Positions 1 to 64,000 of a stretch of 64,000 nucleotides of DNA are shown here, piece by piece; the first letter of the stretch is position 1, and the number at the start of each line of letters is the position of its first letter. Position numbers and translations under genes: made by a program. This stretch comes from Escherichia phage vB_EcoM_TU01, in sequence record MZ560701; one strand, given 5' to 3'. The notes under the pieces were generated by a model. That model was not told the origin of the DNA. It saw only the letters and a program-made list of their open reading frames with translations, and made no database searches.

Positions 1-1
1 C

Positions 2-78
<77 letters not shown>

Positions 79-96
79 ACTTTAAGTGAGGAAAAT

Positions 97-441
97 ATGA
101 AAGGCAATATTTATCTGGTAGTTCATGATTTAACGTTTTATTTTAACGAACANGATACAGTTATTTCCGACCGGTTGATTAATTCGTTATATCAACACGC
201 TGATTACGTTTATTTTAAAAATGAATTCGGACATTGGAAGTTTCTTAAAAACCGTTCCGGGTTAACTAGTTTTGAATACTTTGACCGTAAAGACCTTTTA
301 AACGAAATTCCATTACAACATCGATTCCAGAAACGCGAATCACTATACTATTGTCGCCATATACCAAATGCTGAATGTGTTTATGAAGCGATTAATCTAT
401 GGCGTCGGCGTCGAGAGCAAATTGATGATATGTCAAAATAA
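97..441 (+). CDS. hypothetical protein (115 aa)
   Basis: ORF with gaggaaa RBS before ATG 97; track ORF 49..441 trimmed because its 5' end overlaps the tRNA. Confidence 0.5.
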   Translation: MKGNIYLVVHDLTFYFNEXDTVISDRLINSLYQHADYVYFKNEFGHWKFLKNRSGLTSFEYFDRKDLLNEIPLQHRFQKRESLYYCRHIPNAECVYEAINLWRRRREQIDDMSK

Positions 442-589
442 GAAGCCGGGTCGCTACCGGCAAGTCGTCGGACTGATGTTCCCTGAGTAAGGACTGGTCT
501 TAATAAATCTTTATGATTTGTTAATATCCCCTTACATCACAGCAGAAACGGCGCANCGAATTATCGATTCGAGGAAATATCTTTGCCGT

Positions 590-705
590 AAGCCGAGTAG
601 CGTTTTTGACGGAACGTTCGGATATGGTCGAGATATGGCCTTTTAAAAATATTGAGTAGCGTCAACTACTTAATAACCGGGTTCAAATCCCGGCGTTTCG
701 TACAA
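590..705 (+). ncRNA. possible small stable RNA with tRNA-like T-arm (position analogous to T4 species 1/2 RNAs)
   Basis: Non-coding stretch 445-745; ccggg-ttcaaat-cccgg hairpin at 677-693; full fold not resolved. Confidence 0.25.
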
Positions 706-744
706 ACACTTACCTTAGTAGGTGGAAACCCCGACAAGGTATAT

Positions 745-775
745 AGCCCCTTCCGAAAGGTTGGGGCTTTTTTGT
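745..775 (+). terminator. rho-independent terminator
   Basis: agcccc...ggggct stem followed by T6; near-identical copy at 16915-16944. Confidence 0.7.
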
Positions 776-782
776 ATAAATA
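775..782 (+). promoter_or_regulatory. late promoter TATAAATA
   Basis: Exact TATAAATA about 35 nt upstream of ATG 818. Confidence 0.4.
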
Positions 783-817
783 TAGTAAACAATAAACCTA
801 CTTTCTAAGGACCATCG

Positions 818-1444
818 ATGTATACTTTTAATGAATTTTTAGCCGAAACGGAAGTAATCACCGAAGCCGGTGTACGTATGACAAAAGAGAAATGGCAAGC
901 TGCTTACGATGCTATTTCTGGTACAAAAACTAGTACAGAGTTTTTCAAAAACGTTCAAGCCATGTACGGTATCGACACTTCGAGCCAAAAAGAATATTAC
1001 AGAGCTTCTAAAGCATTCAAAGATATTGTTAGTGGTGGTGTTTCTGCTAAATCTGGTTCGCCTAAAGTAAAACCTGCTCCTACCATTCCTAAACCTGCGG
1101 CCCCTAAAGCAATAGCAAAACCTGAGCCTAAGCCTGAAGTAAAAGCAACTCCTAAAGCTCCTGCTCTTAAGTTTGATACTTCTAGCCTGGAAAAAAAATA
1201 TAAACAACTATCTTCGCTTGTTCGCGATATTGAATCCGATACATCTTCACTCGTTCGTGAATTCAATATTCTTCGCAATGGCCAACATATCAACAACCTT
1301 GATACCCCAGACCTTTATCGTCTTTATTTGACTATCGAAGGTTTGAAGTATACTCAACCACTTCACGATGCGATTAAAGAAAAACTTCGTCAGGCAGGTC
1401 GTTTGGCTGCTGACGCTGCTCAGTATGCAAAAACTCGTAAGTAA
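818..1444 (+). CDS. internal-protein-like protein with capsid-targeting-type N-terminus (MYTFNEFLAE) and Pro/Ala/Lys-rich linker
   Basis: ORF with aagga RBS; N-terminus matches the MKTYxEFxxE motif of T4 internal proteins; low-complexity KPAPTIPKPAAPK region. Confidence 0.6.
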   Translation: MYTFNEFLAETEVITEAGVRMTKEKWQAAYDAISGTKTSTEFFKNVQAMYGIDTSSQKEYYRASKAFKDIVSGGVSAKSGSPKVKPAPTIPKPAAPKAIAKPEPKPEVKATPKAPALKFDTSSLEKKYKQLSSLVRDIESDTSSLVREFNILRNGQHINNLDTPDLYRLYLTIEGLKYTQPLHDAIKEKLRQAGRLAADAAQYAKTRK

Positions 1445-1449
1445 AGAAT

Positions 1450-1470
1450 GGGGACTTCGGTCCCCTTTAG
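1450..1470 (+). terminator. UUCG-tetraloop hairpin (terminator or RNA-stability element)
   Basis: ggggac-ttcg-gtcccc then ttta; immediately after stop codon. Confidence 0.4.
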
Positions 1471-1496
1471 GGGGTCTATAACTTACTGAAAAAGTT

Positions 1497-1525
1497 GTTT
1501 ACTTCTTCCCTAGATGTGTTACTAT
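1497..1525 (+). promoter_or_regulatory. early promoter
   Basis: GTTTAC, 17 nt spacer, TACTAT, then ATAGACCTATCAA motif. Confidence 0.55.
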
Positions 1526-1553
1526 AGACCTATCAAAACATGAGGAGAATATT

Positions 1554-1859
1554 ATGAGTCTTTACACTGAACTGAATAAAAAATCTGAAGAATCTGCTGA
1601 AACTATTTTTAAAAACGTGCAAAAGCGTATTTTAGAAAAGATGTATAACACTGCAGCTAAAGGTGAAAAATCTTGCCGGTTTCCGATTAGGTGTTCTTCA
1701 GATTTATGCGCAAATACTATTGAATGGCTGGAAAGTGAAGGTCTTACGGTAGAGAAAAACCCGGCGACTTCTATTGACAGCGAATCATATATTAGTATTT
1801 CTTGGGATAAACCACGTATGAATGAAGGACACTACAAGTTGTTAAGTTGGAAAAATTAA
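1554..1859 (+). CDS. hypothetical protein (101 aa)
   Basis: ORF with gaggag RBS. Confidence 0.55.
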   Translation: MSLYTELNKKSEESAETIFKNVQKRILEKMYNTAAKGEKSCRFPIRCSSDLCANTIEWLESEGLTVEKNPATSIDSESYISISWDKPRMNEGHYKLLSWKN

Positions 1860-1869
1860 AAATAATGAT

Positions 1870-1898
1870 GTACAAGCACCAAGGATGGTGATACTATA
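1870..1898 (+). promoter_or_regulatory. early promoter
   Basis: GTACAA -35-like, 17 nt, TACTAT then AGACTTATCAA. Confidence 0.45.
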
Positions 1899-1927
1899 GA
1901 CTTATCAACTACAGAGGAGTAAACAAA

Positions 1928-2092
1928 ATGACTACTTTAATTATTTGGTTCGATGAAAATGAAGAAACATACTGTGTGAATATTGGTGAAAGTCCAATGC
2001 CTGAATTTGAATCCTCAGATAAAAACTCTGTTGTATCTTGGGCTGAAGGTTATAAAGCAGCTAAAGGTGACGTTGAAATAATTTACATCTAA
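1928..2092 (+). CDS. hypothetical small protein (54 aa)
   Basis: ORF below track cutoff; agaggag RBS before ATG 1928. Confidence 0.45.
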   Translation: MTTLIIWFDENEETYCVNIGESPMPEFESSDKNSVVSWAEGYKAAKGDVEIIYI

Positions 2093-2111
2093 GTAAGTTT
2101 ATGTTATAGTA
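2082..2111 (+). promoter_or_regulatory. early promoter
   Basis: TTTACA, 18 nt, TATAGT then AGTCCTATCAA. Confidence 0.4.
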
Positions 2112-2138
2112 GTCCTATCAAATCAAGAGGAAAACAAA

Positions 2139-2366
2139 ATGGCTACAGTTAGTATTGATGTCGTTGATTATGAATACACCGAAGAAGTTATTCGCAACCG
2201 TCACCCTGAAGTTCGTATCGATTCAGTCCAAGATTCCAAGTTCTGGACAACTGAGCTTAATCTGAGTGGTCCTTATGAAGCCGTTAAGAAGTTCATGGTT
2301 GAAGAATACTGNGAAGGCATGCACCCNGAAGACGCCGAGTTTTATGTCAATTTGATTAAAAAATAA
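2139..2366 (+). CDS. hypothetical protein (75 aa)
   Basis: ORF with agagga RBS. Confidence 0.5.
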   Translation: MATVSIDVVDYEYTEEVIRNRHPEVRIDSVQDSKFWTTELNLSGPYEAVKKFMVEEYXEGMHXEDAEFYVNLIKK

Positions 2367-2401
2367 TTTACAAACTCTTGAGAGCAGAGTATAATGCTCT
2401 C
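2367..2401 (+). promoter_or_regulatory. sigma70-type promoter TTTACA-17-TATAAT with inverted repeat gagagc/gctctc flanking the -10
   Basis: Consensus-like elements; 44-nt block 2371-2414 is repeated exactly at 32984-33027. Confidence 0.55.
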
Positions 2402-2436
2402 ATTGGATAATAAACCACCAATTGAAAGGTAATAAT

Positions 2437-3030
2437 ATGAACACACTGAAGAAACTTGTTGAATTCATCCGCACTAAACTGGGTACTGCTATGGCTAAAA
2501 ATCTGACTGTCGAAGAACAGTATAACGCAGCTGCAGATAAGTTGATTACCCAAATCAAAGAACTAAAAACGGCTTCTGTTAAATCTATTAATGAAGAAAA
2601 ACGTATTCGCGAACTTGTTAATGAAAAGAACAAGCAAGCNGCTTCTAAGGAACGTGAAATTCGTAAGCTCCTGGCTGAAGGACAAGATGTTACCATGCAT
2701 GCTAAGCTTGGTCTTCTGTATCGTCGAACTGCCGAACAACTTAATACAAAAGCTGACGGGTATGCCGCTATGCGAATTGAAATTGCTCGTAAGGTGGTTG
2801 AACTTGANGATGCTCGTCAGAATCTGGCAATCAAACTCGAATACATTCGTGAAACTCGAGCAGCCAATGCCCTTGGTATCTCTACGGCTGATGATGTAAT
2901 TGAAATCGCTGCACTGACTAAGGTTGATATCGAAGACACTCTGACTCGTGTTGAAACGTTCAATGGCACTCCAGCTGGTGTCGAAACCACTTCTGCNGAT
3001 GTACAAGAATATATTAACTCTTTGAAATAA
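2437..3030 (+). CDS. hypothetical protein (197 aa), coiled-coil-like
   Basis: ATG 2437 preceded by aaagg RBS; track start 2422 is TTG. Confidence 0.55.
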
Positions 3031-3038
3031 AATAATAC

Positions 3039-3061
3039 GGAGGACTCCGGTCCTCCTTTTG
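3039..3061 (+). terminator. rho-independent terminator
   Basis: ggaggac-tccg-gtcctcc then TTTT. Confidence 0.65.
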
Positions 3062-3079
3062 GATAATAAAGGAGTTAAC

Positions 3080-3676
3080 ATGCGAAACCAAAATAATGAT
3101 ATTGACTCAATGTTCGAAGAGTTCCGAAATAAGGTAAATCCACCTACGTCTTTAGTTGATTCATTACGATATGTTGCAACTGGACGTAAATGGTACTGGT
3201 CGTCTTCTTATGAGACAACTGAATATGCAAATAACCGAAAATCTTTATTAGCCCCAGGTATTATGATTCATGATATCGGAGCTATTGCTAAACTAGTTGC
3301 AGACCATGATATTAGATTCACTGATTTCGTTGCTCCTACATGGTCTGTTTGTTGTTTAAACACTGAATGGGACTATATCAGTGAACGTTCAGATGATTAN
3401 NTAGGCTTTAGAGATAAGCTTTTAAGGTCTAACATGTTTTATATTGATACNGAAGTTCTGGTCAATAATAAAAAATACTACTTCACTTTAATCGTCGATT
3501 CTGAAACTATGTATGAAGGCAAGCCTTTGCTTAAAAGAGTTGATGCTTTAAGTGCTATTGATGCGCTTTATGAAACCATGGTTGTTAGTCCTAATTTCAC
3601 TAACAATTTAATCCTTGAGCAATTTATTATGGAATGTAGAGAATATGTCAAAGCCAACCCTNTACATGCCAATTAA
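3080..3676 (+). CDS. hypothetical protein (198 aa)
   Basis: ATG 3080 after aaggag RBS. Confidence 0.55.
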   Translation: MRNQNNDIDSMFEEFRNKVNPPTSLVDSLRYVATGRKWYWSSSYETTEYANNRKSLLAPGIMIHDIGAIAKLVADHDIRFTDFVAPTWSVCCLNTEWDYISERSDDXXGFRDKLLRSNMFYIDXEVLVNNKKYYFTLIVDSETMYEGKPLLKRVDALSAIDALYETMVVSPNFTNNLILEQFIMECREYVKANPXHAN

Positions 3677-4040
3677 GCCCTGGGCNTANGAATACAAACG
3701 TAAATTAATCCCAAATGAAGTACTATTTGGCCCTATTTTAGCTTTAGCATTTTTAATCTTTATGATTATAGGAGCTGTTTTAGATTCTAGTGAAGTTATA
3801 TCGTCTGATGCAGNGTTTTTACTTATTATACCCGGGTCGTTTATTNTACCNTTTTTATTAATGCCTATTAACTGGGTGGGATATTGGNACCAAGGACGTC
3901 ATCACAGAGCCCGATTAAGAGAATGGAAAGTTCAGTGCGCAAAAGCCCAAGCTCAGTATGATGAAGCTGTTAAAAAGTATGAATANGAAGAAGCTATGGA
4001 ATTCGTTAAGGAAATAAGANGCAAAAGCCTCAACTCTTAA
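3666..4040 (+). CDS. hypothetical membrane protein
   Basis: Hydrophobic segments; start uncertain (ATG 3615, 3645 or 3666). Confidence 0.4.
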   Translation: MPIKPWXXEYKRKLIPNEVLFGPILALAFLIFMIIGAVLDSSEVISSDAXFLLIIPGSFIXXFLLMPINWVGYWXQGRHHRARLREWKVQCAKAQAQYDEAVKKYEXEEAMEFVKEIRXKSLNS

Positions 4041-4081
4041 CCGTACGGCCTTCTCTTGGTGAGAACATTCTAATTTTTATT

Positions 4082-4378
4082 ATGAGTATTGGCATGGGAT
4101 TTGCCTTTGGATTAGTTGGATTTCTTATTGACGGCGTTGTGTTAGGATTTATAGGGAACACTGGTGGATTCACAGACCAATGGCAGGACTTACGGTATAC
4201 CCAAGCCTTTGCATCCATCGCATCATTTTGTACTGTAGTCTATTTTTACTACGATTTTATAAACCATAACAAGAAAAATAAAAAGGTTTACGCTTCTCAA
4301 ATGATTAGTTATAATGAACTCCTAGCTAGACGTGAAAATGAAACAATCGAAAACTTTATTAAGGAATGTAGAAAATGA
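4082..4378 (+). CDS. hypothetical membrane protein (98 aa)
   Basis: Hydrophobic N-terminal half; ORF. Confidence 0.5.
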   Translation: MSIGMGFAFGLVGFLIDGVVLGFIGNTGGFTDQWQDLRYTQAFASIASFCTVVYFYYDFINHNKKNKKVYASQMISYNELLARRENETIENFIKECRK

Positions 4379-4680
4379 GTAAGATTATTGAAATTAAAGT
4401 ACCAGAGTTTAANGATGCCAAATCCGCTTCAGATGCAATTTATAAACTTCTGAATCAAGCTGAACGTATCGAAGAAGAAGCAACAAAGATCGCAGACCAA
4501 TATGCCGTATCATTTTCTGTAGGTGATTATGGTAGCGGTCGTACTTATTATCCTAAGGGTGAAATCGTATCCCAGTGGATGAAAAATGAAATTGAAAATA
4601 ATGGTGGCGATGTTAAGCGTGAAGGTAATGGTTACGTTATTACTGAAGGTGCTTGGGTTTCGTCTTCTGCGTTGTGCTAA
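4375..4680 (+). CDS. small protein, paralog family member 1 (C-terminal EGAWVSSSALC)
   Basis: Tandem ORF; conserved C-terminal tail shared with the next two ORFs. Confidence 0.55.
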   Translation: MSKIIEIKVPEFXDAKSASDAIYKLLNQAERIEEEATKIADQYAVSFSVGDYGSGRTYYPKGEIVSQWMKNEIENNGGDVKREGNGYVITEGAWVSSSALC

Positions 4681-4689
4681 GGAATCATT

Positions 4690-4962
4690 ATGTCTAAAGA
4701 ACAAACCGAACTGGCTGAAGCTGTAGCAAAAATCTATGCAGCTATTGAGGCTGCCAAAGAAATTGCTGATAAACAAAACACAACATTCGACTTGTATCCA
4801 GCTTATGGTATGGGTGGAACATATCATTCACCCGGACAGCTTAAAGCCGATCTTGAACGTTGTACAAAAAACGGCTATGCTGAATGGGCNGACGTTTACC
4901 AATACGACTACAACCTNAGCCTCGAAACNGGNGGTTGGATTGCATCTTCTCACACTTGCTAA
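4690..4962 (+). CDS. small protein, paralog family member 2 (C-terminal GGWIASSHTC)
   Basis: Tandem ORF, shared C-terminal motif. Confidence 0.55.
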   Translation: MSKEQTELAEAVAKIYAAIEAAKEIADKQNTTFDLYPAYGMGGTYHSPGQLKADLERCTKNGYAEWXDVYQYDYNXSLEXXGWIASSHTC

Positions 4963-4971
4963 GGAAACCAT

Positions 4972-5169
4972 ATGTCTCGTGAATTAGATTGTGCTGTACG
5001 TACGGCAGTAGCTGCTCTGGAAAACCTGTTCCAAATTGCAACAGAAGAACGCGAAGAAGTTACATTATGGATTGAAGATAACGCAGGNCTGAATCTCCAG
5101 AACGCAATCTCGTTATCAAATAATAGTATTACTGTTCAAGGCTGGGTATCNTCTAGTTATTCTTGCTAA
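4972..5169 (+). CDS. small protein, paralog family member 3 (C-terminal QGWVxSSYSC)
   Basis: Tandem ORF, shared C-terminal motif. Confidence 0.55.
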   Translation: MSRELDCAVRTAVAALENLFQIATEEREEVTLWIEDNAXLNLQNAISLSNNSITVQGWVXSSYSC

Positions 5170-5173
5170 AACA

Positions 5174-5203
5174 GTTTACAACAAGATAGGGCTATGTTAT
5201 AGT
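5174..5203 (+). promoter_or_regulatory. early promoter
   Basis: GTTTAC, 18 nt, TATAGT then AGnCCTATCAA. Confidence 0.5.
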
Positions 5204-5231
5204 AGNCCTATCAAATTAAATGGAGTCCACA

Positions 5232-5471
5232 ATGATTTATTANGAAAGTATTGGAACCNAAGTGGTTGCTAAAACCATTACTCGTGAAAAGTTTGCAAAG
5301 ATATTCGATATGCGTTATAAAAAATCTGAACACAAAGGCATCCGNTTCGAAGATGCACACTGNACAATTTGCCCTTATAATGAAGACATAAANGGTACAA
5401 TCGTTCCATTGGTAGAGGCTTCACACGATGACCTCTGGGATGAATATAATATCGCATGTCGTGAAATTTAA
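5232..5471 (+). CDS. hypothetical protein (79 aa)
   Basis: ATG 5232 after tggag RBS. Confidence 0.45.
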   Translation: MIYXESIGTXVVAKTITREKFAKIFDMRYKKSEHKGIXFEDAHXTICPYNEDIXGTIVPLVEASHDDLWDEYNIACREI

Positions 5472-5495
5472 GTTAATTAATCCGAGGAAAATATT

Positions 5496-6452
5496 ATGAT
5501 GTTAGTTATTGGTTCTCGTGCACTTCACTATCATGGCCTTATTGATTCTAACGCTATCAAAAATAGTGATTGGGACTTTATTGCGGACCAAGGTTCTTGG
5601 AATGCATTCAAAAATCAAATGATGGGTGTATATGTTCACCAAGATAACCCTGATGTCCAAGTTTTCAAATGCTTCCATAANGGACGCGAAACTCATTTTG
5701 AAGCATATATTGTTCCGGCAATCACTAATGTCCGTGAATTAGTAGGTGAACTCACTCCTGAAGATTTCACGTCTTCTTATGACCTTTTAAAATACGCCAA
5801 GAAAAATTTGACTAAAGACCGTTTGAACGGGTTTTACTGGGCAACTCCTGAGATATGTCTTGCAATTAAGATGTCTCATCGTTTCAAGAAAAATAATCCA
5901 TTCTTTTTAAAGACTATGAACCATATTCAGTATCTTCGTGGTAAAGGTGTTACACTGAACGATGAACTTACTGAAATTATGCTGAAACGCCAGAAAGAAA
6001 CCTTGAACTATGCTCACCCAGTTCTTGACACTTCTAAAAGTGCGTTCTTTAAAGATGANATCTATACATATGACCATGATACTATTCATGAAGCCATTGC
6101 ACTAACAGACCGTCCAGCGTATACATTTTATATGAAAGACGGTTCTGAAGTCATGACCTCACGCGAGAAGTTCGAATCGTTACCAGAAATGGTCAAATTG
6201 GCCGGTGTATATGAAGAATCATGTGTACTAGCATTAGAACGTTCTCAGATTCCTAATGACTTTAAAATTAACCCTGAAGCCAGTTTTATGATGGCATTAG
6301 AAAAAGTCTGCACAAGCATCACCTCNGGTTGGTTCCGTGAATACGCCTGGGAAAACTACAGCAAAGTAGTAAGTATGTACCAAAGCTTAGGACACGACGA
6401 TTACGTCAAACGTTTCAAACAAAATTTNCATATGGTAAAACCTTTCAAATAA
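5496..6452 (+). CDS. hypothetical protein (318 aa)
   Basis: Long ORF with gaggaaa RBS; no motif recognised. Confidence 0.6.
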   Translation: MMLVIGSRALHYHGLIDSNAIKNSDWDFIADQGSWNAFKNQMMGVYVHQDNPDVQVFKCFHXGRETHFEAYIVPAITNVRELVGELTPEDFTSSYDLLKYAKKNLTKDRLNGFYWATPEICLAIKMSHRFKKNNPFFLKTMNHIQYLRGKGVTLNDELTEIMLKRQKETLNYAHPVLDTSKSAFFKDXIYTYDHDTIHEAIALTDRPAYTFYMKDGSEVMTSREKFESLPEMVKLAGVYEESCVLALERSQIPNDFKINPEASFMMALEKVCTSITXGWFREYAWENYSKVVSMYQSLGHDDYVKRFKQNXHMVKPFK

Positions 6453-6464
6453 TTTCACAAAACT

Positions 6465-6494
6465 GTTTACAAGGTCTGTAGTTGTTGATACTAT
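6465..6494 (+). promoter_or_regulatory. early promoter
   Basis: GTTTAC, 18 nt, TACTAT then AGACCTATCAA. Confidence 0.55.
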
Positions 6495-6532
6495 AGACCT
6501 ATCAAAACAAATGAGTGAATGGAGATATAAAA

Positions 6533-6733
6533 ATGACTACTTTGAATAAACGTTTCGGTAAAGCTAAACCTGGTTGTGCAGCAGAACGTCGTTATGTTTT
6601 CGCTCAGTTAGAAGATGTAGAGTATCAGATTAATCAAGTTCACATTACTGGTATCGAGCCTATGTGTGGCCTTGAAGCTCTTCGTGAAGTTCGTGATGGG
6701 TATCGTCGTGACATCGAAGAAATGTCAAAATAA
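6533..6733 (+). CDS. hypothetical protein (66 aa)
   Basis: ATG 6533 after ggag RBS. Confidence 0.45.
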   Translation: MTTLNKRFGKAKPGCAAERRYVFAQLEDVEYQINQVHITGIEPMCGLEALREVRDGYRRDIEEMSK

Positions 6734-6763
6734 GTGTACAAACTNATAGGNCTATGTTATAGT
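6734..6763 (+). promoter_or_regulatory. early promoter
   Basis: GTGTAC, 18 nt, TATAGT then AGTCCTATnAA. Confidence 0.45.
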
Positions 6764-6789
6764 AGTCCTATNAACATGAGGAGAATATT

Positions 6790-7095
6790 ATGAAATTAAC
6801 AGAAACCAATCGAATCGGTCTTTTAACAATATTTGCATCACCTTTTTACGCAGCCCTTTCTGTTGCAGTATTACAAAAGGCTTACGATATGGATGGTGTT
6901 CCTGGTTTTGTATTCTTATCGCCGTTTTTGCTATTCGTCGGAGCATTGTTATTATATGCCACGACTAGTTTCGACCATAATGTCTGGGTCAATTATAAAT
7001 GTAAATTGTCTGAAGAAGAACACGCAGAAGCTCGTAAAAAAGCTATTGAATCTACCAATCTAGAAAATTTCATTAAAGAATGTCGAGGAAAATAA
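6790..7095 (+). CDS. hypothetical membrane protein (101 aa)
   Basis: Two hydrophobic segments; gaggag RBS. Confidence 0.5.
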   Translation: MKLTETNRIGLLTIFASPFYAALSVAVLQKAYDMDGVPGFVFLSPFLLFVGALLLYATTSFDHNVWVNYKCKLSEEEHAEARKKAIESTNLENFIKECRGK

Positions 7096-7096
7096 T

Positions 7097-7783
7097 ATGA
7101 ATAGTTCTAAAGTGTTTAATAGTCAAGCTCGTGCAGTAGGTGGTTTTGCTGGCGGTATTTCTAATGATAAAATCAAAAACGAGCCTATGTTCTTNAACTG
7201 TAGTTTAGAATTTGCTTTTAATAATGGCGGNCCNATTACTCGTAGCTTCATCATGAACTTGCCGGATGATTGGAACACTGACCAGGTTGTATTTGATTCA
7301 CGAGTCCACATGCTGATGCCTGGTTGGTATCCTGCTATTCCTGGATATCACCATGANGACGTACCACGCCCTGATATTCCAGTTGGTCAACACTTTATTA
7401 CTGCAGGACAACCTGATTATGACAATCCTCGCTATTTGTCTGAACATATTCTTGGTCTTGTTAACGCTGACGTGTGTCCTACTCATTTTGCAACAGGAAC
7501 TGCAGAGTTCAGTCAGATTCCTGATGGCGAACTTATCTATCGTCAGTGGCACAAAGAAGTCCTCGAAAAAATTGAAAAAGGTGAACTAGAGAAATGGGAA
7601 GCTCCAGATCGTACTCTTCTTCAGTTTGATTGGCAAACATGGCACACNGGTTCTCGTGCAGTAAGTAATGGATGGCGCTGGTTCGGACGTGTATCTCGTA
7701 ATACAGACCGAGTTAAAAAGATTACCAATGAAATTCGTGTCAATGCTCAAGTTTATCTGGAATTCCCTATGGAAGGCTGGTAA
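7097..7783 (+). CDS. hypothetical protein (228 aa)
   Basis: ORF; HH-x-D...H residues noted but no fold assigned. Confidence 0.5.
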   Translation: MNSSKVFNSQARAVGGFAGGISNDKIKNEPMFXNCSLEFAFNNGXXITRSFIMNLPDDWNTDQVVFDSRVHMLMPGWYPAIPGYHHXDVPRPDIPVGQHFITAGQPDYDNPRYLSEHILGLVNADVCPTHFATGTAEFSQIPDGELIYRQWHKEVLEKIEKGELEKWEAPDRTLLQFDWQTWHXGSRAVSNGWRWFGRVSRNTDRVKKITNEIRVNAQVYLEFPMEGW

Positions 7784-8274
7784 TGATTAACAAAACATAT
7801 TGGTCTAATATAGACGATGGCAATGAAGGTATTTCATACTATTCAGTAGATTGGACAGGATGTCCATCCTACTTAGTGAAACATATTTGCCAAGAATTTA
7901 AAATCGACCAGCCAGCAGGTATTATCGTGAACAGATACATTAATGGATATCAACCTATCGATGAAGTAATACGAACAACTCAAGCTGAGCTTGAAANGTT
8001 TTTCAATAAGTGCCAATGGATAACAGGATGGATTATATTTGTACCGTCTATATGGTTTTTCAGTACTAAGGTGAGTTCTTTCGGTTTTGTTGATATTATT
8101 GCTATCTTATTAGCATCTAGTATCATAAGTGTTGTTGGTGGCATCATTGGCGGCGGTACTGCAGCCATCATTATTAATCTTGTTAAAAGTAGTTTACAGG
8201 AACGTAAAGACAAGATAAANGCCAAGAATAATGAAGTTGAACGTTTTATTACCGAATGCAGGAATTTGAGATGA
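7783..8274 (+). CDS. hypothetical membrane protein (163 aa)
   Basis: Hydrophobic core segments; start overlaps upstream stop. Confidence 0.5.
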   Translation: MINKTYWSNIDDGNEGISYYSVDWTGCPSYLVKHICQEFKIDQPAGIIVNRYINGYQPIDEVIRTTQAELEXFFNKCQWITGWIIFVPSIWFFSTKVSSFGFVDIIAILLASSIISVVGGIIGGGTAAIIINLVKSSLQERKDKIXAKNNEVERFITECRNLR

Positions 8275-8507
8275 GTATAGCAATTTACATTAAATCAGAA
8301 TCATGTGATAGTTATCTGTACACATACGATAAAGATGTGTCAGAAGAAAAAATCAAAGACGACCTTAATATGGACCTTGATTTGTTCCGTCCTATTGCAG
8401 ATTACAAACTTGCGGTCTCTAATAGTGAAAGTCCATCTAAAGAAACGCGCATTGAAGAATTTATGTCCAAATTAATGGCCAAATCATGGGACCGAGATGA
8501 TGAGTAA
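8271..8507 (+). CDS. hypothetical protein (78 aa)
   Basis: ATG 8271 overlapping upstream stop. Confidence 0.45.
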   Translation: MSIAIYIKSESCDSYLYTYDKDVSEEKIKDDLNMDLDLFRPIADYKLAVSNSESPSKETRIEEFMSKLMAKSWDRDDE

Positions 8508-8955
8508 GAAAAATAAAGTGAAAGAACTATCAGCCGGTATTATTTTCCTTACCGAAGATAAAGAATTATTCATGGGGCGTGTAACTGGTTCTCGTCCTAA
8601 AGGTTCTTTAGCTCATCGGTGGGATATTCCTAAAGGTCGTGTCGAGCCCGGTGAATCTCCTATCGAAGCCGCTATTCGTGAATGCGAAGAAGAAACTGGG
8701 TTTACACAATACGACCCTGCCTTCCTGAAAGACCTAGGTGAACATCATTACTCAGACAATAAGAATATTCATCTGTTCCTATATACCATCCCTGTAGAGC
8801 ACGAGCAATTCAGAAACAGTGTTTGTAATTCCTATCATACGTTCCCAGACGGACGACAGATTCCTGAATTTGATGCATTCGCTTTAATTAAACCTTCTCA
8901 ATGGGAATATGTAATGGGCAAATCATTATATAAGGTGCTCACTACCCTCCTATAA
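8497..8955 (+). CDS. nudE: Nudix hydrolase
   Basis: Nudix box GRVEPGESPIEAAIRECEEETGF; sits immediately upstream of lysozyme as in T4. Confidence 0.85.
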   Translation: MMSKKNKVKELSAGIIFLTEDKELFMGRVTGSRPKGSLAHRWDIPKGRVEPGESPIEAAIRECEEETGFTQYDPAFLKDLGEHHYSDNKNIHLFLYTIPVEHEQFRNSVCNSYHTFPDGRQIPEFDAFALIKPSQWEYVMGKSLYKVLTTLL

Positions 8956-8989
8956 GTAATAAATACCTCCTATAAACGTGGGAGGTATT

Positions 8990-9478
8990 ATGAATATATT
9001 TGAAATGCTTCGTAATGACGAAGGTCTTAGACTGACTTTATACAAAGACACTGAAGGCTTTTGGACGATTGGCATAGGCCATTTAGTAACAAAGAACCCG
9101 TCTTTAGCCGTAGCTAAAGCTGAACTTGACAGAATGATCGGACGTAAATGCAACGGTACAATTACCCTTGATGAGGCTGAAAAGCTATTTAATGAAGACG
9201 TTGATAAAGCTGTTCGCGGAATCTTGGGTAATGCTAAACTTAAACCGGTATATGATTCTTTAGATGCGGTTCGTCGATGTGCATTGGTCAATATGGTCTT
9301 CCAAATGGGTGTAACAGGCGTCGCTGGTTTTACTAATTCTCTTCGTATGCTTCAACAGAAACGTTGGGATGAAGCGGCAGTAAATCTAGCCCAATCTAAA
9401 TGGTATCGTCAGACACCTAATCGCGCGAAACGCGTAATCTCAACATTTAAAACAGGAACTTGGAAAGCGTATATATGA
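8990..9478 (+). CDS. e: lysozyme (endolysin, T4 e type)
   Basis: [31 protein letters not shown] closely matches T4 lysozyme; ggaggt RBS; track start 8978 is GTG. Confidence 0.95.
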
Positions 9479-9756
9479 AAACATATAGTGAATTTTTATC
9501 AGAATCTATTCTTAACGAAGCTACTGACACATTTGCAACTAAGCTAGGTGCAGCTTTGGTTGAAGCTGAAAGTCTATTAGCACGTATTTCTGAACTTGCT
9601 AGTAAGATAGATACTCGCAAATTTGAACGTACCAGTGATATCGTTAAGCTTGAAGCCTTGTTGCGTATGTGCGATAAACCGGAAGAAATCGCTAAGAACG
9701 GCTCGCTGATGAAACAACGTCTTGAAAAATATATTTCAGGCGCTTCAGAAAAATAG
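9475..9756 (+). CDS. internal-protein-like protein ([11 protein letters not shown]-terminus)
   Basis: Capsid-targeting-type N-terminal motif. Confidence 0.6.
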
Positions 9757-9757
9757 T

Positions 9758-9787
9758 GTTTACTTCCTCCAAGGACTTTGATACTAT
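9758..9787 (+). promoter_or_regulatory. early promoter
   Basis: GTTTAC, 18 nt, TACTAT. Confidence 0.5.
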
Positions 9788-9814
9788 ACATTCATCAACT
9801 ACTTGGAGGAAATT

Positions 9815-10228
9815 ATGACTCGTATCAATTTAACACTTGTTTCTGAACTGACCGACCAACATCTTATGGCTGAGTATCGTGAATTACCACGCGTATTTGG
9901 TGCAGTCCGTAAACATGTTCAAAACGGTAAACGTGTAAAGGATTTTAAAATCTCTCCAACATTTATCTTAGGCACAGGTCACGTAACATTCTTTTACGAC
10001 AAACTCGAATTTTTACGTTTACGACAAATCGAGCTAATCGCTGAATGCTTGAAACGTGGTTTCAAAATCAAGGACACGACTGTCCAGGATATTTCCGACA
10101 TCCCTGCCGAATTTCGTAATAATTATGTCCCGTCCGAAGCGTCCATTGCGATAAGTCAAGCACGCTTAGATGAAAAAATTGCTCAGCGCCCGACTTGGTA
10201 CAAATACTATGGTAAACCAATTTACTAA
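9815..10228 (+). CDS. denV: endonuclease V (pyrimidine-dimer DNA glycosylase)
   Basis: [35 protein letters not shown] closely matches T4 DenV. Confidence 0.9.
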
Positions 10229-10234
10229 GGAAAA

Positions 10235-10351
10235 ATGAAAATGTATCAAGAATTTATCACTGAAGCAGATGACAAAGGTCCTAAAGTAGATGTTGACGAT
10301 ATTGGATACGATTTTAACAACTTCGGAATTATTTCTGGCGGTAAAGCTTAA
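10235..10351 (+). CDS. small internal-protein-like peptide (MKMYQEFITEA)
   Basis: 38 aa ORF with capsid-targeting-like N-terminus. Confidence 0.35.
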   Translation: MKMYQEFITEADDKGPKVDVDDIGYDFNNFGIISGGKA

Positions 10352-10354
10352 ACG

Positions 10355-10384
10355 GTTTACGCTTAAGTGTTAATATGGTATAAT
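10355..10384 (+). promoter_or_regulatory. early promoter
   Basis: GTTTAC, 18 nt, TATAAT. Confidence 0.55.
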
Positions 10385-10414
10385 TACTCTATCAAAACAA
10401 ACAAGGAAACAAAA

Positions 10415-10729
10415 ATGAAAACGTATAAAGAATTTATTGCAGAATCCGCCAACCAACGCGTTGAAGGTGGTTATATTTGGATTGAACAAGTTGAGCCACC
10501 GAGCCGCACTTCTACAGGTAAATGGAAAATTACTGTTGATGGTCCTGGTGGTAAACGTAGGACTCTTAAAGAAATTAATGGGTACTATGAAGAAGCTCTT
10601 TCGGATGCAGGAACTTACATGATGCAAATCATGATTAAAAACCCTGAAAACCGTTTTGCAGCTAAAGTCTTCCGTCGCATCGGTAATAAACTTTATGACG
10701 CATACTCTAAAAACTTCCCTAAAGAATAA
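10415..10729 (+). CDS. internal-protein-like protein (MKTYKEFIAES)
   Basis: Capsid-targeting-type N-terminus. Confidence 0.65.
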   Translation: MKTYKEFIAESANQRVEGGYIWIEQVEPPSRTSTGKWKITVDGPGGKRRTLKEINGYYEEALSDAGTYMMQIMIKNPENRFAAKVFRRIGNKLYDAYSKNFPKE

Positions 10730-10755
10730 CATAAATTAAAACAATAGGAACAAAA

Positions 10756-11058
10756 ATGAAAACNTATNAAGAATTTATNACTGAAGCGCGCGTAACTGCG
10801 GGTAAATTAGAAGCCGCTATAAATAAAAAGGCTCATTCATTTCATGATTTGTCCGATAAAGACCGTAAGAAACTTGTAAGCCTTTATATTGACAAAGAGC
10901 GTATTCTCGCTCTTCCTGGCGCTAATGAAGGTAAACAGGCCAAGCCTTTGAATGCTGTCGAAAAGAAAATTGATAACTTTGCTTCTAAATTCGGTATGTC
11001 TATGGACGACCTTCAGCAAGCGGCTATCGAAGCAGCTAAAGTAATTAAAGGTAAATAA
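10756..11058 (+). CDS. internal-protein-like protein (MKxYxEFxTEA, 100 aa)
   Basis: Capsid-targeting-type N-terminus; size fits a T4 ipII/ipIII-type gene. Confidence 0.65.
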   Translation: MKXYXEFXTEARVTAGKLEAAINKKAHSFHDLSDKDRKKLVSLYIDKERILALPGANEGKQAKPLNAVEKKIDNFASKFGMSMDDLQQAAIEAAKVIKGK

Positions 11059-11060
11059 CA

Positions 11061-11090
11061 GTTTACTTTCTCCTAAAATTGTGATAGTAT
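11061..11090 (+). promoter_or_regulatory. early promoter (diverged duplicate of the denV promoter)
   Basis: GTTTAC, 18 nt, TAGTAT; block resembles 9758-9940. Confidence 0.5.
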
Positions 11091-11115
11091 ATTCATAATT
11101 ACTTGGAGGGGTAAA

Positions 11116-11244
11116 ATGACTTATATTAATTTGACTTTAGTATCTGAACTTGCTGATCAACATTTAATCGCAGAATACCGTGAANTGCCNCGTGTTTTTG
11201 GTATAGTTCGTAAACATGTGGCAAAAATATTTACATTCAAATAA
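11116..11244 (+). pseudogene. truncated denV paralog (N-terminal 42 codons only)
   Basis: [35 protein letters not shown] then premature stop; full denV is at 9815. Confidence 0.6.
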
Positions 11245-11387
11245 CATGGGAACAACCTGGACCTCATGATTCTATGAGGGATTCCCGCCAACCTGTAATA
11301 AGGTCGAGCCCAAGTGCGGTAATGGGTAAATACAGAAATGGACAATTCATGTGCCACGGAATGGCCCCCAACCTTAAGAGAAATAAT

Positions 11388-11927
11388 ATGAGAACATTTT
11401 TAACTGGACCTTATCTATCCCTGATGAATGCTTTTACACACCATTCTGATGCTAGAGTAGAAGAAATTTGTAAGAACGGTTATGTCCCACCATTTGAAGA
11501 CGTACTCAAGCAGTACTGTACACTTCGTTTAGACGGTGGCAGACAATCCGGTAAATCAACTGCAGTAACTAATTTTGCCGCTAATTGGCTGCATGATGGT
11601 GGAACAGTTATTGTTCTTTCTAATACTTCAGCTTATTCTAAAATTTCTGCTGGCAATATTAAAAAAGAATTTTCTCGTTATTCTAGCGATGATATTCGAT
11701 TCCGTTTATTTACTGATTCTGTCCGTAGTTTTATTGGCAATGAAGGTTCTAAATTCCGTGGATTAACGCTTTCTCGTATTCTGTATATAATTGACGAGCC
11801 TATTAAAGCTCCTGATATGGATAAGATTTACAACATACATATTAAAACAGTCCAACACTGTTGCAAAAGCAAATATTGCATCGGCGGTATTGCTCGTCCT
11901 CAATTTTTTGTGATTGGAATGCAATGA
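11388..11927 (+). CDS. P-loop NTPase (Walker A GGRQSGKST, Walker B LYIIDEP)
   Basis: ORF; Walker motifs; start uncertain (in-frame ATG also at 11274). Confidence 0.5.
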   Translation: MRTFLTGPYLSLMNAFTHHSDARVEEICKNGYVPPFEDVLKQYCTLRLDGGRQSGKSTAVTNFAANWLHDGGTVIVLSNTSAYSKISAGNIKKEFSRYSSDDIRFRLFTDSVRSFIGNEGSKFRGLTLSRILYIIDEPIKAPDMDKIYNIHIKTVQHCCKSKYCIGGIARPQFFVIGMQ

Positions 11928-12232
11928 TGACCACTATTGAAGTTTTTGAATATTGTTATAATAGCCCAGTATGCAATAAAAGGGCCCTTGTAGAAAATTA
12001 TGAGATTTACCATTTTAAACCTAAACGATATCGTTTGACTAAAGGTCCATTCGCAGGTCAGCAGGTTCTTTGTACTGCTCCTAATGCACGGTTGATGACT
12101 AGTATTCCGCATTTCAAAATGGAATTTATTGATGGGCCATTTAAGGGATTAATCACTCAAAGTTTAATGGCGTTTAATTCCGTCCCATTTTTGATTAAAG
12201 AAAAAACTTGGATAAATTTATTTTCTAATTGA
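11924..12232 (+). CDS. hypothetical protein (102 aa)
   Basis: ATG overlapping upstream stop. Confidence 0.45.
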   Translation: MMTTIEVFEYCYNSPVCNKRALVENYEIYHFKPKRYRLTKGPFAGQQVLCTAPNARLMTSIPHFKMEFIDGPFKGLITQSLMAFNSVPFLIKEKTWINLFSN

Positions 12233-12238
12233 GGTTAT

Positions 12239-12601
12239 ATGAAAGCATATCAAATTCTTGAAGGTGCACATAAAGGCACTATTTATTTTGAAGACGGTGC
12301 TCAAGCCCGGATTATTGTCTCTAAGACTTTTAAAGAAGACGCTATTGTAGACCCAGAAATTTTCTACGGTTTGAATGCCCGTGAAATTGAAATTGAACAT
12401 CAACCTAAAGTTAAAATTGAAGGTGGACAACATCTGAACGTTAACGTTCTGCGTCGTGAAACTCTGGAAGATGCAGTTAAGCATCCGGAAAAATATCCGC
12501 AGCTGACCATCCGTGTATCCGGTTATGCAGTTCGCTTTAACTCTCTGACTCCAGAACAGCAGCGCGACGTTATCGCTCGTACCTTTACTGAGAGTCTATA
12601 A
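12239..12601 (+). CDS. autonomous glycyl-radical cofactor (GrcA/YfiD-like; T4 Y06I-type)
   Basis: C-terminal [25 protein letters not shown] glycine-radical motif; C-terminal half very close to the E. coli GrcA sequence as recalled. Confidence 0.8.
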
Positions 12602-12825
12602 TGGCTAAATTGATTATAGAAGGGTCTGAAGATGTTTTAAAATGTTTTGCCGCCTGGTTTAGTTGCTCAGGCGAGCAATCATTCATTGAAGCATTTAGAA
12701 CGGGTGATATTACTGGAAAATATCCGTCAACCGATATCACTGTACGCGGATATGGTATTAATGAGCCTATCCAATTGGTCGAATACGACCTTGCCACCGA
12801 TGAGGAAATTCCTTATGTCGATTGA
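12601..12825 (+). CDS. hypothetical protein (74 aa)
   Basis: ORF, ATG overlaps upstream stop. Confidence 0.45.
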   Translation: MAKLIIEGSEDVLKCFAAWFSCSGEQSFIEAFRTGDITGKYPSTDITVRGYGINEPIQLVEYDLATDEEIPYVD

Positions 12826-13081
12826 AGACATCAAAGGCTACAAGCCGCATACCGATGATAAAATCGGTAAAGTGAACGCTATTAAAGATGCTGAAGTCCG
12901 TCTTGGATTGATGTTTGATGCTCTGATTGAAGAAGCATATATCTTGAAAGAAAATGAAACAGAGCAACAAACCAAAGAAGATATGGATGCAGTGCAGGCT
13001 CTTAAGTATGCTAAGCAACATCTAAAAGAAGCTAGTATGTGGGCGTGTCGTGCAGTATTTCGACCAGAGGAAAAATACTAA
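12815..13081 (+). CDS. hypothetical protein (88 aa)
   Basis: ATG 12815; track ORF 12647 start implausible because of overlap. Confidence 0.45.
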   Translation: MSIEDIKGYKPHTDDKIGKVNAIKDAEVRLGLMFDALIEEAYILKENETEQQTKEDMDAVQALKYAKQHLKEASMWACRAVFRPEEKY

Positions 13082-13296
13082 TGGCTTCTACTATTACTGG
13101 GTTATTGGACTTTCAAGAAAAGGTCAACAAAATTTGTAGTGAATACTTAAAGTATCTTGAAGAAGACNTTGAAGATTGTAAGGAAGAAGGCGAAGAAGAC
13201 TATGCTGACCAGCGTCGTCGCCAAATCGAAGAGATGAGGCATTTCGCCGATATGGTATCTAAAGAATCTTGGGCTTTAACTCCATTTTATCAATAA
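13081..13296 (+). CDS. hypothetical acidic protein (71 aa)
   Basis: ORF. Confidence 0.45.
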   Translation: MASTITGLLDFQEKVNKICSEYLKYLEEDXEDCKEEGEEDYADQRRRQIEEMRHFADMVSKESWALTPFYQ

Positions 13297-13300
13297 AGTA

Positions 13301-13329
13301 GTTTACTTCTCCTCTAGTTGTGTTACTAT
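13301..13329 (+). promoter_or_regulatory. early promoter
   Basis: GTTTAC, 17 nt, TACTAT then AGACCTTGTCAA. Confidence 0.55.
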
Positions 13330-13357
13330 AGACCTTGTCAACTAGAGGAGAAATCAA

Positions 13358-13816
13358 ATGACTATCAATTCAGACGTTTTTATCCGCCGTAATAAACTCC
13401 GTCGAATCTTTGAAACGGAGTTCCGCAAAATAAATGCCGGTATAAAAGATGCTGCAAAGTCTCTTGGACTACCAGGCTTTCATATCAAGTATTCTCAACA
13501 TCTCTTAGATCGTGCCATCCAGAGAGAAATAGATGAGAACTACGTTTTTGAATTATTTCGTAAAGTAAAAAATCATGTTAAAGAAGTTGCAGAATTTTTA
13601 TCAATGCCGGCACGTCCAGATGTTGATGAAGATTTTGTCGAAGGCGTCGAATATCGCCCAGGCCGTTTAGAAATAACTGACGGAAATCTTTGGTTAGGAC
13701 TTACAGTTTGTCGCGAAAATCCAGCATTCAAAATGAAGACTCTTCAATGCAGAATGGCTATTATTAACAGTAAACGACTACCAGGAAAAGCTTCTAAAGC
13801 AGTGATTAAAATCTAG
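13358..13816 (+). CDS. regB: RegB site-specific endoribonuclease
   Basis: Matches T4 RegB as recalled (MTIN...FIRRNKLRR...LEITDGNLWLG...CRMAIINS..LPGKASKAVIK); correct position after denV. Confidence 0.8.
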   Translation: MTINSDVFIRRNKLRRIFETEFRKINAGIKDAAKSLGLPGFHIKYSQHLLDRAIQREIDENYVFELFRKVKNHVKEVAEFLSMPARPDVDEDFVEGVEYRPGRLEITDGNLWLGLTVCRENPAFKMKTLQCRMAIINSKRLPGKASKAVIKI

Positions 13817-13824
13817 AGGTAAAC

Positions 13825-14367
13825 ATGAGAAAAGCACTACTCGCTGGTCTATTTGCTCTTTCGTTATCAGCACATAGCTCCGAGCATACTTTTAGTAATG
13901 TCCAACTCGATAACTTGAATTATGCTTATCAGTTTGGGGAACAGTTTTCTAAGGACGGAAAATTTAAAACGCATGAAAATATGCATAAGAAAGGACTTGG
14001 ATACATAATGGCCGCAATACTATGGCAGGAATCATCTGCCGGTATTAATCTTAAAGATAAGAAAGGTCACCATGCGTATGGAATGTTCCAAAATTATCTA
14101 CCAACAATGAGGGCAAGAATTAACCAGCTTGGTTATAATATGACTGATGCCCAAATTAAGAAAATGCTATCTAAGCGGTCTAATTCAGCCAGATGGGCTT
14201 ATATCGAATTTTCTTATTGGTTAAATATACATAATGGGGATATAAGAAAAGCTATATCCTCATATAACGCGGGATGGAAGACAAGTGCTGGAAGTAAATA
14301 TGCTTCTGAAGTCCTAGAAAAGGCCAATTACCTTAAATCAAATAAACTACTGGAAATAAAAGAATGA
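13825..14367 (+). CDS. secreted lytic-transglycosylase-like protein (T4 vs.1 position)
   Basis: Signal peptide MRKALLAGLFALSLSA; WQESSAG motif resembles the SLT catalytic E-S. Confidence 0.55.
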   Translation: MRKALLAGLFALSLSAHSSEHTFSNVQLDNLNYAYQFGEQFSKDGKFKTHENMHKKGLGYIMAAILWQESSAGINLKDKKGHHAYGMFQNYLPTMRARINQLGYNMTDAQIKKMLSKRSNSARWAYIEFSYWLNIHNGDIRKAISSYNAGWKTSAGSKYASEVLEKANYLKSNKLLEIKE

Positions 14368-14711
14368 CCAAAATGTTGGCTTTAATAGTTGGCTTGGTTT
14401 CATTTAACGCTCTTGCTAATACTACATATACTGATATAACGGAGTATACAAACAGAACGGCGTCTGATTATTGTGGTCAAAGTCAAGAGTGTAAAGTAGA
14501 TTTTTCACAAAAATTGTTATATGCGTATAAAGACGGAGAAAAAGATGGGGCGTCTAGTAGGTTCAAGGCGTCTACCTTAATTAAAAGATACTATAAAAAA
14601 TGGCAAATATTAGAATGCTCGGTGGCGGAACCTAAAGATAAGGCAGCATGCAATTCTATGGTGGACCGTCTAGTTGACTCTTATAATAGAGGACTTGCAG
14701 CAAGTGATTAA
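14364..14711 (+). CDS. secreted protein, 115 aa (T4 vs position)
   Basis: Signal peptide; same size and position as T4 Vs. Confidence 0.5.
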   Translation: MTKMLALIVGLVSFNALANTTYTDITEYTNRTASDYCGQSQECKVDFSQKLLYAYKDGEKDGASSRFKASTLIKRYYKKWQILECSVAEPKDKAACNSMVDRLVDSYNRGLAASD

Positions 14712-15171
14712 AAACTATATCAAGGGCGATATTGTCGCCCTGTTTTCTAAAGGTAATAATATCGCTCATGGGTGTAATTGTTTTCATACAATGGGCGCCG
14801 GTGTGGCAGGACAATTAGCAAAGGCTTATCCAAAAATTCTAGAAGCTGATAAACTTCAAACCGAATTCGGAGACGAGTCTAAACTCGGGACTTATTCGGT
14901 TTATGAAAAATATTTTAAGACCCATAAAGCTTATTGCTTTAATCTTTATACGCAGTTTGAGCCGGGACCTAATTTTGAGTACTCTGCTTTAATGAATTGT
15001 ATAATAGAATTAAATGAATTCGGAAAGAATAAGATAACAAAGCCTGTAATTTATATGCCAAGAATTGGTGCAGGTATTGGTGGTGGAAACTGGGATGTCA
15101 TCGAAGAGATTTTAGATACGTATTCCACTAAACTAGAAATTGTGATTGTTGATTGGGAACCATTATTATGA
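14704..15171 (+). CDS. macro domain protein (TARG1/DarG-like ADP-ribose hydrolase fold)
   Basis: KGDI...AHGCNCFHTMGAGVAGQL and YMPRIGAGIGGG motifs parallel TARG1 macro domain; start uncertain (GTG 14704 or TTG 14674). Confidence 0.7.
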   Translation: MIKNYIKGDIVALFSKGNNIAHGCNCFHTMGAGVAGQLAKAYPKILEADKLQTEFGDESKLGTYSVYEKYFKTHKAYCFNLYTQFEPGPNFEYSALMNCIIELNEFGKNKITKPVIYMPRIGAGIGGGNWDVIEEILDTYSTKLEIVIVDWEPLL

Positions 15172-15380
15172 ATATACATTATCCACATCCATATGACCCA
15201 AAGAATAAGGCAGTAATTATTCGTCAATGGGAACGAATTTGTCGTACCAAATGCCCAATTAATAGTCCACATGATGTAGATAAAGACTACATCGGAACAT
15301 TCGTTGAATATACCTTTATTGATAAGAAAGGCCGTAAACAACATGTAGAAGAATATTGCTTAAAGGTGACATGGCTATGA
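15168..15380 (+). CDS. hypothetical protein (70 aa)
   Basis: ATG overlapping upstream stop. Confidence 0.45.
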   Translation: MNIHYPHPYDPKNKAVIIRQWERICRTKCPINSPHDVDKDYIGTFVEYTFIDKKGRKQHVEEYCLKVTWL

Positions 15381-15583
15381 GTCAAACAAAAATTCTTACA
15401 GGTGCTAAATGCGAAAAATGCGAATGGCCTGTAGTTTTTGCTTTATGCAATGACGAAATGGCTTGTGATTTTGATTATTGGTGTTACTGTTCGAACAAAG
15501 GTTGTAGCAATCATAAAGGTGAAGGGTTTTACTCAGGATTTTACCCTTACCCAGATTTCGTTAAAGAAGGTGAACCTAAATGA
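15371..15583 (+). CDS. hypothetical Cys-rich protein
   Basis: ORF; 10 Cys. Confidence 0.45.
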   Translation: MAMSQTKILTGAKCEKCEWPVVFALCNDEMACDFDYWCYCSNKGCSNHKGEGFYSGFYPYPDFVKEGEPK

Positions 15584-15762
15584 AATTAACTAAAGAAGAG
15601 AAAGCTAAACTGTTTGAACTTATTCATGACCTATTGGATGAGCAAGCAGCCACCAATGCGTACGATGAATATGCTCCTTTAACAGATGAAGAATATCAAG
15701 CATTGATGGAATCATTTGACAGGAAAGAACAAGAACTCATTGACTACGTGAATTCACTATAA
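15580..15762 (+). CDS. hypothetical acidic protein (60 aa)
   Basis: ORF. Confidence 0.4.
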   Translation: MKLTKEEKAKLFELIHDLLDEQAATNAYDEYAPLTDEEYQALMESFDRKEQELIDYVNSL

Positions 15763-15771
15763 GGGACTCTT

Positions 15772-16353
15772 ATGGCTAGTTTAATTTTTACATATGCCGC
15801 TATGAACGCTGGTAAGTCTGCTTCATTACTTACTGCCGCACATAACTATAAAGAACGTGGCATGGGTGTATTAGTTCTTAAACCGGCTATTGATACTCGC
15901 GATTCAAAAGGTGAAATAGTCTCTCGTATTGGTATTCGTCAGGACGCCAATATAATTACAAAAGACATGGATATCTTTGAATTCTATAAATGGGCTGCAG
16001 CACAAAAGGATATTCATTGTGTATTTGTTGACGAAGCTCAGTTCTTAACTACTGAAAAGGTGTATCAACTTAGTCGTATTGTTGACGTATACAATGTGCC
16101 GGTAATGGCATATGGACTACGAACAGATTTTAAAGGTAATCTATTTGAAGGTTCTCAAGCATTAATGGCTATTGCCGATAAGCTTGTTGAACTTAAAGGT
16201 GTCTGTCATTGTGGTAAAAAGGCCACAATGGTAGCTAGAGTCACGGAAGACGGACTTCCAATTACAGATGGCAGTCAAATTGAAATTGGTGATACCGATA
16301 GATATGTGTCATTATGCCGGAAGCATTGGAATGATTTGACAGGGTTGTTATAA
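15772..16353 (+). CDS. tk: thymidine kinase
   Basis: MASLIFTYAAMNAGKSASLL P-loop; closely matches T4 Tk (193 aa). Confidence 0.95.
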   Translation: MASLIFTYAAMNAGKSASLLTAAHNYKERGMGVLVLKPAIDTRDSKGEIVSRIGIRQDANIITKDMDIFEFYKWAAAQKDIHCVFVDEAQFLTTEKVYQLSRIVDVYNVPVMAYGLRTDFKGNLFEGSQALMAIADKLVELKGVCHCGKKATMVARVTEDGLPITDGSQIEIGDTDRYVSLCRKHWNDLTGLL

Positions 16354-16380
16354 ATACTAATATCTAACCAAGAGGTATAT

Positions 16381-16593
16381 ATGCAGCAATTAAACGAAAG
16401 ACAACTTCGTAATCTTACTGTAACCCAATTGGATGAAATCCGAAGAGAATTAGGACATTCTATTTCTCATTTAAACGAGGATATCCGTCAAACTGGTTCT
16501 AAAGCTGATTATACACGCAAGCGCAAGCTGGAAAAATACCTCACAGATGTTAAGGCCGTCCAAAGGCGAAAAATAAATACTGGCCAAAATTAA
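16381..16593 (+). CDS. hypothetical protein (70 aa)
   Basis: ORF with gagg RBS. Confidence 0.45.
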
Positions 16594-16605
16594 CAGGAGG
16601 CCTAT

Positions 16606-16908
16606 ATGGCCTTAAGAGCGATAGCTGTCATGGCGATGCTGGGGTTTTTTGCAGCAACAACTCCTAACGTTGGTACTGCGTACACCGACCCATATTTTGA
16701 TAACTTTATGGAATCAGGGATTAAAAACGTATATACTTTGTTTGAAATTCAAAATGTCGAGAATTCTGAAAAATTCTATAAGTATATGGCAAAGCATTAC
16801 AAAAATAGCCCCTGTGACGATGCATTTGAATGTCATGAACAAGGCATAAAAACTGCCAGACAATTTGCCGAGTTCATGAAAATAAAATTAGAGCCTACAT
16901 CTATCTAA
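16606..16908 (+). CDS. rI: lysis-inhibition regulator RI (antiholin)
   Basis: MALRAIAVMAMLGFF signal-anchor and FMESGI...KNSPCDD..FEC resemble T4 RI. Confidence 0.8.
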   Translation: MALRAIAVMAMLGFFAATTPNVGTAYTDPYFDNFMESGIKNVYTLFEIQNVENSEKFYKYMAKHYKNSPCDDAFECHEQGIKTARQFAEFMKIKLEPTSI

Positions 16909-16914
16909 TTTACT

Positions 16915-16944
16915 AGCCCCTTCCTTACGGTTGGGGCTTTTTTG
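16915..16944 (+). terminator. rho-independent terminator
   Basis: agcccc...ggggct then T6; duplicate of 745-775. Confidence 0.7.
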
Positions 16945-16953
16945 CATTTAGCA

Positions 16954-16982
16954 GTTTACTTCTCCTCAGGTTGTGTTATAGT
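16954..16982 (+). promoter_or_regulatory. early promoter
   Basis: GTTTAC, 17 nt, TATAGT. Confidence 0.55.
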
Positions 16983-17009
16983 AGTCCTTACTTACTAGAG
17001 GAGAACGTT

Positions 17010-17189
17010 ATGTCACGTAAAGAAAAAATTTCTAAGTTAATGTTTTTGATTGAAGAGTACGCTAATGCGGTATCTGATTGGGAAAATGCTCATGGTTGCG
17101 AAGATGGAGACATCGACATTAACAGAGCTATGAAAAAGATGGCCGATGCCCACACCGAATTGCAAATGTATGTTAACGAGATTATGTGA
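17010..17189 (+). CDS. hypothetical protein (59 aa)
   Basis: ATG 17010 after gaggag RBS. Confidence 0.45.
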   Translation: MSRKEKISKLMFLIEEYANAVSDWENAHGCEDGDIDINRAMKKMADAHTELQMYVNEIM

Positions 17190-17196
17190 GGATATT

Positions 17197-17361
17197 ATGC
17201 TTTACGATTATACTGGAAAATCTGAAGACGGTGTACTTGAACTTTTACCTGAAAGCGCTGAAGATGATATGGTAGTGATGTTTTGTGTTGGTTGTCAATC
17301 AATGCGTGATGAAATTTTTAAACGTGAACCAAGAAACTGTTGGCACAGGAGCATGAGATGA
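17197..17361 (+). CDS. small protein, MLYD family copy 1
   Basis: N-terminus MLYDYTGKSEDGVLELLPE, paralog of 17453 ORF. Confidence 0.5.
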   Translation: MLYDYTGKSEDGVLELLPESAEDDMVVMFCVGCQSMRDEIFKREPRNCWHRSMR

Positions 17362-17453
17362 TTTATTATCTTGAACCTTGGGCTTGGTTAACAATGGCTG
17401 TAGGACCTGTTTTAATTGGTTTATTCTTTTCATGGTTAGCGAGGAAACTGTAA
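17358..17453 (+). CDS. small hydrophobic peptide (31 aa)
   Basis: ORF between the two MLYD paralogs. Confidence 0.3.
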   Translation: MIYYLEPWAWLTMAVGPVLIGLFFSWLARKL

Positions 17454-17668
17454 TGTTATATGACCCAAGCGGNNNTTNTGAAGATGGTGTGATTGTTCTG
17501 GAGCCTGAGCATCCAGTTGGTGATGTATATCGCNCNGTTGAAGTATGCGAATGTAATTTCGTTGAAGGTAATACTGGCGGAATTTCCATTGAGCAAGATG
17601 ATGATGTTATTTACCTGGATGCAAGCCAAGTAGAAGCTCTTTATAGCATTTTAAAACACAATCGGTAG
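17453..17668 (+). CDS. small protein, MLYD family copy 2
   Basis: N-terminus MLYDPSxxxEDGVIVLEPE. Confidence 0.5.
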   Translation: MLYDPSXXXEDGVIVLEPEHPVGDVYRXVEVCECNFVEGNTGGISIEQDDDVIYLDASQVEALYSILKHNR

Positions 17669-17697
17669 TTTACGTCTTGGTAGGACTATGATATAGT
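17668..17697 (+). promoter_or_regulatory. early promoter
   Basis: GTTTAC, 18 nt, TATAGT. Confidence 0.5.
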
Positions 17698-17725
17698 AAT
17701 CCTACCAAAACAAATGGAGAACAAA

Positions 17726-17835
17726 ATGAAACTTTTGCTTATCGCTTATGTTGTAGTACAATACAATTATCCGATGTTTACTTATAACATGGTAAACGGC
17801 ATAGTGAATCTTATTGAAACGAGTATGGTAAAATG
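17726..17835 (+). CDS. small hydrophobic peptide (36 aa)
   Basis: ORF with ggag RBS. Confidence 0.3.
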
Positions 17836-18012
17836 ACCCGTGAACAAGCTAATAAATTGATGGACCTTATCCATGACTTACGTGAAGCCGATTCAGATTT
17901 GAATGATGTAGCTTATCATGCGGTAAATGATAACGGAGACTTTTATGAAAATCAGGTTGATGCTTGCCAGAATGCTTTGGTGAATTTTGTTGAAACTTTA
18001 ATTGGTGAATAA
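17832..18012 (+). CDS. hypothetical protein (59 aa)
   Basis: ORF. Confidence 0.45.
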
Positions 18013-18013
18013 T

Positions 18014-18544
18014 ATGAAAACTGTAATTGAAACAACCGAGTTGTTTGGTGATTTATGTATCGAAAAACGTGGNNATGTGTATGTTCTGACACAAGAAGAT
18101 GATGCTGCTACTATTCTTCCTATGGAACTGGACAAGATTTTGAAACTCAATCCACCCGGCCATGCATCTGTAATTAACATTAATGAAGACCTTCAAGTTC
18201 GTTTTTATCACGGACTTTATAGTGGGGTTAATATCGAAACTGAAGACGAATGTTTTTCTATTAATAATTGGAAAACATTCGTCGCTAAAGTGAAAGAATT
18301 CATGGAATCTGAAACAGCCAAAAAGGCCAAACTTCAATGGGCTAAATGCCGTAATGCTTTTATTACAAATCAGGACCGCCCTGACTATACAACAGTCCTA
18401 GGCGTTAATCCTTCGTATGAAGATGGTGATGTCGTAGTTATTCGTCAAATTGATGACCTTCGTCAACATATCATTACATTAGACAAAGATGAAGCAGTTG
18501 CTCTTAAAGCTTATCTTGATTCTATTATCCCGACTTTGAAATAA
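18014..18544 (+). CDS. hypothetical protein (176 aa)
   Basis: ORF. Confidence 0.55.
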   Translation: MKTVIETTELFGDLCIEKRXXVYVLTQEDDAATILPMELDKILKLNPPGHASVININEDLQVRFYHGLYSGVNIETEDECFSINNWKTFVAKVKEFMESETAKKAKLQWAKCRNAFITNQDRPDYTTVLGVNPSYEDGDVVVIRQIDDLRQHIITLDKDEAVALKAYLDSIIPTLK

Positions 18545-18553
18545 GGAATTATT

Positions 18554-19027
18554 ATGATTATCAATGAAAACTCTTGGCACTTTAAAATTTATGCCGCGTT
18601 CAATAGTACATGGAATCGTCCGAAAACGTTGTGTGCTTATTTTTGGAAAACGTTAATCCCNGTATTGGCTGTTTCAATTATTGGATTTGCGATTTTAGCA
18701 GGTGCCGTAATCATTGGCCAGGAAATTTTAACTANATTCTTTGTTTTTAGCAGTCTATGGACATTAGTTCCGGCCTCAATTGGTGTAGGCATTTTAANNG
18801 TAGCAGTCATGGCTCTTATTGCTGTCGGGTTGGTAATTGGCCCGTCTTGGTTGTTAGACAAATATAACGACAGAAAATATTATAAAGAAATTGAGTTCAT
18901 TGCACAAAACCAAGAACGAATTAAAAATGGACTTGAGCCTATTGAACGTAAGAAATCATTAATAGGTGAATACCTTAAAGCTCGTAAAGAAAAAGTCTGT
19001 CCTACTCTTGAATATAAGGCTAAATGA
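18554..19027 (+). CDS. hypothetical membrane protein (157 aa)
   Basis: Multiple hydrophobic segments. Confidence 0.5.
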   Translation: MIINENSWHFKIYAAFNSTWNRPKTLCAYFWKTLIXVLAVSIIGFAILAGAVIIGQEILTXFFVFSSLWTLVPASIGVGILXVAVMALIAVGLVIGPSWLLDKYNDRKYYKEIEFIAQNQERIKNGLEPIERKKSLIGEYLKARKEKVCPTLEYKAK

Positions 19028-20013
19028 TGAAAACAATTATGAAGGCTTACTTTGGTAGTCACCTTTATGGAACGTCTACTCCTGAATCTGACGTCGATTT
19101 TAAAGAAATTTATGTCCCTCATGCTCGTGATATTTTGACCGGTAACGTTAAAGAACATATGAGCAAGAACACGAATAACACATCTTCTAAGAACACAAAA
19201 GACGACGTGGACCATGAGTTGTATAGTCTCAAATATTTCTTTAAACTAGCTGCAGATGGTGAAACCGTCGCATTAGATATGCTTCACACTCCACAAAGTC
19301 TAGTAGTTAAATCTGATTTGCCTGANGTNTGGAAGTATATTCAAGACAACAGGTCTCGTTTCTATACTACTAACATGAAATCTTATTTAGGGTATGTCCG
19401 TAAGCAAGCTTCTAAATACGGTGTCAAGGGTTCTCGACTGGCTGTTCTTCGACAAGCCCTTAAACGTTCTAATGAATGGGGACAATACTTTGATAATGGT
19501 GCAGTAATTCGTTTATCACATATGAAGAATGTTCTGCCTGTAGGTGAATTTGCTTCGTGGGTTGAAACCGAAAACGAGAAAACAGGTAAGCAAACATTCT
19601 ATAATCTGTTAGACCGTAAATTCCAAGACACATTAACCAATAAAGAGTTCAATGCCATCCTTGTTAAACTAGAAGAGAACTATGGCGAACGTGCTCGTAA
19701 GGCAGAAGCTAACGAAGGTATTGACTGGAAAGCATTGAGTCATGCATGTCGTGGTGGACTTCAATTATTGGAAATTTACAAAACAGGCGACCTGGTTTAC
19801 CCACTTCAGGATGCTCCATTTATTCTCGATGTTAAGCTTGGTAAACATACGTTTAAAACTGTACAAGAATTCCTAGAAGATATCGTTGACCAAGTTGAAC
19901 ATGCGTCAGAACAAGCTGCCAAGAACGGTATGCAACAAAAAGTAGATATGAGTTTCTGGGATGACTTCCTTGAACAAGTCTATCTCGAAAATCATAATTC
20001 TTACTATAAATAA
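19024..20013 (+). CDS. nucleotidyltransferase-fold protein (Pol-beta superfamily motif GS-x11-DVD)
   Basis: N-terminal GSHLYGTSTPESDVDF plus downstream acidic residue (VALDM). Confidence 0.55.
   Translation: MMKTIMKAYFGSHLYGTSTPESDVDFKEIYVPHARDILTGNVKEHMSKNTNNTSSKNTKDDVDHELYSLKYFFKLAADGETVALDMLHTPQSLVVKSDLPXXWKYIQDNRSRFYTTNMKSYLGYVRKQASKYGVKGSRLAVLRQALKRSNEWGQYFDNGAVIRLSHMKNVLPVGEFASWVETENEKTGKQTFYNLLDRKFQDTLTNKEFNAILVKLEENYGERARKAEANEGIDWKALSHACRGGLQLLEIYKTGDLVYPLQDAPFILDVKLGKHTFKTVQEFLEDIVDQVEHASEQAAKNGMQQKVDMSFWDDFLEQVYLENHNSYYK
20005..20012 (+). promoter_or_regulatory. possible late promoter TATAAATA
   Basis: Exact motif but it overlaps the stop codon region of the upstream ORF; may be coincidental. 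Confidence 0.25.
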
Positions 20014-20044
20014 GTAGATAAATAACCCTTAACTTGAGGTAAAT

Positions 20045-20311
20045 ATGAAAAAATTAGTAATTGGTTTATTCGCAGTAATGATGGCATTCTCTGTTGGTGC
20101 TACCACGGGTGCAGGAGCTGGTGGTAACCAGTCTTCTGGGCCTTCTAATGGTTCTGTAAATGCATCACATTCTCAGGGTATTGAGAACATTAAATCAAGC
20201 TATATTAATAGCACGGCCGGACAAGCAACTGAAGCATGGTCAAAGGGCCGAGTAGTTACTCGCTCCGTATTCTGTGATATGCCTAATTATGTTGCTAAGT
20301 GCGATAAGTAA
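20045..20311 (+). CDS. secreted Gly/Ser-rich protein (88 aa)
   Basis: Signal peptide MKKLVIGLFAVMMAFSVGA. Confidence 0.5.
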   Translation: MKKLVIGLFAVMMAFSVGATTGAGAGGNQSSGPSNGSVNASHSQGIENIKSSYINSTAGQATEAWSKGRVVTRSVFCDMPNYVAKCDK

Positions 20312-20315
20312 ATGT

Positions 20316-20336
20316 GGGGACCTTCGGGTCCCTTTA
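20316..20336 (+). terminator. UUCG-tetraloop hairpin
   Basis: gggacc-ttcg-ggtccc then ttta. Confidence 0.4.
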
Positions 20337-20363
20337 GGGGGTTAAAATATTTTTAAAAAAGTA

Positions 20364-20393
20364 GTGTACATGCTTTTAGGATATGTTATTATA
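20364..20393 (+). promoter_or_regulatory. early promoter
   Basis: GTGTAC, 18 nt, TATTAT then AGACCTATCGAA. Confidence 0.5.
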
Positions 20394-20430
20394 GACCTAT
20401 CGAAACGAAATGAGTAAATTGGAGAATAAA

Positions 20431-21411
20431 ATGTTCAACGTTCAAATCAAAAAAGGTATCTATCGTAATAACGAAATCTCTGGTTCTTATGTTGCCACAA
20501 AGACCTGGTTCCCGGCAAAGCTTAATCCTGAATGTTCCCACTTAGGTGATGGTAAAATTTTCGTTATGATTGATGGTTCTGAACGTGGAGTATGGGTCTT
20601 CAAATCAGACATCGTAATGGAAGGAGTTGAGACATCTCCAGTTGCAGTTGTTGAAAGCACTGAAGATATGAAAACTCGTATCAACAAACGCTTTAAAGTA
20701 ATGAACATGATGACGAATGGCATTATCGATGGCAAAATTCGTTCACTCATTATTTCAGGTGCTGCTGGTATTGGTAAGACGTATTCTCTGGATAAAGCAC
20801 TTAATAATGCTAATGATAACGGTTTCATCAAATACAAAAGCATTAATGGTAAAATCTCTGGTATTGGCCTTTACGAACAACTTTGGCTCAACCGTGATGC
20901 AGATAGCGTTCTCTTAATCGACGACGTTGACGTATTCTCAGATATGGACATCTTGAACCTTCTTAAAGCAGCATTAGATACCGGAGATAAACGCAAAGTT
21001 TGTTGGAGCACTGCGTCATCTTATCTCGATGATAAGGGTATTGATAAAGAATTTGAGTTTGAAGGTACTATCGTTTTCATTACAAACGTTGATATCGATA
21101 AAGAGTTAGAACGCGGTTCGAAACTTGCTCCACACCTTCAAGCTTTAGTATCTCGTTCAGTGTATCTCGACCTTGGAGTACACTCTAATGAAGAGATTAT
21201 GGTTCGAGTTGAAGATGTAATATTATCTACTGACATGATGCAGAAACGTGGTCTGACGGATGCAGAAACGTATAAAGCATTGTCCTGGATGAAGGCTAAC
21301 GTATCTCGTCTTCGCAATGTATCATTACGTACGGCTCTTTATGTAGCAGATTTTATTTCAACTGATAAAGACGGTTGGGAGGAAATCTCCGAAGTAACTT
21401 TACTGAAATAA
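20431..21411 (+). CDS. AAA+/P-loop ATPase
   Basis: Walker A GAAGIGKT, Walker B LLIDDVD; ATG 20431 after ggag RBS. Confidence 0.65.
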   Translation: MFNVQIKKGIYRNNEISGSYVATKTWFPAKLNPECSHLGDGKIFVMIDGSERGVWVFKSDIVMEGVETSPVAVVESTEDMKTRINKRFKVMNMMTNGIIDGKIRSLIISGAAGIGKTYSLDKALNNANDNGFIKYKSINGKISGIGLYEQLWLNRDADSVLLIDDVDVFSDMDILNLLKAALDTGDKRKVCWSTASSYLDDKGIDKEFEFEGTIVFITNVDIDKELERGSKLAPHLQALVSRSVYLDLGVHSNEEIMVRVEDVILSTDMMQKRGLTDAETYKALSWMKANVSRLRNVSLRTALYVADFISTDKDGWEEISEVTLLK

Positions 21412-21549
21412 GCTTATAGGAAGTTCTGAGGTAACAAAAGCCATAAAGATGAATAATCATATGGCTTACCTCAAAGAAGGACACCAGGAACCTACTGAGG
21501 GCATAGAAATATTTAAAAATAATGATGTACAAATCAAAGAGGATATGTT

Positions 21550-21837
21550 ATGGATTTTATGCAAAAAATTAAAGCCGCAGTCGAACTGTATGCTCATCGT
21601 ATGGTTAGTTCTACGATGCAATATAGCGAGGAGGTTCGCCAGGACTCTTCCTTGAAAGGAAAAACTAAAGCCTTAATTACCTTAGACCGTCTGCAAAAGA
21701 ATGCCATAGAGTTGTTCCAGTACGACAAGGATGCATATAAGAAAGAACAGGAAGAGAAACTTAAATCCGAAAAATTACAGAAAATNCCGAAGTCGGTTTG
21801 GTTCAGTGGAAAAAATACCGAAAAAAGTTTCTTTTAG
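21550..21837 (+). CDS. hypothetical protein (95 aa)
   Basis: ORF. Confidence 0.45.
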   Translation: MDFMQKIKAAVELYAHRMVSSTMQYSEEVRQDSSLKGKTKALITLDRLQKNAIELFQYDKDAYKKEQEEKLKSEKLQKXPKSVWFSGKNTEKSFF

Positions 21838-21839
21838 TT

Positions 21840-21868
21840 GTTTACAAGGTCTATGGTTATGTTATTAT
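21840..21868 (+). promoter_or_regulatory. early promoter
   Basis: GTTTAC, 17 nt, TATTAT then AGACCTATCAA. Confidence 0.55.
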
Positions 21869-21895
21869 AGACCTATCAACTACTGGAGGTAAAAC

Positions 21896-22423
21896 ATGAA
21901 CGCTAAAGATATTTTCAACCTGGTAAATTATAACGACGGTAAATTTAAATCTGAAGCACAAAGCAAGTTCTTTAATGACGTTGCTTATGGTAATGAGATT
22001 ACCGTGGACGGAGGTCAGATTTTCAAATCTCGCTGGAATTGGATTGCTATCATCGATTCAGTTGGAATTGTAGAAGTCTACAAAAACACTAACAAAAAAC
22101 GTACATTATTCTGGTCTCGTGAAACTAACGAGCAGTACAAAAAGGATAAAGCATCTCGTTTATCCAAAGTAACCCAGGAAGATATCGAGTTTATCAAGAA
22201 AGATATCGAGATGTACGAAAATTTAATCGCTGAAGACCAGGCAGTACTCGATAAGTTTGATGAAATTAAAGCTTCTCGTGAAATCCCTGACTTCATGAAA
22301 GAAACAGTAAACGAACGATACGCTCTCACTTCAGAACGTATTGCAAACTATACAAAACAGAAAGCAGAACGTATTAGTACTCTTCGGAAATTTGAAGAAC
22401 GTTTAAAGACGGTTCACGCATAA
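21896..22423 (+). CDS. hypothetical protein (175 aa)
   Basis: ORF with ggaggt RBS. Confidence 0.55.
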   Translation: MNAKDIFNLVNYNDGKFKSEAQSKFFNDVAYGNEITVDGGQIFKSRWNWIAIIDSVGIVEVYKNTNKKRTLFWSRETNEQYKKDKASRLSKVTQEDIEFIKKDIEMYENLIAEDQAVLDKFDEIKASREIPDFMKETVNERYALTSERIANYTKQKAERISTLRKFEERLKTVHA

Positions 22424-22450
22424 ACGCTTTACCCAAGGACGGGTTATAAT
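22423..22450 (+). promoter_or_regulatory. middle-type promoter (MotA-box-like GCTTTA, about 13 nt, TATAAT)
   Basis: Box and spacing match the T4 middle-promoter architecture. Confidence 0.4.
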
Positions 22451-22485
22451 GGTTTTGAGTTCCAATTCAATCTGAGGAAATAGTT

Positions 22486-23481
22486 ATGAGCATTACATCT
22501 GATGCGGTAAAACATGAAATTAACGGTTTATGTGCTTCACAGATTAAAGTGTGGTTTAAAGACCATAATGATCGCAGAGCACTTAATTATGAACAAATTG
22601 CTATCCAAGTTCATCAATTACTGACTAGTAAATTTGATTTTCATATGCCGTCTGAAATCTATACTAATCTGCCGCGAGCGCTTATTAAAGCGTGTAAAGG
22701 TTACGGAAAATCAATGGCTGATGGAATCTTCAGCGCGCTGAATAAACTTAACGTTCTGTCGATGATTAACTCTAACAACATTCTGCGTAATCTAGGACGT
22801 ACTGATTTGTTCGGTCGTGAACAGTGTAAAATGCCTTTGAAATGGATTGTTGCTCATCTTAACGAGAACCAAACACGTTTTATGGCCGTATCAGCACGCT
22901 TACAAATGGGCCTAGATCGTCAGATGAACTTTAAAACTCATCCACGTTATTCAGGTTCAACAGACTTTTATAAATGTGAGCTTCAAAAGGTTGCAGGTAA
23001 AACTGTCTTAGTAGTTCGTGTAACGTTTGAAGGACGACGTCAAGGATATTTTGACCTAATCGGCTCTGGTCTTAAACATTGTGGATTTATTGACGAAGTT
23101 GATATCAAGCGAGACGGCATTGGATACCGTATTGGATATGTTTGTACTCTTAAAGAAGAGATTTCAGGACCAGCACCAGGACTAAAAGACGTTAGATATA
23201 AAGACGAGCTCGTTGAAGAAATAAAAGAAGTTGAATATGATATCAACCAAGAAGATGCTCTTAAAGACCTTATTGATGAACTAAACCAAGACGTTATTCC
23301 GGTTCAGAAATTTGAATCAAAACATGCTGAGCAAATCAAATACTTTGAAGCTTTGATTAACGAACTTAATGTAACTATTCAACAGACTGACGATGAAATC
23401 TCACGATTAGCAGGCTTAAACGGTAAAAATAAAACAGAACGAGCTAATCTTATTCAAGTAGTAAAACTTCTTAAGGAATGA
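22486..23481 (+). CDS. hypothetical protein (331 aa) with C-terminal coiled coil
   Basis: Long ORF; heptad-like C-terminus. Confidence 0.6.
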   Translation: MSITSDAVKHEINGLCASQIKVWFKDHNDRRALNYEQIAIQVHQLLTSKFDFHMPSEIYTNLPRALIKACKGYGKSMADGIFSALNKLNVLSMINSNNILRNLGRTDLFGREQCKMPLKWIVAHLNENQTRFMAVSARLQMGLDRQMNFKTHPRYSGSTDFYKCELQKVAGKTVLVVRVTFEGRRQGYFDLIGSGLKHCGFIDEVDIKRDGIGYRIGYVCTLKEEISGPAPGLKDVRYKDELVEEIKEVEYDINQEDALKDLIDELNQDVIPVQKFESKHAEQIKYFEALINELNVTIQQTDDEISRLAGLNGKNKTERANLIQVVKLLKE

Positions 23482-23536
23482 TGTACAACCAAGGATGGTT
23501 GGAGTATAATAAATTTTTCAACATGAGGAATATAAA

Positions 23537-24472
23537 ATGGCTTCTATTACACGTAGAGAACTTATCAAAGAATTTACCTCGAACGCATATACCCCAGGTC
23601 CTAATCCTATCCGTATGCCTGTAAAGACTCCTGAAGAGATTGAGGAAATTTGTTCATATTATGGGATTACTTCTCGTAAGTTTACTCAATTTGAATGCGT
23701 TACTAACACACCCGTTAAAGAGTTCATTAAAAATGGTGAGTTCAGCCGTTTATTGGCCAAACAGAAACTTCGTAATTTTTGTATCGGCGGNNAAGGACAA
23801 TATTTCGCTAAACAGTTCAGGAATAACCTTAACAATCTGATGGCCATTGCTTCTCGTATTCGTCCTCAAGCAATTAACATGAAACATTTGAAATATACTT
23901 ACGATAAGTTAGAAATCATGGTTATCAGTGAGAACGAGTTCACTCTTACGTATAAACCTAAGAATGATAACGTTGCTCGTGTATTCCACCAAGCGTTGGA
24001 AGTGTTAGGTGATAATATTCACGAGATTAAAGCAATTTATTCTCGTGAGCTTAATATTATCAACCCTATCAAGAATAAGGGCCATATCGCTATCCAGGCC
24101 CGTGTATCTATTGGTAAAAAGGTTCCTGCGCCATGGTGGCACAAAGACTCTGAATACTATCAAAATCTTAAAAAGGAAAATGCAACGTTCGAAGCGTCAA
24201 TTACTGCAACCCCAATTGGCAATGCTGAAGTTCTAGGTGCATATTCTACTGCTCCATCTATACACACTTCACCGTCGACTAAACTGGAAATCTCTAACGG
24301 TCTTCTTCCTGCCGAAGATTACTATTATAATCAAATCAAGGCCACTATGGACCAACTGTCTGTTGAACTTGACAAAGCACAAGCTAAGCTTCGTGATGCT
24401 CAAAGTGTTGTAACCAAGCTCCAGTTGCAGTACTCTAAACTTTTTAATGCAATGAATGCATTAAAATCATAA
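23537..24472 (+). CDS. hypothetical protein (311 aa) with C-terminal coiled coil
   Basis: Long ORF; upstream promoter tacaaccaaggatggttggagtataat. Confidence 0.6.
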   Translation: MASITRRELIKEFTSNAYTPGPNPIRMPVKTPEEIEEICSYYGITSRKFTQFECVTNTPVKEFIKNGEFSRLLAKQKLRNFCIGXXGQYFAKQFRNNLNNLMAIASRIRPQAINMKHLKYTYDKLEIMVISENEFTLTYKPKNDNVARVFHQALEVLGDNIHEIKAIYSRELNIINPIKNKGHIAIQARVSIGKKVPAPWWHKDSEYYQNLKKENATFEASITATPIGNAEVLGAYSTAPSIHTSPSTKLEISNGLLPAEDYYYNQIKATMDQLSVELDKAQAKLRDAQSVVTKLQLQYSKLFNAMNALKS

Positions 24473-24534
24473 AANAGTTTACAACCAAGGACGGTTGGAG
24501 TATAATCTTTCTATCTTAACGAGAGGAAAATATT

Positions 24535-25485
24535 ATGACACGTTCACATTACATTGATTATTTTGCAGGTCTTATCGCTAACGTTCATGCTCAGCGTGCT
24601 TCTGGTTCATTAGGATTTGATGTTCCACACCGAAATGTAGTAAGTGGTATTCTTCGAGATTTTGGTACATACACAGGTCAAGAAAATCATATCTGTAAAG
24701 ATACTCAGAATGCGTATTCTCATTCATTAGGGACATTGCTTCAATGGTTCAAACGTTCTCGTTTATTATCTTCTACTGTGGCTCGTGATAACATTAAAAA
24801 CTTTATGAAGCCGAGCTTTATTAAATCTGTGACATCTAAAACTGATTTGGTTGAATTTACTATTATTAACGATGTTAAAAAGACTCATTTAGCTGATTGG
24901 TTATCTACCATTCCTGAAACTAAATTTGCTGATAAATTTGCTTGTGAATTCAATAACCAAGTGAATATGCTTTTTAAACATTCACGTAAATTATTCACAG
25001 GCGGCGATGACCGTACAAATACGGTTCATGTTAAGGATTGGGTTACTGCAGTATTCAAACCAACTGGTAATGGTAACGCATCATTGTCAATTGATATCCA
25101 GGTTCCGTATTACTACTCACGTAATCTCGGTACAATGAAAGCCGAAGAAATTAATAAGCGCAACAAAACCGTTCGTTCGCTATCTTATAAACTTCGTATG
25201 ATGTTACGGACTATGGACGTAGTAGAAATGTTCAGCGAAACCGAAGATAACGGTTCAATGTTATTCAGTTCTCGTATTAAAATTAAGCTGAAGAACCCTA
25301 ATACGTATAAACCTAAGCCTATTAAAGAGCCTAAAGCAGAAAAAGTTGATAATTTAAGAGAAGAACGTGAATACCTCAAATCTCGTCTGAAAGAAGTCGA
25401 AGCCCAGATTGCAGAACAAACTAAATCGTTAAAAGCTCTGAATGCGAAAGCGGACGGTTTACGAAATGCCATTGAGGTGTTATAA
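24535..25485 (+). CDS. hypothetical protein (316 aa) with C-terminal coiled coil
   Basis: Long ORF; near-identical upstream promoter tacaaccaaggacggttggagtataat. Confidence 0.6.
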   Translation: MTRSHYIDYFAGLIANVHAQRASGSLGFDVPHRNVVSGILRDFGTYTGQENHICKDTQNAYSHSLGTLLQWFKRSRLLSSTVARDNIKNFMKPSFIKSVTSKTDLVEFTIINDVKKTHLADWLSTIPETKFADKFACEFNNQVNMLFKHSRKLFTGGDDRTNTVHVKDWVTAVFKPTGNGNASLSIDIQVPYYYSRNLGTMKAEEINKRNKTVRSLSYKLRMMLRTMDVVEMFSETEDNGSMLFSSRIKIKLKNPNTYKPKPIKEPKAEKVDNLREEREYLKSRLKEVEAQIAEQTKSLKALNAKADGLRNAIEVL

Positions 25486-25790
25486 TGAAACTACGTCTTT
25501 TAGAGGATATTGATATGAGCACTAATCATGGCTTGGTTAAGTTTATTGACGATAGTTCAAAGATTGAATTTGTTCAGCGAGATAAAATCCACGGTGAAGA
25601 AGAGTTCGTTCCTCCGGCATGGAACGAAATCATGAAAATGGTTGAACGACGTGAAAATGCTGCCAAATCGGCAGCAAAACATCCATGCCCGGAATGTGGA
25701 ACTATCCAAGTCCAACTGGTTAACTGGACCACTGATAACTTGAAATTGAAATGCCGTAAATGCTTCCACAAATTTGAGAGAACATTATAA
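25485..25790 (+). CDS. zinc-ribbon protein (CPECG...CRKC)
   Basis: CxxC...CxxC pair near C-terminus. Confidence 0.5.
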   Translation: MKLRLLEDIDMSTNHGLVKFIDDSSKIEFVQRDKIHGEEEFVPPAWNEIMKMVERRENAAKSAAKHPCPECGTIQVQLVNWTTDNLKLKCRKCFHKFERTL

Positions 25791-26203
25791 TGAGATATAG
25801 CCTTCGTTGTTTTATTGTAGCTTTAGTTTTTGCCATCATTCCATTCATTTGGAACAGCCAGAATACTTACATGGAAACTAAAGTAATTCCTGTGGAGGTA
25901 GTGGAATTAATCTCAGGCCAATCTACAGGAAAATATTCTAAATTAGAATTTATTGCAGTCTATAAAGATGAGCAAGGACGAGTTTTTGACAGGCATGTAT
26001 CTCCATCATTTTATACGCTTCTGAATAAAGGTGATACGATAGCTATAGAAATTCGTGAGATGGATATCAAACAAACTACTAAAGATAACTTGATTTGGTT
26101 CTTTGGTACAGTGTTGTTGGTTTCTATCTGTATCACAGGTTTTATTACATGTATTGTATTTGGCGTTGCATATTTAATTGATGAAAGGAAAAATAATGTT
26201 TAA
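25790..26203 (+). CDS. hypothetical membrane protein (137 aa)
   Basis: N- and C-terminal hydrophobic segments. Confidence 0.5.
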   Translation: MRYSLRCFIVALVFAIIPFIWNSQNTYMETKVIPVEVVELISGQSTGKYSKLEFIAVYKDEQGRVFDRHVSPSFYTLLNKGDTIAIEIREMDIKQTTKDNLIWFFGTVLLVSICITGFITCIVFGVAYLIDERKNNV

Positions 26204-26459
26204 AGTGTATGGGTATGACTCTACTATTCATAAATGCATTTATTGTGATAATGCGAAACGATTGCTGACTGTTAAGAAACAGCCATTCGAATTCATTAAT
26301 GTTATGCCAGAAAAAGGTGTGTTCGATGATGAGAAAATTGCTGAGCTTCTGGTTAAGCTTGGACGTGAATCACAAGTCGGATTGACTATGCCTCAAGTGT
26401 TTGCTCCTGATGGAANTTCGATTGGTGGATTTGACCAACTACGAGAATATTTTAAATGA
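26196..26459 (+). CDS. nrdC: glutaredoxin/thioredoxin NrdC
   Basis: MFKVYGYDSTIHKCIYCDNAKRLL with CxxC; closely matches T4 NrdC. Confidence 0.9.
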   Translation: MFKVYGYDSTIHKCIYCDNAKRLLTVKKQPFEFINVMPEKGVFDDEKIAELLVKLGRESQVGLTMPQVFAPDGXSIGGFDQLREYFK

Positions 26460-26812
26460 CATATTCATTAAATCTTAAAGATTTCCAAGATGTATACGAA
26501 GTTTGTGCCAATGAACTTGGTCCTGATGCTCCAACTATTATTGAAGTTTTAAATGTGCTCCCTTCATCATTAGCTTACGAAGCCAAATCATGGGGTTGGA
26601 ACGACACTGTCGTTCGTGATGACCTTTACGTCCTGATGAACGATATGATGGTTAAAAAGGCAGAACCGGTTGCACCAATGGTTACCATTACCGTTGAAGA
26701 ATATAATCGCCTGCAAGCCATTGAAGAGCTTCTGTGGAACATTGAATGTGACCTGCCTTCAGGGCTAGAATCCTGGATTGATTATGAAGAGCTCAATAAA
26801 CTCCGGGGTTAA
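26456..26812 (+). CDS. hypothetical protein (118 aa)
   Basis: ORF. Confidence 0.5.
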   Translation: MTYSLNLKDFQDVYEVCANELGPDAPTIIEVLNVLPSSLAYEAKSWGWNDTVVRDDLYVLMNDMMVKKAEPVAPMVTITVEEYNRLQAIEELLWNIECDLPSGLESWIDYEELNKLRG

Positions 26813-26940
26813 ACCGTGGTATTCTGCTCGATGGGAGACTGTCGAGCCAGACGTCGAAACGGTTTACAACGACGAAGAANCATGTTATGATGAACCTTCA
26901 ATAAATGAATTAATTGATATGGAAATGGGAAGAGATTATT

Positions 26941-27111
26941 ATGCAAGTTAAATTATTGTACCGTTTATTAAAAAATGGCAAACATGATTGGTATTTGCTT
27001 ATTAAAACCGATCCGAATTTTTTCTCTGGACAACCATTTACAGTTCGTCCTACTAAACGTCAGCTTCGCAAAGCTAAACGTTCTCATCGTAACTTTTATA
27101 GAGGATATTGA
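26941..27111 (+). CDS. small basic protein, RPTKRQ-tail family copy 1
   Basis: C-terminal TVRPTKRQLRKAKRSHRNFY shared with 27536 and 55512 ORFs. Confidence 0.5.
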   Translation: MQVKLLYRLLKNGKHDWYLLIKTDPNFFSGQPFTVRPTKRQLRKAKRSHRNFYRGY

Positions 27112-27112
27112 T

Positions 27113-27526
27113 ATGAATATTTCTGAAACTCGCGGTAAATGGTTCAAGATTGTTAAAGAAGACGAAGAACTACAAGNNAAGTTTCCTGAATTAAAGAAAG
27201 NTACAATCGTCAAGGTAATTGGTACTACTACCGAAGATGGTTATGGCGACCACGGCATTATCGAAGTGATGTTGAACACAGGTGAGAAACTTTGCATCTA
27301 TGACCGTGATACTTCTCTTTGGTGCTTCTGGGAATCCCATTCAATAGATGAACTCGAAGAAATTGACCAAGTAGTTTGTGATNGTGGACTTGGCGAATTT
27401 GAAGGTGAACGTATTTCTTATGCTTTAGCTAAATTAGCAGCCCAAGAAAATAATGACGGTTATGAAGGTAATCTGATGCAAGCCGCAGCGGAATACATTG
27501 AATATTTAGAAAGACGTTTAAGTTAA
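27113..27526 (+). CDS. hypothetical acidic protein (137 aa)
   Basis: ORF with gagga RBS. Confidence 0.5.
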   Translation: MNISETRGKWFKIVKEDEELQXKFPELKKXTIVKVIGTTTEDGYGDHGIIEVMLNTGEKLCIYDRDTSLWCFWESHSIDELEEIDQVVCDXGLGEFEGERISYALAKLAAQENNDGYEGNLMQAAAEYIEYLERRLS

Positions 27527-27535
27527 GGGCTTATT

Positions 27536-27715
27536 ATGAAAACTGCATTATTTTTTGGCGAAAGAACAAACGGTCAAAAATCTTGGAAATTTGTTATAAT
27601 TGGTGCTCCAAACAATCCGAACATGAGGACTTCAATCATTTCGGTAACACGTCCTACTAAAAGAATGATTCGTCAATATAAACGTTTTCATCGAGACTTT
27701 TATAACGTTTACTAA
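27536..27715 (+). CDS. small basic protein, RPTKRQ-tail family copy 2
   Basis: C-terminal VTRPTKRMIRQYKRFHRDFY. Confidence 0.5.
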   Translation: MKTALFFGERTNGQKSWKFVIIGAPNNPNMRTSIISVTRPTKRMIRQYKRFHRDFYNVY

Positions 27716-27717
27716 AT

Positions 27718-27753
27718 TATAAATACCCTTATCTANTANGGTAAGGGTTTATC
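27718..27753 (+). promoter_or_regulatory. late promoter TATAAATA plus hairpin overlapping the gene 49 RBS
   Basis: TATAAATA at 27718-27725; inverted repeat ccctta/taaggg just before ATG 27754. Confidence 0.45.
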
Positions 27754-28227
27754 ATGTTATTATCAGGCAAATTATANAAAGAAGAAAAACAAAAATTTTA
27801 TGATGCACAGAACGGTAAGTGTCCTATTTGCCACCGTGAATTAGACCCTGATGTTCAAGGTAACCATCTTGACCACGACCACGAATTAAACGGGCCAAAA
27901 GCAGGTAGAGTTCGTGGGTTACTCTGTAATCTGTGCAACGCAGCAGAAGGTCAAATGAAGCATAAGTTCAACCGTTCCGGTCTTAAAGGACGTGATGTCG
28001 ACTACCTCGAATGGCTTGAAGCTCTTCTTGCTTATTTGAAACAAGATTATTCTGATAATAATATCCATCCTAATTTTGTTCCAGACAAAACTAAAGAGTT
28101 CTCAAGACTAGGTAAAGAGGAAATGATGGCTGAGATGCTTCAAAGAGGATTTGAATATAATGAATCTGATACCAAAACACAATTAATAGCTTCATTCAAA
28201 AAGCAGCTTAGAAAGAGTTTAAAATGA
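27754..28227 (+). CDS. 49: endonuclease VII (Holliday-junction resolvase)
   Basis: MLLSGKLxKEEKQKFYDAQNGKCPICHRELDPDVQGNHLDHDHELNG closely matches T4 gp49 (157 aa). Confidence 0.95.
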   Translation: MLLSGKLXKEEKQKFYDAQNGKCPICHRELDPDVQGNHLDHDHELNGPKAGRVRGLLCNLCNAAEGQMKHKFNRSGLKGRDVDYLEWLEALLAYLKQDYSDNNIHPNFVPDKTKEFSRLGKEEMMAEMLQRGFEYNESDTKTQLIASFKKQLRKSLK

Positions 28228-30041
28228 AAATTGAAAAAGAAATTGAAGGATTAATTCATAAAACTAATAAAGATCTTTTGAACGAGAATGCTAATAAAGA
28301 TTCTCGTGTTTTTCCAACTCAACGGGACCTTATGGCTGGTATTGTGTCTAAGCACATTGCCAAAAATATGGTCCCGTCTTTTATTATGAAAGCGCATGAA
28401 AGCGGAATTATCCATTTCCATGATATTGATTATTCCCCTGCTCTTCCGTTTACTAATTGCTGTTTAGTCGATTTAAAAGGNATGCTTGAGAACGGATTTA
28501 ANNTAGGCAATGCTCAAATTGAAACGCCTAAATCGATTGGTGTTGCTACTGCAATTATGGCACAAATTACCGCACAGGTTGCTTCACATCAGTACGGCGG
28601 AACGACTTTTGCTAATGTAGATAAAGTACTTTCTCCTTATGTTAAACGCACCTATGCAAAACATATTGAGGATGCAGAAAAATGGCAAATCGCTGATGCG
28701 TTGAATTATGCCCAATCTAAAACAGAAAAAGATGTATACGATGCATTCCAAGCTTATGAATATGAAGTAAATACTCTCTTTAGTTCAAACGGACAAACGC
28801 CTTTTGTAACAATTACATTTGGTACTGGAACTGACTGGACTGAACGAATGATTCAGAAAGCAATTCTGAAAAATCGTATTAAAGGTCTTGGTCGTGATGG
28901 GATAACTCCTATTTTCCCTAAACTTGTTATGTTCGTTGAAGAAGGTGTCAATCTTTATAAAGACGACCCGAACTACGATATTAAGCAGCTTGCTCTAGAG
29001 TGTGCAAGCAAAAGAATGTATCCTGATATTATTTCAGTTAAGAACAATAAAGCTATCACGGGTTCATCTATTCCTGTTTCTCCAATGGGTTGCCGTAGTT
29101 TCTTAAGTGTATGGAAAGATTCGACTGGTAATGAAATTCTTGATGGACGTAATAATCTTGGTGTTGTAACACTGAATCTTCCTCGTATTGCATTAGATTC
29201 TTATATTGGAACACAGTTCAATGAACAGAAATTTNTCGANNTNTTNAATGAACGAATGGATCTGTGTTTTGAAGCTTTGATGTGTAGAATTAGTTCTTTA
29301 AAGGGAGTTAAAGCAACTGTTGCTCCTATTCTTTACCAAGAAGGTGCATTCGGGGTTCGTCTTAAACCTGATGACGACATAATTGAGTTATTTAAAAACG
29401 GTAGAAGTTCAGTGTCTTTAGGATACATTGGTATTCACGAATTGAATATTCTTGTCGGACGTGATATTGGACAGGAAATTTTAACTAAAATGAATGCTCG
29501 TCTTAAGCAGTGGACTGAAAGAACTGGTTTTGCTTTTAGCTTGTATTCTACACCTGCTGAAAACCTNTGNTATCGCTTCTGTAAACTTGATACTGAGAAA
29601 TATGGAAGTGTAAANGATGTTACTGATAAAGGCTGGTACACTAACAGTTTCCACGTTTCAGTAGAAGAAAATATCACTCCGTTTGAAAAGATTTCTCGCG
29701 AAGCCCCATATCATTTCATTGCGACAGGCGGNCACATTTCTTATGTTGAACTTCCTGATATGAAAAATAACCTAAAAGGTCTTGAGGCTGTCTGGGATTA
29801 TGCTGCGCAACATTTAGATTATTTTGGTGTTAATATGCCAGTAGATAAATGTTTTACGTGTGGAAGTACCCATGAAATGACTCCTACTGAAAACGGATTT
29901 GTTTGTTCTATTTGTGGAGAAACTGATCCTAAAAAGATGAACACAATAAGAAGAACTTGTGGTTATNTTGGAAATCCGAACGAACGCGGATTTAATCTCG
30001 GCAAAAATAAAGAAATCATGCATAGGGTTAAACACCAATGA
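28224..30041 (+). CDS. nrdD: anaerobic ribonucleoside-triphosphate reductase
   Basis: 605 aa uninterrupted ORF; C-terminal glycyl-radical region RTCGYxG; matches T4 NrdD. Confidence 0.95.
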   Translation: MKIEKEIEGLIHKTNKDLLNENANKDSRVFPTQRDLMAGIVSKHIAKNMVPSFIMKAHESGIIHFHDIDYSPALPFTNCCLVDLKXMLENGFXXGNAQIETPKSIGVATAIMAQITAQVASHQYGGTTFANVDKVLSPYVKRTYAKHIEDAEKWQIADALNYAQSKTEKDVYDAFQAYEYEVNTLFSSNGQTPFVTITFGTGTDWTERMIQKAILKNRIKGLGRDGITPIFPKLVMFVEEGVNLYKDDPNYDIKQLALECASKRMYPDIISVKNNKAITGSSIPVSPMGCRSFLSVWKDSTGNEILDGRNNLGVVTLNLPRIALDSYIGTQFNEQKFXXXXNERMDLCFEALMCRISSLKGVKATVAPILYQEGAFGVRLKPDDDIIELFKNGRSSVSLGYIGIHELNILVGRDIGQEILTKMNARLKQWTERTGFAFSLYSTPAENXXYRFCKLDTEKYGSVXDVTDKGWYTNSFHVSVEENITPFEKISREAPYHFIATGXHISYVELPDMKNNLKGLEAVWDYAAQHLDYFGVNMPVDKCFTCGSTHEMTPTENGFVCSICGETDPKKMNTIRRTCGYXGNPNERGFNLGKNKEIMHRVKHQ

Positions 30042-30508
30042 ATTATGATAGATTTTATCCTTGTGATTTTGTGAATGGCCCTGGATGCAGGGTCGTTCTT
30101 TTCGTTACAGGTTGTTTGCATAAATGCGAAGGGTGTTATAATAAATCAACATGGAACGCTAGAAATGGTATTCCATTCACTGGTGAAACACTAGAGCAAT
30201 TAATTGAATGTTTGAATAATGATTATATAGAAGGATTAACTATAACTGGAGGAGACCCTCTCTATCCTGATAACCGAGATGTTGTTCATTGCATTGCTCA
30301 AACAGTAAAAAATCTTTATCCNAATAAAAGCATTTGGTTGTGGACAGGATATAAGTTTGAAGATATTAAACAACTAGAAATGCTTAAATATGTTGATGTT
30401 ATTATTGATGGGAAGTATGAGAAAAATCTTCCGACCAAAAAGCTGTGGCGAGGATCAGATAATCAGCGACTTTGGTCAAATACCGATGGGGTGTGGAAAC
30501 ATGATTAA
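30038..30508 (+). CDS. nrdG: anaerobic RNR activating enzyme (radical SAM)
   Basis: CLHKCEGCYNK CxxxCxxC motif; 156 aa as in T4. Confidence 0.9.
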   Translation: MNYDRFYPCDFVNGPGCRVVLFVTGCLHKCEGCYNKSTWNARNGIPFTGETLEQLIECLNNDYIEGLTITGGDPLYPDNRDVVHCIAQTVKNLYXNKSIWLWTGYKFEDIKQLEMLKYVDVIIDGKYEKNLPTKKLWRGSDNQRLWSNTDGVWKHD

Positions 30509-30618
30509 ATTGAATTATATTATGGATACTATAAATGATATGATTTTTCATTTTGGTCCAGAGTTTTATTCGCAATATAGTTTAGTGTTTATCAATGCTT
30601 GGTTAATTAAGGGTAAAT

Positions 30619-30834
30619 ATGTGTAAATTTCGTAAAGGTTTAGCTGATTTTCTTACAACTGTAACGTTCTTTTTGTTTATGGCAGTTGGAGCTATTTTTC
30701 TTATTCCTTTTACTGTTGTATTTTTCGTGATTAGTTTAATTTCTCCTGAAAAGGGTTTATCCTCCAGCGAATTCAATGAACGTTTGGACAAAATTACTAA
30801 TAAACTGAATTCTGTTCTTGATAAAAAGGNTTAA
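30619..30834 (+). CDS. hypothetical membrane protein (71 aa)
   Basis: Hydrophobic N-terminal half. Confidence 0.45.
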   Translation: MCKFRKGLADFLTTVTFFLFMAVGAIFLIPFTVVFFVISLISPEKGLSSSEFNERLDKITNKLNSVLDKKX

Positions 30835-30836
30835 TT

Positions 30837-31154
30837 ATGATTAGTTTTGANCGNTATGTGGTAGAGAGTTGGAATGGTTTTGATATGTTCGGTAATGACT
30901 ATTATTTCTATGAATGTAGTCTAAATCCTAGTTTTTGGGCNGGACGTGAACGNGAACTCGAAGAAATTAATAATCGTGCTGAATTGTTAGGTGAATTACC
31001 TACGGTTTATTTTACCTTTGATGCATCTGGATTTGTTATCCAGGTTTATTTTCCTGAAGAAAATTCTGGNGATGATTCTGTTAANCCGCCATATTGGGCT
31101 TATCAAGGAATTATTTCTCGTGGAACAAAACTCGAACTTAAAGAACAAGATTGA
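30837..31154 (+). CDS. hypothetical protein (105 aa)
   Basis: ORF. Confidence 0.45.
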   Translation: MISFXXYVVESWNGFDMFGNDYYFYECSLNPSFWXGREXELEEINNRAELLGELPTVYFTFDASGFVIQVYFPEENSXDDSVXPPYWAYQGIISRGTKLELKEQD

Positions 31155-31443
31155 AATTTATGGCATCCCTGAAGAAGTAGGACGTTGTCCAGGATGTTAT
31201 ACTGTTACAAAACTTTTAAAGGAGCTCAATGCTCCTTATACATTTTATAAAGTCCTCACTAATAATGGTAAGATTGAATATGACCGTCCTTTAATCGTAT
31301 CTCTTGCTAAACGTGCAGGATTCACTTCACTTAATATTCGTTATCCTGTCATATTTTTAAATGATAAGAAACAAAAGAATATTGCAGAGTTTAAAAAGTC
31401 CTTGATTTCATTAGGATATGACTCTGATATCATAGAAGATTGA
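31120..31443 (+). CDS. glutaredoxin-like protein (NrdH-like, CPGC)
   Basis: KIEIYGIPEEVGRCPGCY thioredoxin-fold start; no in-frame ATG, GTG 31120 assumed. Confidence 0.5.
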   Translation: MEQNSNLKNKIEIYGIPEEVGRCPGCYTVTKLLKELNAPYTFYKVLTNNGKIEYDRPLIVSLAKRAGFTSLNIRYPVIFLNDKKQKNIAEFKKSLISLGYDSDIIED

Positions 31444-31468
31444 CCAGGTGCCGCCTGGTCTTCTTTAT
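31442..31468 (+). terminator. rho-independent terminator
   Basis: gaccagg-tgccg-cctggtc then T-rich. Confidence 0.55.
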
Positions 31469-31551
31469 CTCATTTCTAATATAATCCATTGGAATCTTCA
31501 CTTCACTATCTCCTTGTGCCCCTCTCAAATCGAAAATATTTTCATAAAACA

Positions 31552-31580
31552 GTTTACATCCTCAATAGATGTGTTAAGAT
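31552..31580 (+). promoter_or_regulatory. early promoter
   Basis: GTTTAC, 17 nt, TAAGAT. Confidence 0.45.
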
Positions 31581-31608
31581 TAAACCATCTACTATAGAGG
31601 AAAATAAA

Positions 31609-31791
31609 ATGACAATTGAAGATAAAGAAATTAAGGTCGACCAGTACTATTCTGTCAACGGTAATGCAGTACAGATAACCAGAGTTTCAAGCCTGGATGT
31701 TTGGTACCGTTCAATCAAATATCCAGAAATTGGTGAAATGCTTTGTGACCGTGGTATCTTCTGTTCAATTGCGAAGGAAATTAAGCCATGA
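31609..31791 (+). CDS. hypothetical protein (60 aa)
   Basis: ORF with agagga RBS. Confidence 0.45.
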   Translation: MTIEDKEIKVDQYYSVNGNAVQITRVSSLDVWYRSIKYPEIGEMLCDRGIFCSIAKEIKP

Positions 31792-32036
31792 TTAGTTTAG
31801 ATTCAAAGAAAGTTGTTCTAACCCTTAAAGTTGATGACGAGCGTCTAGTATTCGTTACCATTTCCGATTTGCATGTTGAAATTGCTAATGGCGTCCGTAC
31901 TTATCAAACGTCTAAAACACAATGGGACTATATCCCAATGTTGACGCTTACTCAGCGTTTAGAATCAATCGGTCTTAAAGACCTTTCAGTAAGTGAAGTG
32001 AATTTTATCAAACGCATTGTATCAATCAACCTCTGA
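31788..32036 (+). CDS. hypothetical protein (82 aa)
   Basis: ORF. Confidence 0.45.
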   Translation: MISLDSKKVVLTLKVDDERLVFVTISDLHVEIANGVRTYQTSKTQWDYIPMLTLTQRLESIGLKDLSVSEVNFIKRIVSINL

Positions 32037-32043
32037 GGTACTT

Positions 32044-32337
32044 ATGGGTAAAACGTATCGTCGTAAAGATTTGAAAGTTCGTGATTACGACTATTTTGGT
32101 AAACGTAAAGCTCCTGACGGTGTTAGCCACAAAGACATGGTTGAAAACATATTCCGCTCAGATAAATGGAAACGTATGAAAGGCGTTGATTCCGAAGTCA
32201 AGAACGAAATGAATCGACAACTCCGCAAAGAAGTTCGTAAGTTGAAAAAAGATGTTTACAGTAAAGAAGATTATGATTATAATACTTCTCATACTGAAGC
32301 CAAACGTAAAGCCAACGAATGTTATCGTTACAGTTGA
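32044..32337 (+). CDS. hypothetical basic protein (97 aa)
   Basis: ORF with gagg RBS. Confidence 0.45.
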   Translation: MGKTYRRKDLKVRDYDYFGKRKAPDGVSHKDMVENIFRSDKWKRMKGVDSEVKNEMNRQLRKEVRKLKKDVYSKEDYDYNTSHTEAKRKANECYRYS

Positions 32338-32344
32338 GGAAATT

Positions 32345-32479
32345 ATGAATATCAAACGAATGCTTTTTAAGCAGGGATTATATACTTTAAATGTTAATCC
32401 AAAGGGTGATACAACTAAATGGTCTGTAAATGACTGGATTAAGTTCATCGACGAAAATGGGGCGTGGAACACAAAATGA
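32345..32479 (+). CDS. hypothetical protein (44 aa)
   Basis: Short ORF with gagga RBS. Confidence 0.35.
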   Translation: MNIKRMLFKQGLYTLNVNPKGDTTKWSVNDWIKFIDENGAWNTK

Positions 32480-32676
32480 ATCCTGAAAATATTGTGTCAT
32501 GGCAACTTCGTGAAGAACGTGCCAAATTCTTTGCCAACATGAAACTCAACGGTGTTGAGGATGAAGACTTTTTACGTTGGTTCTGGATTTACAAATACAA
32601 AGAATGCCAACATGCTGTGCTATTGACTTGCGCAGCTATGTACGAAGGCTGGAAAGGCGCTAAAAAGTTCGGTTAA
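32476..32676 (+). CDS. hypothetical protein (66 aa)
   Basis: ORF. Confidence 0.45.
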   Translation: MNPENIVSWQLREERAKFFANMKLNGVEDEDFLRWFWIYKYKECQHAVLLTCAAMYEGWKGAKKFG

Positions 32677-32979
32677 TAATGTACAACGATAGGAAGACAT
32701 GTTATTATCTTCCTATCGTCTTAAAATGAGGAAAATATCATGGCCCAAGAATTAGANNNNNNNNNNNNNNNNNNNNNNNNNNNNNNNNNNNNNNNNNNNN
32801 NNNNNNNNNNNNNNNNNTATGACATTTTAACAGATGCTATTACTGTTAGTTGTGGTGGAAANNNNNNNNNNNNNNNNNNNACTGAAAACAAATACCCAAT
32901 CTATAAAGGCATCTTTGATATGGGTGTTGATATTAGNNNNNNNNNNNNNNNNNNNNNNNNNNNNNNNNNNNNNAAATAA

Positions 32980-33014
32980 TGCACAAACTCTTGAGAGCAG
33001 AGTATAATGCTCTC
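32980..33014 (+). promoter_or_regulatory. sigma70-type promoter with inverted repeat around TATAAT (second copy of the 2371-2414 element)
   Basis: Exact 44-nt repeat 32984-33027. Confidence 0.55.
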
Positions 33015-33045
33015 ATTGGATAATAAAATAACCGAGGAAAATAAT

Positions 33046-33378
33046 ATGTCTACTAAAATCAAAAACGTAGTTAATTCTTTCGCTTTCGATAAAGTTGTTG
33101 CTCTTCTGGAATCCGGCAATATTGTTACTCCTCAAGTTCTTGACGCGTGGGAATTCCGTCTTTATGAAATCATGCAAAAACACGACCAGAAAATTGGACG
33201 TAATTCTATTCGTGAAATTCTAGTACAATATATTCTTTCTGAATTTGACGTTGCTGCATTTGGTGTTGAATCTAAAGCTTATCAGAAACATGAAATCTCT
33301 GAAAAGACTATCCGTCGTATGAAAAATCAACGTAAGAAAAAATTCGTTGACCTGAAAATTGTTAAGGCGGTAAAATGA
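33046..33378 (+). CDS. hypothetical protein (110 aa)
   Basis: ATG 33046 after gagga RBS. Confidence 0.55.
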   Translation: MSTKIKNVVNSFAFDKVVALLESGNIVTPQVLDAWEFRLYEIMQKHDQKIGRNSIREILVQYILSEFDVAAFGVESKAYQKHEISEKTIRRMKNQRKKKFVDLKIVKAVK

Positions 33379-33602
33379 GCGTATTAACAGAAACTTTGAT
33401 TAATGACCTGCGTCTAGCTGGTTACGAAGTTGGTACAAATAGTCTAGGTCTTTCTCAGATTGAAGGGCTTGGATTTATCCTAGAATATGAATTCAAACAA
33501 TGGTGGCTATATGCTACGGCTGACGATGCGTTGAATATTGATTTCGTTGACCAATTTGATTCGTTGGATGCTGCTCTTGAAGCAGCAAAGGAACTAGAAT
33601 GA
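33375..33602 (+). CDS. hypothetical acidic protein (75 aa)
   Basis: ORF. Confidence 0.45.
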   Translation: MSVLTETLINDLRLAGYEVGTNSLGLSQIEGLGFILEYEFKQWWLYATADDALNIDFVDQFDSLDAALEAAKELE

Positions 33603-33868
33603 AATTAACTCGAATCAGTATAACTGAAGAAAAGCTGGGCGAATTTTATGTTGACGAATACATGAAAGTCACGTATTTTCCATTCGTTAAAGGTGTTGGT
33701 TTTTGGGAAACTCATGTATCTCAATTAAACGAAGGCGACTATAACGAAACACATGAGAACTTTTTAGATTTTCTTTATAATGCCGGTCTTACTGAGCTTT
33801 ATATCGATATCCATGAGTTCAAACGTTTAATGGAAAAAGTGTTTCAGGCTTATTGTTTGCTCCGATAG
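33599..33868 (+). CDS. hypothetical protein (89 aa)
   Basis: ORF. Confidence 0.45.
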   Translation: MKLTRISITEEKLGEFYVDEYMKVTYFPFVKGVGFWETHVSQLNEGDYNETHENFLDFLYNAGLTELYIDIHEFKRLMEKVFQAYCLLR

Positions 33869-33940
33869 TATCTCGTGCTTTAAGATAGGTCTCTAAATAT
33901 TATGATATAATAGACCTATGAATTGAGCCAAGAGGTACTT

Positions 33941-34498
33941 ATGACTGAACAAAAACCTAAAAATAACTATGTGAATAATAAAGAGCTTCTCGCCGCTATA
34001 ATCGAGTGGAAAAAGGAGCTCTTAAATAATAAAGACCCAAACAAAATTATTCGTCAGAATGATACCATCGGTTTAGCAATTATGCTTATCGCCGAAGGCC
34101 TGTCCAAACGTTTCAACTTTTCAGGATATACCCAGTCTTGGAAGCAGGAGATGATTGCAGATGGGATTGAAGCCTCTATTAAGGGACTTCATAATTTCGA
34201 CGAAACTAAGTACAATAACCCACATGCATACATAACTCGAGCTTGTTTTAATGCTTTTGTCCAACGTATCAAAAAAGAACGTAAGGAAGTTGCAAAGAAA
34301 TATAGTTACTTCGTTCATAATGTCTACGACAGTCATGACGATGATATGGTAGCGTTGGTAGATGAAACGTTTATTCAAGACATCTACGATAAAATGACGC
34401 ATTATGAAGAATCCGCTTATAAAGCTCCTGGGGCTGAAAAGAAGGAAGTTGTTAGCGATTCGCCTAGTTTGGATTTTTTATATGAGGATGACAATTGA
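33941..34498 (+). CDS. 55: late-transcription sigma factor gp55
   Basis: [51 protein letters not shown] closely matches T4 gp55. Confidence 0.95.
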
Positions 34499-34697
34499 CA
34501 TCTCTAACTACTTAGAAGAACCTTTTGACGAAGCAATCCCTTATTTGGTAAAACTGTTGGGTCGTGAATTTAAAATTAATTTTGACATCGACCCTTTGAA
34601 CCCACATGACGTGTCATTTTCGATAAATGGGACTCCGGTTGAGTATGAGTTCTGTATTGAAGAGGACGGACGTTTTTATTTTAATTTAATGAGATAA
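34482..34697 (+). CDS. hypothetical protein
   Basis: ORF overlapping the end of gene 55. Confidence 0.4.
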
Positions 34698-34698
34698 T

Positions 34699-35022
34699 AT
34701 GACTACCGAGATTATTGAAAATAAAGAAGCAGAAGATGCAGTAGCTAAAATGCTACAAGAAATCCAAANGAAAAATGAAGCTGAAGCACGTAAAAAATCC
34801 GAAAAGATTCTTAAAAAGAATCGTTTTGAACTAAACCGTCTTTATGCTCATGCTCAAGAAGCAGCAATTCAAAACAACTTCGAAGCTTACGAATATGCTA
34901 TTAAGAAATCTCGGGATATTCTACGACAACCATATAATGACAAGTTAATTAAAATCCAGTGGATTACTACTCGTCAGGCTATTGAGGACATCATTAATGG
35001 CGCTAGTTCAAACAAAGTTTAA
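34699..35022 (+). CDS. hypothetical protein (107 aa)
   Basis: ORF. Confidence 0.45.
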   Translation: MTTEIIENKEAEDAVAKMLQEIQXKNEAEARKKSEKILKKNRFELNRLYAHAQEAAIQNNFEAYEYAIKKSRDILRQPYNDKLIKIQWITTRQAIEDIINGASSNKV

Positions 35023-35203
35023 ACGTCTGAAGCTGAACGCAGGGTTCACCCTTAAATTGGGAGGTCCTCTTTGTGTTAAAATTTCTGAAAAGGAATATCA
35101 CGACGGTTCTATTACAGAAATTTGTCCGCCTATTGTAAAGGCAGACCCAAAACAACTCGTGTGGGTTGATTCATTTCAAGTTAAGAAATGGTGGAAACGA
35201 TGA
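34997..35203 (+). CDS. hypothetical protein (68 aa)
   Basis: ORF. Confidence 0.4.
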   Translation: MALVQTKFKRLKLNAGFTLKLGGPLCVKISEKEYHDGSITEICPPIVKADPKQLVWVDSFQVKKWWKR

Positions 35204-35242
35204 GAGAAATCGATTTAGGNNTTTTCTGAGAGGTGCTTATGC

Positions 35243-35416
35243 ATGACGAACGACCCGACCTCTGAAAATTTCGATAAAATCCGTAAAGGCAAAGCAGAAA
35301 GAATGAGACGTTTTAAAGAGTCTTATGATAAAGCTAAAGCCGAAGGAACTATTACATACAAGCCCATTCGATTTAAAAGTTCAAATGAGCCTCTGTACGG
35401 TGTACTATGTGGATAG
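35243..35416 (+). CDS. hypothetical small basic protein (57 aa)
   Basis: ORF below track cutoff, followed directly by a terminator. Confidence 0.35.
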   Translation: MTNDPTSENFDKIRKGKAERMRRFKESYDKAKAEGTITYKPIRFKSSNEPLYGVLCG

Positions 35417-35440
35417 GAACTCTTCGGAGTTCCTTTTTTG
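35416..35440 (+). terminator. rho-independent terminator
   Basis: ggaactc-ttcg-gagttcc then T6. Confidence 0.7.
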
Positions 35441-35462
35441 CTTTATAAACGGATGATAGAAT
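35436..35462 (+). promoter_or_regulatory. middle-type promoter (TGCTTTA, 11 nt, TAGAAT)
   Basis: MotA-box-like TGCTTTA at 35439-35445 upstream of gene 47. Confidence 0.45.
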
Positions 35463-35485
35463 GAATTAACTAATGAGGAAATAAT

Positions 35486-36505
35486 ATGAAAATTTTAAAT
35501 TTAGGTGATTGGCATTTAGGTGTTAAAGCCGATGATGAGTGGGTTCAATCCATTCAGTTGGATGGAATTAAACAAGCAATAGAATATTCTAAGAAAAANG
35601 GAATTACTACATGGATTCAATACGGCGATATTTTTGATGTGCGAAAAGCAATCACNCATAAAACTATGGANTTCGCNCGTGAAATAGTTCAAATGCTTGA
35701 TGATGCTGGTATTACCCTACATACTGTNGTAGGAAACCATGATATGCACTTTAAAAATACTTTAACTCCAAATGCTTCTACTGAGCTTTTGGCTAAATAT
35801 CCTAATGTTAAAGTATATGATAAGCCNACTACNGTAGATTTTGATGGATGTTTGATTGATTTAATTCCATGGATGTGTGAAGAAAATACAGGTGAAATCT
35901 TAGAGCACATCAAGACTTCTTCAGCAGCGTATTGTGTTGGGCACTGGGAACTGAATGGCTTTTATTTCTATAAAGGAATGAAGTCTCATGGGCTTGAACC
36001 TGATTTCTTAAAGACCTATAAACAAGTCTGGTCTGGCCACTTCCACACAATCTCTGAAGCTGCTAACGTCAAATATATTGGGACACCATGGACCCTTACT
36101 GCAGGCGATGAGAACGACCCTCGAGGATTCTGGGTATTTGACACTGATGTTGAACGTATGGAATTTATTCCTAATGAAACAACATGGCATCGACGAATCA
36201 CTTATCCGTTTAAAGGCAAAATCAATTATTCTGATTATACTAATCTAGCCGTACGTGTTATAGTATCAGAAATTGATTCAGAGTTGACTAAGTTTGAATC
36301 TGAACTTGAAAAAGTAGTTCACTCTCTTCGTATGGTTTCTAAAGTTGATAACAGTGTTGAATCTGATGATGACCAGGAAATCGAGATTAAATCACTTCAA
36401 GATATCATTAAAGAATATATTGACGCGATTCCAGATATCTCAGACGAAGACAGAGAAGCGCTGGTCAAATATTCCAACGAACTTTATATTGAGGCAACAC
36501 AATGA
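35486..36505 (+). CDS. 47: recombination nuclease subunit gp47 (Mre11-like)
   Basis: MKILNLGDWHLG phosphoesterase start; 339 aa; directly upstream of gp46. Confidence 0.9.
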   Translation: MKILNLGDWHLGVKADDEWVQSIQLDGIKQAIEYSKKXGITTWIQYGDIFDVRKAIXHKTMXFXREIVQMLDDAGITLHTXVGNHDMHFKNTLTPNASTELLAKYPNVKVYDKXTXVDFDGCLIDLIPWMCEENTGEILEHIKTSSAAYCVGHWELNGFYFYKGMKSHGLEPDFLKTYKQVWSGHFHTISEAANVKYIGTPWTLTAGDENDPRGFWVFDTDVERMEFIPNETTWHRRITYPFKGKINYSDYTNLAVRVIVSEIDSELTKFESELEKVVHSLRMVSKVDNSVESDDDQEIEIKSLQDIIKEYIDAIPDISDEDREALVKYSNELYIEATQ

Positions 36506-36759
36506 CTTTAGATGAATTTAACAATGCTGGACTCAGGCTTGAAGTTGAAATGGACGTTAAAGATGATGATGGATTCGAGAACACTATCAAGTATTGGATT
36601 GAGCCATTACGCGTTGAAGGCAATGAAGTTAAAGCAGTTCATGTCTGCACCGACTGGGCTATTGAATTTAGCTTTAATATAATGGACAACGATACTCCTG
36701 GCTCTATTCTTAAAATGGCTGAAGCGTGTATTGAGGATGCGTATAATGACGAAGACTGA
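36502..36759 (+). CDS. hypothetical acidic protein (85 aa)
   Basis: ORF between 47 and 46. Confidence 0.45.
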   Translation: MTLDEFNNAGLRLEVEMDVKDDDGFENTIKYWIEPLRVEGNEVKAVHVCTDWAIEFSFNIMDNDTPGSILKMAEACIEDAYNDED

Positions 36760-36985
36760 TTATGAAATCCATCGTCATGAATTTAGTATTGGTGACGGTT
36801 ATATTGGTATCGTTGAATGGACTGAGAATTACGAGGAATCAACTCCTCGTTTCTTTGGAACAATGTATGTTACCTGTGAGTACGCACCAGGTGTTGTTAT
36901 GTATGCAGAACTAGATGAATATTTTGCTGATAGAGATGACATGTTAAAATATGTAGAGGACTTCATTCGAAGAGAATACATATGA
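36746..36985 (+). CDS. hypothetical protein (79 aa)
   Basis: ORF between 47 and 46. Confidence 0.45.
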   Translation: MTKTDYEIHRHEFSIGDGYIGIVEWTENYEESTPRFFGTMYVTCEYAPGVVMYAELDEYFADRDDMLKYVEDFIRREYI

Positions 36986-38670
36986 AATCATTTAAATTAA
37001 ATCGTGTTCGTTATCAAAATATCATGTCGGTAGGCGGGAATCCTATTGATATCCAATTAGATAAAGTCCAAAAGACATTAATCACTGGTAAAAATGGCGG
37101 TGGTAAATCTACGATGTTAGAAGCCATTACTTTCGGACTTTTCGGTAAACCATTTCGTGATGTTAAGAAAGGGCAAATCATTAATAGCACGAACAAGAAA
37201 GAGCTCTTAGTTGAGCTTTGGATGGAATTCGATGGTAAAAAATACTTCATTAAACGTGGCCAAAAGCCCAATATTTTCGAAATCTCCGTTGACGGTGTTC
37301 GTCTTGATGAATCTGCCAGCAGTCGTGACTTCCAAGAAGAATTTGAACGTAGCATCGGAATGTCATACGCGTCTTTTAAACAAATCGTTGTGCTTGGGAC
37401 GGCAGGGTATACCCCTTTCATGGCTCTTAGCACCCCTGCTCGTAGAAAACTTGTCGAAGACCTTTTAGAAGTCGGCACACTCGCTGAAATGGATAAAATC
37501 AATAAGTCTCAAGTTCGAGAACTTAATTCCCAGGGACAAGTTCTCGATGCCAAGAAAGATGGTGTTATCCAACAAATTAAGATTTATAACGAGAATATCG
37601 AACGTCAAAAGAAATTATCTGGTGATAATGTAGCGCGTCTACAGAATATGTATGACGACCTAGCCAAAGAAGCTCGTTCATTAAAAGCAGAAATTGAAGA
37701 AGCTAACGAGCGTCTACTTAATATCGTTCTTGACGAAGACCCTACTGAGGCATTCAACAAGATCGGACAAGAAGCACTCTTGATTAAATCTAAAATTGAC
37801 TCATATAACAAAGTTATTAAGATGTATCATGATGGTGGTACATGTCCTACTTGTGCATCACAGTTGCACCAGGGTGATCCTATTGTCTCTAAGATTACCA
37901 ATAAGCTTCACGAATGTAATCACTCATTCGAGCAACTTACATGTCACAGAGATAATCTGAGTGTCCTAGTGGACGAATATAGAGCTAATGTTAAGACTAA
38001 ACAGGACCTTGCATCTGATATTCGTACCAAGAAACAAGCAATGATTGCCACTATTGATAAAGCTAAGAAAGTTAAAGCTGCAATAGAACAAGCCTCGGCG
38101 GAATTTATCGACCATGCCGATGAGATAGCTTTGCTTCAAAAAGAACTTGATAAAATCATTAAAACAAAATCAGATATCGTTCTTGAAAAATACCATCGTG
38201 GTATTATCACAGATATGTTAAAAGATTCTGGTATTAAAGGTGCTATCATTAAAAAATATGTGCCTCTGTTCAACAAGCAGATTAACCATTATCTTAAAAT
38301 CATGGAAGCTGATTACGTGTTTTCTATTGACGAAGAATTCAATGAATCTATAAAATCACGTGGTCGTGAAGATTTTAGTTATGCTTCATTTAGTCAAGGT
38401 GAAAAAGCACGTATCGATATCGCATTGTTGTTTACATGGCGAGATATTGCTGAAAAGGTCTCTGGCGTTAAAATCAACACTCTGATTCTTGATGAGGTTT
38501 TTGACGGCGCTGTTGATTCTGAGGCTGTTAAGGCTATAGATACCATTCTTGGAAGTTTACAAAACACTAATGTGTTCATTATCTCTCATCGAGACCATGA
38601 CCCTCAACGGTATGGACAGCATCTTCAGATGAGCAAAGTTGGACGATTTACGGTAATGACTGTTTCATAA
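36982..38670 (+). CDS. 46: recombination nuclease subunit gp46 (Rad50/SbcC-like ATPase)
   Basis: Walker A GKNGGGKST, coiled-coil middle with CPTC zinc hook, C-terminal LILDEVF; 562 aa. Confidence 0.9.
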   Translation: MKSFKLNRVRYQNIMSVGGNPIDIQLDKVQKTLITGKNGGGKSTMLEAITFGLFGKPFRDVKKGQIINSTNKKELLVELWMEFDGKKYFIKRGQKPNIFEISVDGVRLDESASSRDFQEEFERSIGMSYASFKQIVVLGTAGYTPFMALSTPARRKLVEDLLEVGTLAEMDKINKSQVRELNSQGQVLDAKKDGVIQQIKIYNENIERQKKLSGDNVARLQNMYDDLAKEARSLKAEIEEANERLLNIVLDEDPTEAFNKIGQEALLIKSKIDSYNKVIKMYHDGGTCPTCASQLHQGDPIVSKITNKLHECNHSFEQLTCHRDNLSVLVDEYRANVKTKQDLASDIRTKKQAMIATIDKAKKVKAAIEQASAEFIDHADEIALLQKELDKIIKTKSDIVLEKYHRGIITDMLKDSGIKGAIIKKYVPLFNKQINHYLKIMEADYVFSIDEEFNESIKSRGREDFSYASFSQGEKARIDIALLFTWRDIAEKVSGVKINTLILDEVFDGAVDSEAVKAIDTILGSLQNTNVFIISHRDHDPQRYGQHLQMSKVGRFTVMTVS

Positions 38671-38696
38671 ACGCTTTAACACGATGTGGTTATAAT
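38670..38696 (+). promoter_or_regulatory. middle-type promoter (GCTTTA, 12 nt, TATAAT)
   Basis: MotA-box-like element and spacing. Confidence 0.4.
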
Positions 38697-38724
38697 GACC
38701 ACATCAAATTAAATGGAGAACAAC

Positions 38725-38913
38725 ATGGAGTATTCAACCGGACAACATCTTCTCGTTGTCCCTGAAATTAAAAAATATGTTTTGACCAACACGTTTTCAG
38801 GTGAAGAACATATTGTTACTGAACAAATGCTCAAATCTGCTTTTAAAGATGAGTATAATAAAATAATGTCTAATCGCAATTCCGCATGGACAGTTACCGA
38901 CTTCTACGAATAA
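38725..38913 (+). CDS. hypothetical protein (62 aa)
   Basis: ATG 38725 after ggag RBS. Confidence 0.45.
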   Translation: MEYSTGQHLLVVPEIKKYVLTNTFSGEEHIVTEQMLKSAFKDEYNKIMSNRNSAWTVTDFYE

Positions 38914-38925
38914 GAGAGAAATAAT

Positions 38926-39342
38926 ATGTTTACTACTGCTAAAGGTTTCACTGCTGCTGATCTGAAAGTTACTTCTATCCGTACTGACGCTAACCCACAT
39001 AACCATAATCGTGTTCGTAAAGCATGGGTCCTGCATTGTGATGACGCAAGTGCTAAAAAACTCCAATCTTTGCCACAAGAAACTCGTTTTATGATTTATG
39101 GTTTTATTGATAACGATGTATCTGATATGTGGATTCATCTGATGCGTAAGCACTATAAAGATTCTATTGAAGCCGGCGGAAAAATCGTTCTTGATAAAGA
39201 TGGTTCTGAGCGTCTGGAAGATCTCTACTGTGTTGATGCCGACGAACAACTAATTGCAGCTGGCGAAATTGTTGCTTCTAAAATTCCAGAATATATTGAA
39301 TCACTGCCTGAAGCTATTAAAAAGCAGATGGTTGCTGCATAA
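38926..39342 (+). CDS. rpbA: RNA polymerase-binding protein RpbA-like
   Basis: Position between 46 and 45 and similar size to T4 rpbA; sequence not independently recognised. Confidence 0.5.
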   Translation: MFTTAKGFTAADLKVTSIRTDANPHNHNRVRKAWVLHCDDASAKKLQSLPQETRFMIYGFIDNDVSDMWIHLMRKHYKDSIEAGGKIVLDKDGSERLEDLYCVDADEQLIAAGEIVASKIPEYIESLPEAIKKQMVAA

Positions 39343-39384
39343 TAAATTTGTTATAAACTTTGAATTGTCTTGAAAGGAAATAAA

Positions 39385-40071
39385 ATGAAACTGTCTAAAG
39401 ATACTATCGCTATTCTGAAAAACTTTGCCTCTATTAACTCCGGCATTCTGCTGAGTCAAGGTAAATTTATTATGACTCGTGCAGTTAATGGCACCACTTA
39501 TGCGGAAGCAAATATCTCTGATGAAATTGATTTTGACGTAGCACTTTATGATTTGAATAGCTTCTTAAGCATTTTGAGTTTAGTGTCTGATGATGCTGAA
39601 ATTTCAATGCACACCGATGGCAATATTAAAATTGCAGATACACGTTCCACAGTTTATTGGCCTGCCGCTGACAAGAGCACCATTGTTTTTCCTAATAAGC
39701 CAATTCAATTCCCAGTGGCTTCTGTGATTACTGAAATTAAAGCCGAAGACCTTCAACAATTGCTTCGAGTTTCACGCGGTCTTCAGATTGATACAATTGC
39801 TATTACAAATAAAGATGGTAAAATTGTTATCAATGGCTATAATAAAGTTGAAGATTCTGGACTAACTCGTCCTAAGTATTCTTTGACTCTTACCGATTAT
39901 GATGGTTCTAACAATTTTAACTTCGTAATCAATATGGCTAATATGAAAATCCAGCCAGGTAACTATAAAGTAATGTTGTGGGGAGCTGGTGATAAAGTTG
40001 CAGCCAAGTTTGAAAGCTCTCAAGTAAGTTATGTTATTGCGATGGAAGCCGATTCTACTCACGACTTCTAA
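39385..40071 (+). CDS. 45: sliding clamp gp45
   Basis: MKLSKDTIAILKNFASINSGILLSQGKFIMTRAVNG closely matches T4 gp45. Confidence 0.95.
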   Translation: MKLSKDTIAILKNFASINSGILLSQGKFIMTRAVNGTTYAEANISDEIDFDVALYDLNSFLSILSLVSDDAEISMHTDGNIKIADTRSTVYWPAADKSTIVFPNKPIQFPVASVITEIKAEDLQQLLRVSRGLQIDTIAITNKDGKIVINGYNKVEDSGLTRPKYSLTLTDYDGSNNFNFVINMANMKIQPGNYKVMLWGAGDKVAAKFESSQVSYVIAMEADSTHDF

Positions 40072-40146
40072 GTCAAAGCTTTACGTTTAATGTGATACTA
40101 TTATGGAGGAGAAATCCTCCAGTTTAATGATAATGAGGAAAATTAC

Positions 40147-41109
40147 ATGATTACTATCAATTCCAAAGAACACATTCTAGAACAGAAATATCGTCCTTCT
40201 TCCATTGACGAATGTATTCTGCCTGCGTATGACCATGAAACATTCAAGTCTTTAGTATCTAAAGGAAAACTTCCTCATATTATTTTGCACTCTCCTTCTC
40301 CTGGCACAGGTAAAACAACCGTAGCAAAAGCATTATGTAATGATATCAATGCCGAAATGATGTTCGTCAATGGTTCTGATTGTAAGATTGATTTTGTGCG
40401 GGGTCCGTTAACCGCATTCGCTCGTTCAGTCTCAATGGAAGGCAAGCCTAAAGTTATTGTTATTGATGAATTTGACCGTAGTGGCCTCGCCGAATCACAA
40501 CGTCACCTTCGTACGTTTATGGAAGAATTCTCTAGTAACTGCTCTATTGTTATTACGGCTAACAACATCGATGGAATTATTGAACCATTACGTAGTCGTT
40601 GTCGAGTTATCGAATTCGGACGTCCAACCGAAGAAGATAAAATCTCGATGATGAAGAAAATGATTCATCGTATGGTTGAAATCTGTAAGAACGAAAATAT
40701 CGAAATCGCTGATATGAAAGTTGTTGCAGCTCTGGTTAAAAAGAACTTCCCAGACTTTCGTCGTACAATTGGTCAATTAGACCAGTACTCGTCTAAAGGT
40801 GTTCTTGATGCGGGTATTTTGTCTATCGTAACTAATGACCGTGGCACAGTCTCTGATGTTATCGAAGCAATGAAGAACAAAGATATCAAACAGCTTCGTG
40901 CATTAGCTCCAAAATATGCCGCAGATTATTCATGGTTCATCGATAAATTAGTTTCAGAATGTTATGACCAAGTTGCACCTGGTAAAAGTATTATTTCGCT
41001 TTATGAAATTGCAGGCGAAAACAATAAGTTTCATGGATTAGCAAGTAATATTGAATTACATGTTATGTATATGCTTCTTCAACTGACCTGCGAACTGACT
41101 TGGAAATAA
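40147..41109 (+). CDS. 44: clamp loader large subunit gp44
   Basis: [15 protein letters not shown] Walker A; VIVIDEFDR; closely matches T4 gp44. Confidence 0.95.
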
Positions 41110-41110
41110 T

Positions 41111-41674
41111 ATGAACTTATTCGATGATGACGTCCGGCTTAACGAGCACCAAATTGCATGGAAGTCTAATGACGCTGATGCGATTCAAAAATGTGCTGAT
41201 ATGTTTAAAGAAAAACCTGAGAATGAATTCTTTAAAATCATTAATGCTATTAATGAAAAGAAATCTATGTCAATTGCTCAGGTCGACTACTCAAAATTTA
41301 TGGTTGAGAACTCATTATCCCAGTTCCCAGAATGTATGCCAGCTGTTTACATGATGAACTTAGTCGGTTCTGAATTAAGTGATGAAGCGCACTTCAACTA
41401 TATGATGGCGGCAATTCCGCGTGGTCGTCGATTCTCTAAATGGGCTAAACTAGTCGAAGACACTTCAGAGTTACTAGTTATCAAACTGTTGATGAAACGT
41501 TACACAATCAACATGAATGATGCTACCGAGTATAAGCGGCTCCTTGAAAAAAATAACAAGTTGCCAATAGTCCTTAAAGAACTGAAGGCCATGGTCACTG
41601 ATGAGTTTCTCAAAGAAGTTACAAAAAATGTGAAAGAACAAAAACAATTTAAAAAATTAGCATTGGAATGGTAA
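41111..41674 (+). CDS. 62: clamp loader small subunit gp62
   Basis: 187 aa ORF immediately after gp44 and overlapping regA start, as in T4. Confidence 0.85.
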
Positions 41675-41676
41675 AA

Positions 41677-42045
41677 ATGATTGAAATTAAATTGAAGAAC
41701 CCTGAAGATTTTCTGAAAGTCAAAGAGACTTTGACCCGTATGGGCATCGCTAATAACAAGGATAAAGTCCTTTACCAGTCTTGTCATATCCTCCAAAAGC
41801 AAGGTAAATATTACATCGTCCACTTTAAAGAAATGCTGCGTATGGACGGACGACAGGTTGATATTGATGGTGAAGACTATCAGCGACGTGATTCGATTGC
41901 TCAGTTGCTTGAAGACTGGGGATTGATTGTTATTGAAGACTCTGCTCGTGAAGATCTGTTTGGCCTGACTAATAACTTCCGTGTTATCTCTTTTAAACAG
42001 AAAGATGACTGGACTTTGAAAGCAAAATATACAATTGGTAATTAA
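41677..42045 (+). CDS. regA: translational repressor RegA
   Basis: MIEIKLKNPEDFLKVKETLTRMGIANNKDKVLYQSCHILQK closely matches T4 RegA. Confidence 0.95.
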   Translation: MIEIKLKNPEDFLKVKETLTRMGIANNKDKVLYQSCHILQKQGKYYIVHFKEMLRMDGRQVDIDGEDYQRRDSIAQLLEDWGLIVIEDSAREDLFGLTNNFRVISFKQKDDWTLKAKYTIGN

Positions 42046-42048
42046 AGC

Positions 42049-42067
42049 AATGGGACTTCGGTCCCAT
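42049..42067 (+). other. UUCG-tetraloop hairpin upstream of gene 43 (terminator-like; possible gp43 translational operator)
   Basis: tgggac-ttcg-gtccca; T4 gp43 autoregulates via an RNA hairpin upstream of its start. Confidence 0.4.
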
Positions 42068-42126
42068 TTGGAGTATAATAAGTTCATCAACAAACAAAAG
42101 ACAATAACTCGTCTAAAGGAAATTAA

Positions 42127-44838
42127 ATGAAAGAATTTTACTTAACGGTTGAACAGATTGGTGATTCAATTTTTGAACGTTACATCGATTCTAATGGCCG
42201 TGAACGTACTCGTGAAGTAGAATATAAACCATCACTGTTTGCTCATTGTCCAGAAAGTCAGGCTACGAAATATTTCGATATCTACGGTAAGCCGTGTACT
42301 CGTAAGTTGTTCGCTAATATGCGTGATGCCTCCCAATGGATTAAACGCATGGAAGATATCGGACTTGAAGCACTTGGCATGGACGATTTCAAATTGGCGT
42401 ATTTGTCTGACACTTATAACTATGAAATCAAATACGACCATACAAAAATTCGTGTGGCTAACTTCGACATCGAAGTAACATCTCCGGACGGGTTCCCTGA
42501 GCCGTCACAAGCAAAACATCCGATTGATGCTATCACCCATTATGACTCAATTGACGACAGGTTCTACGTATTTGATCTATTGAATTCTCCATATGGTAAT
42601 GTAGAAGAATGGTCTATCGAAATCGCTGCTAAGCTTCAAGAACAAGGCGGTGATGAAGTTCCATCCGAAATTATCGATAAAATCATTTATATGCCGTTCG
42701 ATAACGAAAAAGAATTGTTGATGGAATATCTCAACTTCTGGCAACAGAAAACTCCTGTCATTTTGACTGGATGGAACGTTGAGTCATTTGATATTCCATA
42801 TGTGTATAACCGAATCAAGAATATTTTTGGCGAATCTACTGCGAAACGTTTATCACCACATCGTAAAACTCGTGTTAAAGTTATCGAAAACATGTATGGT
42901 TCTCGTGAAATCATTACATTGTTCGGTATCTCTGTTCTTGATTACATTGACCTTTACAAAAAATTCTCTTTTACCAATCAACCGTCGTATTCTCTGGATT
43001 ACATTTCAGAATTTGAATTGAACGTTGGTAAACTGAAATATGACGGCCCTATTTCTAAGCTTCGTGAAAGCAATCACCAACGATACATTTCTTATAACAT
43101 TATCGACGTGTATCGTGTATTGCAAATTGATGGTAAACGTCAGTTCATTAACTTGAGCTTGGACATGGGTTATTATGCTAAGATACAGATTCAATCTGTG
43201 TTTAGCCCAATTAAAACATGGGATGCTATTATTTTTAATAGCCTTAAAGAGCAGAACAAGGTGATTCCACAAGGTCGTTCTCACCCGGTTCAACCTTATC
43301 CTGGCGCTTTTGTTAAGGAACCTATTCCAAATCGATACAAATATGTGATGAGCTTCGACCTCACATCTCTGTATCCAAGTATTATTCGCCAAGTGAATAT
43401 TAGCCCAGAAACAATAGCAGGAACGTTTAAAGTAGCTCCATTGCATGATTATATTAACGCTGTTGCTGAACGTCCTTCTGATGTGTACAGTTGTTCTCCT
43501 AACGGCATGATGTATTATAAAGACCGTGACGGTGTTGTTCCAACTGAAATCACTAAGGTCTTTAATCAACGTAAAGAACATAAAGGTTANATGCTTGCAG
43601 CTCAACGTAATGGTGAAATAATTAAAGAGGCATTGCATAATCCTAATCTTTCTGTTGACGAACCATTAGATGTTGATTATCGTTTCGACTTCAGTGATGA
43701 GATTAAAGAAAAGATTAAAAAGTTGTCTGCTAAATCTCTTAATGAAATGTTGTTTAGAGCTCAACGTACTGAAGTTGCAGGTATGACTGCACAGATTAAC
43801 CGTAAATTGCTTATCAACTCNCTTTATGGTGCACTTGGAAACGTNTGGTTCCGTTATTANGATTTGCGTAATGCTACTGCAATCACAACATTCGGGCAAA
43901 TGGCTTTACAGTGGATTGAACGTAAAGTTAATGAATATCTGAATGAAGTTTGTGGCACAGAAGGTGAAGCTTTCGTTCTTTATGGTGATACAGACTCTAT
44001 TTACGTATCTGCNGATAAAATTATCGATAAGGTTGGTGAATCTAAATTCCGTGATACCAACCATTGGGTAGACTTCTTAGATAAGTTTGCACGTGAACGT
44101 ATGGAACCAGCTATTGATAGAGGTTTCCGTGAAATGTGTGAATATATGAACAATAAACAACACTTAATGTTCATGGACCGAGAAGCTATCGCTGGTCCTC
44201 CGCTCGGTTCTAAAGGTATTGGTGGATTCTGGACTGGTAAGAAACGTTATGCATTAAACGTGTGGGATATGGAAGGTACTCGTTACGCTGAACCTAAGCT
44301 TAAAATCATGGGTCTCGAGACGCAGAAATCTTCGACTCCTAAAGCAGTACAGAAAGCTCTTAAAGAATGTATTCGTCGTATGCTTCAAGAAGGTGAAGAA
44401 TCATTACAAGAATATTTTAAAGAGTTTGAAAAAGAATTCCGTCAATTGAATTATATTAGCATCGCGTCGGTATCTTCTGCGAATAACATTGCTAAATATG
44501 ATGTAGGTGGATTCCCTGGTCCCAAATGTCCGTTCCATATTCGTGGAATTCTGACGTATAACCGGGCTATCAAAGGTAATATCGATGCACCGCAAGTTGT
44601 AGAAGGTGAAAAAGTATATGTTCTGCCTTTACGTGAAGGAAACCCATTCGGTGATAAATGTATCGCATGGCCTTCTGGTACTGAAATCACAGATTTAATT
44701 AAAGACGACGTACTTCATTGGATGGACTACACTGTTCTCCTTGAGAAGACATTTATTAAACCACTTGAAGGATTCACATCAGCAGCGAAACTCGATTACG
44801 AGAAGAAAGCATCTCTGTTCGATATGTTCGATTTTTGA
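42127..44838 (+). CDS. 43: DNA polymerase gp43 (family B)
   Basis: 903 aa; exonuclease and polymerase motifs (DIE, YGDTDS); sequence matches the RB69 gp43 I recall. Confidence 0.97.
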   Translation: MKEFYLTVEQIGDSIFERYIDSNGRERTREVEYKPSLFAHCPESQATKYFDIYGKPCTRKLFANMRDASQWIKRMEDIGLEALGMDDFKLAYLSDTYNYEIKYDHTKIRVANFDIEVTSPDGFPEPSQAKHPIDAITHYDSIDDRFYVFDLLNSPYGNVEEWSIEIAAKLQEQGGDEVPSEIIDKIIYMPFDNEKELLMEYLNFWQQKTPVILTGWNVESFDIPYVYNRIKNIFGESTAKRLSPHRKTRVKVIENMYGSREIITLFGISVLDYIDLYKKFSFTNQPSYSLDYISEFELNVGKLKYDGPISKLRESNHQRYISYNIIDVYRVLQIDGKRQFINLSLDMGYYAKIQIQSVFSPIKTWDAIIFNSLKEQNKVIPQGRSHPVQPYPGAFVKEPIPNRYKYVMSFDLTSLYPSIIRQVNISPETIAGTFKVAPLHDYINAVAERPSDVYSCSPNGMMYYKDRDGVVPTEITKVFNQRKEHKGXMLAAQRNGEIIKEALHNPNLSVDEPLDVDYRFDFSDEIKEKIKKLSAKSLNEMLFRAQRTEVAGMTAQINRKLLINXLYGALGNXWFRYXDLRNATAITTFGQMALQWIERKVNEYLNEVCGTEGEAFVLYGDTDSIYVSXDKIIDKVGESKFRDTNHWVDFLDKFARERMEPAIDRGFREMCEYMNNKQHLMFMDREAIAGPPLGSKGIGGFWTGKKRYALNVWDMEGTRYAEPKLKIMGLETQKSSTPKAVQKALKECIRRMLQEGEESLQEYFKEFEKEFRQLNYISIASVSSANNIAKYDVGGFPGPKCPFHIRGILTYNRAIKGNIDAPQVVEGEKVYVLPLREGNPFGDKCIAWPSGTEITDLIKDDVLHWMDYTVLLEKTFIKPLEGFTSAAKLDYEKKASLFDMFDF

Positions 44839-44878
44839 TATAATGACATGGACGGTAAACTAATTAAATGAGAGAAAT

Positions 44879-45514
44879 ATGAAAACTACTCCTATTACTA
44901 TCGCTATTGACGCAATCATAAAACAAGCTTCTTCTTTGGCCGCTATGGCCAAAGTAATTAGTCAAAACCCTGCTCGTTATAATGCTATTCTAGAAACTCT
45001 TCGACGCCCAGGACTTAGNAATTANGAAAGCCGAGTAATTATTACAGGTGTTGGTAAGAATGCTAATATTGCAACTAAAGCTTCTGAGACATTTGCTTCA
45101 CTCGGTATCCCGAGTATGTACTTGAACACCGGGCATTATTCTCACGGTGATGCAGGATTCATTGCGCCTAATGATGTGTTGATTCATATTAGTCGTTCTG
45201 GTAAAACTGAAGAAATGATAGGCGTTGCTAAGCATCTTAAAATGATTCGTCCGAACGTCAAACAGATTCTGTTGCATTGTAACCCAGACATTCCACAAGA
45301 AAATGAAGCCCTTTTTGATTACTCTTTCTGTACAGGCATCGCAGTAGAGGTTGATGAGAATTCTCTGGCTCCGACTATGTCCACTACATTGTTGTTAGCG
45401 CTTATCGATACTTTTGCTATCAACCTTTCGTCTGAGCGTGGATTTACCTCTAATGACTTCCTTAAGTTCCACCCTGGTGGTGCACTAGGTGCCATGTTAC
45501 GAGGCGAACAATGA
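44879..45514 (+). CDS. SIS-domain sugar-phosphate isomerase (arabinose-5-phosphate isomerase KdsD/GutQ-like, no CBS domains)
   Basis: ITGVGKN...HGDAG...SRSGKTEE...APTMSTT...FHPGGALG parallel the E. coli KdsD SIS domain. Confidence 0.8.
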   Translation: MKTTPITIAIDAIIKQASSLAAMAKVISQNPARYNAILETLRRPGLXNXESRVIITGVGKNANIATKASETFASLGIPSMYLNTGHYSHGDAGFIAPNDVLIHISRSGKTEEMIGVAKHLKMIRPNVKQILLHCNPDIPQENEALFDYSFCTGIAVEVDENSLAPTMSTTLLLALIDTFAINLSSERGFTSNDFLKFHPGGALGAMLRGEQ

Positions 45515-45654
45515 AAGCAATAACAATAGGACTTTTACTATTGATGCTTGTCATGACTATCTACTGGAGCTTAACGGCTCCAGTAATGATTCCAACACTT
45601 GTAATTGGATGGATTATGATTGGACTACAAGCAAAGTATGAATGCTTTAACTAG
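45511..45654 (+). CDS. small membrane peptide (47 aa)
   Basis: Hydrophobic ORF overlapping upstream stop. Confidence 0.35.
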   Translation: MKAITIGLLLLMLVMTIYWSLTAPVMIPTLVIGWIMIGLQAKYECFN

Positions 45655-45695
45655 AATAGTGTACAATACTCCTACTTACCAATGAGGACNNCAAC

Positions 45696-47381
45696 ATGAA
45701 AAAAGCTGTTATTCTTGGTGCTGGACTGGCAACTCGTTTGTATCCAATAACGCATCATATTCCTAAGGTGCTTGTTAACTATAAACAAGACACTATTCTG
45801 AGCAATTTGTATACAATTTATTCTGACCTTGGCGCAGATGAAATTATTGTAGTAGTTCATTCAAAATTTGCTGAAACTGTTCGAGCTTATTGTGAGCAAG
45901 AAGGGTTCAATGTGACTATTCGTACAGTTGATGAAGCGTATGGTTCTGCTTATGCTCTTGCTAAATTACACAAAGATTTAGACGGCCATAATGTAATTGT
46001 TAACTGGTGTGATATTATTCCTGATTTTGGTTCATGGTCTTGGAATGTTAACGCAATCTATGTTAAGGGTGATGAATGTCGATATAATTTCGACGGTGAA
46101 AATATCACTAACGTAGGTTCAACAGGTGGTAATGTTGTAGGAATTTATCAGTTCAAAGACTGGGAATTCTATATGGGTTCTACTGATGAGGAAATTCATG
46201 AATACTGCAAAGGACGTGATTTCGTAGAATTCCTTTACGGCAGCGCATTCAATAAATCAGAGCTTATGAATCTAATTGATTTAGGTGATATGCCTAAACT
46301 TGAAAAAGCTCATGAAGTTCGTGAACTTAATCGTAGTTTTAATGCAGTTGAAATTGGTGAAGAAACTGTAACTAAATTCGCATTAACCGAACAGGGTCGA
46401 GCTCTTCAGAAAGATGAGATTTCATGGTATCTTAAAGTGAAATCAGATTCAGTTCCTCAGTTAGTTTCTGTTAATGAAAATAACTTTGAAATGGAACGCA
46501 TTAAAGGTAAGCCGGCATTTGAATATATTAAATCCAAATCGAGTCTTGCTCGTCCACAAATTGTTGATGCAATTTTAGATGCACTGAAATTCAGCACAGA
46601 CACTTATTTTGTAAGTCCTGAAACTGTTCGTCGTGATTTCACTAAAGAATTCTATACGAAAGTTATTGATCGTTGTGAAAGTATTCAACCATTGATTGAT
46701 TCATTTGGTAAAATCACACATGTGAACTACACTAAGATTGGACGTCTGAAGCCAATGCTGAAACAAGCTTTAGAACACCTTATTCGTTATCATAACCGTT
46801 CTCAGGGACAGTACTCTGTTATTCATGGCGACCCGAACTTCAGTAATACTATGATTACTGATAACGGCGAAGTCAAGTTTATCGACCCTCGTGGATATTT
46901 TGGTGAAACCAAGATTTACGGGCCAAAATTGTACGATGAAGCTAAAGTGCTTTATGCTGTTTCAGGTTATGATGAATTCAACGCTAATCCGACCTGGGGA
47001 CAGTTTACTATTGACGAAACAACTTGTAATGTGACTATTAACATCAATCCATTAATTTACAAATATGGAAAGCTGAGTTCGTTTAACGAGTATCATCATT
47101 TGGCCGTAGCAATTATCTGGATTGCATTAGGTGGTTATTTCAAGAATAATCCACTTAAAGCGGTAGCCGCATATTATAAAGGTATGGAACTTCTGACTAA
47201 GCAATTACGTAACATGGGCCGTGTACTTCAAGACGGCTCTATTAGTTATGACGTAGCAGAACCTGTAACGGCTACTCTGATTACAAAAAATCCTGGTAAA
47301 TGGGTACTAACTGATAAAGAAACTGGTGTTTCCTATCGTCCAATCGGTGGCGATATCACTCATCAATGGGAACGAATCTAA
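45696..47381 (+). CDS. bifunctional sugar-1-phosphate nucleotidyltransferase / APH-ChoK-like kinase
   Basis: N-terminal ILGAGLATRL (GxGTRL sugar-NTase motif); C-terminal HGDPNFSN...KFIDP (kinase catalytic loop). Confidence 0.75.
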   Translation: MKKAVILGAGLATRLYPITHHIPKVLVNYKQDTILSNLYTIYSDLGADEIIVVVHSKFAETVRAYCEQEGFNVTIRTVDEAYGSAYALAKLHKDLDGHNVIVNWCDIIPDFGSWSWNVNAIYVKGDECRYNFDGENITNVGSTGGNVVGIYQFKDWEFYMGSTDEEIHEYCKGRDFVEFLYGSAFNKSELMNLIDLGDMPKLEKAHEVRELNRSFNAVEIGEETVTKFALTEQGRALQKDEISWYLKVKSDSVPQLVSVNENNFEMERIKGKPAFEYIKSKSSLARPQIVDAILDALKFSTDTYFVSPETVRRDFTKEFYTKVIDRCESIQPLIDSFGKITHVNYTKIGRLKPMLKQALEHLIRYHNRSQGQYSVIHGDPNFSNTMITDNGEVKFIDPRGYFGETKIYGPKLYDEAKVLYAVSGYDEFNANPTWGQFTIDETTCNVTININPLIYKYGKLSSFNEYHHLAVAIIWIALGGYFKNNPLKAVAAYYKGMELLTKQLRNMGRVLQDGSISYDVAEPVTATLITKNPGKWVLTDKETGVSYRPIGGDITHQWERI

Positions 47382-47767
47382 TGCACCGTGTAGAAAACAT
47401 GCTTAATCTTTGTTTTGATGTCGATGATTGTATAACAGAGTGGAATAACAATCGTGATTACGTGAACTTCAAGCCGGACGTCGAAATGGTGAATGCCATT
47501 AATGCCCTGTATGATGCAGGGCACACAATAACGCTTTACACTGCTCGCGGTATGAAGTCAGTAGGTCCTGGTCGTATAGCAATTGACATTCTCCCAAGTC
47601 TTATTCAGAACTTGGCAAACATTGGCTTGAAGTACCATAATTTGCTAACACATAAACCAGTATATGATTGGATTATCGACGACAAAGCTATGCGTCCTGA
47701 CGAATTCAAAGCTCTTATGAATAAAGGCGAATTCGAAACATTTAAATCATATAAACCGAATCTATAA
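47380..47767 (+). CDS. HAD-family phosphatase
   Basis: DxDx motif CFDVDDCIT near N-terminus; small KdsC-like size. Confidence 0.65.
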
Positions 47768-47821
47768 TAATTTAAGTAAGACCTGCAAAAACCATCGCAT
47801 CAATTAACGCGAGATGCAAAA

Positions 47822-48982
47822 ATGAATACTTTTAAAATCGGAACGAATTTTGATTTAGCTCTTCTTGATAAAATCGTAGAGCTCAATAAAACTTATCCTA
47901 ATAGCTTGATAAACGAAGTATATGGCTCTACAAGAGAAATGGCTTTTGTAGCAGCCAGACCTGATTTTAGGCTTCCTGACGTTGACAAAAAGATGTTAGA
48001 AGATTACGTTAAACGTTGTAACGAATTAGGTATTTGCTTTAACTATACACTCAACACGATAAATCCTGGTTCAAAAAGAGAACTAGTTGAGTGGAAGAAG
48101 AAAGCTATTCAGGACTATGTTCAGTATCTTTGGTCAATAGGCGTATGGCGTATTACTATCGCTAACCCTGTTGTTATGGAAATTGTTCGTGAAGTCAATA
48201 AAGACATTGAGATTGAAGTTTCAACAATTTTACATGTCGATGCTGTAACTCAAATCAAATACTTACATGACCAGTATAATATCAAAAAGGTCTGCTGTGG
48301 AATTCATAAGAACCGTTCAGTTTCTTTCCTGAAGCGTGCAGCAGAGTTTTGCAATAAGAACAATATAATATTTGAAGTTCTTGTAAATGAGTTCTGTTCT
48401 AATGCTGGTAAAGGGTATACAACACATTGTAGCTATCGTGACTCTTGCTATATTTTCCATAGTACTGATGTTACAGCTGATGATGCTAAATCCTTAAATG
48501 GATATCCTATGCAGCACTGTATTAAAGCTCGTGATACAGACCCATTTAACTGGTTGAGAACTCGTTTTGTTCGTCCACAAGATTTGAAACTTTATAATGA
48601 TATTGGTATCACTCAATTTAAAGTTTCGGGACGTACAGGTAGCACCGACTACATTTTGAAAGTTCTTGAAGCTTATGCTTCTGAAAAGTTTGAAGGTAAT
48701 TTGTTGGAATTGTGGAAGCCTTTAGAGACCATTTTCACTCTTGAAAATGAGACCGAGTTTTCACATACGGTAAATATTGAAACCTCTTTGTTAGACGGCT
48801 TTTTAGAAAAAAGGTGGTTCAGACATCCGGATTTCGATTGTGCTAATGAAATCTGCGGGACGACGTGTACATATTGTGAAAGATATTATAAACGTCAGTT
48901 ATCTAAAAATGGGTTATCAGAAAATTCTATATCTATTATTGATATAACTAACTCTGACGACGCTTTGAGGTACCCAGAATGA
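47822..48982 (+). CDS. Cys-rich enzyme of unknown function (386 aa)
   Basis: Long ORF; Cys clusters EFCSNAGKGYTTHCSYRDSC and CANEICGTTCTYC. Confidence 0.6.
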   Translation: MNTFKIGTNFDLALLDKIVELNKTYPNSLINEVYGSTREMAFVAARPDFRLPDVDKKMLEDYVKRCNELGICFNYTLNTINPGSKRELVEWKKKAIQDYVQYLWSIGVWRITIANPVVMEIVREVNKDIEIEVSTILHVDAVTQIKYLHDQYNIKKVCCGIHKNRSVSFLKRAAEFCNKNNIIFEVLVNEFCSNAGKGYTTHCSYRDSCYIFHSTDVTADDAKSLNGYPMQHCIKARDTDPFNWLRTRFVRPQDLKLYNDIGITQFKVSGRTGSTDYILKVLEAYASEKFEGNLLELWKPLETIFTLENETEFSHTVNIETSLLDGFLEKRWFRHPDFDCANEICGTTCTYCERYYKRQLSKNGLSENSISIIDITNSDDALRYPE

Positions 48983-49216
48983 TTTCTAGAAAAACTTTTA
49001 ACCACCAACTTAATGAAGAGATTTTGACTATAAAAATTAACAGCAACGAACAAATTCTTAAAAAGGCCCTTATGGGCCTGTTTGAAACTAAAGCGGCTAA
49101 AGCGATTAAAGAAACCTGTTCAACTAGAATACTATGCCGACGCATTCCTTCATAGTGTCCTTGGAAGTATTGATGCCGAAGCTCTACGTTATATCAACAT
49201 CGCTAAGAAATTCAAA

Positions 49217-49242
49217 TAAGCTTTATGAATTGAGTATATAAT
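49217..49242 (+). promoter_or_regulatory. middle-type promoter (GCTTTA, 11 nt, TATAAT)
   Basis: Upstream of gene 42. Confidence 0.45.
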
Positions 49243-49261
49243 AAACTGTATTGAGGTAAAC

Positions 49262-49978
49262 ATGGGAAAACATAACACAATGAAATATATTAAAGCCGCA
49301 GATTTTCAATCCGCATTTAAAGCTGTCAATCGTGAAATTTTAGAAAACCCAGAATTCGTAACTGATTCTCGTATTGGACGTTGTAATGAAATTGGGTCTA
49401 TGACAGTAGTTGTTGACACTCCATCATCATTCAAAATGACCGACCCACGTATTAACCGCATCTCTTATGAATATGCCGAAGATTTCTGGAAATTTATGAT
49501 TTCTGGCGGNACTGANGCAGAAGAAGCATTTAAGGCATATCCTAATGTCGCTAAATTTATTTCTAAACCAAAATCAGACGCTTTGCCTGCGAACTTCAAC
49601 ACTTTCTATGGTCCTCGCATTGCGGCCCAATTACCAGCTCTTCTAAAAGAACTTAAAGAGAAGCCTAACTCTCGAAGAGTTGTGTTCCAAATTCTTGAAA
49701 GTTCTGATCAGGCTTTGCTTGATTCGGACGAAACGCTTGAATATCCATGTACTGACTCAGTGACTTATTATATTCGTGATGGTAAGCTTTATACCCACTG
49801 TCATATGCGTTCCCAGAACTGTGCTGTTGTTATGCAGTTGGATTTTTATCTCCAAGGAAAATTACTTCATTATATCGCTAAAGAATGCGGTGTAGAAGTT
49901 GGTGATTATACTCATACCATGGTAAGTGCCCATGTGTTTGAACGTGATTTTGATTATGTTAAAGGATTCCTTGACTAA
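49262..49978 (+). CDS. 42: dCMP hydroxymethylase (thymidylate-synthase fold)
   Basis: Syntenic with T4 gene 42; candidate nucleophile in EYPCTDSVTYY; diverged from T4. Confidence 0.75.
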   Translation: MGKHNTMKYIKAADFQSAFKAVNREILENPEFVTDSRIGRCNEIGSMTVVVDTPSSFKMTDPRINRISYEYAEDFWKFMISGXTXAEEAFKAYPNVAKFISKPKSDALPANFNTFYGPRIAAQLPALLKELKEKPNSRRVVFQILESSDQALLDSDETLEYPCTDSVTYYIRDGKLYTHCHMRSQNCAVVMQLDFYLQGKLLHYIAKECGVEVGDYTHTMVSAHVFERDFDYVKGFLD

Positions 49979-50877
49979 TGGCTATTTTCCGCGTACCTAT
50001 CTTGAGTATGCGGTCTTATGAAACCGGACAGTATGCTATCCTTAAGGATGGCAACTTCCAACTTCATTTGCACCGTGCTAATCCGGGTGATGTGATTACA
50101 TATCCACGTAATGCATCTGATATTAAAGAATGTGAACGTCTTTTCCCAGAATTTAAGTTTGTTCCATTATGGTATAAAGATAACGCGTATAACACTCGTA
50201 AATATTTCTGGTCTGAAAATGAATTTGTGGTTGATTCATTAATTGCTTATTATGATTGTGATTTTCTAATCACAGATATCACTGGATATGACGGAGCTTT
50301 TGATGTAGAATTCAATTTCAATATCACTGCAGACCCTAATAAACCACGTTTTTATATTGACGAATTCTTAAAAACCGACATGTTGTCGGTTAATCGTTCA
50401 CTTCAAACTACTGTGTTGAATGAACGTCAAAAAGAAGTGCTGGTTAACGCTGGTGCAGATGGTAATAAGATTATCGTAACCCAGAAAGTTATACGTCCTT
50501 CCATCATGCAGCGTCTTGTAGGTGATTTGGCTCCTATTCATCTAGATGGTATTTTTCATCCATTTCGAATTAGTGACCCGTGCTATCGTTTTGAACAAGT
50601 GGTTGAATGTGCAATTCAATTAGGTCAACCGCTTTATGTAACCGATCCAAATAATAGTTTCGATAGAAATAAGTATCCTGAAGAAGCGCTGATTCGAATT
50701 TTTAAACCAACTAAAACTGAGTACTATCAAATTCTTAAAGGACGGCCGAAGATTCAATATTTCGAAAATCCTGAAGAAGTATTCCATCCAGGTCTTGGCG
50801 AGTTCATCTACTTTAATGCTTTAATTTCTTCACCGTATAATATACCTAAATACGAAGATGTCGTAATCGAGGAATAA
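49978..50877 (+). CDS. hypothetical protein at the beta-glucosyltransferase position (candidate DNA sugar transferase)
   Basis: 299 aa ORF directly after gene 42; no similarity to T4 beta-gt recognised. Confidence 0.5.
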   Translation: MAIFRVPILSMRSYETGQYAILKDGNFQLHLHRANPGDVITYPRNASDIKECERLFPEFKFVPLWYKDNAYNTRKYFWSENEFVVDSLIAYYDCDFLITDITGYDGAFDVEFNFNITADPNKPRFYIDEFLKTDMLSVNRSLQTTVLNERQKEVLVNAGADGNKIIVTQKVIRPSIMQRLVGDLAPIHLDGIFHPFRISDPCYRFEQVVECAIQLGQPLYVTDPNNSFDRNKYPEEALIRIFKPTKTEYYQILKGRPKIQYFENPEEVFHPGLGEFIYFNALISSPYNIPKYEDVVIEE

Positions 50878-50878
50878 A

Positions 50879-51427
50879 ATGGCTAAAATTATTTTAGTAG
50901 ATGGCCCGGATAATGCTGGTAAAACAACTTTCATTAATGATATAATGGAAATTAGTGAAAGATATGTAAAGATTGATTTCCCTAAACGAACAGTTGATGG
51001 ACGTTTCGATGTTAAGTCTCGAAATGAAGTTGGCTGTTTCGAAACGATGTTGAATTATTTAGACCCTACTAAGATTTATCTGTTAGACCGTGGATATATT
51101 AGTAACTGGGTTTATGGACGTATTCGACAAGATGCGGACTCGGTTCTTGACGTTTATGAACAGGATTATGTTCGTCTTTGCCAAAACCATGATGTGTTCA
51201 CAATTATTTTAACACGTAACGAAATGACTGAAAGTTTTGAAGACGACCTTATTACTTTGTCTTCATTCGGTTTTAATACAGTCATTTCACATTTTGAAGA
51301 GTTTGCAATTCATAACAAAATCCAAACGTATCAATTACTTAATCATGATGGTGCTAACAAAGTTATAGGATTTAATGCAAGCGAACGTAATTATTTGATT
51401 ACAGAAATTATCAAATGGGCTCGTTAA
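50879..51427 (+). CDS. P-loop kinase-like protein
   Basis: Walker A GPDNAGKTT at N-terminus; 182 aa. Confidence 0.55.
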   Translation: MAKIILVDGPDNAGKTTFINDIMEISERYVKIDFPKRTVDGRFDVKSRNEVGCFETMLNYLDPTKIYLLDRGYISNWVYGRIRQDADSVLDVYEQDYVRLCQNHDVFTIILTRNEMTESFEDDLITLSSFGFNTVISHFEEFAIHNKIQTYQLLNHDGANKVIGFNASERNYLITEIIKWAR

Positions 51428-51446
51428 GAGCCTGTTTAAAGTTTTT

Positions 51447-51474
51447 AAATGCTGTATAACCCTTAGTATATAAT
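51447..51474 (+). promoter_or_regulatory. middle-type promoter (TGCTGTA, 12 nt, TATAAT)
   Basis: Upstream of uvsX. Confidence 0.4.
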
Positions 51475-51527
51475 CGTCTTATCTTTTAAACATGAGTAAA
51501 ATATAATGATGCCTATGGAAAAATACA

Positions 51528-52700
51528 ATGTCTGATTTAAAATCTCGTCTGATTAAAGCTTCTACTTCTAAAATGACTGCAGACTTGACTAAGTCTAAGC
51601 TGTTTAATAATCGTGATGAAGTCCCTACTCGTATTCCGATGTTGAATATTGCATTAGGTGGTGCACTGAATGCCGGGTTGCAATCAGGCTTAACTATTTT
51701 TGCTGCTCCTTCTAAACACTTTAAAACGTTGTTTGGACTGACCATGGTTGCAGCATATATGAAGAAATATAAAGATGCAATTTGTTTGTTCTATGATTCA
51801 GAATTTGGTGCTTCAGAATCTTATTTTCGTTCAATGGGTGTTGATTTAGACCGTGTAGTTCATACTCCGATTCAATCTGTCGAACAACTTAAAGTTGATA
51901 TGACTAATCAGCTTGACGCGATTGAACGTGGTGATAAAGTTATTATCTTTATCGATTCAATCGGTAATACTGCATCTAAGAAAGAAACTGAAGATGCGTT
52001 GAACGAGAAAGTTGTAGGTGATATGTCTCGTGCTAAGGCACTTAAATCTCTGTTCCGCATTGTGACTCCTTATCTGACTATTAAAGATATTCCATGTGTT
52101 GCAATCAACCATACAGCAATGGAAATCGGCGGACTATATCCTAAAGAGATTATGGGCGGTGGTACAGGTATTCTTTACTCTGCTAACACTGTATTCTTTA
52201 TCTCTAAACGTCAGGTTAAAGAAGGTACAGAATTGACCGGNTANGANTTCACGTTGAAAGCAGAAAAATCTCGTACAGTTAAAGAGAAATCTACTTTCCC
52301 GATCACGGTTAATTTTGATGGCGGTATTGACCCATTCAGTGGCTTGTTAGAAATGGCAACTGAAATTGGTTTTGTAGTTAAGCCTAAAGCCGGTTGGTAC
52401 GCTCGCGAATTCCTTGACGAAGAAACAGGCGAAATGATTCGTGAAGAAAAATCATGGCGTGCTAAAGCTACTGATTGTGTAGAATTCTGGGGACCATTGT
52501 TTAAACACAAACCTTTCCGAGATGCAATTGAAACTAAATATAAACTAGGTGCTATCTCTTCTATTAAAGAAGTTGATGACGCTGTTAATGACCTTATTAA
52601 TTGCAAAGCAACAACTAAAGTTCCGGTTAAAACTTCTGATGCTCCGTCTGCAGCAGATATAGAAAACGACCTTGACGAAATGGAAGATTTCGATGAATAA
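51528..52700 (+). CDS. uvsX: UvsX recombinase (RecA-like)
   Basis: 390 aa; matches T4 UvsX. Confidence 0.95.
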   Translation: MSDLKSRLIKASTSKMTADLTKSKLFNNRDEVPTRIPMLNIALGGALNAGLQSGLTIFAAPSKHFKTLFGLTMVAAYMKKYKDAICLFYDSEFGASESYFRSMGVDLDRVVHTPIQSVEQLKVDMTNQLDAIERGDKVIIFIDSIGNTASKKETEDALNEKVVGDMSRAKALKSLFRIVTPYLTIKDIPCVAINHTAMEIGGLYPKEIMGGGTGILYSANTVFFISKRQVKEGTELTXXXFTLKAEKSRTVKEKSTFPITVNFDGGIDPFSGLLEMATEIGFVVKPKAGWYAREFLDEETGEMIREEKSWRAKATDCVEFWGPLFKHKPFRDAIETKYKLGAISSIKEVDDAVNDLINCKATTKVPVKTSDAPSAADIENDLDEMEDFDE

Positions 52701-53034
52701 TCTCGATGATTTAAATCTAGAAATCGTTGATGAATCCCCTTCTTCGGAAGGGGAAGACATTCGCAAAGAACGAGTGTTTAATGAATCTCTTAAAATTGTC
52801 CGTTCAGCAATGGAAAATGTCATTCAAGAGATTCTGATTACGCTTGAAGATGGTTCTCATCATATAGTCTATATTACAAAACTAGACTGGGTTGATGGTA
52901 AAATCGTAATGGACTTTGCAGTTCTTGACCAGGACAGAAAAGCAGAACTTGCACCACATGTTGAAAAATGTGTTACAATGCAAGTACAACAAGCTTTTAA
53001 TGAACGGACCAAGAAAAAATTTAAATTCTTTTAA
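52693..53034 (+). CDS. gp40-like protein (head vertex assembly chaperone position)
   Basis: 113 aa ORF between uvsX and 41 as in T4. Confidence 0.45.
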   Translation: MNNLDDLNLEIVDESPSSEGEDIRKERVFNESLKIVRSAMENVIQEILITLEDGSHHIVYITKLDWVDGKIVMDFAVLDQDRKAELAPHVEKCVTMQVQQAFNERTKKKFKFF

Positions 53035-53043
53035 GGAGTTATC

Positions 53044-54486
53044 GTGGTAGAAATTATTTTGTCTCATCTAGTATATGACCAGGCTTATTTTTCTAAGGTC
53101 TGGCCTTATATGGATTCTGAGTATTTTGAGCGTGGACCGGCAAAAAACGTCTTTAAAATTATAAAGAGCCACGTTAACGAATATAATGCAATGCCATCTA
53201 TCAACGCGTTAAAGGTGGCTTTAGATAACAGTTCTTTAACTGAAGCCGAATATAAAGGAACTTCAGACCTAATTGAAAAATTGGCTGATACTCCTGAAGA
53301 CCACGAATGGTTGGTTAAAGAAACTGAGAAATATGTCCAGCAAAAAGCGATGTATAATGCTACATCCAAAATCATTGAGATTCAGTCTAATGCTGAACTA
53401 CCTCCAGAACAACGTAACAAGAAAATGCCTGACGTAGGAGCTATTCCTGATATTATGCGTCAAGCACTTTCAATTTCGTTTGATAGTTATGTTGGACATG
53501 ACTGGATGGAAGACTACGAAGCACGCTGGCTTTCTTATCTGAACAAAGCACGTAAGGTCCCGTTCAAATTAAACATTCTGAATAAAATCACTAAAGGCGG
53601 TGCAGAAACAGGTACACTGAACGTTTTAATGGCCGGTGTTAACGTCGGTAAATCTTTAGGCCTTTGTTCACTTGCTGCAGATTATCTTCAAACAGGTCAT
53701 AATGTTCTTTATATTTCCATGGAAATGGCCGAAGAAGTTTGCGCTAAGCGTATAGATGCAAACATGCTTGACGTATCACTTGACGATATTGATGATGGTA
53801 ACGTATCTTATGCTGAATATAAAGCCAAGATGGAAAAATGGCGTTCAAAAACAACATTAGGACGTTTAGTAGTTAAACAGTATCCTACTGGTGGAGCTAA
53901 TGCTAATACATTCCGTGCATTGCTTAATGAATTGAAACTCAAGAAGAACTTTGTGCCATCTGTAATCATGGTTGATTACTTAGGTATTTGTGGGTCTTGT
54001 CGTATCAGAGTTTACACTGAAAATAGTTACACATTAGTTAAAGCTATCGCAGAAGAACTTCGTGCATTAGCAGTAGAATCTGAAACAGTTCTATGGACTG
54101 CAGCTCAAGTAGGACGTGCAGCATGGGATGCTTCGGATATGAACATGAGCGATATTGCAGAATCAGCAGGTTTACCAGCAACGGCGGATTTCATGTTGGC
54201 CGTAATTGAAACAGAAGAACTTGCACAAGCTGAACAACAACTTATCAAACAAATCAAATCACGATACGGTGATAAGAATAAGTGGAATAAATTCCTGATG
54301 GGTGTACGTAAAGGCAACCAGAAATGGATTGAGATTGAGCAAGAAGGCATGAACACACCTAACACAGTAAATGAAAACGCAGGTGCTCAGATGCGTCAGG
54401 CAGAGGTGAATCGTACGGAACGCGTAGGTAAAGCCAAAACAACACGTGCTGACCTAGATAGCTTAGCCAATGAGTTAAAATTTTAA
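53044..54486 (+). CDS. 41: replicative DNA helicase gp41
   Basis: GTG start; MVEIILSHL...; Walker A GVNVGKS; matches T4 gp41. Confidence 0.95.
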   Translation: MVEIILSHLVYDQAYFSKVWPYMDSEYFERGPAKNVFKIIKSHVNEYNAMPSINALKVALDNSSLTEAEYKGTSDLIEKLADTPEDHEWLVKETEKYVQQKAMYNATSKIIEIQSNAELPPEQRNKKMPDVGAIPDIMRQALSISFDSYVGHDWMEDYEARWLSYLNKARKVPFKLNILNKITKGGAETGTLNVLMAGVNVGKSLGLCSLAADYLQTGHNVLYISMEMAEEVCAKRIDANMLDVSLDDIDDGNVSYAEYKAKMEKWRSKTTLGRLVVKQYPTGGANANTFRALLNELKLKKNFVPSVIMVDYLGICGSCRIRVYTENSYTLVKAIAEELRALAVESETVLWTAAQVGRAAWDASDMNMSDIAESAGLPATADFMLAVIETEELAQAEQQLIKQIKSRYGDKNKWNKFLMGVRKGNQKWIEIEQEGMNTPNTVNENAGAQMRQAEVNRTERVGKAKTTRADLDSLANELKF

Positions 54487-54492
54487 TAAAAA

Positions 54493-54512
54493 GGAGACTT
54501 CGGTCTCCTTTC
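54493..54512 (+). terminator. UUCG-tetraloop hairpin after gene 41
   Basis: ggagac-ttcg-gtctcc then tttcgggg. Confidence 0.45.
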
Positions 54513-54574
54513 GGGGTTTACATCTTCCTCTAGGCATGATATGATGTACTTACACCAACCAAGAGGAAAACATT

Positions 54575-54949
54575 ATGAATATGTCTCAAGCAATTTTTAC
54601 TGCAATCACCGAAAACACAACTGTTGAAGTAGTTTCTCCGCTGGCAACCTACGTTATTCTTGCTCCTAAAACTATTGTATCTCGTATGGAAAACATGGGC
54701 AAACGTATCGTACAAATTGTTGGAGCCGGAAATCAAAAACTTGATTATCTGCGAACCATCAAAGCTTATGAACATTTCCAACTCGAAAAAGGTTCTCCTA
54801 TCCAGGTAGAACTCGTAAATGGTGATATCGTTCGAGCAATGTTCCATCATTTCTATGCATTGAATGACCCATCTAAAGCGGTTCGTTTAATTGCATATGA
54901 CGCAAACCAAAACGAAATCAACGCAGATATATCTAAATTACGTTTTTAA
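54575..54949 (+). CDS. hypothetical protein (124 aa)
   Basis: ORF with agagga RBS. Confidence 0.5.
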   Translation: MNMSQAIFTAITENTTVEVVSPLATYVILAPKTIVSRMENMGKRIVQIVGAGNQKLDYLRTIKAYEHFQLEKGSPIQVELVNGDIVRAMFHHFYALNDPSKAVRLIAYDANQNEINADISKLRF

Positions 54950-54978
54950 GTTTACTTCTCCAGTAGTTGTGTTATTAT
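54950..54978 (+). promoter_or_regulatory. early promoter
   Basis: GTTTAC, 17 nt, TATTAT then AGACCTATCAA. Confidence 0.55.
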
Positions 54979-55004
54979 AGACCTATCAACTACTGGAGAA
55001 CAAA

Positions 55005-55322
55005 ATGAAAACCATCGATTGTAAAGCAGAATTTAAGATTTTTTATCACGGTTCAAGTAGTTCAGCTAACATCGAAAACATGCTTTGTCCTCCTGAAGAA
55101 ACAGGAGTTCTGTCTGAAACTGGACGTAAGAAAAACTTGGATCGTGTGTTCTTTACTGAAGATATCGGTTTAGCAAAGATTTATGCAGGACGAGCAGCAC
55201 GCTCTTATGGAGGTGAACCACGACTCTATCGAGTAATTTCTCCGGTAGACGTAGTTCAAATGAATAATACTAAAGGTGCTACAGTTTATCACGCTGAATG
55301 GGCATTTTGCGAGGAAATATGA
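55005..55322 (+). CDS. hypothetical protein (105 aa)
   Basis: ORF. Confidence 0.5.
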   Translation: MKTIDCKAEFKIFYHGSSSSANIENMLCPPEETGVLSETGRKKNLDRVFFTEDIGLAKIYAGRAARSYGGEPRLYRVISPVDVVQMNNTKGATVYHAEWAFCEEI

Positions 55323-55510
55323 GCAAATTAACTAAAGTTACTTTTATCGGTTGGTTTAAAAGCGGTGAGATGTTCACTAAAGATATCATGTTATCAGGTG
55401 ATCGCGAAGAAATCGAGTGGGTTACGGTACAACTTGCTGAAGTGAACAAAGCATTAGTTAAAGCATTTGTTAATGACGAGAAAGTTTTTGAAGCTGATTT
55501 CAGAGGATAA
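55319..55510 (+). CDS. hypothetical protein (63 aa)
   Basis: ORF. Confidence 0.45.
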   Translation: MSKLTKVTFIGWFKSGEMFTKDIMLSGDREEIEWVTVQLAEVNKALVKAFVNDEKVFEADFRG

Positions 55511-55511
55511 T

Positions 55512-55724
55512 ATGTATTCAACTGTGTTTAAACCATCAACATACGAATTTGCATCAACTACACAATGGAAAGCTCTTATTCTGGAAGGATGGGAACTAAT
55601 GATGGATTGTGAAGCATCTGAAAAGTTTCCACACGGCAAAGTGGACTTCGTTAAATTTGCTGTACGTCCGACTAAACGACAGATTCGTCAAGAAAAACGC
55701 AAATTTCGCAAAAGTTTAAAATAA
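55512..55724 (+). CDS. small basic protein, RPTKRQ-tail family copy 3
   Basis: C-terminal AVRPTKRQIRQEKRKFRKSLK. Confidence 0.5.
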   Translation: MYSTVFKPSTYEFASTTQWKALILEGWELMMDCEASEKFPHGKVDFVKFAVRPTKRQIRQEKRKFRKSLK

Positions 55725-55726
55725 CT

Positions 55727-55756
55727 GTTTACAAGCACCACATACTGTGTTACTAT
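55727..55756 (+). promoter_or_regulatory. early promoter
   Basis: GTTTAC, 18 nt, TACTAT. Confidence 0.5.
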
Positions 55757-55784
55757 CTTTCTATCAACTACAGAGGAAATTGAA

Positions 55785-56153
55785 ATGAAAAAATTAATCG
55801 CTTTAGCAATGGTATTTGGATTAACCGGATGTGGTGCCCATGGCTTTATCCCTAATAACGTTGGCCAACTGATTTACAATCCGAATGTTAAACAGTATGA
55901 CCAACCTAAAGTTGAAGTGGAAGACCCGGTTACTGTAGGTAATCGAATGATTCAAGCTGATGCACATGCTCAACGTTATCGTGATTCTGATACTGTAGCA
56001 TTGTCAAAAGAACAACGCGTTAAAGAACATTGTCTACAGGCTACTGAAATCGCATTCATTCGCTATGTTGAAACAACTGGTAAAGAGCCTACCCAGAAAC
56101 AAATCGCGAATAACTACGTCCAGTGTATTGAACGTTTAAACAAATTTAATTAA
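55785..56153 (+). CDS. lipoprotein
   Basis: Signal peptide with lipobox LTGC (MKKLIALAMVFGLTGC). Confidence 0.65.
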   Translation: MKKLIALAMVFGLTGCGAHGFIPNNVGQLIYNPNVKQYDQPKVEVEDPVTVGNRMIQADAHAQRYRDSDTVALSKEQRVKEHCLQATEIAFIRYVETTGKEPTQKQIANNYVQCIERLNKFN

Positions 56154-56214
56154 TTGGTTTACGCCAAAGTTAAAACAAGATATTATAAACATAACAAATC
56201 AAGAGGAAATTAAC

Positions 56215-56463
56215 ATGGAATTATTCGTAGCTAGTTCAGTAGCGGTTTTAATTGCAGGTATTGGTTCAATCATCATTTACATGTTGCCTTGGGTAATCGC
56301 ACTTATTCGTGGCACAAAAAGCACAACAGCAATCTTCTTTGTATCTTTACTCTTTAACTGGACGATGGTTGGTTGGATTGGAACTTTAATTTGGTCTATC
56401 GTTGCCGAAAAGAAATCTGCTCAGCAGCCTCAACAAGTAATTATTATTCGCGAAAAAGAATAA
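56215..56463 (+). CDS. membrane protein (2 TM)
   Basis: Two long hydrophobic segments. Confidence 0.55.
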   Translation: MELFVASSVAVLIAGIGSIIIYMLPWVIALIRGTKSTTAIFFVSLLFNWTMVGWIGTLIWSIVAEKKSAQQPQQVIIIREKE

Positions 56464-56467
56464 ACTT

Positions 56468-56497
56468 GTTTACATTATAGATGGACTATAGTATAGT
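56468..56497 (+). promoter_or_regulatory. early promoter
   Basis: GTTTAC, 18 nt, TATAGT then AGTCCTATCAA. Confidence 0.5.
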
Positions 56498-56526
56498 AGT
56501 CCTATCAAATCAACTAAGGAGTTAAA

Positions 56527-56820
56527 ATGAAAAAGTTATCATTGGCAGCAATCTTACTTGCAGTATCATGTGCACCAGCTCCAGTTACGGCAGGTTATGA
56601 TAAAGACCTCTGTGAGTGGTCAATGACTGCAAATCAAGAAGATGTTGAACAACAAATCTTCTCTGATATCATGAACATCACTAAACGAGACCGTCCTAAT
56701 ATGGTTAATAAAGTTGTTGAACAACTTAAGTCTGGCGGTATCATGCAGTACAATTATGTTTTGTATTGTGACCCTAATTTCGATAACAAAGATATCGTAA
56801 CCGAAATCACAGGTGAATAA
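56527..56820 (+). CDS. secreted protein (97 aa)
   Basis: Signal peptide MKKLSLAAILLAVSCAPAPVTA. Confidence 0.55.
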   Translation: MKKLSLAAILLAVSCAPAPVTAGYDKDLCEWSMTANQEDVEQQIFSDIMNITKRDRPNMVNKVVEQLKSGGIMQYNYVLYCDPNFDNKDIVTEITGE

Positions 56821-56821
56821 T

Positions 56822-57472
56822 ATGATTTATTATATGCACAAAAATGCGCCATTTAAATATGGTAAATTTCCTAATGCACAATGTTATAATATAACGCCGA
56901 ATGAAAATAATAACGGATACCATATTGGTGTAATTTTTGTAATTGTTAAAGATAACGAAATCGTTGCCTGGGCAGATTTTAAAGGTACAACATATGATGT
57001 TAATCCAGTGCCTTTCACATATTACAACATAATGGATTTGGCATATGATTATAACTGGTTTAATCATGACGCGTTGGCTCATATTGAAGGTGTAGGATTT
57101 GACATCTCTTATTCTAGCTATTCATTATGTCCTATGAGCCGAGCTCACGGTAAAGATGCATCATATCTTTCAATTCGGAAACGTGTAAACTTCAAACGTA
57201 GCACAGAGTATGTTGGTGGACTCTTTGTTAAAGATAATAAAATAACCCGTATTAGTTATCCTTTAAGTGTAGGTCAAAAAGATGTTGATGTTGATTTAGA
57301 CTTAACCGAAAATAACATTAATCATATTGCTTCTGTATATTTTGATATCGATGAAAAAATTGTAGTGTGTGGATACGAATTACCACCTGAAGAAAAGGCT
57401 GAAGCAATTGAAGTCGAATTAGAAATTTCTGTTGATGACCAAATATTTAATGCATTTATGAATCGAGGTTAA
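56822..57472 (+). CDS. hypothetical protein (216 aa)
   Basis: ATG 56822; ORF. Confidence 0.5.
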   Translation: MIYYMHKNAPFKYGKFPNAQCYNITPNENNNGYHIGVIFVIVKDNEIVAWADFKGTTYDVNPVPFTYYNIMDLAYDYNWFNHDALAHIEGVGFDISYSSYSLCPMSRAHGKDASYLSIRKRVNFKRSTEYVGGLFVKDNKITRISYPLSVGQKDVDVDLDLTENNINHIASVYFDIDEKIVVCGYELPPEEKAEAIEVELEISVDDQIFNAFMNRG

Positions 57473-57473
57473 A

Positions 57474-57671
57474 ATGACTACTGCAATTTGCACTGGTTCT
57501 AAAATTAGTGTTTTTACAAGTTTTGAAGATTATGAAGTTGTTTCAAAACACCAATACCATATTAGCGTAAAAGCTAATGACGGTGTAATTTGGAATATTC
57601 CGCAGTATGAAGGCACTACATATGAAGTCACAGATATAAATGGTGACAAAGCAATCTTTGTAATTGATTAA
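57474..57671 (+). CDS. hypothetical protein (65 aa)
   Basis: ORF. Confidence 0.45.
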   Translation: MTTAICTGSKISVFTSFEDYEVVSKHQYHISVKANDGVIWNIPQYEGTTYEVTDINGDKAIFVID

Positions 57672-57690
57672 ATATACTCAGGAGGTACCT

Positions 57691-58158
57691 ATGGGTATTA
57701 TTAACACTGCAATAGATTCTGTTTATGCATATAAGTTTATTAGACTAATGCAAAAACCTTTTACCGAATGGAAAGCGTACGAAGCCAAAATCATAGATGA
57801 ACGTGGAAGTGTTCTTAAACGTCCTTCTACTCCCGAAGAGAAAGCGGCGTATACACCTTTTCATGCTTCAGTTCGTTCAATGAAGCGAATGATGAGCACT
57901 GTTCCAGGTCTTAATGGAATGGCCTCAATGATGTCTGCCTGGAGTGCTGTAGCTTCACGCTATAACATTACGGAAGAACAACAGAAAGAAATATTTAAAG
58001 AACTCCCTTTATTTGAGGATATGGTTGCTGGTGATTCAGGCGGTANTCCTCAAGCTATTGCATCAGGAACAACTACAGGTGCAGTCGTAAATAAAGGTCC
58101 AGAACAAATTCCTTCCAAGAAAAGAAAGCGAATTAAAGTAAATATTAATAAGTTGTGA
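57691..58158 (+). CDS. hypothetical protein (155 aa)
   Basis: ATG 57691 after ggagg RBS. Confidence 0.5.
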   Translation: MGIINTAIDSVYAYKFIRLMQKPFTEWKAYEAKIIDERGSVLKRPSTPEEKAAYTPFHASVRSMKRMMSTVPGLNGMASMMSAWSAVASRYNITEEQQKEIFKELPLFEDMVAGDSGGXPQAIASGTTTGAVVNKGPEQIPSKKRKRIKVNINKL

Positions 58159-58197
58159 TATGATGGCCTTATTAATTTAAGGCCTCTGGAGAATACT

Positions 58198-59220
58198 ATG
58201 GCTGAATGGATAGATAATGAATTTGCTTATCGTGCGTTTTCTCACCTACCTCGTTTTAGACAAATCAATAATTCAAGCACATTTAAATTAACATTTCGAT
58301 GTCCAGTTTGTGGCGACTCCCAGACAGATGCAATGAAAGCTCGCGGATGGTATTATGGCGGTACTCCTGGTAATGTACATTGCTATAATTGCCAATACCA
58401 CAATACAATTTCCGGATACTTAAAAGAGTATGATGAAGAGCTTTATCGCGAATATCTAATGGAAGTTCGTAAAGAAAAAGCTAGAATGGAACCAAAGATT
58501 GAAAAGGTTCCTGAACATAAACCAGAACCGGAGAAAAAGACTATAAATTCTTTGCCGTCTTGTTCTCGTCTGGACAAGCTGCCTGAAGAGCATCCTATTG
58601 TGAAATATGTTAAGACTCGATGCATTCCTAAAGAATCATGGAACAGATTATGGTTCACATTAGAATGGCCCAAATTGGTCAACAAGATTCAACCTGGTAC
58701 GTATAAGAAAGAGATTCCCGAACCACGTTTAGTGATTCCTATTTTTAATAAAGATGGGAAGGCTGAGTCATTCCAAGGACGTGCACTTCGTAAAGATGCT
58801 CCTCAGAAATATATCACTATTAAAGCGTTTGAGTCTGCAACAAAAATTTATGGTGTTGAACGTGTTAAGGAAGGAGACGTCTGGGTAATGGAAGGCCCTA
58901 TTGATAGTTTATTCATACCCAATGCAATCGCTATTACAGGCGGCTCAATAGATTTAGATGTGGTACCATTTAAAGAACGTCGTGTATGGGTAATGGATAA
59001 TGAACCTAGGCATCCGGATACTATAGCTCGCATGAAGCGATTAGTTGATGCAGGCGAACGTGTCATGTTCTGGGACCGAGCTCCATGGAGATCAAAGGAT
59101 GTGAATGATATGGTAATGAAAGAAAATGCAACACCACAAGAAATTTTAGAATATATGAAACAGAATATTTCAAGTGGGTTGCATGCTAAAATGAGATTAT
59201 CTCGTTATTCGAAGATTTAA
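58198..59220 (+). CDS. 61: DNA primase gp61
   Basis: Zinc-binding CPVCGDS...CYNC N-terminus, Toprim-like core; 340 aa. Confidence 0.9.
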   Translation: MAEWIDNEFAYRAFSHLPRFRQINNSSTFKLTFRCPVCGDSQTDAMKARGWYYGGTPGNVHCYNCQYHNTISGYLKEYDEELYREYLMEVRKEKARMEPKIEKVPEHKPEPEKKTINSLPSCSRLDKLPEEHPIVKYVKTRCIPKESWNRLWFTLEWPKLVNKIQPGTYKKEIPEPRLVIPIFNKDGKAESFQGRALRKDAPQKYITIKAFESATKIYGVERVKEGDVWVMEGPIDSLFIPNAIAITGGSIDLDVVPFKERRVWVMDNEPRHPDTIARMKRLVDAGERVMFWDRAPWRSKDVNDMVMKENATPQEILEYMKQNISSGLHAKMRLSRYSKI

Positions 59221-59414
59221 ACAAGCCCTATAATAGCAAAGGCCAAATCAACTACAGTATCCAATGGAACAGAAGGAACCATAACACCATTAGCAACTAA
59301 CAATGGTGCAATCCCGAAGTTCCATGAAATAATGCCACCTACAACTATTGCAGCGATAGCAGTTTTCTTTTTATTGCCTTTAATAGCGTTGATTAACGAT
59401 GGAAGTTTAAACAT
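59217..59414 (-). CDS. small membrane protein on the opposite strand (65 aa, 2 TM)
   Basis: Minus-strand ORF with strong aaggagat RBS 5 nt before ATG; no + strand ORF occupies this interval. Confidence 0.55.
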   Translation of the reverse strand: MFKLPSLINAIKGNKKKTAIAAIVVGGIISWNFGIAPLLVANGVMVPSVPLDTVVDLAFAIIGLV

Positions 59415-59442
59415 AATATCTCCTTAGTTACCTATTATTTAT

Positions 59443-59469
59443 TACGCTTTATAAAATTAATGTTAGAAT
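59443..59469 (+). promoter_or_regulatory. middle-type promoter (GCTTTA, 12 nt, TAGAAT)
   Basis: Upstream of gene 56. Confidence 0.4.
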
Positions 59470-59502
59470 TAACTCTCTTATACTGAATTGAAAGGAAAAA
59501 TA

Positions 59503-60024
59503 ATGGCACACTTTAACGAATGTTCACAACTTATTTCTGGTGTTGATAAAGCAGAAGAAGCTTATTTTAATGCTCTGATTCACGAAGATAAAGACCCACT
59601 GCAGGTAATGCTTGATATGCAGAAATCTTTACAGGTTCGTCTGGCAAATGACAAGCCTGAACATAACAAACATCCTGATGAATTGGCCACTGCTGGTGAT
59701 GTTGTTGATTGGCTGCGTAATCAGAAAGATTATATTGATGATGAATTCCGTGAACTGCTGACTTCACTTGGTGGTATGAGCAATGGCGAAAAAGCCGCTA
59801 GCTCTGTATGGAAGCCGTGGAAAGCACAACATGCTGAATATCGAAATCGTCGTATCGATGAACTGTCTCCTGAAGACCAGCTTGAAATTAAATTCGAGAT
59901 GATTGATATNCTGCACTTTGTTCTGAATATGTTCCAAGGTCTGGGTCTTTCGGCTGAAGAAATCTTTAAACTTTACTACTTGAAAAACCAACACAACTTT
60001 GAACGCCAGGATAATGGTTACTGA
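59503..60024 (+). CDS. 56: dCTPase/dUTPase gp56 (MazG-like)
   Basis: MAHFNEC...DPLQVMLDMQ...DELATAGDVVDWLR...IDDEFRELLTSLG closely matches T4 gp56. Confidence 0.9.
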   Translation: MAHFNECSQLISGVDKAEEAYFNALIHEDKDPLQVMLDMQKSLQVRLANDKPEHNKHPDELATAGDVVDWLRNQKDYIDDEFRELLTSLGGMSNGEKAASSVWKPWKAQHAEYRNRRIDELSPEDQLEIKFEMIDXLHFVLNMFQGLGLSAEEIFKLYYLKNQHNFERQDNGY

Positions 60025-60030
60025 TTAAGT

Positions 60031-60038
60031 TATAAATA
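60031..60038 (+). promoter_or_regulatory. late promoter TATAAATA
   Basis: Exact motif about 30 nt upstream of the soc start, as expected for a capsid gene. Confidence 0.5.
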
Positions 60039-60069
60039 CACCTGTAATTAAACAACAAAGGAGTTAATT

Positions 60070-60306
60070 ATGGGTGGTTATGTTAACATCAAAACCTTTA
60101 CGCATCCTGCTGGTGAAGGCAAAGAAGTTAAAGGTATGGAAGTTTCTGTACCGTTTGAGATTTATTCAAACGAACATCGGATTGCAGATTCTCATTACCA
60201 AATCTTTCCGTCAGAAAANGCAGCTTATTCTNNTGTAGTTTCTGATGCAGCNACTTGGAAAACTAAGAACGCTGCAATGTTTACGCCTACANNANTAGGT
60301 GGTTAA
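60070..60306 (+). CDS. soc: small outer capsid protein Soc
   Basis: GYVNIKTF...HYQIFPSExAAYS resembles T4 Soc; about 78 aa. Confidence 0.8.
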   Translation: MGGYVNIKTFTHPAGEGKEVKGMEVSVPFEIYSNEHRIADSHYQIFPSEXAAYSXVVSDAXTWKTKNAAMFTPTXXGG

Positions 60307-60313
60307 ATAATTC

Positions 60314-60344
60314 AAGGAATCCTTCGGGATTCCTTTTTTTTTTG
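60314..60344 (+). terminator. rho-independent terminator
   Basis: ggaatcc-ttcg-ggattcc then T11. Confidence 0.8.
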
Positions 60345-60352
60345 TTTCTACA

Positions 60353-60382
60353 GTTTACAACCACTAAAAACTGTGTTAAGAT
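60353..60382 (+). promoter_or_regulatory. early promoter
   Basis: GTTTAC, 18 nt, TAAGAT. Confidence 0.45.
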
Positions 60383-60410
60383 ATTCTTACTTACTCAAGA
60401 GGAGAACAAT

Positions 60411-60638
60411 ATGTTAAATCGTTGGATTAAACCTAATAACACATTAGGTGCTTTGATTGCTCAAGAAGTTTCGTTGAAATACGGTCTTGGATATTACGAT
60501 GATGTAGTCGTACACTCATTCATGATGGATGGTGAAGACGTCAAATTTAATGCCGAAATCCGTTGGGATGACGGTGGTGTTCGTTTTGTTCGAGGAACAA
60601 TTAATGCTTACGATGCTGAAGAAGTTGTTTGCTGTTAA
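60411..60638 (+). CDS. hypothetical protein (75 aa)
   Basis: ORF with agaggag RBS. Confidence 0.5.
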   Translation: MLNRWIKPNNTLGALIAQEVSLKYGLGYYDDVVVHSFMMDGEDVKFNAEIRWDDGGVRFVRGTINAYDAEEVVCC

Positions 60639-60651
60639 ACCAGGCGAAGGT

Positions 60652-60840
60652 ATGATGCCTATTCCTGATACACNCGAAAAGNCTTGGGAATATATCGGCG
60701 ACGGAATGATGGAAGAAGTTGTTCGTCCAAAGTCTGCTTCAAGCTCTTCAAGTTATAATCATTCATACGTATCGTCTTGGCCTGGTGATTCTGGGTCAAG
60801 TTATTCTGATTGTGGTTCAAGCTCAGGGAGCTGCGAATGA
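60652..60840 (+). CDS. hypothetical Ser-rich protein (62 aa)
   Basis: ORF; low-complexity Ser-rich C-terminus. Confidence 0.4.
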   Translation: MMPIPDTXEKXWEYIGDGMMEEVVRPKSASSSSSYNHSYVSSWPGDSGSSYSDCGSSSGSCE

Positions 60841-61016
60841 ACANGATAGTAAAATGGTTTAAAAGCTGGGACGATGGTGTCGGTCCGGAAGATTGGCTGG
60901 ATGTTCTTGAAGAGAATATGGCTAAAGAATTCCAGAAACACGAAGAGAAGCTCGTCGAAGATGAAGGCGAACGTATTGTAAAACTTTATATGGGTGAACC
61001 ATCGAGGAAATTATAA
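60837..61016 (+). CDS. hypothetical acidic protein (59 aa)
   Basis: ORF. Confidence 0.4.
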   Translation: MNXIVKWFKSWDDGVGPEDWLDVLEENMAKEFQKHEEKLVEDEGERIVKLYMGEPSRKL

Positions 61017-61480
61017 TGGATGCTATGTTATTTAAAATGTATTTGCTTGAAGCCAAGTCGTTTAAACATATACCAGTAGAAGATAAGACTCCACTAGAAA
61101 TAGCTATTCTCATTAACAAAAGTCTAAATAATCCGCAATATATCGTAGAAGAATTCTGCAAATTGCAGATTCCTAAAGGTTATAAAATTCGTGTAGAGCG
61201 AGTTGGAGCTATTACTCATTCTAAAAATTCTCCGTTTAGTCTTGAAGAAGGCATAAAGGACTTAGGTTATGAATCTACGGAAAATGCAGTTTATGTGAAT
61301 CCAGAAAAGCGTTTAGACCTGTTTGAAAAGCGAGACCATAAGTATTTTGCCAAAAAATACTTTATTACATCATTAGCAGATTTAANCCATTTGCAACGAG
61401 CTATTTGGAAATTTTTTAAGACAAAAGGTGTAGCACTAGAAACATTCTCTGAACCTGCTAGTTTTTATCTTGGTGAATAA
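61016..61480 (+). CDS. hypothetical protein (154 aa)
   Basis: ORF. Confidence 0.5.
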   Translation: MDAMLFKMYLLEAKSFKHIPVEDKTPLEIAILINKSLNNPQYIVEEFCKLQIPKGYKIRVERVGAITHSKNSPFSLEEGIKDLGYESTENAVYVNPEKRLDLFEKRDHKYFAKKYFITSLADLXHLQRAIWKFFKTKGVALETFSEPASFYLGE

Positions 61481-61481
61481 T

Positions 61482-61661
61482 ATGGACNTNATGAGTATGT
61501 TTGATGAGCCTGAAGTTGAGGCTCCTAAAGTGCATCGTAGTGAACTTGTTGATGAACTAGATAGTATTATACAACGTCACGGCTTTAGTTTACCTGTTGA
61601 AGCCCTGAAAGACCTTGCCTCTTATTATGACGACCCTCCACCATGGAGTCCTTGGAAATGA
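61482..61661 (+). CDS. hypothetical protein (59 aa)
   Basis: ORF. Confidence 0.4.
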   Translation: MDXMSMFDEPEVEAPKVHRSELVDELDSIIQRHGFSLPVEALKDLASYYDDPPPWSPWK

Positions 61662-61822
61662 AAGAGAAATTTAAAGAGAAATTCTTACTAGAAATCAAGG
61701 AAAAAGACTTTGAGACATGGTATCGAATGGTGAAAGGGTTGACATTGCTTTTTAAAGCATCCTTATTCATGTTAGAACAACCTGGACCTGATGGACCTTT
61801 AGTAGGAAAGCTTAAAAAGTAG
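61658..61822 (+). CDS. hypothetical protein (54 aa)
   Basis: ORF below track cutoff. Confidence 0.35.
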   Translation: MKEKFKEKFLLEIKEKDFETWYRMVKGLTLLFKASLFMLEQPGPDGPLVGKLKK

Positions 61823-61850
61823 TTTACATTCCCTCCTCTCGTGTTATGAT
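61822..61850 (+). promoter_or_regulatory. early promoter
   Basis: GTTTAC, 17 nt, TATGAT. Confidence 0.45.
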
Positions 61851-61877
61851 AGGCTTATCTTTAAATGGAGGTCTATC

Positions 61878-62459
61878 ATGACATGTCAATCTGAACTTCA
61901 AGAACGTGAATACCTAACAAATCTGATTGATAGCAAATTCACCCGCCAAGAACAAAACATTCTCTGGGCTTGCACCGATTCTAAGGAAGACCCGGATTTC
62001 CACTATGAATTAGACCATCTTGTTCGTAAGCATATGACTTCTACAGTACCAGTAGAACTCTACCGTGGTGTAACTCCAGAAGAAGTAGAACGTCTTTCAC
62101 TTCTTTCTGTTGGATGCCATTGGTCTCCTGGACGAGTAACATCGTTCACAACTGATTTCAGTACAGCTCGTCAATTCTCCGGGAGATGGGAATATCAGAC
62201 GTACACTATTCTTAGTCTCAGGAATGCTCCATTCATTTTTGATTACTACCAAAACATGGTTAACATTGTACTTGCCGGAAAGAACCCTAAGCATGTTATG
62301 GAAGAAACTCGTNTNGATGTCCTAGATATGATTGAATCTGAACAAGAGTACATGGTCTCAGGTATCTCTAGATTTGAGATTGTGGAAATTGAAGACTTAG
62401 AATATGACCCTTTATCTCGATTATACAAAATCATTCATTTAAAAATGTTGAATTTTTAG
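61878..62459 (+). CDS. ADP-ribosyltransferase, ModA/ModB-like (R-S-ExE type), copy 1
   Basis: YRGV, FSTAR and ESEQEYM motifs; paralog of the next ORF. Confidence 0.6.
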   Translation: MTCQSELQEREYLTNLIDSKFTRQEQNILWACTDSKEDPDFHYELDHLVRKHMTSTVPVELYRGVTPEEVERLSLLSVGCHWSPGRVTSFTTDFSTARQFSGRWEYQTYTILSLRNAPFIFDYYQNMVNIVLAGKNPKHVMEETRXDVLDMIESEQEYMVSGISRFEIVEIEDLEYDPLSRLYKIIHLKMLNF

Positions 62460-62488
62460 TGTACAAACTCTACNGACGATGATACTAT
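62459..62488 (+). promoter_or_regulatory. early promoter
   Basis: GTGTAC, 18 nt, TACTAT. Confidence 0.45.
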
Positions 62489-62516
62489 ACTTTTATCAAC
62501 CACAGGAGAAACCTAA

Positions 62517-63125
62517 ATGTTTATGCCGTATAATGAATGTGAAATTGAGGAAATGGTTCGACGTGCNCAAAACCCCGAATATCAAGATGTATTGCAGTAC
62601 GAAATNGATAGTCAATTCAGCGACATTGAACAAAGTGTACTGTGGCAATGTATGGAAAACAAGCCAGACAGCATCCAACAAGATTTAAGTGCAATTGTTC
62701 GTAGAAATTGGTCNTCTTCNGTTCCTGAGACAATGTATCGTGGAATCTCTAAGAAAACTATGGCCACACTCGACGATAAAGGCNTTGGTAGTATTATTAA
62801 ATTTGACAGAGTAATGAGCTTTAGTCCGGTGTTCGGTGTAGCACGTAACTTCGCTTCATATAATTTTTATGGAACATTTAATATGTTCTGCATCAAAGAT
62901 GCACCATTTGCTTTCAACTTCCGTGAACATATGCTTAATATGATTCTGGCTGCACCATCTTGTGAGTTCAATGGAGCTTTCCCTGAAGCGACAAGACGGT
63001 CTAATGCTAGACTTATATCTGACGAATGTGAATTTATGCTCCCTATAGGGACTACACTGCGTGTAGATTCTATTATTCAAGATGGACGTTATACAATCTG
63101 GAATCTGTCTATTGTCAGTTACTGA
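62517..63125 (+). CDS. ADP-ribosyltransferase, ModA/ModB-like (R-S-ExE type), copy 2
   Basis: YRGI, SFSPVFGVAR and SDECEFM motifs. Confidence 0.6.
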   Translation: MFMPYNECEIEEMVRRXQNPEYQDVLQYEXDSQFSDIEQSVLWQCMENKPDSIQQDLSAIVRRNWXSXVPETMYRGISKKTMATLDDKGXGSIIKFDRVMSFSPVFGVARNFASYNFYGTFNMFCIKDAPFAFNFREHMLNMILAAPSCEFNGAFPEATRRSNARLISDECEFMLPIGTTLRVDSIIQDGRYTIWNLSIVSY

Positions 63126-63277
63126 CTGGATTGGAATAACCGGATGGAACTCAGAACCATTATAACACATAAAAAATTAAAGCATTTTACGAAAAAAGAG
63201 TGTACACTACCTGAGGGCATGATATTATANACCNATCAGCTAAATGACCTAACGTCCGTAAGACAGAGGAAAATATT

Positions 63278-64000
63278 ATGTTATCAAATAATAAAATTAA
63301 CAAAATCAATCGTCGTCTTGACCACACCAGAGCTTCTGCGAAGAGACGCTCTAAGGATTTTAACTTAGACTTTAATTACCTTAAAAACATTCTTGATCAA
63401 AAGGTCTGCGCTTACTCAGGTGAATCTTTCAATAACTCTGTTGAAGGTGAGAAATTATCCTTAGAACGTTTTAATAATGATATAGGCTACATTAAAGGTA
63501 ATGTCATCCCAGTTAAGAAAAAATATAACACGGCTCGTTCTGATTTAACATTAGAAGAACTTATTGAGAAACGTGACGCNATTGCAAGACGTATCGCTAA
63601 TCCTTCTGCCCGTAAAGTAGAGAAACTTAATCTCGACGAGAAGAAATGGGCCCAAATTAAAAAGGTTTATGGTACTATTTTAAAAATCCGAGCAAAACGT
63701 GAAAATCGTGTTAAGCATATGGCGAACATGATGAAAAATCAACCTTTATCTAACGAATCTAAACTTAGAATTGTTGCTTTGAAAGCACGCATTAATGGAT
63801 CACATCAAGCAGAAGGCCATGAACTTACTAAACTCAANGTTCTTCTTAAAGGCTCTGACTGGAAAACTAAAACTAAATTAACTGACGCTGAATCGCTTTT
63901 CGATACATATGATAAAGTTATCCAAGGTCTGCAACGTTTTGAAAAGATCGGTTTCATNGGTAAATTAAAATTGAAACGTGGCTTACCACTTAGCGCATCN
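63278..64000 (+). CDS. HNH-family endonuclease-like protein (Mob-like), partial at window end
   Basis: LERFNNDIGYIKGNVIPV resembles the DRxxNxxGYxxxNV signature of phage HNH homing endonucleases; ORF runs off the window. Confidence 0.4.
   Translation, partial: MLSNNKINKINRRLDHTRASAKRRSKDFNLDFNYLKNILDQKVCAYSGESFNNSVEGEKLSLERFNNDIGYIKGNVIPVKKKYNTARSDLTLEELIEKRDXIARRIANPSARKVEKLNLDEKKWAQIKKVYGTILKIRAKRENRVKHMANMMKNQPLSNESKLRIVALKARINGSHQAEGHELTKLXVLLKGSDWKTKTKLTDAESLFDTYDKVIQGLQRFEKIGFXGKLKLKRGLPLSAX

Follow-up and report, generated by a model that had tools for sequence, protein, structure and literature searches.

What are five genes of one phage doing with nearly the same ten opening residues, and does so short a leader tell us that their products travel inside the virion? 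The question arises in a 64-kb window (the whole stretch of DNA analysed, 64,000 nucleotides) of Escherichia phage vB_EcoM_TU01 (MZ560701), a Mosigvirus, that is, an RB69-like T-even phage, with vB_EcoM_JS09 as its nearest genome. An earlier note had listed five ORFs with MKTYxEFxxE-like starts, and all five are where it placed them: the ORFs beginning at 818, 9475, 10235, 10415 and 10756, every one on the + strand, open with M-[KY]-[TM]-[YF]-x-E-F-[LI]-x-E, and a six-frame scan of the entire window agrees, returning exactly five sites for the strict motif and the same five for the loose one. Since the leader is unique to these ORFs, and neither form of the motif was matched in 100 shuffles of the window (its 7-residue core averaged 0.13 matches over the 100), it is not a product of chance. 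A Shine-Dalgarno-like AGGA/AAGGA lies 6-9 nt 5' of each ORF, and the ribosome-binding site (RBS) plus leader DNA of four of them make up a 37-nt direct-repeat family with 70-86% identity.

What the leader might mean is best answered from T4, where an aromatic residue at position 4 and F7 determine targeting to the capsid, L/I at position 8 and E10 determine processing, and residues 1-10 of IPIII are enough to package foreign proteins (PMC9026906). The gp21 protease cleaves after Glu, at sites of like form in Alt (ITE-6 and LTE-619), and several gp21 sites per propeptide are usual (PMC5694885). The critical positions for targeting (4 and 7) and for processing (8 and 10) are retained in all five ORFs: Y4 or F4 accompanies F7 in 5/5, and the [L/I]-x-E at residues 8-10 reads LAE, LSE, ITE, IAE and (I)TE. 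Further candidate gp21 sites are found at ITE16/A in the 818 product and LNE15/A in the 9475 product (the slash marks the cut). Judged by its sequence, the shared N-terminus is a T4 capsid targeting sequence (CTS) combined with a gp21-protease site, and the proposal that it is the internal-protein (IP) signal of T4 is borne out both by these positions and by the fact that three of the ORFs are members of named IP families.

We think that the five ORFs are T-even internal protein genes, with CTS-tagged products that would be processed by gp21, packaged and injected, and we put a probability of roughly 0.78 on this reading, including the status given to each ORF below and the exchange of cassettes between phages. 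It draws on the motifs, homologies, promoter, synteny and deletion/insertion structure seen in our analysis, and takes the function of the T4 CTS and gp21, the target of IpII and the presence of an IpII allele in virions from the literature. During prohead assembly the N-terminal CTS of about 10 residues would dock each product onto the gp22-based scaffolding core; once the shell is closed, gp21 would cut after the Glu of [L/I]-x-E, at E10, and a second time in the 818 (E16) and 9475 (E15) products, leaving the mature protein free inside the head. DNA would be packaged around the IPs, which would leave the head together with it, enter the next host and act there ahead of any phage gene expression. 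JS09 carries annotated genes for gp21, gp22, gp67, gp68 and Inh at 56-66 kb, a region outside the window.

IPIII and Bas37_0260 are already on record as CTS proteins with anti-defence roles. IPI of T4 and RB69 (IPI*, an inhibitor of the two-subunit GmrS/GmrD) carries the same kind of CTS tag as the window ORFs, for which injection would follow by analogy, and its 19-residue propeptide ends in ITE/A, resembling the ITE16/A of 818 and the LNE15/A of 9475. IPI has no homologue among the five ORFs, however, and the lineage's own IPI orthologue, a sixth leader-bearing gene that is 87% identical to T4 IPI, sits just upstream of the window's stretch in JS09. Bas37_0260, an McrBC inhibitor (HIDEN-SEQ preprint) and hence an injected inhibitor of type IV restriction, has a leader of the same type (MKTYQEFIAE), but no similarity between its body and those of the five ORFs was found, so that its function is not transferable to them; for the 818, 9475, 10235 and 10415 products, there is homology to neither IPI nor Bas37_0260.

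Which proteins are they, then? T-even phages have two polymorphic IP loci, 57B-ipI-trna.4 and e-ipIII-ipII-denV-vs.8, and four of the ORFs (9475, 10235, 10415 and 10756) fall between e and vs.8, in the second of these classical sites. The first (9475..9756, + strand; phrog_3499, E=1e-46) encodes a 93-aa internal head protein, annotated as such in JS09, with a start that overlaps the stop of the lysozyme gene e (ATGA); its matches to Ip5 of T2/RB32 and bas37_0261 cover about 90% of its length at 48-52% identity, although in TU01 this Ip5-type gene is in the e-denV locus and not in the ipI locus. The ORF at 10415..10729 (+) is Ip10, of 104 aa, with leader MKTYKEFIAE and a predicted cut at E10/S: JS09 notes its counterpart as 'Ip10, similar to phage Pol CAA84455', and its identity to annotated Ip10 proteins is 72-97% (72% to those of SP18/VR25), that to a 'putative internal head protein' of Tequatrovirus teqhal 96%. 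Ip5 (T2, RB32; bas37_0261) and Ip10 (Pol, SP18, VR25, teqhal) belong to the polymorphic IP families of Repoila et al. 1994. Upstream of Ip10 is an early-type promoter of sigma-70/T4-early-like form, TTTACG-17-TGnTATAAT (10356..10384, +; 10/12 matches, with the TG extension), and a perfect late promoter is found, among the five ORFs, only at 818. A GTTTAC...TACTAT box resembling the Ip10 promoter also lies 5' of JS09 ipI. The Ip5-like and Ip10 products are probably injected effectors, and it is by inference that we assign packaging and anti-defence roles in TU01 to these two and to the 208-aa protein encoded at 818; as for targets, none of the three has a match in Pfam, NCBIfam or PDB that offers a clue, and the fold search was generic.

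The fourth gene of the cluster is IpII. The 10756 ORF (10756..11058, +; phrog_7857, E=4e-55) encodes an orthologue of T4 IPII (ipII, NP_049734), 91-93% identical to it and like it in its 100-aa length, its leader, its IxE/A site (predicted cut E10/A) and its place beside denV/vs.8. The leader is given as MKTY(Q)EF(I)TE, three of its bases being N-masked, and JS09 has MKTYQEFITE at these residues. The differences from T4 are 7-9 substitutions, a truncated denV copy that follows the gene, and Ip10 instead of ipIII before it. A Klebsiella Jiaodavirus carries an IpII allele that is about 98% identical to the 10756 product, and in published mass spectrometry an allele of this identity gave 26 PSMs in CsCl-purified virions of a phage other than TU01, where every listed IpII peptide starts at residue 13 or later, which fits removal of the leader. 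T4 IpII abolishes fused-GmrSD defence (bioRxiv 2023.04.06.535777), and the 10756 product, by its homology, is most likely an inhibitor of modification-dependent restriction of the single-chain GmrSD type.

The region also bears the marks of exchange. IP sets differ within Mosigvirus itself (RB69 versus LF82-3 versus TU01), and the Ip10 cassette is missing from the sister phage LF82-3, its insertion being bordered by duplicated junctions. Downstream of IpII, at the edge of the IP locus, a duplicated denV promoter box and the truncated second denV copy (11061..11244, +; direct repeats D2 and D4, JS09 annotation) form a segment that is likewise missing from LF82-3, and this duplication is a recombination scar. 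The e-denV-vs.8 locus evolves via cassette exchange, with recombination taking place at the repeated 37-nt RBS-plus-leader segment and at the duplicated denV/promoter sequences.

The least certain step of the whole explanation is the packaging of the 818 product. This gene (818..1444, +) encodes a 208-aa candidate internal protein with leader MYTFNEFLAE, a helical N-domain, a Pro/Ala/Lys-rich disordered linker (residues ~74-113) and a three-helix C-domain; it matches only phrog_2280, a family of unknown function, and its similarity to IPs is confined to the leader, with none to the bodies of the T4 IPs. It stands outside both classical IP loci, after tRNA-Arg/rnaD/rnaC and before frd.3/e.6, where T4 homology downstream of rnaC reaches about position 777. 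A perfect T4-type late promoter box, TATAAATA (775..782, +), lies 36 nt 5' of its ATG. The 64 kb contain only six such boxes, each of them on the + strand; the same box occurs at the matching relative place in PG7, phiA85 and VMC04, with one-mismatch forms in Marfa, Kosakonia 305 and Q7622. A GC-rich hairpin (AGCCCC...GGGGCT) with a T-run (745..773, +) ends the tRNA/rnaD/rnaC transcription unit right before the late promoter, and in PG7, Marfa, phiA85 and VMC04 similar hairpins are found ahead of the family gene. A palindromic GC-rich hairpin, GGGGACTTCGGTCCCC (1450..1465), comes directly past the stop codon, and the two hairpins likely bracket a single-gene late unit.

The 208-aa protein had been called unusual in size, which does not hold. 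T4 IPIII (ipIII, NP_049735) has 193 aa, and the predicted mature 818 product (192 aa, 21.2 kDa, pI 9.8) nearly equals IPIII* (183 aa, 20.4 kDa, pI 9.7) in size and charge; the leaders, too, are of like type. Beyond the first ~11 residues, however, the 208-aa protein is without similarity to IPIII, it is encoded at another locus (after tRNA/rnaC), and its family is built of two domains and a linker, with C-domains that can be swapped. At least three unrelated C-domain types occur in this family, which is absent from T4 and numbers about 400 records in Mosigvirus, Dhakavirus, Tequatrovirus, Karamvirus, Kanagawavirus, Marfavirus and Jiaodavirus.

Could the 208-aa protein be something other than an internal protein? 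It may be a late product that is no stable, abundant component of the virion, either an assembly or scaffold-associated factor that leaves the head once processed or a cytoplasmic protein, with a leader that does not entail injection; we find this account possible, if rather doubtful. It is favoured by the gene's position away from the classical loci, in a fixed syntenic slot shared by many genera, unlike the hypervariable IPs, by the label 'hypothetical' on all of the roughly 400 public records, and by the one usable virion dataset for the family, that of the distant Jiaodavirus relative VMC04_131, which had no PSM rows in purified virions in which 135 proteins were detected, the products of flanking genes and two IPs among them. 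VMC04_131, however, shares only the N-domain, its leader is one residue shorter (MKFKDFLTE) and its C-domain is a different one. In addition, the targeting and cleavage positions of the leader are the best-kept part of a family that has elsewhere diverged to about 30% identity: across nine loci, positions 4, 6, 7, 8 and 10 are conserved with varied codons and 2, 3, 5 and 9 drift, and relatives start canonically, with MKTYNEFLNE or MKTYAEFLTE, the Dhakavirus, Tequatrovirus and RB69 members having MKTY.EFL.E. The 208-aa protein also contains a single internal [LI]xE site, which argues against gp22-like breakdown to small peptides. We infer that the 818 product is probably a further packaged protein, late-transcribed, basic and of IPIII size, encoded at a third locus beside tRNA/rnaC.

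The 38-aa ORF (10235..10351, +; RB69ORF125c type, leader MKMYQEFITE) aligns along its entire length with an 86-aa gene that is intact in LF82-3 and in RB69 (RB69p125, 'internal head protein'), and it lacks 48 codons of that gene, deleted in frame between GPK and NPK. That it is a functional mini internal peptide, acidic and of 28 aa after cleavage, is unlikely in our view: the frame, the leader, the ITE/A site and the native C-terminus are kept, and about 38 phage records hold alleles with 90% identity or more, but the deletion removed 48 of 76 mature residues, would stay in frame by chance one time in three, and runs between short GPK/NPK repeats, a typical setting for slippage or illegitimate recombination, and the intact 86-aa form persists in RB69 and LF82-3. 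Going by the alignment, the 38-aa ORF arose from the 86-aa IP by deletion and is a decayed remnant rather than a full gene.

Does the set follow the DNA modification? The earlier note thought that a different modification may call for a different set of injected proteins, and for the arabinosyl-cytosine DNA of Mosigviruses we consider such tuning improbable. In favour of it, Mosigvirus DNA, with its 5-arabinosyl-dC and ara-ara-dC, is still cut by enzymes of the GmrSD/BrxU family, which makes injected inhibitors necessary (PMC13390438; PMC6024577), and no IPIII orthologue was found in the window. The identities of the lineage's IpI (RB69 IPI counters GmrSD, PMC6024577) and IpII with their T4 counterparts, of Ip10 with that of teqhal and of IpII with the Klebsiella Jiaodavirus allele speak against it, however, as do the Ip5 relatives in T2, RB32 and Bas37, the presence of the 208-aa superfamily in Tequatroviruses and the unlike sets of RB69, LF82-3 and TU01. 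IpI, IpII and Ip10 also occur in glucosyl-hmC phages, so the repertoire is exchanged across genera regardless of modification. As for the set being 'expanded', this is right relative to T4 with its three genes and wrong as a special feature: RB69 has five ORFs matching the leader pattern in the loci scanned, with two more whose leaders are partly degenerate, and the recorded IP variants number more than 30 (PMC2839356).

Finally, that the shared N-terminus is a conserved DNA cassette, a translation-initiation or recombination sequence and not a protein-targeting signal, is most improbable, for although the 37-nt repeats lie at recombination junctions and conserved flanking blocks were noted by Repoila et al. 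(as cited in PMC2839356), the 208-aa superfamily keeps the peptide with varying codons (TTT/TTC/TAT, ATT/TTA/CTC/CTG, GAA/GAG), the IPIII leader packages foreign proteins, and the two roles are in any case compatible and not mutually exclusive.

The variable IP gene set of T-even phages has been known since 1994, so what is new here is at most the 208-aa gene, a new member whose family is unannotated and occupies a third site in the genome. We suggest, tentatively and a little short of even odds, that it marks a third, unannotated T-even IP locus 3' of tRNA/rnaC, encoding modular injected proteins that may be a general scaffold by which anti-defence effectors are delivered and may functionally replace IPIII. 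If this is true, the family would join a CTS leader, a helical N-domain and a basic linker, possibly DNA-binding, to an exchangeable C-terminal effector.

The first 12.5 kb of the window corresponds to positions 96001-108498 of Escherichia phage vB_EcoM_JS09 (JS09), an RB69-like Mosigvirus, at 97.4% identity by megablast, and the 276 substitutions and 51 masked N separating the two across this region indicate that the window comes from a close relative and is a distinct record. Its genes run opposite to the T4 map, in the order tRNA-Arg, ORF150c, 208-aa ORF, frd.3, e.6 to e.2, nudE, e, denV, vs.8, vs.7 and vs.6. Some features of this region and of the wider record can be mentioned in passing. 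The tandem small ORFs at 4375-4680, 4690-4962 and 4972-5169 (RB69ORF139c, 137c and 136c types) share the C-terminus W-[VI]-x-S-S-x-x-C, which suggests, from their sequences, a paralogous mini-family; four predicted membrane proteins, e.4 (3615-4040), e.3 (4082-4378), ORF133c (6790-7095) and e.2 (7783-8274), carry the C-terminal motif (E)xF[IV][KT]E[CI]R after hydrophobic segments; and the 2-kb stretch 32000-34000 holds 117 of the 270 masked N in the window, so that translations there will be unreliable.

An earlier note had singled out five ORFs with the N-terminal leader of T4 internal proteins (IPs), which are carried in the head and injected with the DNA. All five are indeed present, with + strand starts at 818 (208 aa), 9475 (93 aa), 10235 (38 aa), 10415 (104 aa) and 10756 (100 aa), and when all 64 kb were scanned in six frames the pattern M[KY][TM][YF]xEF[ILV]xE, as well as a looser version of it, matched these five starts only, with no match to the motif in 100 shuffles. 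Three leader bases are masked in the 10756 ORF, where JS09 reads MKTYQEFITE. Residues 1-10 of T4 IPIII (MKTYQEFIAE) are enough to bring foreign proteins into the head, with positions 4 and 7 of this capsid targeting sequence serving targeting and positions 8 and 10 serving processing (PMC9026906); Y/F4, F7, L/I8 and E10 are kept in every one of the five ORFs. The prohead protease gp21 cleaves after Glu, its Alt sites ITE-6 and LTE-619 fit [L/I]-x-E, and several sites per propeptide are common (PMC5694885). Second gp21 sites are predicted between ITE16 and A in the 818 product and between LNE15 and A in the 9475 product, similar to the IPI site between ITE19 and A, and JS09, the closest genome, encodes gp21, gp22, gp67, gp68 and Inh. 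Only about 11 residues are shared by the 9475, 10235 and 10415 ORFs with one another and with T4 IPs, and a 37-nt direct-repeat family (70-86% DNA identity) consists of four leaders together with their ribosome-binding sites.

The 208-aa gene at 818 directly follows counterparts of T4 rnaD (442-555, 86% identity by blastn) and rnaC (564-702, 98.6%), which themselves come after tRNA-Arg (2-78) and ORF150c; neither is annotated in the JS09 record, and an Rfam search of 430-830 gave no family match. Upstream of the gene lie a hairpin with a T-run (745-773), then a perfect late promoter, TATAAATA, at 775-782, and an AAGGA ribosome-binding site between promoter and start; the window has just six sites with the promoter sequence, each of them on the + strand. 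Public records label the gene hypothetical throughout. Its family is small, since 50% clustering of 1.84 billion proteins leaves 13 representatives, but widespread in T-even genomes, with 143 records in its own branch, 87 in a Klebsiella/Enterobacter branch and 165 in a Tequatrovirus branch. Family members follow the tRNA cluster at the corresponding place in PG7, Marfa, Potts1, Kosakonia 305, Q7622, phiA85, ValerieMcCarty04 (VMC04), Bas37 and RB69, and distant full-length relatives include bas37_0243 and the split RB69 ORF149c+148c (profile E = 3e-17). The two RB69 ORFs (13429-13991) jointly align to the single 187-aa gene bas37_0243, and on this alignment the RB69 copy appears to be a split gene, whether through a frameshift or through a sequencing error.

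Family members from Dhakavirus, Tequatrovirus and RB69 begin with a canonical MKTYNEFLNE or MKTYAEFLTE, and over nine loci leader positions 4, 6, 7, 8 and 10 are conserved despite varied codons, while positions 2, 3, 5 and 9 drift. In the predicted structure a disordered Pro/Ala/Lys linker (74-113) joins a helical N-domain to a confidently modelled C-domain of three helices, and some relatives retain the N-domain and linker with an unrelated C-domain. The mature product is predicted at 192 aa, 21.2 kDa and pI 9.8, close to T4 IPIII* in size and charge, and the earlier suggestion that this member is unusually large is therefore not borne out. Orthology to IPIII itself can be dismissed, there being zero similarity beyond the leader.

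Is the 208-aa protein packaged? The ValerieMcCarty04 relative, VMC04_131 (WKM80661.1), has no rows in that phage's virion mass spectrometry table, which lists two IPs and the products of the flanking genes, WKM80662 and WKM80663. VMC04_131 shares just the N-domain with the 818 product, its C-domain is different and its leader is shorter by one residue; its absence lowers confidence in packaging of the family without refuting it. Our literature search found no virion proteomics for the 818 family elsewhere, and the HY01 virion data were set aside, since they concern a T4-type phage of which five gel bands were analysed. We put the odds that the 818 product is packaged at about even or slightly better. 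What is new here is modest: a leader-bearing, late-promoted, modular candidate family at a third syntenic site, missed by current annotation.

The other four genes lie between e and vs.8, and of these the 10756 ORF (10756-11058, + strand) is IpII, with 91-93% identity to T4 IPII along its full length of 100 residues (phrog_7857). The ValerieMcCarty04 allele (WKM80648.1) is about 98% identical to it, and was detected with 26 PSMs in CsCl-purified virions, its first listed peptide beginning after R12 (PMC13119998 supplementary data). Such identity between an E. coli Mosigvirus and a Klebsiella Jiaodavirus far exceeds the closeness of the whole genomes, which points to the cassette having recently crossed from one genus to another. 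The IpII coding sequence itself contains a second perfect TATAAATA, at 10818-10825 and 62 nt past the start, which could have arisen by chance or could serve downstream genes as a late promoter. The 10415 ORF (10415-10729, +) is Ip10, annotated in JS09 as 'similar to phage Pol Ip10', with 72% identity to Ip10 of SP18/VR25 and 96% to a protein of Tequatrovirus teqhal, in which the genes run e-denV-Ip10-Ip4. The 9475 ORF (9475-9756, +; phrog_3499, 'internal head protein'), whose ATG overlaps the stop of e, encodes a relative of Ip5 (48-52% identity to T2/RB32 Ip5 and bas37_0261). The 10235 ORF (10235-10351, +) aligns end to end with an 86-aa internal head protein, intact in the sister phage LF82-3 and in RB69 (RB69p125), and is an incomplete IP gene without 48 codons, the gap falling between GPK and NPK.

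Against the LF82-3 order (e, Ip5-like, denV, 86-aa IP, IpII, vs.8), the window shows this internal deletion, an Ip10 cassette added between duplicated junctions and, between IpII and vs.8 (11061-11244), a second denV truncated to 42-45 codons and accompanied by a duplicated promoter-like box. The second copy, not found in LF82-3, is 75-77% identical to the start of full denV (9758-9918) and looks like a recombination scar. The RB69 set differs again, with the Ip10-like ORF124c, ORF123c and an extra IP, p156, adjoining ipI. PMC2839356 credits Repoila et al. 1994 with the recombinational shuffling of IP genes at conserved flanks and puts the known IP variants at more than 30; the changes in the window and the RB69 set are of this type, and the e-vs.8 locus is a clean case of cassettes being exchanged at the leader sequence, conceptually nothing new.

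The idea that a different DNA modification may need a different IP set fares poorly. With its 5-arabinosyl-dC and ara-ara-dC, Mosigvirus DNA is still a GmrSD/BrxU substrate (PMC13390438; PMC13326640), and RB69 IPI, four residues different from T4 IPI, guards against GmrSD (PMC6024577). IpI and IpII are common to this lineage and T4, Tequatroviruses also carry relatives of Ip10 and Ip5 as well as the 208-aa superfamily, a Klebsiella phage carries IpII, and IP sets vary from phage to phage inside Mosigvirus. From these gene contents, the IPs look as though drawn from a shuffled pool, and not like a set matched to the modification.

As to function, IP precedents with known targets are so far only IPI, IpII and Bas37_0260 (McrBC). 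T4 IpII abolishes single-chain GmrSD defence (bioRxiv 2023.04.06.535777), and IPIII is a further precedent, on ECOR17 (PMC9391042); IPs do not figure in the Petrov 2010 review. None of the five ORFs significantly matched a Pfam or NCBIfam family (the only NCBIfam hit, of the Pro/Lys linker to a TonB spacer, scored 17 bits where the cut-off is 315 and is low complexity), a PDB sequence search with the 818, 10415 and 9475 products gave no match, and the AlphaFold model of Ip10 is unusable (pLDDT 49, 4 sequences in the alignment). Transfer of function from the McrBC inhibitor Bas37_0260, which in Bas37 (KarlGJung, MZ501089) adjoins the Ip5 relative bas37_0261, was rejected, the leader alone being in common. 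No target can be inferred from these searches and this comparison for the Ip5-like protein, Ip10 or the 208-aa protein, which by analogy with IPI, IpII, IPIII and Bas37_0260 are most likely injected anti-defence candidates.

IPs are the earliest phage molecules to face host defences, and a list of leader-bearing genes narrows the search for injected anti-defence factors to a few candidates. If the 208-aa family is packaged, its N-domain, linker and C-domain design would furnish a handle for new effectors, and the same design would be useful for engineered protein delivery via T-even capsids.

Follow-up and report, generated by a model that had tools for sequence, protein, structure and literature searches.

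A decayed second denV gene and a conserved candidate structured RNA in the mosaic denV-vs.8 locus of a T4-like phage

Genes and promoters from denV to vs.8

The window analysed here is a 64,000-nt stretch of Escherichia phage vB_EcoM_TU01 (MZ560701), and all of its features described below lie on the plus strand. An intact denV gene of the RB69 type, encoding 137 amino acids, occupies positions 9815-10228, upstream of the internal-protein genes (PF03013, E = 3.4e-14; JS09 and RB69 annotations). It is preceded by an early promoter cassette (9758-9814), recognized by its sequence, its inverted repeat and its fit to a published consensus. The cassette contains a -35 element GTTTAC/TTTACT (9758-9764), a 17-nt spacer and a -10 element TACTAT (9782-9787); positions 9759-9787, reading TTTACT-17-TACTAT, fit the consensus TTTACW-N17-TAYWAT of the promoter-early stem-loop cassettes (PeSLs) of PST and T4 (PMC4122927). 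As in the PeSL type, the flanking inverted repeat, TTCCTCCAAG/CTTGGAGGAA, includes the Shine-Dalgarno sequence. Its 24-nt arms (9755-9778 and 9797-9820) are 75% complementary and share a perfect 10-bp core.

Further downstream, an IpII-like internal head protein gene (10756-11058; phrog_7857, E = 3e-52) is followed by a second promoter and a second denV start. An earlier note, made from the sequence alone, had taken 11061-11244 for a diverged and truncated copy of the denV promoter and 5' coding region (9758-9940), and alignment bears this out: 11061-11219/11225 matches 9757-9920 over ~164 nt at 74-75% identity (MAFFT and blastn, E = 1.6e-23). The matched stretch holds an early promoter, a Shine-Dalgarno sequence and 36 denV codons, and the likeness between the two blocks ends after CGTAAACATGT. 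The promoter and Shine-Dalgarno sequence of the dead copy (11061-11115), delimited by alignment to 9758-9814, comprise GTTTAC (11061-11066), N17, the -10 element TAGTAT (11085-11090) and GGAGGGG (11105-11111). Positions 11062-11090, TTTACT-17-TAGTAT, are one position off the PeSL consensus, and the promoter is 93% identical to that of the full-length denV of Tequatrovirus BYEP01. Around it no inverted repeat was found, the stem-loop apparently having been lost, and a simple promoter scanner did not call it. Judging by its consensus only, this promoter is probably active.

The remnant gene, denV' (11116-11244), was recognized by its alignment to denV and by family matches, both confined to residues 1-37: one to PF03013, whose gathering score it barely passes (E = 6e-5), the other to the endonuclease V family phrog_1183 (E = 2e-14). 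The earlier count of 42 denV codons is correct for the open reading frame, but only 36 of them (11116-11223) represent the denV N-terminus. At a GGCAAA deletion junction (11220-11225) the frame passes into a tail (11220-11244) that is the final ~25 nt of a denV gene read out of frame (…VAKIFTFK-stop). The remnant is not the duplicated 5' piece previously supposed: alignment to the full-length denV genes of ZN18-type phages and BYEP01 revealed that both ends are kept, 5' GTGGCAAA and 3' TACGGCAAAAATATTTACATT(C/T)AAATAA, and that ~290 internal nt are absent between two out-of-phase GGCAAA repeats, with a frameshift as the result. The 42-aa product retains the N-terminal catalytic residues Thr2 and Glu23 (the Thr2 alpha-amine and Glu23 being the established catalytic residues of T4 endonuclease V). 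Of the full ~138-aa DenV fold with its C-terminal WYKYYGK region only the 36 in-frame codons remain; denV' is a pseudogene whose product lacks ~100 residues of the fold. Repoila et al. in 1994 reportedly sequenced the same locus in several T-even phages, and a truncated denV may already be described there (EMBO J 13:4181); that of phage Pol would be a candidate for the same allele. Other states of decay of this remnant occur in other phages, BYEP01 having retained the promoter and ~70 nt of the 3' end, L018 and L020 only ATTTACATTCAAATAA. The window contains a few N bases (for example at 11185 and 11190), which have no effect on the results.

After a gap of ~140 nt (11245-11387) comes an ATPase gene carrying Walker A and Walker B motifs, as already noted. 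It is vs.8 (11388-11927), encoding a 179-aa single-domain P-loop (RecA-like/ASCE) NTPase, and its motifs LDGGRQSGKS and ILYIIDEP are invariant in 18 homologues. Homologues are 172-196 aa long, start with M(R/K)(T)FLT and were seen, like the family phrog_1488, only in T4-like phages. The earlier note likened its Walker A to terminase-type ATPases and found the protein far too short for a full terminase; it is in fact a full-length member of a family of its own, matching positions 2-177 of 177 in phrog_1488 (E = 2.5e-78). The terminase large-subunit domain PF03237 (Terminase_6N) reached 14.5 bits, short of its cut-off of 22, and the match spans no more than 33 residues around Walker A; a shortened terminase was rejected for this single 179-aa domain, to which no C-terminal nuclease domain is attached. 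The AF2 model (pLDDT 82) gave generic helicase/terminase ATPase-domain matches. As to function, PDB sequence search, NCBIfam and Foldseek returned a generic P-loop ATPase domain only, and a literature search on vs.8 yielded nothing relevant. Nor is the gene foreign, as had been proposed. It occupies the same position in T4, RB69 and JS09, the order vs.8-vs.7-vs.6(GrcA) is kept, and its locus is 96% identical to RB69 from ~11350 onward. On these comparisons vs.8 is a conserved T4-type gene, native to T4-like phages.

Mosaic structure of the locus and decay of the second denV

Likeness to RB69 is 96-98% in 8400-10786 (98% in 8400-10285, which includes intact denV) and again from ~11350 onward. 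Between 10786 and ~11345 the window has no RB69 counterpart and matches T4 ipII-denV (86%) and BYEP01 (93-94%) instead; T4 ipII-denV is collinear with 10746-11225 at 86%. At this place RB69 carries ORF123c and a type-B version of the spacer element described below, within the RB69-type backbone order e, IP, denV, ORF125c, Ip10, vs.8. The locus is a mosaic of an RB69-type backbone and a recombined T4-type block, and the boundaries against RB69, T4 and BYEP01 confirm that it is a product of recombination, as the earlier note had suspected. The comparison of relatives which that note recommended for finding the insertion boundaries delimits a block from ~10786 to ~11350, apparently imported as a unit with the ipII-like gene, the early promoter, denV' and the spacer. 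Identities and gene order point to transfer of the T4-type block into the RB69-type backbone.

In T4-type genomes denV lies after the internal-protein genes and in RB69-type genomes before them, so the recombinant carried two denV genes. The left crossover lies in the conserved capsid-targeting-sequence codons of the internal-protein gene (~10756-10786) and the right one in the conserved 3' end of the spacer element (~11346-11366). The incoming denV then lost ~290 internal nt by deletion between the two out-of-phase GGCAAA hexamers, and only its promoter, its first 36 codons and its final 25 nt survive. Like the T4 denV promoter, the promoter at 11061 would be placed to transcribe the remnant and the spacer element into vs.8-vs.7-vs.6. 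That the promoter of the denV copy stands where it can transcribe the ATPase gene behind it, as the earlier note held, is upheld.

Modular shuffling through PeSLs is established for the internal-protein loci of T-even phages, as Arbiol et al. 2010 (PMC2839356) and Comeau et al. 2014 (PMC4122927) describe; PMC2839356 cites Repoila et al. 1994 for it. The explanation previously offered for the locus was an intragenomic duplication, which put the denV promoter and 42 codons ahead of a newly gained foreign ATPase gene. The two denV blocks are indeed homologous, and this hyperplastic region is one where promoter cassettes mediate shuffling (PMC2839356, PMC4122927). But the fragment is 75% identical to the denV of the window itself, 86% to that of T4 and 93% to that of BYEP01, another phage, and it retains the 3' as well as the 5' end of the gene. 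Moreover, the spacer element and vs.8 come directly after denV in T4 itself, and the vs.8 of the window is full length and 96% RB69-like. Duplication within the genome is, in our opinion, very improbable.

Taken alone, the denV remnant is a routine though unusually clean case of reshuffling at the T4-like internal-protein locus. Two gene orders recombine via short conserved sequences, a microhomology deletion then erases the redundant gene, and the stages of this decay differ between phages.

The conserved spacer element

The gap between denV' and vs.8 had been described as non-coding sequence belonging to a recombination scar. Comparison across phages upholds its non-coding nature but not its role as filler: nothing else in the locus is as strongly conserved as the spacer. 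On the evidence of conservation, non-coding character, a covariance model and pair counts, we delimit here a candidate structured RNA of 127 nt (type A, 11244-11370), whose T4 counterpart lies on the minus strand of NC_000866.4 at 64816-64942. The covariance model finds it as the sole copy in the window (79 bits, E = 6e-19). The spacer is matched in 1,028 phage records, 549 of which cover at least 80% of it, and is kept in ~1,000 Tevenvirinae records, among them that of T4. Nearly all T4-like phages have 16-40 nt between the end of the element and the vs.8 start codon.

A 40-nt core recurs at ~95% identity in rV5-like phages and in Pseudomonas phages, where it is part of a tRNA cluster or borders on one. 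It adjoins the cluster in rV5, lies within it in PsgM04F and is found directly 3' of a run of tRNA genes in a further phage, L066. This core, CCUGUAAUAAGGUCGAGC-N(5-6)-GCGGUAA, hardly varies between T4-like, rV5-like and Pseudomonas phages; the rV5-type version is covered to at least 80% by 119 records. In class C loci a sigma-70-type promoter, TTGACA-17-TATACT, stands immediately upstream of the element and a second promoter of this type downstream. A scan of 185,579 bacterial and archaeal genomes gave two matches only, both judged to be chance, and BLAST found no match in complete E. coli genomes. Ten loci from the genome and metagenome scans were discarded as chance matches in unrelated sequence.

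The proposed fold consists of four helices with invariant linkers. P1 pairs GGGAA (11248-11252) with UUCCC (11282-11286) and encloses a hairpin, CCUCAU-GAUUCU-AUGAGG (11262-11279). GCCAA (J1/2) leads to P2, ACCU-GUAAUA-AGGU (11291-11304), which UCGA joins to P3, GCC-CAAG-UGC (11308-11317). After GGUAA (J3/4), P4 pairs GGG(U) (~11324-11327) with (G)CCC (~11364-11367); between the two strands lie a variable insert and the conserved block CAUGUGCCACGGAAUGGCC.

P1 varies by class yet stays complementary, with the versions GGGAA/UUCCC, GGGAG/CUCCC, AAAGG/CCUUU, AAAGC/GCUUU, AAAGA/UCUUU, GGGG/CCCC, GAAUGU/ACAUUC and GUGUAU/AUACAC. In a cross-class alignment 82% of cells pair, compared to 23-48% in slid controls, and eight pairs are altered on both sides (5/7 in P1, two pairs in P4). 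The covariation score is 0.153 against 0.071 in shuffles (0/500 reach it) and at most 0.081 in slid controls, figures whose significance the shuffle statistics overstate because the alignment was fitted to our own model and the sequences are related. Compensatory changes in helices are present on this model-fitted alignment for P1 and P4; P2 and P3 are invariant and so covariation cannot test them, except that the third P3 pair changes from C.U to G.U, G-C or A-U. Within type B alone covariation is modest, and the window copy, folded by itself, does not exceed shuffles in stability (z = 0.37). RNAalifold on MAFFT alignments proposed an alternative pairing of the invariant core, with P1 mis-registered between classes; the changes at the third P3 pair disfavour this alternative. 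Candidate helices in the 3' domain, ACAU/AUGU and GCC/GGC, found no compensatory support.

Conservation and covariation together, with the lack of coding capacity documented below, lead us to read the spacer as a conserved structured phage RNA, not described before. Rfam 15 (riboswitches, ribozymes, tRNA, tmRNA, 5S, leaders) gave no match at E <= 10 in 11200-11420. At permissive E-values on rV5 and PsgM04F it left the element unmatched, returning only the adjacent tRNA and low-scoring chance matches elsewhere. ARAGORN called no tRNA or tmRNA at the element, and literature searches on T4 non-coding RNAs and rV5 small RNAs gave nothing relevant. Inspection by eye for mimicry of 5S rRNA loop E, SRP RNA, RNase P conserved regions, the HDV, hammerhead and twister ribozymes, lambda boxB and the tRNA anticodon arm revealed few shared nucleotides or the wrong loop size, with no Rfam support.

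What might such an RNA do? Our best guess is that processing of early transcripts, or of those of tRNA clusters, sets it free as a stable small RNA, which then works in trans by binding a conserved host or phage macromolecule. The main alternative, which we consider less likely, is a cis-acting 5'-UTR device for vs.8 (a riboswitch, translational operator or mRNA stabiliser), with no free-standing RNA. The nearly constant position just before the vs.8 start codon in T4-like phages fits a cis device. By inspection, the P1 3' strand can also pair with GGUAA(N)GGG in the T4-like and Pseudomonas versions, and the middle strand of rV5-type RNAs has two covarying partners, a pattern typical of switches. 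However, three Klebsiella-phage-type loci have an internal-protein gene downstream in place of vs.8. The rV5-like and Pseudomonas phages and L066 carry the element among tRNA genes or between two promoters, no vs.8 homologue being found outside T4-like phages, and no Rfam riboswitch matches it.

A trans-acting RNA could be specified further, though we hold this more detailed proposal to be rather doubtful. With the element a class of phage RNAs not described so far would be founded (in T4 and in rV5-like and Pseudomonas jumbo-sized myoviruses), whose members are freed from the transcripts of early genes or tRNA clusters. The target of its invariant core (the hairpin with the GUAAUA hexaloop, UCGA, the mini-hairpin and GGUAA) would be some host component conserved universally, perhaps a factor of the ribosome or of translation, perhaps a defence protein directed at RNA. 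In the rV5-type version the covarying helices that exclude each other may add a conformational switch.

The core could also act at the level of DNA instead of RNA, as a site for recombination, homing or the binding of a protein. The crossover of the module exchange does map inside the element, and horizontal spread could explain a core nearly identical across unrelated phages. Homologous recombination nevertheless predicts crossovers at short conserved sequences regardless of their function. Complementary changes in P1 and P4 across classes are strand-specific, the orientation matches that of adjacent genes or tRNAs in every locus examined, and no endonuclease gene was seen adjoining. We thus find a DNA-level element quite unlikely.

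The open reading frame that contains vs.8 extends through the gap in this window (11274-11927), and in T4 the annotated vs.8 likewise runs over the spacer. The longer frame that starts at 11274 is a chance extension. The two invariant blocks of the element lie 61, 64, 65, 66 or 97 nt apart and are read in different phases across phages, the frame being open in only 9 of 43 sequences; since the blocks fall in all three phases, the spacer is non-coding. That it encodes a separate small protein, or an N-terminal stretch of 38-40 residues in a longer vs.8 (the annotation given for T4, with 219 aa, for JS98 and for Bp7), is hardly credible: although the frame is open in this window, JS09 and T4, most of 44 T4-like loci have an in-frame stop 9-63 nt upstream of the conserved vs.8 ATG, the distance from core to ATG falls in phases 0, 1 and 2, indels of 1, 5 and 33 nt occur inside the element, the PHROG profile and the homologues begin at MRTFLT, which in T4 lies at ~64792, and the core stands in tRNA clusters without any such frame.

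We assign a probability of about 0.8 to the account as a whole, namely a mosaic locus with a decayed second denV and a conserved structured spacer RNA. The spacer is the more valuable result. T4, the best-studied phage, hides the element under an annotated vs.8 reading frame, whose start in reference annotations the spacer corrects, and virulent myoviruses unrelated to it have the core too, with tRNA genes as its neighbours. Should the element function as an RNA, a new player enters the biology of phage early genes and tRNA clusters, one directly testable in T4 by standard genetics.

Comparison with known systems

Measured against T4 endonuclease V (DenV, PF03013), the first 36 residues of denV', with Thr2 and Glu23 among them, show 80-90% identity with DenV proteins. 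The product differs in that residues 37-138 are missing, the tail is frameshifted, and an intact paralogue lies 1.3 kb upstream. With the ASCE P-loop ATPase domains of terminase large subunits and SF1/SF2 helicases, vs.8 shares Walker A and B, a conserved arginine and a predicted RecA-like fold, and Foldseek retrieved helicase domain 1 and terminase ATPase domains. These matches are weak, however (TM 0.35-0.5; Pfam scores below cut-off), and vs.8, having neither a nuclease nor a second RecA domain, belongs to phrog_1488.

As in PeSL shuffling, an entire gene block was swapped between phages at the hyperplastic e-IP-denV locus, the early promoters there fit TTTACW-N17-TAYWAT, and the 9758 copy appears to have its flanking stem-loop. 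In contrast to it, the crossovers fall outside promoter cassettes, in capsid-targeting codons and the conserved RNA element, the later loss is a 6-bp microhomology deletion, and the 11061 promoter shows no stem-loop.

The GTPase-associated centre of 23S rRNA (E. coli GCGUAAUAGC, its 58-mer confirmed in 23S rRNA) contains the same GUAAUA hexaloop that caps P2, identical and invariant; GUAAUA is a recurrent rRNA loop (preprint 10.1101/354332). The P2 closing pair is U-A instead of C-G, and flanks and junction topology are unlike. A mimic of the L11-binding centre, a 58-nt three-way junction with the 1067 and 1095 loops, was rejected: the hexaloop is all that is shared, and P1 closes just its own hairpin. 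The resemblance is a lead only.

T4 itself is said, in the review of Miller et al. 2003, to encode two stable small RNAs, C and D, in its tRNA gene cluster. The element differs from them in sequence, to which it has no similarity, in the single core copy of the window, in having no evident tRNA-like end, and in its setting in T4-like phages, an early mRNA leader ~10 kb from the tRNA genes. Like them, the proposed RNA would be small, non-coding and structured, and it is carried by a large virulent myovirus. In non-T4 relatives the element, too, lies in or next to tRNA clusters, where its release by processing is probable.

Origin of the denV remnant

Nucleotide alignment of 11061-11224 with 9758-9920 gives 74-75% identity over ~164 nt (E = 1.6e-23), a stretch that runs from the early promoter past the Shine-Dalgarno sequence and through 36 codons. 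The earlier note, which read the sequence alone, had correctly recognized here a diverged copy of the denV promoter and 5' coding region. Residues 1-37 of the fragment (denV', 42 codons, 11116-11244, + strand) match Pfam PF03013 and the PHROG endonuclease V family. Its supposed origin as a partial duplication from intact denV (9815-10228, + strand) is contradicted by comparison with other denV alleles, in which the fragment proves to retain both ends of the gene; it is also 93% identical to denV of the Tequatrovirus BYEP01, whereas its identity to the intact denV of the window is just 75%. The 5' part extends through …CGTAAACATGTGGCAAA and is followed by AATATTTACATTCAAATAA, the 3' end of denV in the allele carried by Tequatroviruses of the Yersinia phage ZN18 type (…TATTACGGCAAAAATATTTACATTTAAATAA). 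The deletion junction is a GGCAAA hexamer, present at codons 35-37 and once more near the stop, and because the two hexamers lie in different phases, the ~290-nt deletion shifts the frame (…VAKIFTFK*). The fragment thus results from a microhomology deletion within a formerly complete gene and not from duplication of a 5' piece. Further stages of this decay are seen in other phages: in BYEP01 the promoter and ~70 nt of the denV 3' end are left, and in several Tequatroviruses only ATTTACATTCAAATAA precedes the spacer.

The region is 97% identical to JS09, a T4-like Escherichia phage of the genus Mosigvirus. On the + strand it carries nudE (8497-8955), lysozyme gene e (8978-9478), an internal head protein (IP) gene (9475-9756), intact denV, a 38-aa IP-like ORF equivalent to RB69 ORF125c (10235-10351), Ip10 (10415-10729), an IpII-like gene (10756-11058), denV', a gap of ~140 nt (11245-11387), vs.8 (11388-11927), vs.7 (11924-12232) and vs.6 (12239-12601). 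The window and RB69 are collinear, at 96-98% identity, up to window position 10786 and again from ~11350, which sets the insertion boundaries that the earlier note proposed to find in relatives. Between these points RB69 carries ORF123c and a type B spacer, whereas the window carries the IpII-like gene, early promoter, denV' and a type A spacer (the T4 version), collinear with T4 ipII-promoter-denV (86%) and with BYEP01 (93-94%). Among the genomes compared, denV lies upstream of the IP genes in RB69-type phages and downstream of them in T4-type ones. From this placement and the block identities we infer that a T4-type block was taken into an RB69-type backbone, yielding a recombinant with a second denV, which then decayed.

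On the left the crossover maps to the codons for the conserved capsid-targeting sequence (MKTYxEFI) of an IP gene, and on the right to the 3' end of the spacer, which is likewise conserved. Such an exchange fits the known plasticity of IP loci and the literature on promoter-early stem-loop (PeSL) cassettes (PMC2839356, PMC4122927), although the crossovers here are outside the promoter cassettes. A PeSL-type inverted repeat is present at the intact denV promoter; an inverted-repeat search found none at the promoter of the fragment.

Several further features of the region were recorded. Isolated N bases at 10764, 10768 and 10779 (IP gene start) and at 11185 and 11190 (denV fragment) do not affect the conclusions. 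ORF125c is ~140 nt shorter than RB69 ORF125 (261 nt); at ~10278-10285 RB69 positions ~137 nt apart are joined with an 8-nt overlap, indicating a second internal deletion within the same locus. A glycyl-radical cofactor is already known as the vs.6 product of T4, and here too vs.6 encodes an autonomous, GrcA/YfiD-like one (PF01228, E = 2e-18). After tRNA-Arg (2-78) and a 130-aa ORF, 441-720 is non-coding with a tRNA-like T-arm at its end (…ACCGGGTTCAAATCCCGGCG); ARAGORN made no call in this stretch, which we take to be probably the counterpart of T4 stable RNAs C and D.

The ATPase gene vs.8

The ORF behind the fragment indeed has Walker A and Walker B motifs, invariant in 18 homologues. A match over its whole length assigns it to phrog_1488 (E = 2.5e-78), and the JS09, RB69 and T4 annotations name it vs.8. 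The T4 order is ipIII-ipII-denV-vs.8-vs.7-vs.6, so that denV is naturally followed by vs.8, and from ~11350 on the window has 96% identity with RB69. Homologues (172-196 aa) were found in T4-like phages only. The predicted structure (pLDDT 82) is one RecA-like P-loop domain with only generic likeness to helicase domain 1 and terminase ATPase domains (TM 0.35-0.5). Its full-length profile match and a Pfam terminase match below threshold speak against a too-short terminase relative. By these comparisons vs.8 is not foreign; recombination had been rightly suspected, but the exchanged piece is the block from 10786 to ~11350, vs.8 being native.

In a comparison of 44 T4-like loci, vs.8 has M(R/K)(T)FLT as its conserved start. 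Annotated starts lie inside the conserved RNA element in T4 (NC_000866.4 64253-64912; 219 aa), JS98 and Bp7, and 34 nt too late in RB69 (62737-63240; 167 aa), so that the reference annotations look wrong at their 5' end.

A conserved RNA candidate upstream of vs.8

The ORF is open through the spacer in the window, JS09 and T4, which explains the length of 219 aa given to vs.8 in the T4 annotation. Comparison with other phages nevertheless speaks against a coding spacer. Among the 44 loci the distance from spacer core to vs.8 ATG represents all three phases, and most have an in-frame stop 9-63 nt upstream of the ATG. Internal indels are of 1, 5 and 33 nt, and the two invariant blocks are spaced 61, 64, 65, 66 or 97 nt, so no one frame spans both. 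The gap is thus non-coding, as first supposed.

The spacer is matched by 1,028 phage records (549 with at least 80% coverage), including Tequatrovirus, Mosigvirus, Gelderlandvirus and Klebsiella, Enterobacter and Yersinia phages. Its ~40-nt core, CCAACCUGUAAUAAGGUCGAGCC-NNNG-YGCGGUAAUGGG, recurs at ~95% identity in three other settings: beside a tRNA cluster in rV5-like Vequintavirinae (119 near-full-length records), inside one in Pseudomonas phage PsgM04F, and directly 3' of a same-strand tRNA gene run in metagenomic contig L066. The subgroup of L044, L050 and L064 has one promoter, TTGACA-17-TATACT, a few nt upstream of the element and a second one after it. Scanning 185,579 bacterial and archaeal species (one genome each) gave two matches only, judged from their flanks to be chance. 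No similar sequence was found in E. coli genomes, and no Rfam 15 family matched the window, rV5 or PsgM04F element at E <= 10. Near the element, ARAGORN reports tRNA-like genes with four-base anticodons in L066 (3587-3669, -) and rV5 (locus L003, 3582-3680, +). The rV5 element is matched at 99% identity by MG065635.1, 'Campylobacter phage C12' (H67/H72; 137.6 kb, an rV5-like size), whose host label looks doubtful.

In our model the element reads as four helices with invariant linkers, (R)CYAA, UCGA and GGUAA. A variable hairpin lies within P1 and a variable insert within P4; P2 has the sequence ACCU-GUAAUA-AGGU, and P3 is a mini-hairpin of 2-3 bp. P1 changes from class to class with complementarity kept: GGGAA/UUCCC in T4 and the window, GGGAG/CUCCC in locus L019, AAAGG/CCUUU, AAAGC/GCUUU, AAAGA/UCUUU or AAAGCUA/UAGCUUU in type B, GGGG/CCCC in rV5, GAAUGU/ACAUUC in PsgM04F and GUGUAU/AUACAC in L066. 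P4 changes from UGGGU/ACCCA to UGAGU/AUUCA, and the third P3 pair from C.U to G.U, G-C or A-U; P2 and P3 otherwise show no variation. A covariance model trained on 22 type B sequences recovers every other class end to end (33-82 bits); its single hit in the 64-kb window is 11244-11370. In an alignment fitted to the proposed fold, 82% of cells are paired, against 23-48% in controls with partners slid 1-3 columns, and eight pairs are altered on both sides. The covariation score, from a model-fitted alignment of related sequences, is 0.153 against 0.071 in shuffles, none of 500 reaching the observed value. The signal is modest when only type B is considered, RNAalifold proposes a different pairing for the core, and the single-sequence folding energy is unremarkable. 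The element apparently adopts the four-helix fold, its 3' domain being only tentative.

The rV5-type RNAs have an extra conserved 5' domain, CCCUUAGAGGGCUUGAUAGUGCACC (locus L003, rV5, 2400-2470), of which the L044 group has a second copy 3' of the core. Their middle strand (GGGG or GGAAC) is complementary to partners both upstream and downstream, which covary in step between subgroups; this hints at alternative conformations.

Possible role of the element

The gene downstream is vs.8 in most loci and an IP gene in three; elsewhere tRNAs or an unrelated small basic protein follow. Being invariant in phages of different hosts and not tied to any one downstream gene, the core suggests recognition by, or binding to, a conserved macromolecule. 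For the same two reasons we favour a processed trans-acting small RNA, at a probability of roughly 0.45. A leader specific to vs.8, the commonest downstream gene, is the less likely alternative given the loci where an IP gene, tRNAs or the small basic protein take its place. Neither the denV remnant nor vs.8 is out of the ordinary. The putative small RNA is a conserved, covarying and apparently unannotated candidate, present even in T4, and merits follow-up. The element's hexaloop has the same sequence, GUAAUA, as a recurrent rRNA loop that occurs in the 23S GTPase-associated centre; since the remainder of that domain is not reproduced in the element, the likeness is only a lead.

Follow-up and report, generated by a model that had tools for sequence, protein, structure and literature searches.

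The gene at positions 14704–15171 (+) of the 64,000-nucleotide stretch of Escherichia phage vB_EcoM_TU01 DNA analyzed here (record MZ560701; hereafter the window) is the ortholog of T4 tk.4 (adfM) in a Mosigvirus-type T-even phage. It encodes a protein of 155 aa with a single macro domain and is an ordinary, well-conserved gene of the T4 family. We consider it probable, at about three chances in four, that the protein is an orphan-antitoxin-like macro domain that hydrolyzes the adducts made by DarT2 and uses glutamine chemistry to do so. The DarTG2 phenotype behind this reading was obtained in T4 only and comes from a preprint.

Gene structure and orthology with T4 tk.4

The mechanically called open reading frame with its stop at 15171 (+) opens at TTG 14674 and has 165 aa. 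Residue 11 of this frame, encoded by GTG 14704, is the first residue in all homologs found by tblastn, and the ATG of T4 tk.4 aligns with the same codon in the DNA alignment; we therefore place the start at GTG 14704 and the stop at TGA 15169–15171. A Shine-Dalgarno sequence, GAGGA (14689–14693, +), can be read inside the 3′ end of vs, 10 nt before the GTG, and it is kept in T4, Yersinia phage PYps32T, and Klebsiella phage EI (as GAGGT in the last). The TTG 14674 start was rejected: the extension lies inside vs and is reached by no homolog. The original prediction had given the coordinates correctly but had left the start codon uncertain, a point that the homolog starts, the T4 alignment, and the GAGGA settle in favor of GTG 14704. 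In the GenBank record of phage JN02, the corresponding CDS (locus L002, 3492–3872, equivalent to window 14791–15171) has been opened at Met30, the first ATG, in place of the true GTG start, which leaves a "macro domain protein" of 126 aa. This truncated annotation, present in at least one GenBank record, loses the His22/Asn25 pocket.

The upstream neighbor is vs, the valyl-tRNA synthetase modifier gene (14364–14711, +; PHROG 1256, E = 1.7e-35, and T4 synteny), and the downstream neighbor is a small tk.3-like gene (15168–15380, +), whose PHROG 2008 match begins at residue 6 of a TTG-initiated frame, that is, at 15168. The end of vs overlaps the start of the macro gene by 8 nt, and the TGA of the macro gene overlaps the ATG of the tk.3-like gene as ATGA. 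The macro gene is thus overlapped by both neighbors, which indicates translational coupling on either side. A scan of 12800–16500 for a promoter belonging to the macro gene gave 10 promoter-like sites, compared with 12.5 expected from shuffled sequence, and the same interval held three terminator-like sites (2.3 expected). The scan assigned no promoter to the macro gene itself, which is most likely expressed together with the regB–tk block around it.

At 14723–14741 (+), 19 nt into the macro gene, the sequence AGGGCGAtatTGTCGCCCT forms a GC-rich hairpin with a perfect 8-bp stem; with GTTTTCT directly after it, the element resembles a terminator. The RNA fold of 14680–14760 has a z-score of −2.5. 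T4 and Yersinia phage PYps32T carry an identical hairpin, but Klebsiella phage EI does not preserve it, and for this reason we regard it as probably either a by-product of the KGDIVAL codons or a peculiarity of this lineage. The macro gene contains no ambiguous bases. All 270 Ns of the window are isolated and fall elsewhere (e.g., 153, 556, 17473–17478, and within 61016–63125), with none in 13169–17472; they give X residues in several open reading frames.

The window protein and T4 Tk.4 (NP_049723) are identical at 131 of 155 residues (85%) over the full length without gaps. The T4 gene order is regB, vs.1, vs, tk.4, tk.3, tk.2, tk.1, tk, and the window gene occupies the tk.4 slot, so that its earlier placement in the regB–tk interval was correct. 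The order from regB through vs.1, vs, and tk.4 to tk is common to T4, Yersinia phage PYps32T, and Klebsiella phage EI. The two genes share the start position, the Shine-Dalgarno sequence, and the H-G-C-N-C, N-L-Y-T-Q, and P-R-I-G-A-G-I-G motifs; they differ in the start codon (ATG in T4, GTG here), in 24 substitutions, and in the phage that carries them (a Tequatrovirus and a Mosigvirus-type phage, respectively). The dN/dS ratio against T4 tk.4 is 0.07, showing that the gene is under purifying selection. The region itself is 99.7–99.9% identical to Mosigvirus-type coliphages such as JN02 (99.7%) and GADS24.

The family is widespread. By tblastn, 2,799 of 50,697 phage records contain a relative of the macro protein. 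When 1.84 billion cluster representatives were searched with the family profile, 1,168 clusters at 50% identity reached E ≤ 1e-30, and 8,666 reached E ≤ 1e-10. The allele of Yersinia phage PYps32T, a Tequatrovirus, encodes a protein just 58% identical to that of the window, whereas the end of vs and the first ~60 nt of its gene (locus L005, 1481–1561) closely match T4; a stretch of ~26 nt at the hairpin is identical in the window phage, T4, and PYps32T. This pattern suggests a recombination boundary just within the PYps32T macro gene. In the Acinetobacter phages vB_AbaM_D22 and B09_Aci05 (H56 and H58), the macro homolog directly adjoins a nicotinamide phosphoribosyltransferase gene, which hints at a link between the macro homolog and NAD+ salvage in some lineages.

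Macro domain class and the glutamine-type active site

A TARG1/DarG-like macro domain had been proposed from motifs, with a profile search as the check. With 28.1 bits, the protein exceeds the gathering cut-off of Pfam Macro (PF01661), which is 22 (E = 2.2e-6; profile positions 2–117 of 118), and it matches PHROG 335, which is named "phosphatase", with E = 8e-67; a resemblance of this order lies well outside what chance would give. DarG is its sole match in NCBIfam (31.6 bits, where the cut-off is 250; positions 4–146 of 338) and in PADLOC (33.2 bits; model positions 4–145 of 329). An AlphaFold2 model built from 63 homologs has a pLDDT of 95.1 and a pTM of 0.90, and Foldseek ranks TARG1 (5e-10), Poa1p, BT1257, and DarG at the top of the PDB. 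The structure is nearest to TARG1, DarG, Poa1p, and SCO6735, and not to the MacroD, coronavirus, or PARG types. The assignment to the ALC1/TARG1-like macrodomain class, or "TARG1/DarG-like", is therefore correct. The kinship of the T4-type family to DarG is nevertheless remote (about 32 bits).

The motifs that had been quoted in support of this class are present as IKGDI (residues 6–10), MGAGVA (30–35), and MPRIGAG (118–124), but the one given as "HC.C" really reads H22-G-C-N-C26. The segment H22-G23-C24-N25-C26 (14767–14781, +) is assigned to the distal-ribose pocket for ADP-ribose from mutagenesis of SCO6735 and from conservation in the homologs. The first glycine-rich (GxG) phosphate-binding loop, M30-G-A-G-V-A35 (14791–14808, +), aligns with MGAG of TARG1 and MGKG of DarG, and its G33 and A35 are invariant. 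The second phosphate-binding loop, located by hhalign to TARG1, is P119-R-I-G-A-G-I-G-G-G-N-W130 (15058–15093, +). Between the two loops lies N80-L-Y-T-Q84 (14941–14955, +), also located by hhalign, in which Gln84 is encoded by CAG 14953–14955.

When the family profile was aligned by hhalign with DarG plus PhiKZ AdfM (probability 98.7%), F-N-F-P-T-K of DarG fell under F-N-L-Y-T-Q of the window protein, which puts Gln84 at the position of Lys80. The alignment with TARG1, whose sequence was identical to that of the PDB entries, places Gln84 at Lys84 and Gly126 at Asp125 (hhalign, probability 98.2%). By hhalign, the Lys84/Asp125 dyad of TARG1 is thus absent from the window protein, as is the catalytic Lys80 of the FPTK motif of DarG, the latter also by way of a Rhodococcus phage homolog. 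Gln84 is invariant in 120/120 homologs of the first search and in 141/141 further 50%-cluster representatives. Across these 261 homologs, Asn25 is found in 260 and His22 in 253, and position 126 is always Ala or Gly and never Asp; the loop glycines G124, G126, and G128 are present and conserved. The Rhodococcus phage Weasels2 homolog (locus L003, 1528–1983) reaches 115 bits with the DarG model and matches Mycobacterium tuberculosis DarG at E = 1e-19, and it carries AHGCNC and NLGTQ with the same Gln-for-Lys equivalence. It stands between both groups, and Gln-type and Lys-type enzymes therefore intergrade.

A precedent for this arrangement is SCO6735 of Streptomyces coelicolor, which has no Lys/Asp dyad and carries Gln85 at the site of DarG K80 and TARG1 K84 (PMC9411070). 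SCO6735 cleaves ADP-ribose from thymidine in DNA, removes in vitro the ADP-ribose that DarT2 adds to ssDNA, and gives protection from DarT; its Q85A mutant is dead, N27S is nearly dead, His24 and Gly128 matter too, and a water-mediated mechanism has been proposed for its catalysis (PMC9411070). The original prediction had named loss of the Lys/Asp equivalents as a reason to abandon the assignment. The loss is real (Gln84 and Gly126), but the function is not refuted by it: the demand for Lys and Asp is too strict, because SCO6735, also of the Gln type, cleaves thymidine-linked ADP-ribose (PMC9411070).

SCO6735 (PDB 5e3b) resembles the window protein in its ALC1 class (profile E = 2.9e-14; Foldseek TM 0.70–0.73), in the Gln site, the His-x-x-Asn pair, and the loop glycines, an equivalence that is transitive via DarG and TARG1, and in being a stand-alone protein without an adjoining cognate DarT. 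The three-residue spacing of its His24 and Asn27 recurs in H22 and N25. It differs in being encoded by a bacterial chromosomal gene with a DNA-damage promoter, and the identity in the Foldseek alignment is ~22%. In PDB sequence searches with the window protein, the family profile, and the Rhodococcus phage homolog as queries, 5e3b ranked 7th–8th. DarG (Thermus aquaticus, 5m31/5m3e; M. tuberculosis, 5m3i) differs from the window protein in three respects: its Lys80 is replaced by Gln84, its C-terminal DarT-binding domain has no counterpart in the 155 residues, and darT is not adjacent here, the window gene lying between vs and the tk.3-like gene in the phage early region.

The name AdfM was also given independently, in a 2026 Cell Reports paper, to gp104 of phage PhiKZ, which in vitro frees an oligonucleotide of the ADP-ribose attached by DarT2 and is less active as the N23A mutant (PMC13309987). 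PhiKZ AdfM, from a chimallivirus, is likewise an orphan macro domain of a phage directed against DarTG2, and its N23 aligns with N25. In contrast to the window protein, it retains the FPTK lysine, scores 133–138 bits on the DarG models (T4 Tk.4 and the window protein reach only 30–36 bits on the same models), and matches M. tuberculosis DarG with E = 9e-25. BLASTP of the window protein against PhiKZ gp104 gave a match of only 23 residues. The T4-type and PhiKZ-type AdfM proteins are different subfamilies under one name, and the biochemistry of PhiKZ AdfM is not simply transferable because of this remoteness. SCO6735 is the better mechanistic model for the window protein.

TARG1/OARD1 (4j5r), BT1257 (2afc/2fg1), and Poa1p (6lfq) are the nearest solved folds. 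BT1257 of Bacteroides, the closest solved structure and one with no described function, also has Asn-x-x-x-Gln (NMIGQ) on the catalytic strand. Yeast Poa1p, an ADP-ribose-1''-phosphate phosphatase, shares the pocket motif as H-S-C-N-C but has Ser in place of the Gln. His23 and Ser30 are the residues named in the deposited PDB mutants of Poa1p; the His aligns with H22, and position 29 is Thr in the window protein and T, L, V, S, or Q in the family.

Protection against DarTG2 and alternative roles

In a T4 transposon library grown on E. coli expressing DarTG2, tk.4 was the single significant HIDEN-SEQ hit; T4 with a clean tk.4 knockout, plated at 30 °C, proved sensitive to DarTG2, and tk.4 received the new name adfM, for anti-DarT factor macrodomain (bioRxiv 10.1101/2025.11.20.689424). 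A role in countering DarT-type defenses, as in the original prediction, is supported for the window gene through this knockout phenotype, the T4 gene being its syntenic, 85% identical ortholog. The idea is right yet not new, because it has already been published for T4. The same preprint, of November 2025, inferred DNA de-ADP-ribosylation by T4 AdfM solely from structural similarity to M. tuberculosis DarG (bioRxiv 10.1101/2025.11.20.689424). Against DarTG1, T-even phages have another protein, the NADAR enzyme gp30.3/AdfN, and T2 and T4 without adfN stay resistant to DarTG2 (PMC11825919); the DarTG2 plaque assays of that study used sub-MIC chloramphenicol.

In the mechanism that we propose, DarT2 of the host would ADP-ribosylate thymidines of single-stranded phage DNA and so block replication, and the phage macro domain would bind the ADP-ribose and hydrolyze the thymine–ribose bond, restoring the DNA. 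Gln84, held by Asn25 with His22 nearby, may position the distal ribose as in SCO6735, without the lysine mechanism of TARG1 and DarG. We infer that the window protein and T4 Tk.4 are catalytically active DNA ADP-ribosylglycohydrolases. A more tentative variant, which we regard as possible but doubtful, is that the T4-type branch, very large, lysine-less, and of the Gln type, has substrates beyond DarT2 adducts or that its protection is partly non-catalytic. If so, this branch would have a chemistry unlike that of DarG, with substrates such as other nucleic-acid or small-molecule conjugates of ADP-ribose.

Protection might be wholly non-catalytic, with the macro domain binding DarT2 or ADP-ribosylated DNA and acting by interaction-inhibition or shielding. 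The window protein lacks the Lys with which DarG and TARG1 catalyze, and the T4 tk.4 phenotype fits binding as well as hydrolysis. Moreover, the dead mutants SCO6735 Q85A, DarG K80A, and TARG1 K84A still inhibit DarT in vitro, SCO6735 the most (PMC9411070), so that protection need not be enzymatic. However, the His, Asn, Gln, and loop Gly required in SCO6735 are invariant or nearly so in the 261 homologs, which argues for a conserved catalytic pocket; the window protein lacks the C-terminal domain with which DarG binds DarT, and a stoichiometric binder would need to recognize diverse DarT2s. We consider this explanation improbable. The similarity to Poa1p and the argument of Iyer et al. 2022 point instead to an enzyme for small molecules, one that would dephosphorylate ADP-ribose-1''-phosphate, deacetylate O-acetyl-ADP-ribose, or break down immune signals derived from ADP-ribose, any effect on DarT2 being secondary. 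This too seems unlikely, since Poa1p has Ser where the present family has its invariant Gln, and the "A1pp phosphatase" name is a domain-level transfer, carried by T4 tk.4 in its GenBank label ("phosphatase; contains A1pp phosphatase motif"). The small-molecule role also sits poorly with the T4 data, in which tk.4 is the sole hit on DarTG2 and the deletion defect is DarTG2-specific (bioRxiv 10.1101/2025.11.20.689424).

The weakest of the rivals, and in our estimate a very improbable one, makes the protein an eraser for the phage's own Alt, ModA, and ModB, reversing or timing the Arg-linked ADP-ribosylation of proteins or the RNAylation of host proteins. It draws on the coexistence of a writer and a possible eraser in T-even phages: the R-S-ExE ADP-ribosyltransferases that had been predicted at 61878–63125 are confirmed as a tandem pair of ModA/ModB-like open reading frames (61878–62459 and 62517–63125, +; PHROG 832). 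The macro family, however, occurs in 2,799 phage records and the Mod-like transferases in 1,080 (~2.6-fold fewer), and the macro set is rich in phages of Pseudomonas, Vibrio, Acinetobacter, and Aeromonas, none of which is among the leading genera of the Mod-like set. The known targets of ALC1/TARG1-class macrodomains are carboxylate esters, thymidine, and phosphate ends; arginine N-glycosides are not known to be among them. In HIDEN-SEQ, furthermore, the tk.4 phenotype was conditional on DarTG2 only (bioRxiv 10.1101/2025.11.20.689424). The suggestion that the macro domain tunes the phage's own ADP-ribosylation thus finds no support, the macro family being far commoner than the transferases. 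A general eraser of ADP-ribosylating defenses was rejected as well: CmdTAC, an mRNA ADP-ribosyltransferase system, strongly defends against wild-type T4, which carries tk.4.

Both transferases of the Mod-like pair contain X residues arising from the isolated Ns. They are 30–38% identical to T4 ModA/ModB, and the macro gene is far less diverged (85%). The window also encodes, at 56822–57469 (+), a homolog of T4 gp61.2 (AdfA, an anti-DarTG1 factor) with 66% identity. Where the T4 protein has its histidine (INHIAS), this homolog also has His, counted as His165 in the alignment. Phage RB69 acquires R164H to escape DarTG1 (PMC11825919). Judging from the alignment, His165 appears to be the residue of the RB69 R164H change, and the phage probably has an "active-type" AdfA allele besides AdfM.

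Hydrolysis of DarT2 adducts by a Gln-type macro domain remains our preferred reading for the window protein. The phage carries a DarTG2 counter-defense gene of the T4 kind, which helps the prediction of its host range, and the remaining novelty is mechanistic, residing in the lysine-less, Gln-type site and the remote kinship to DarG.
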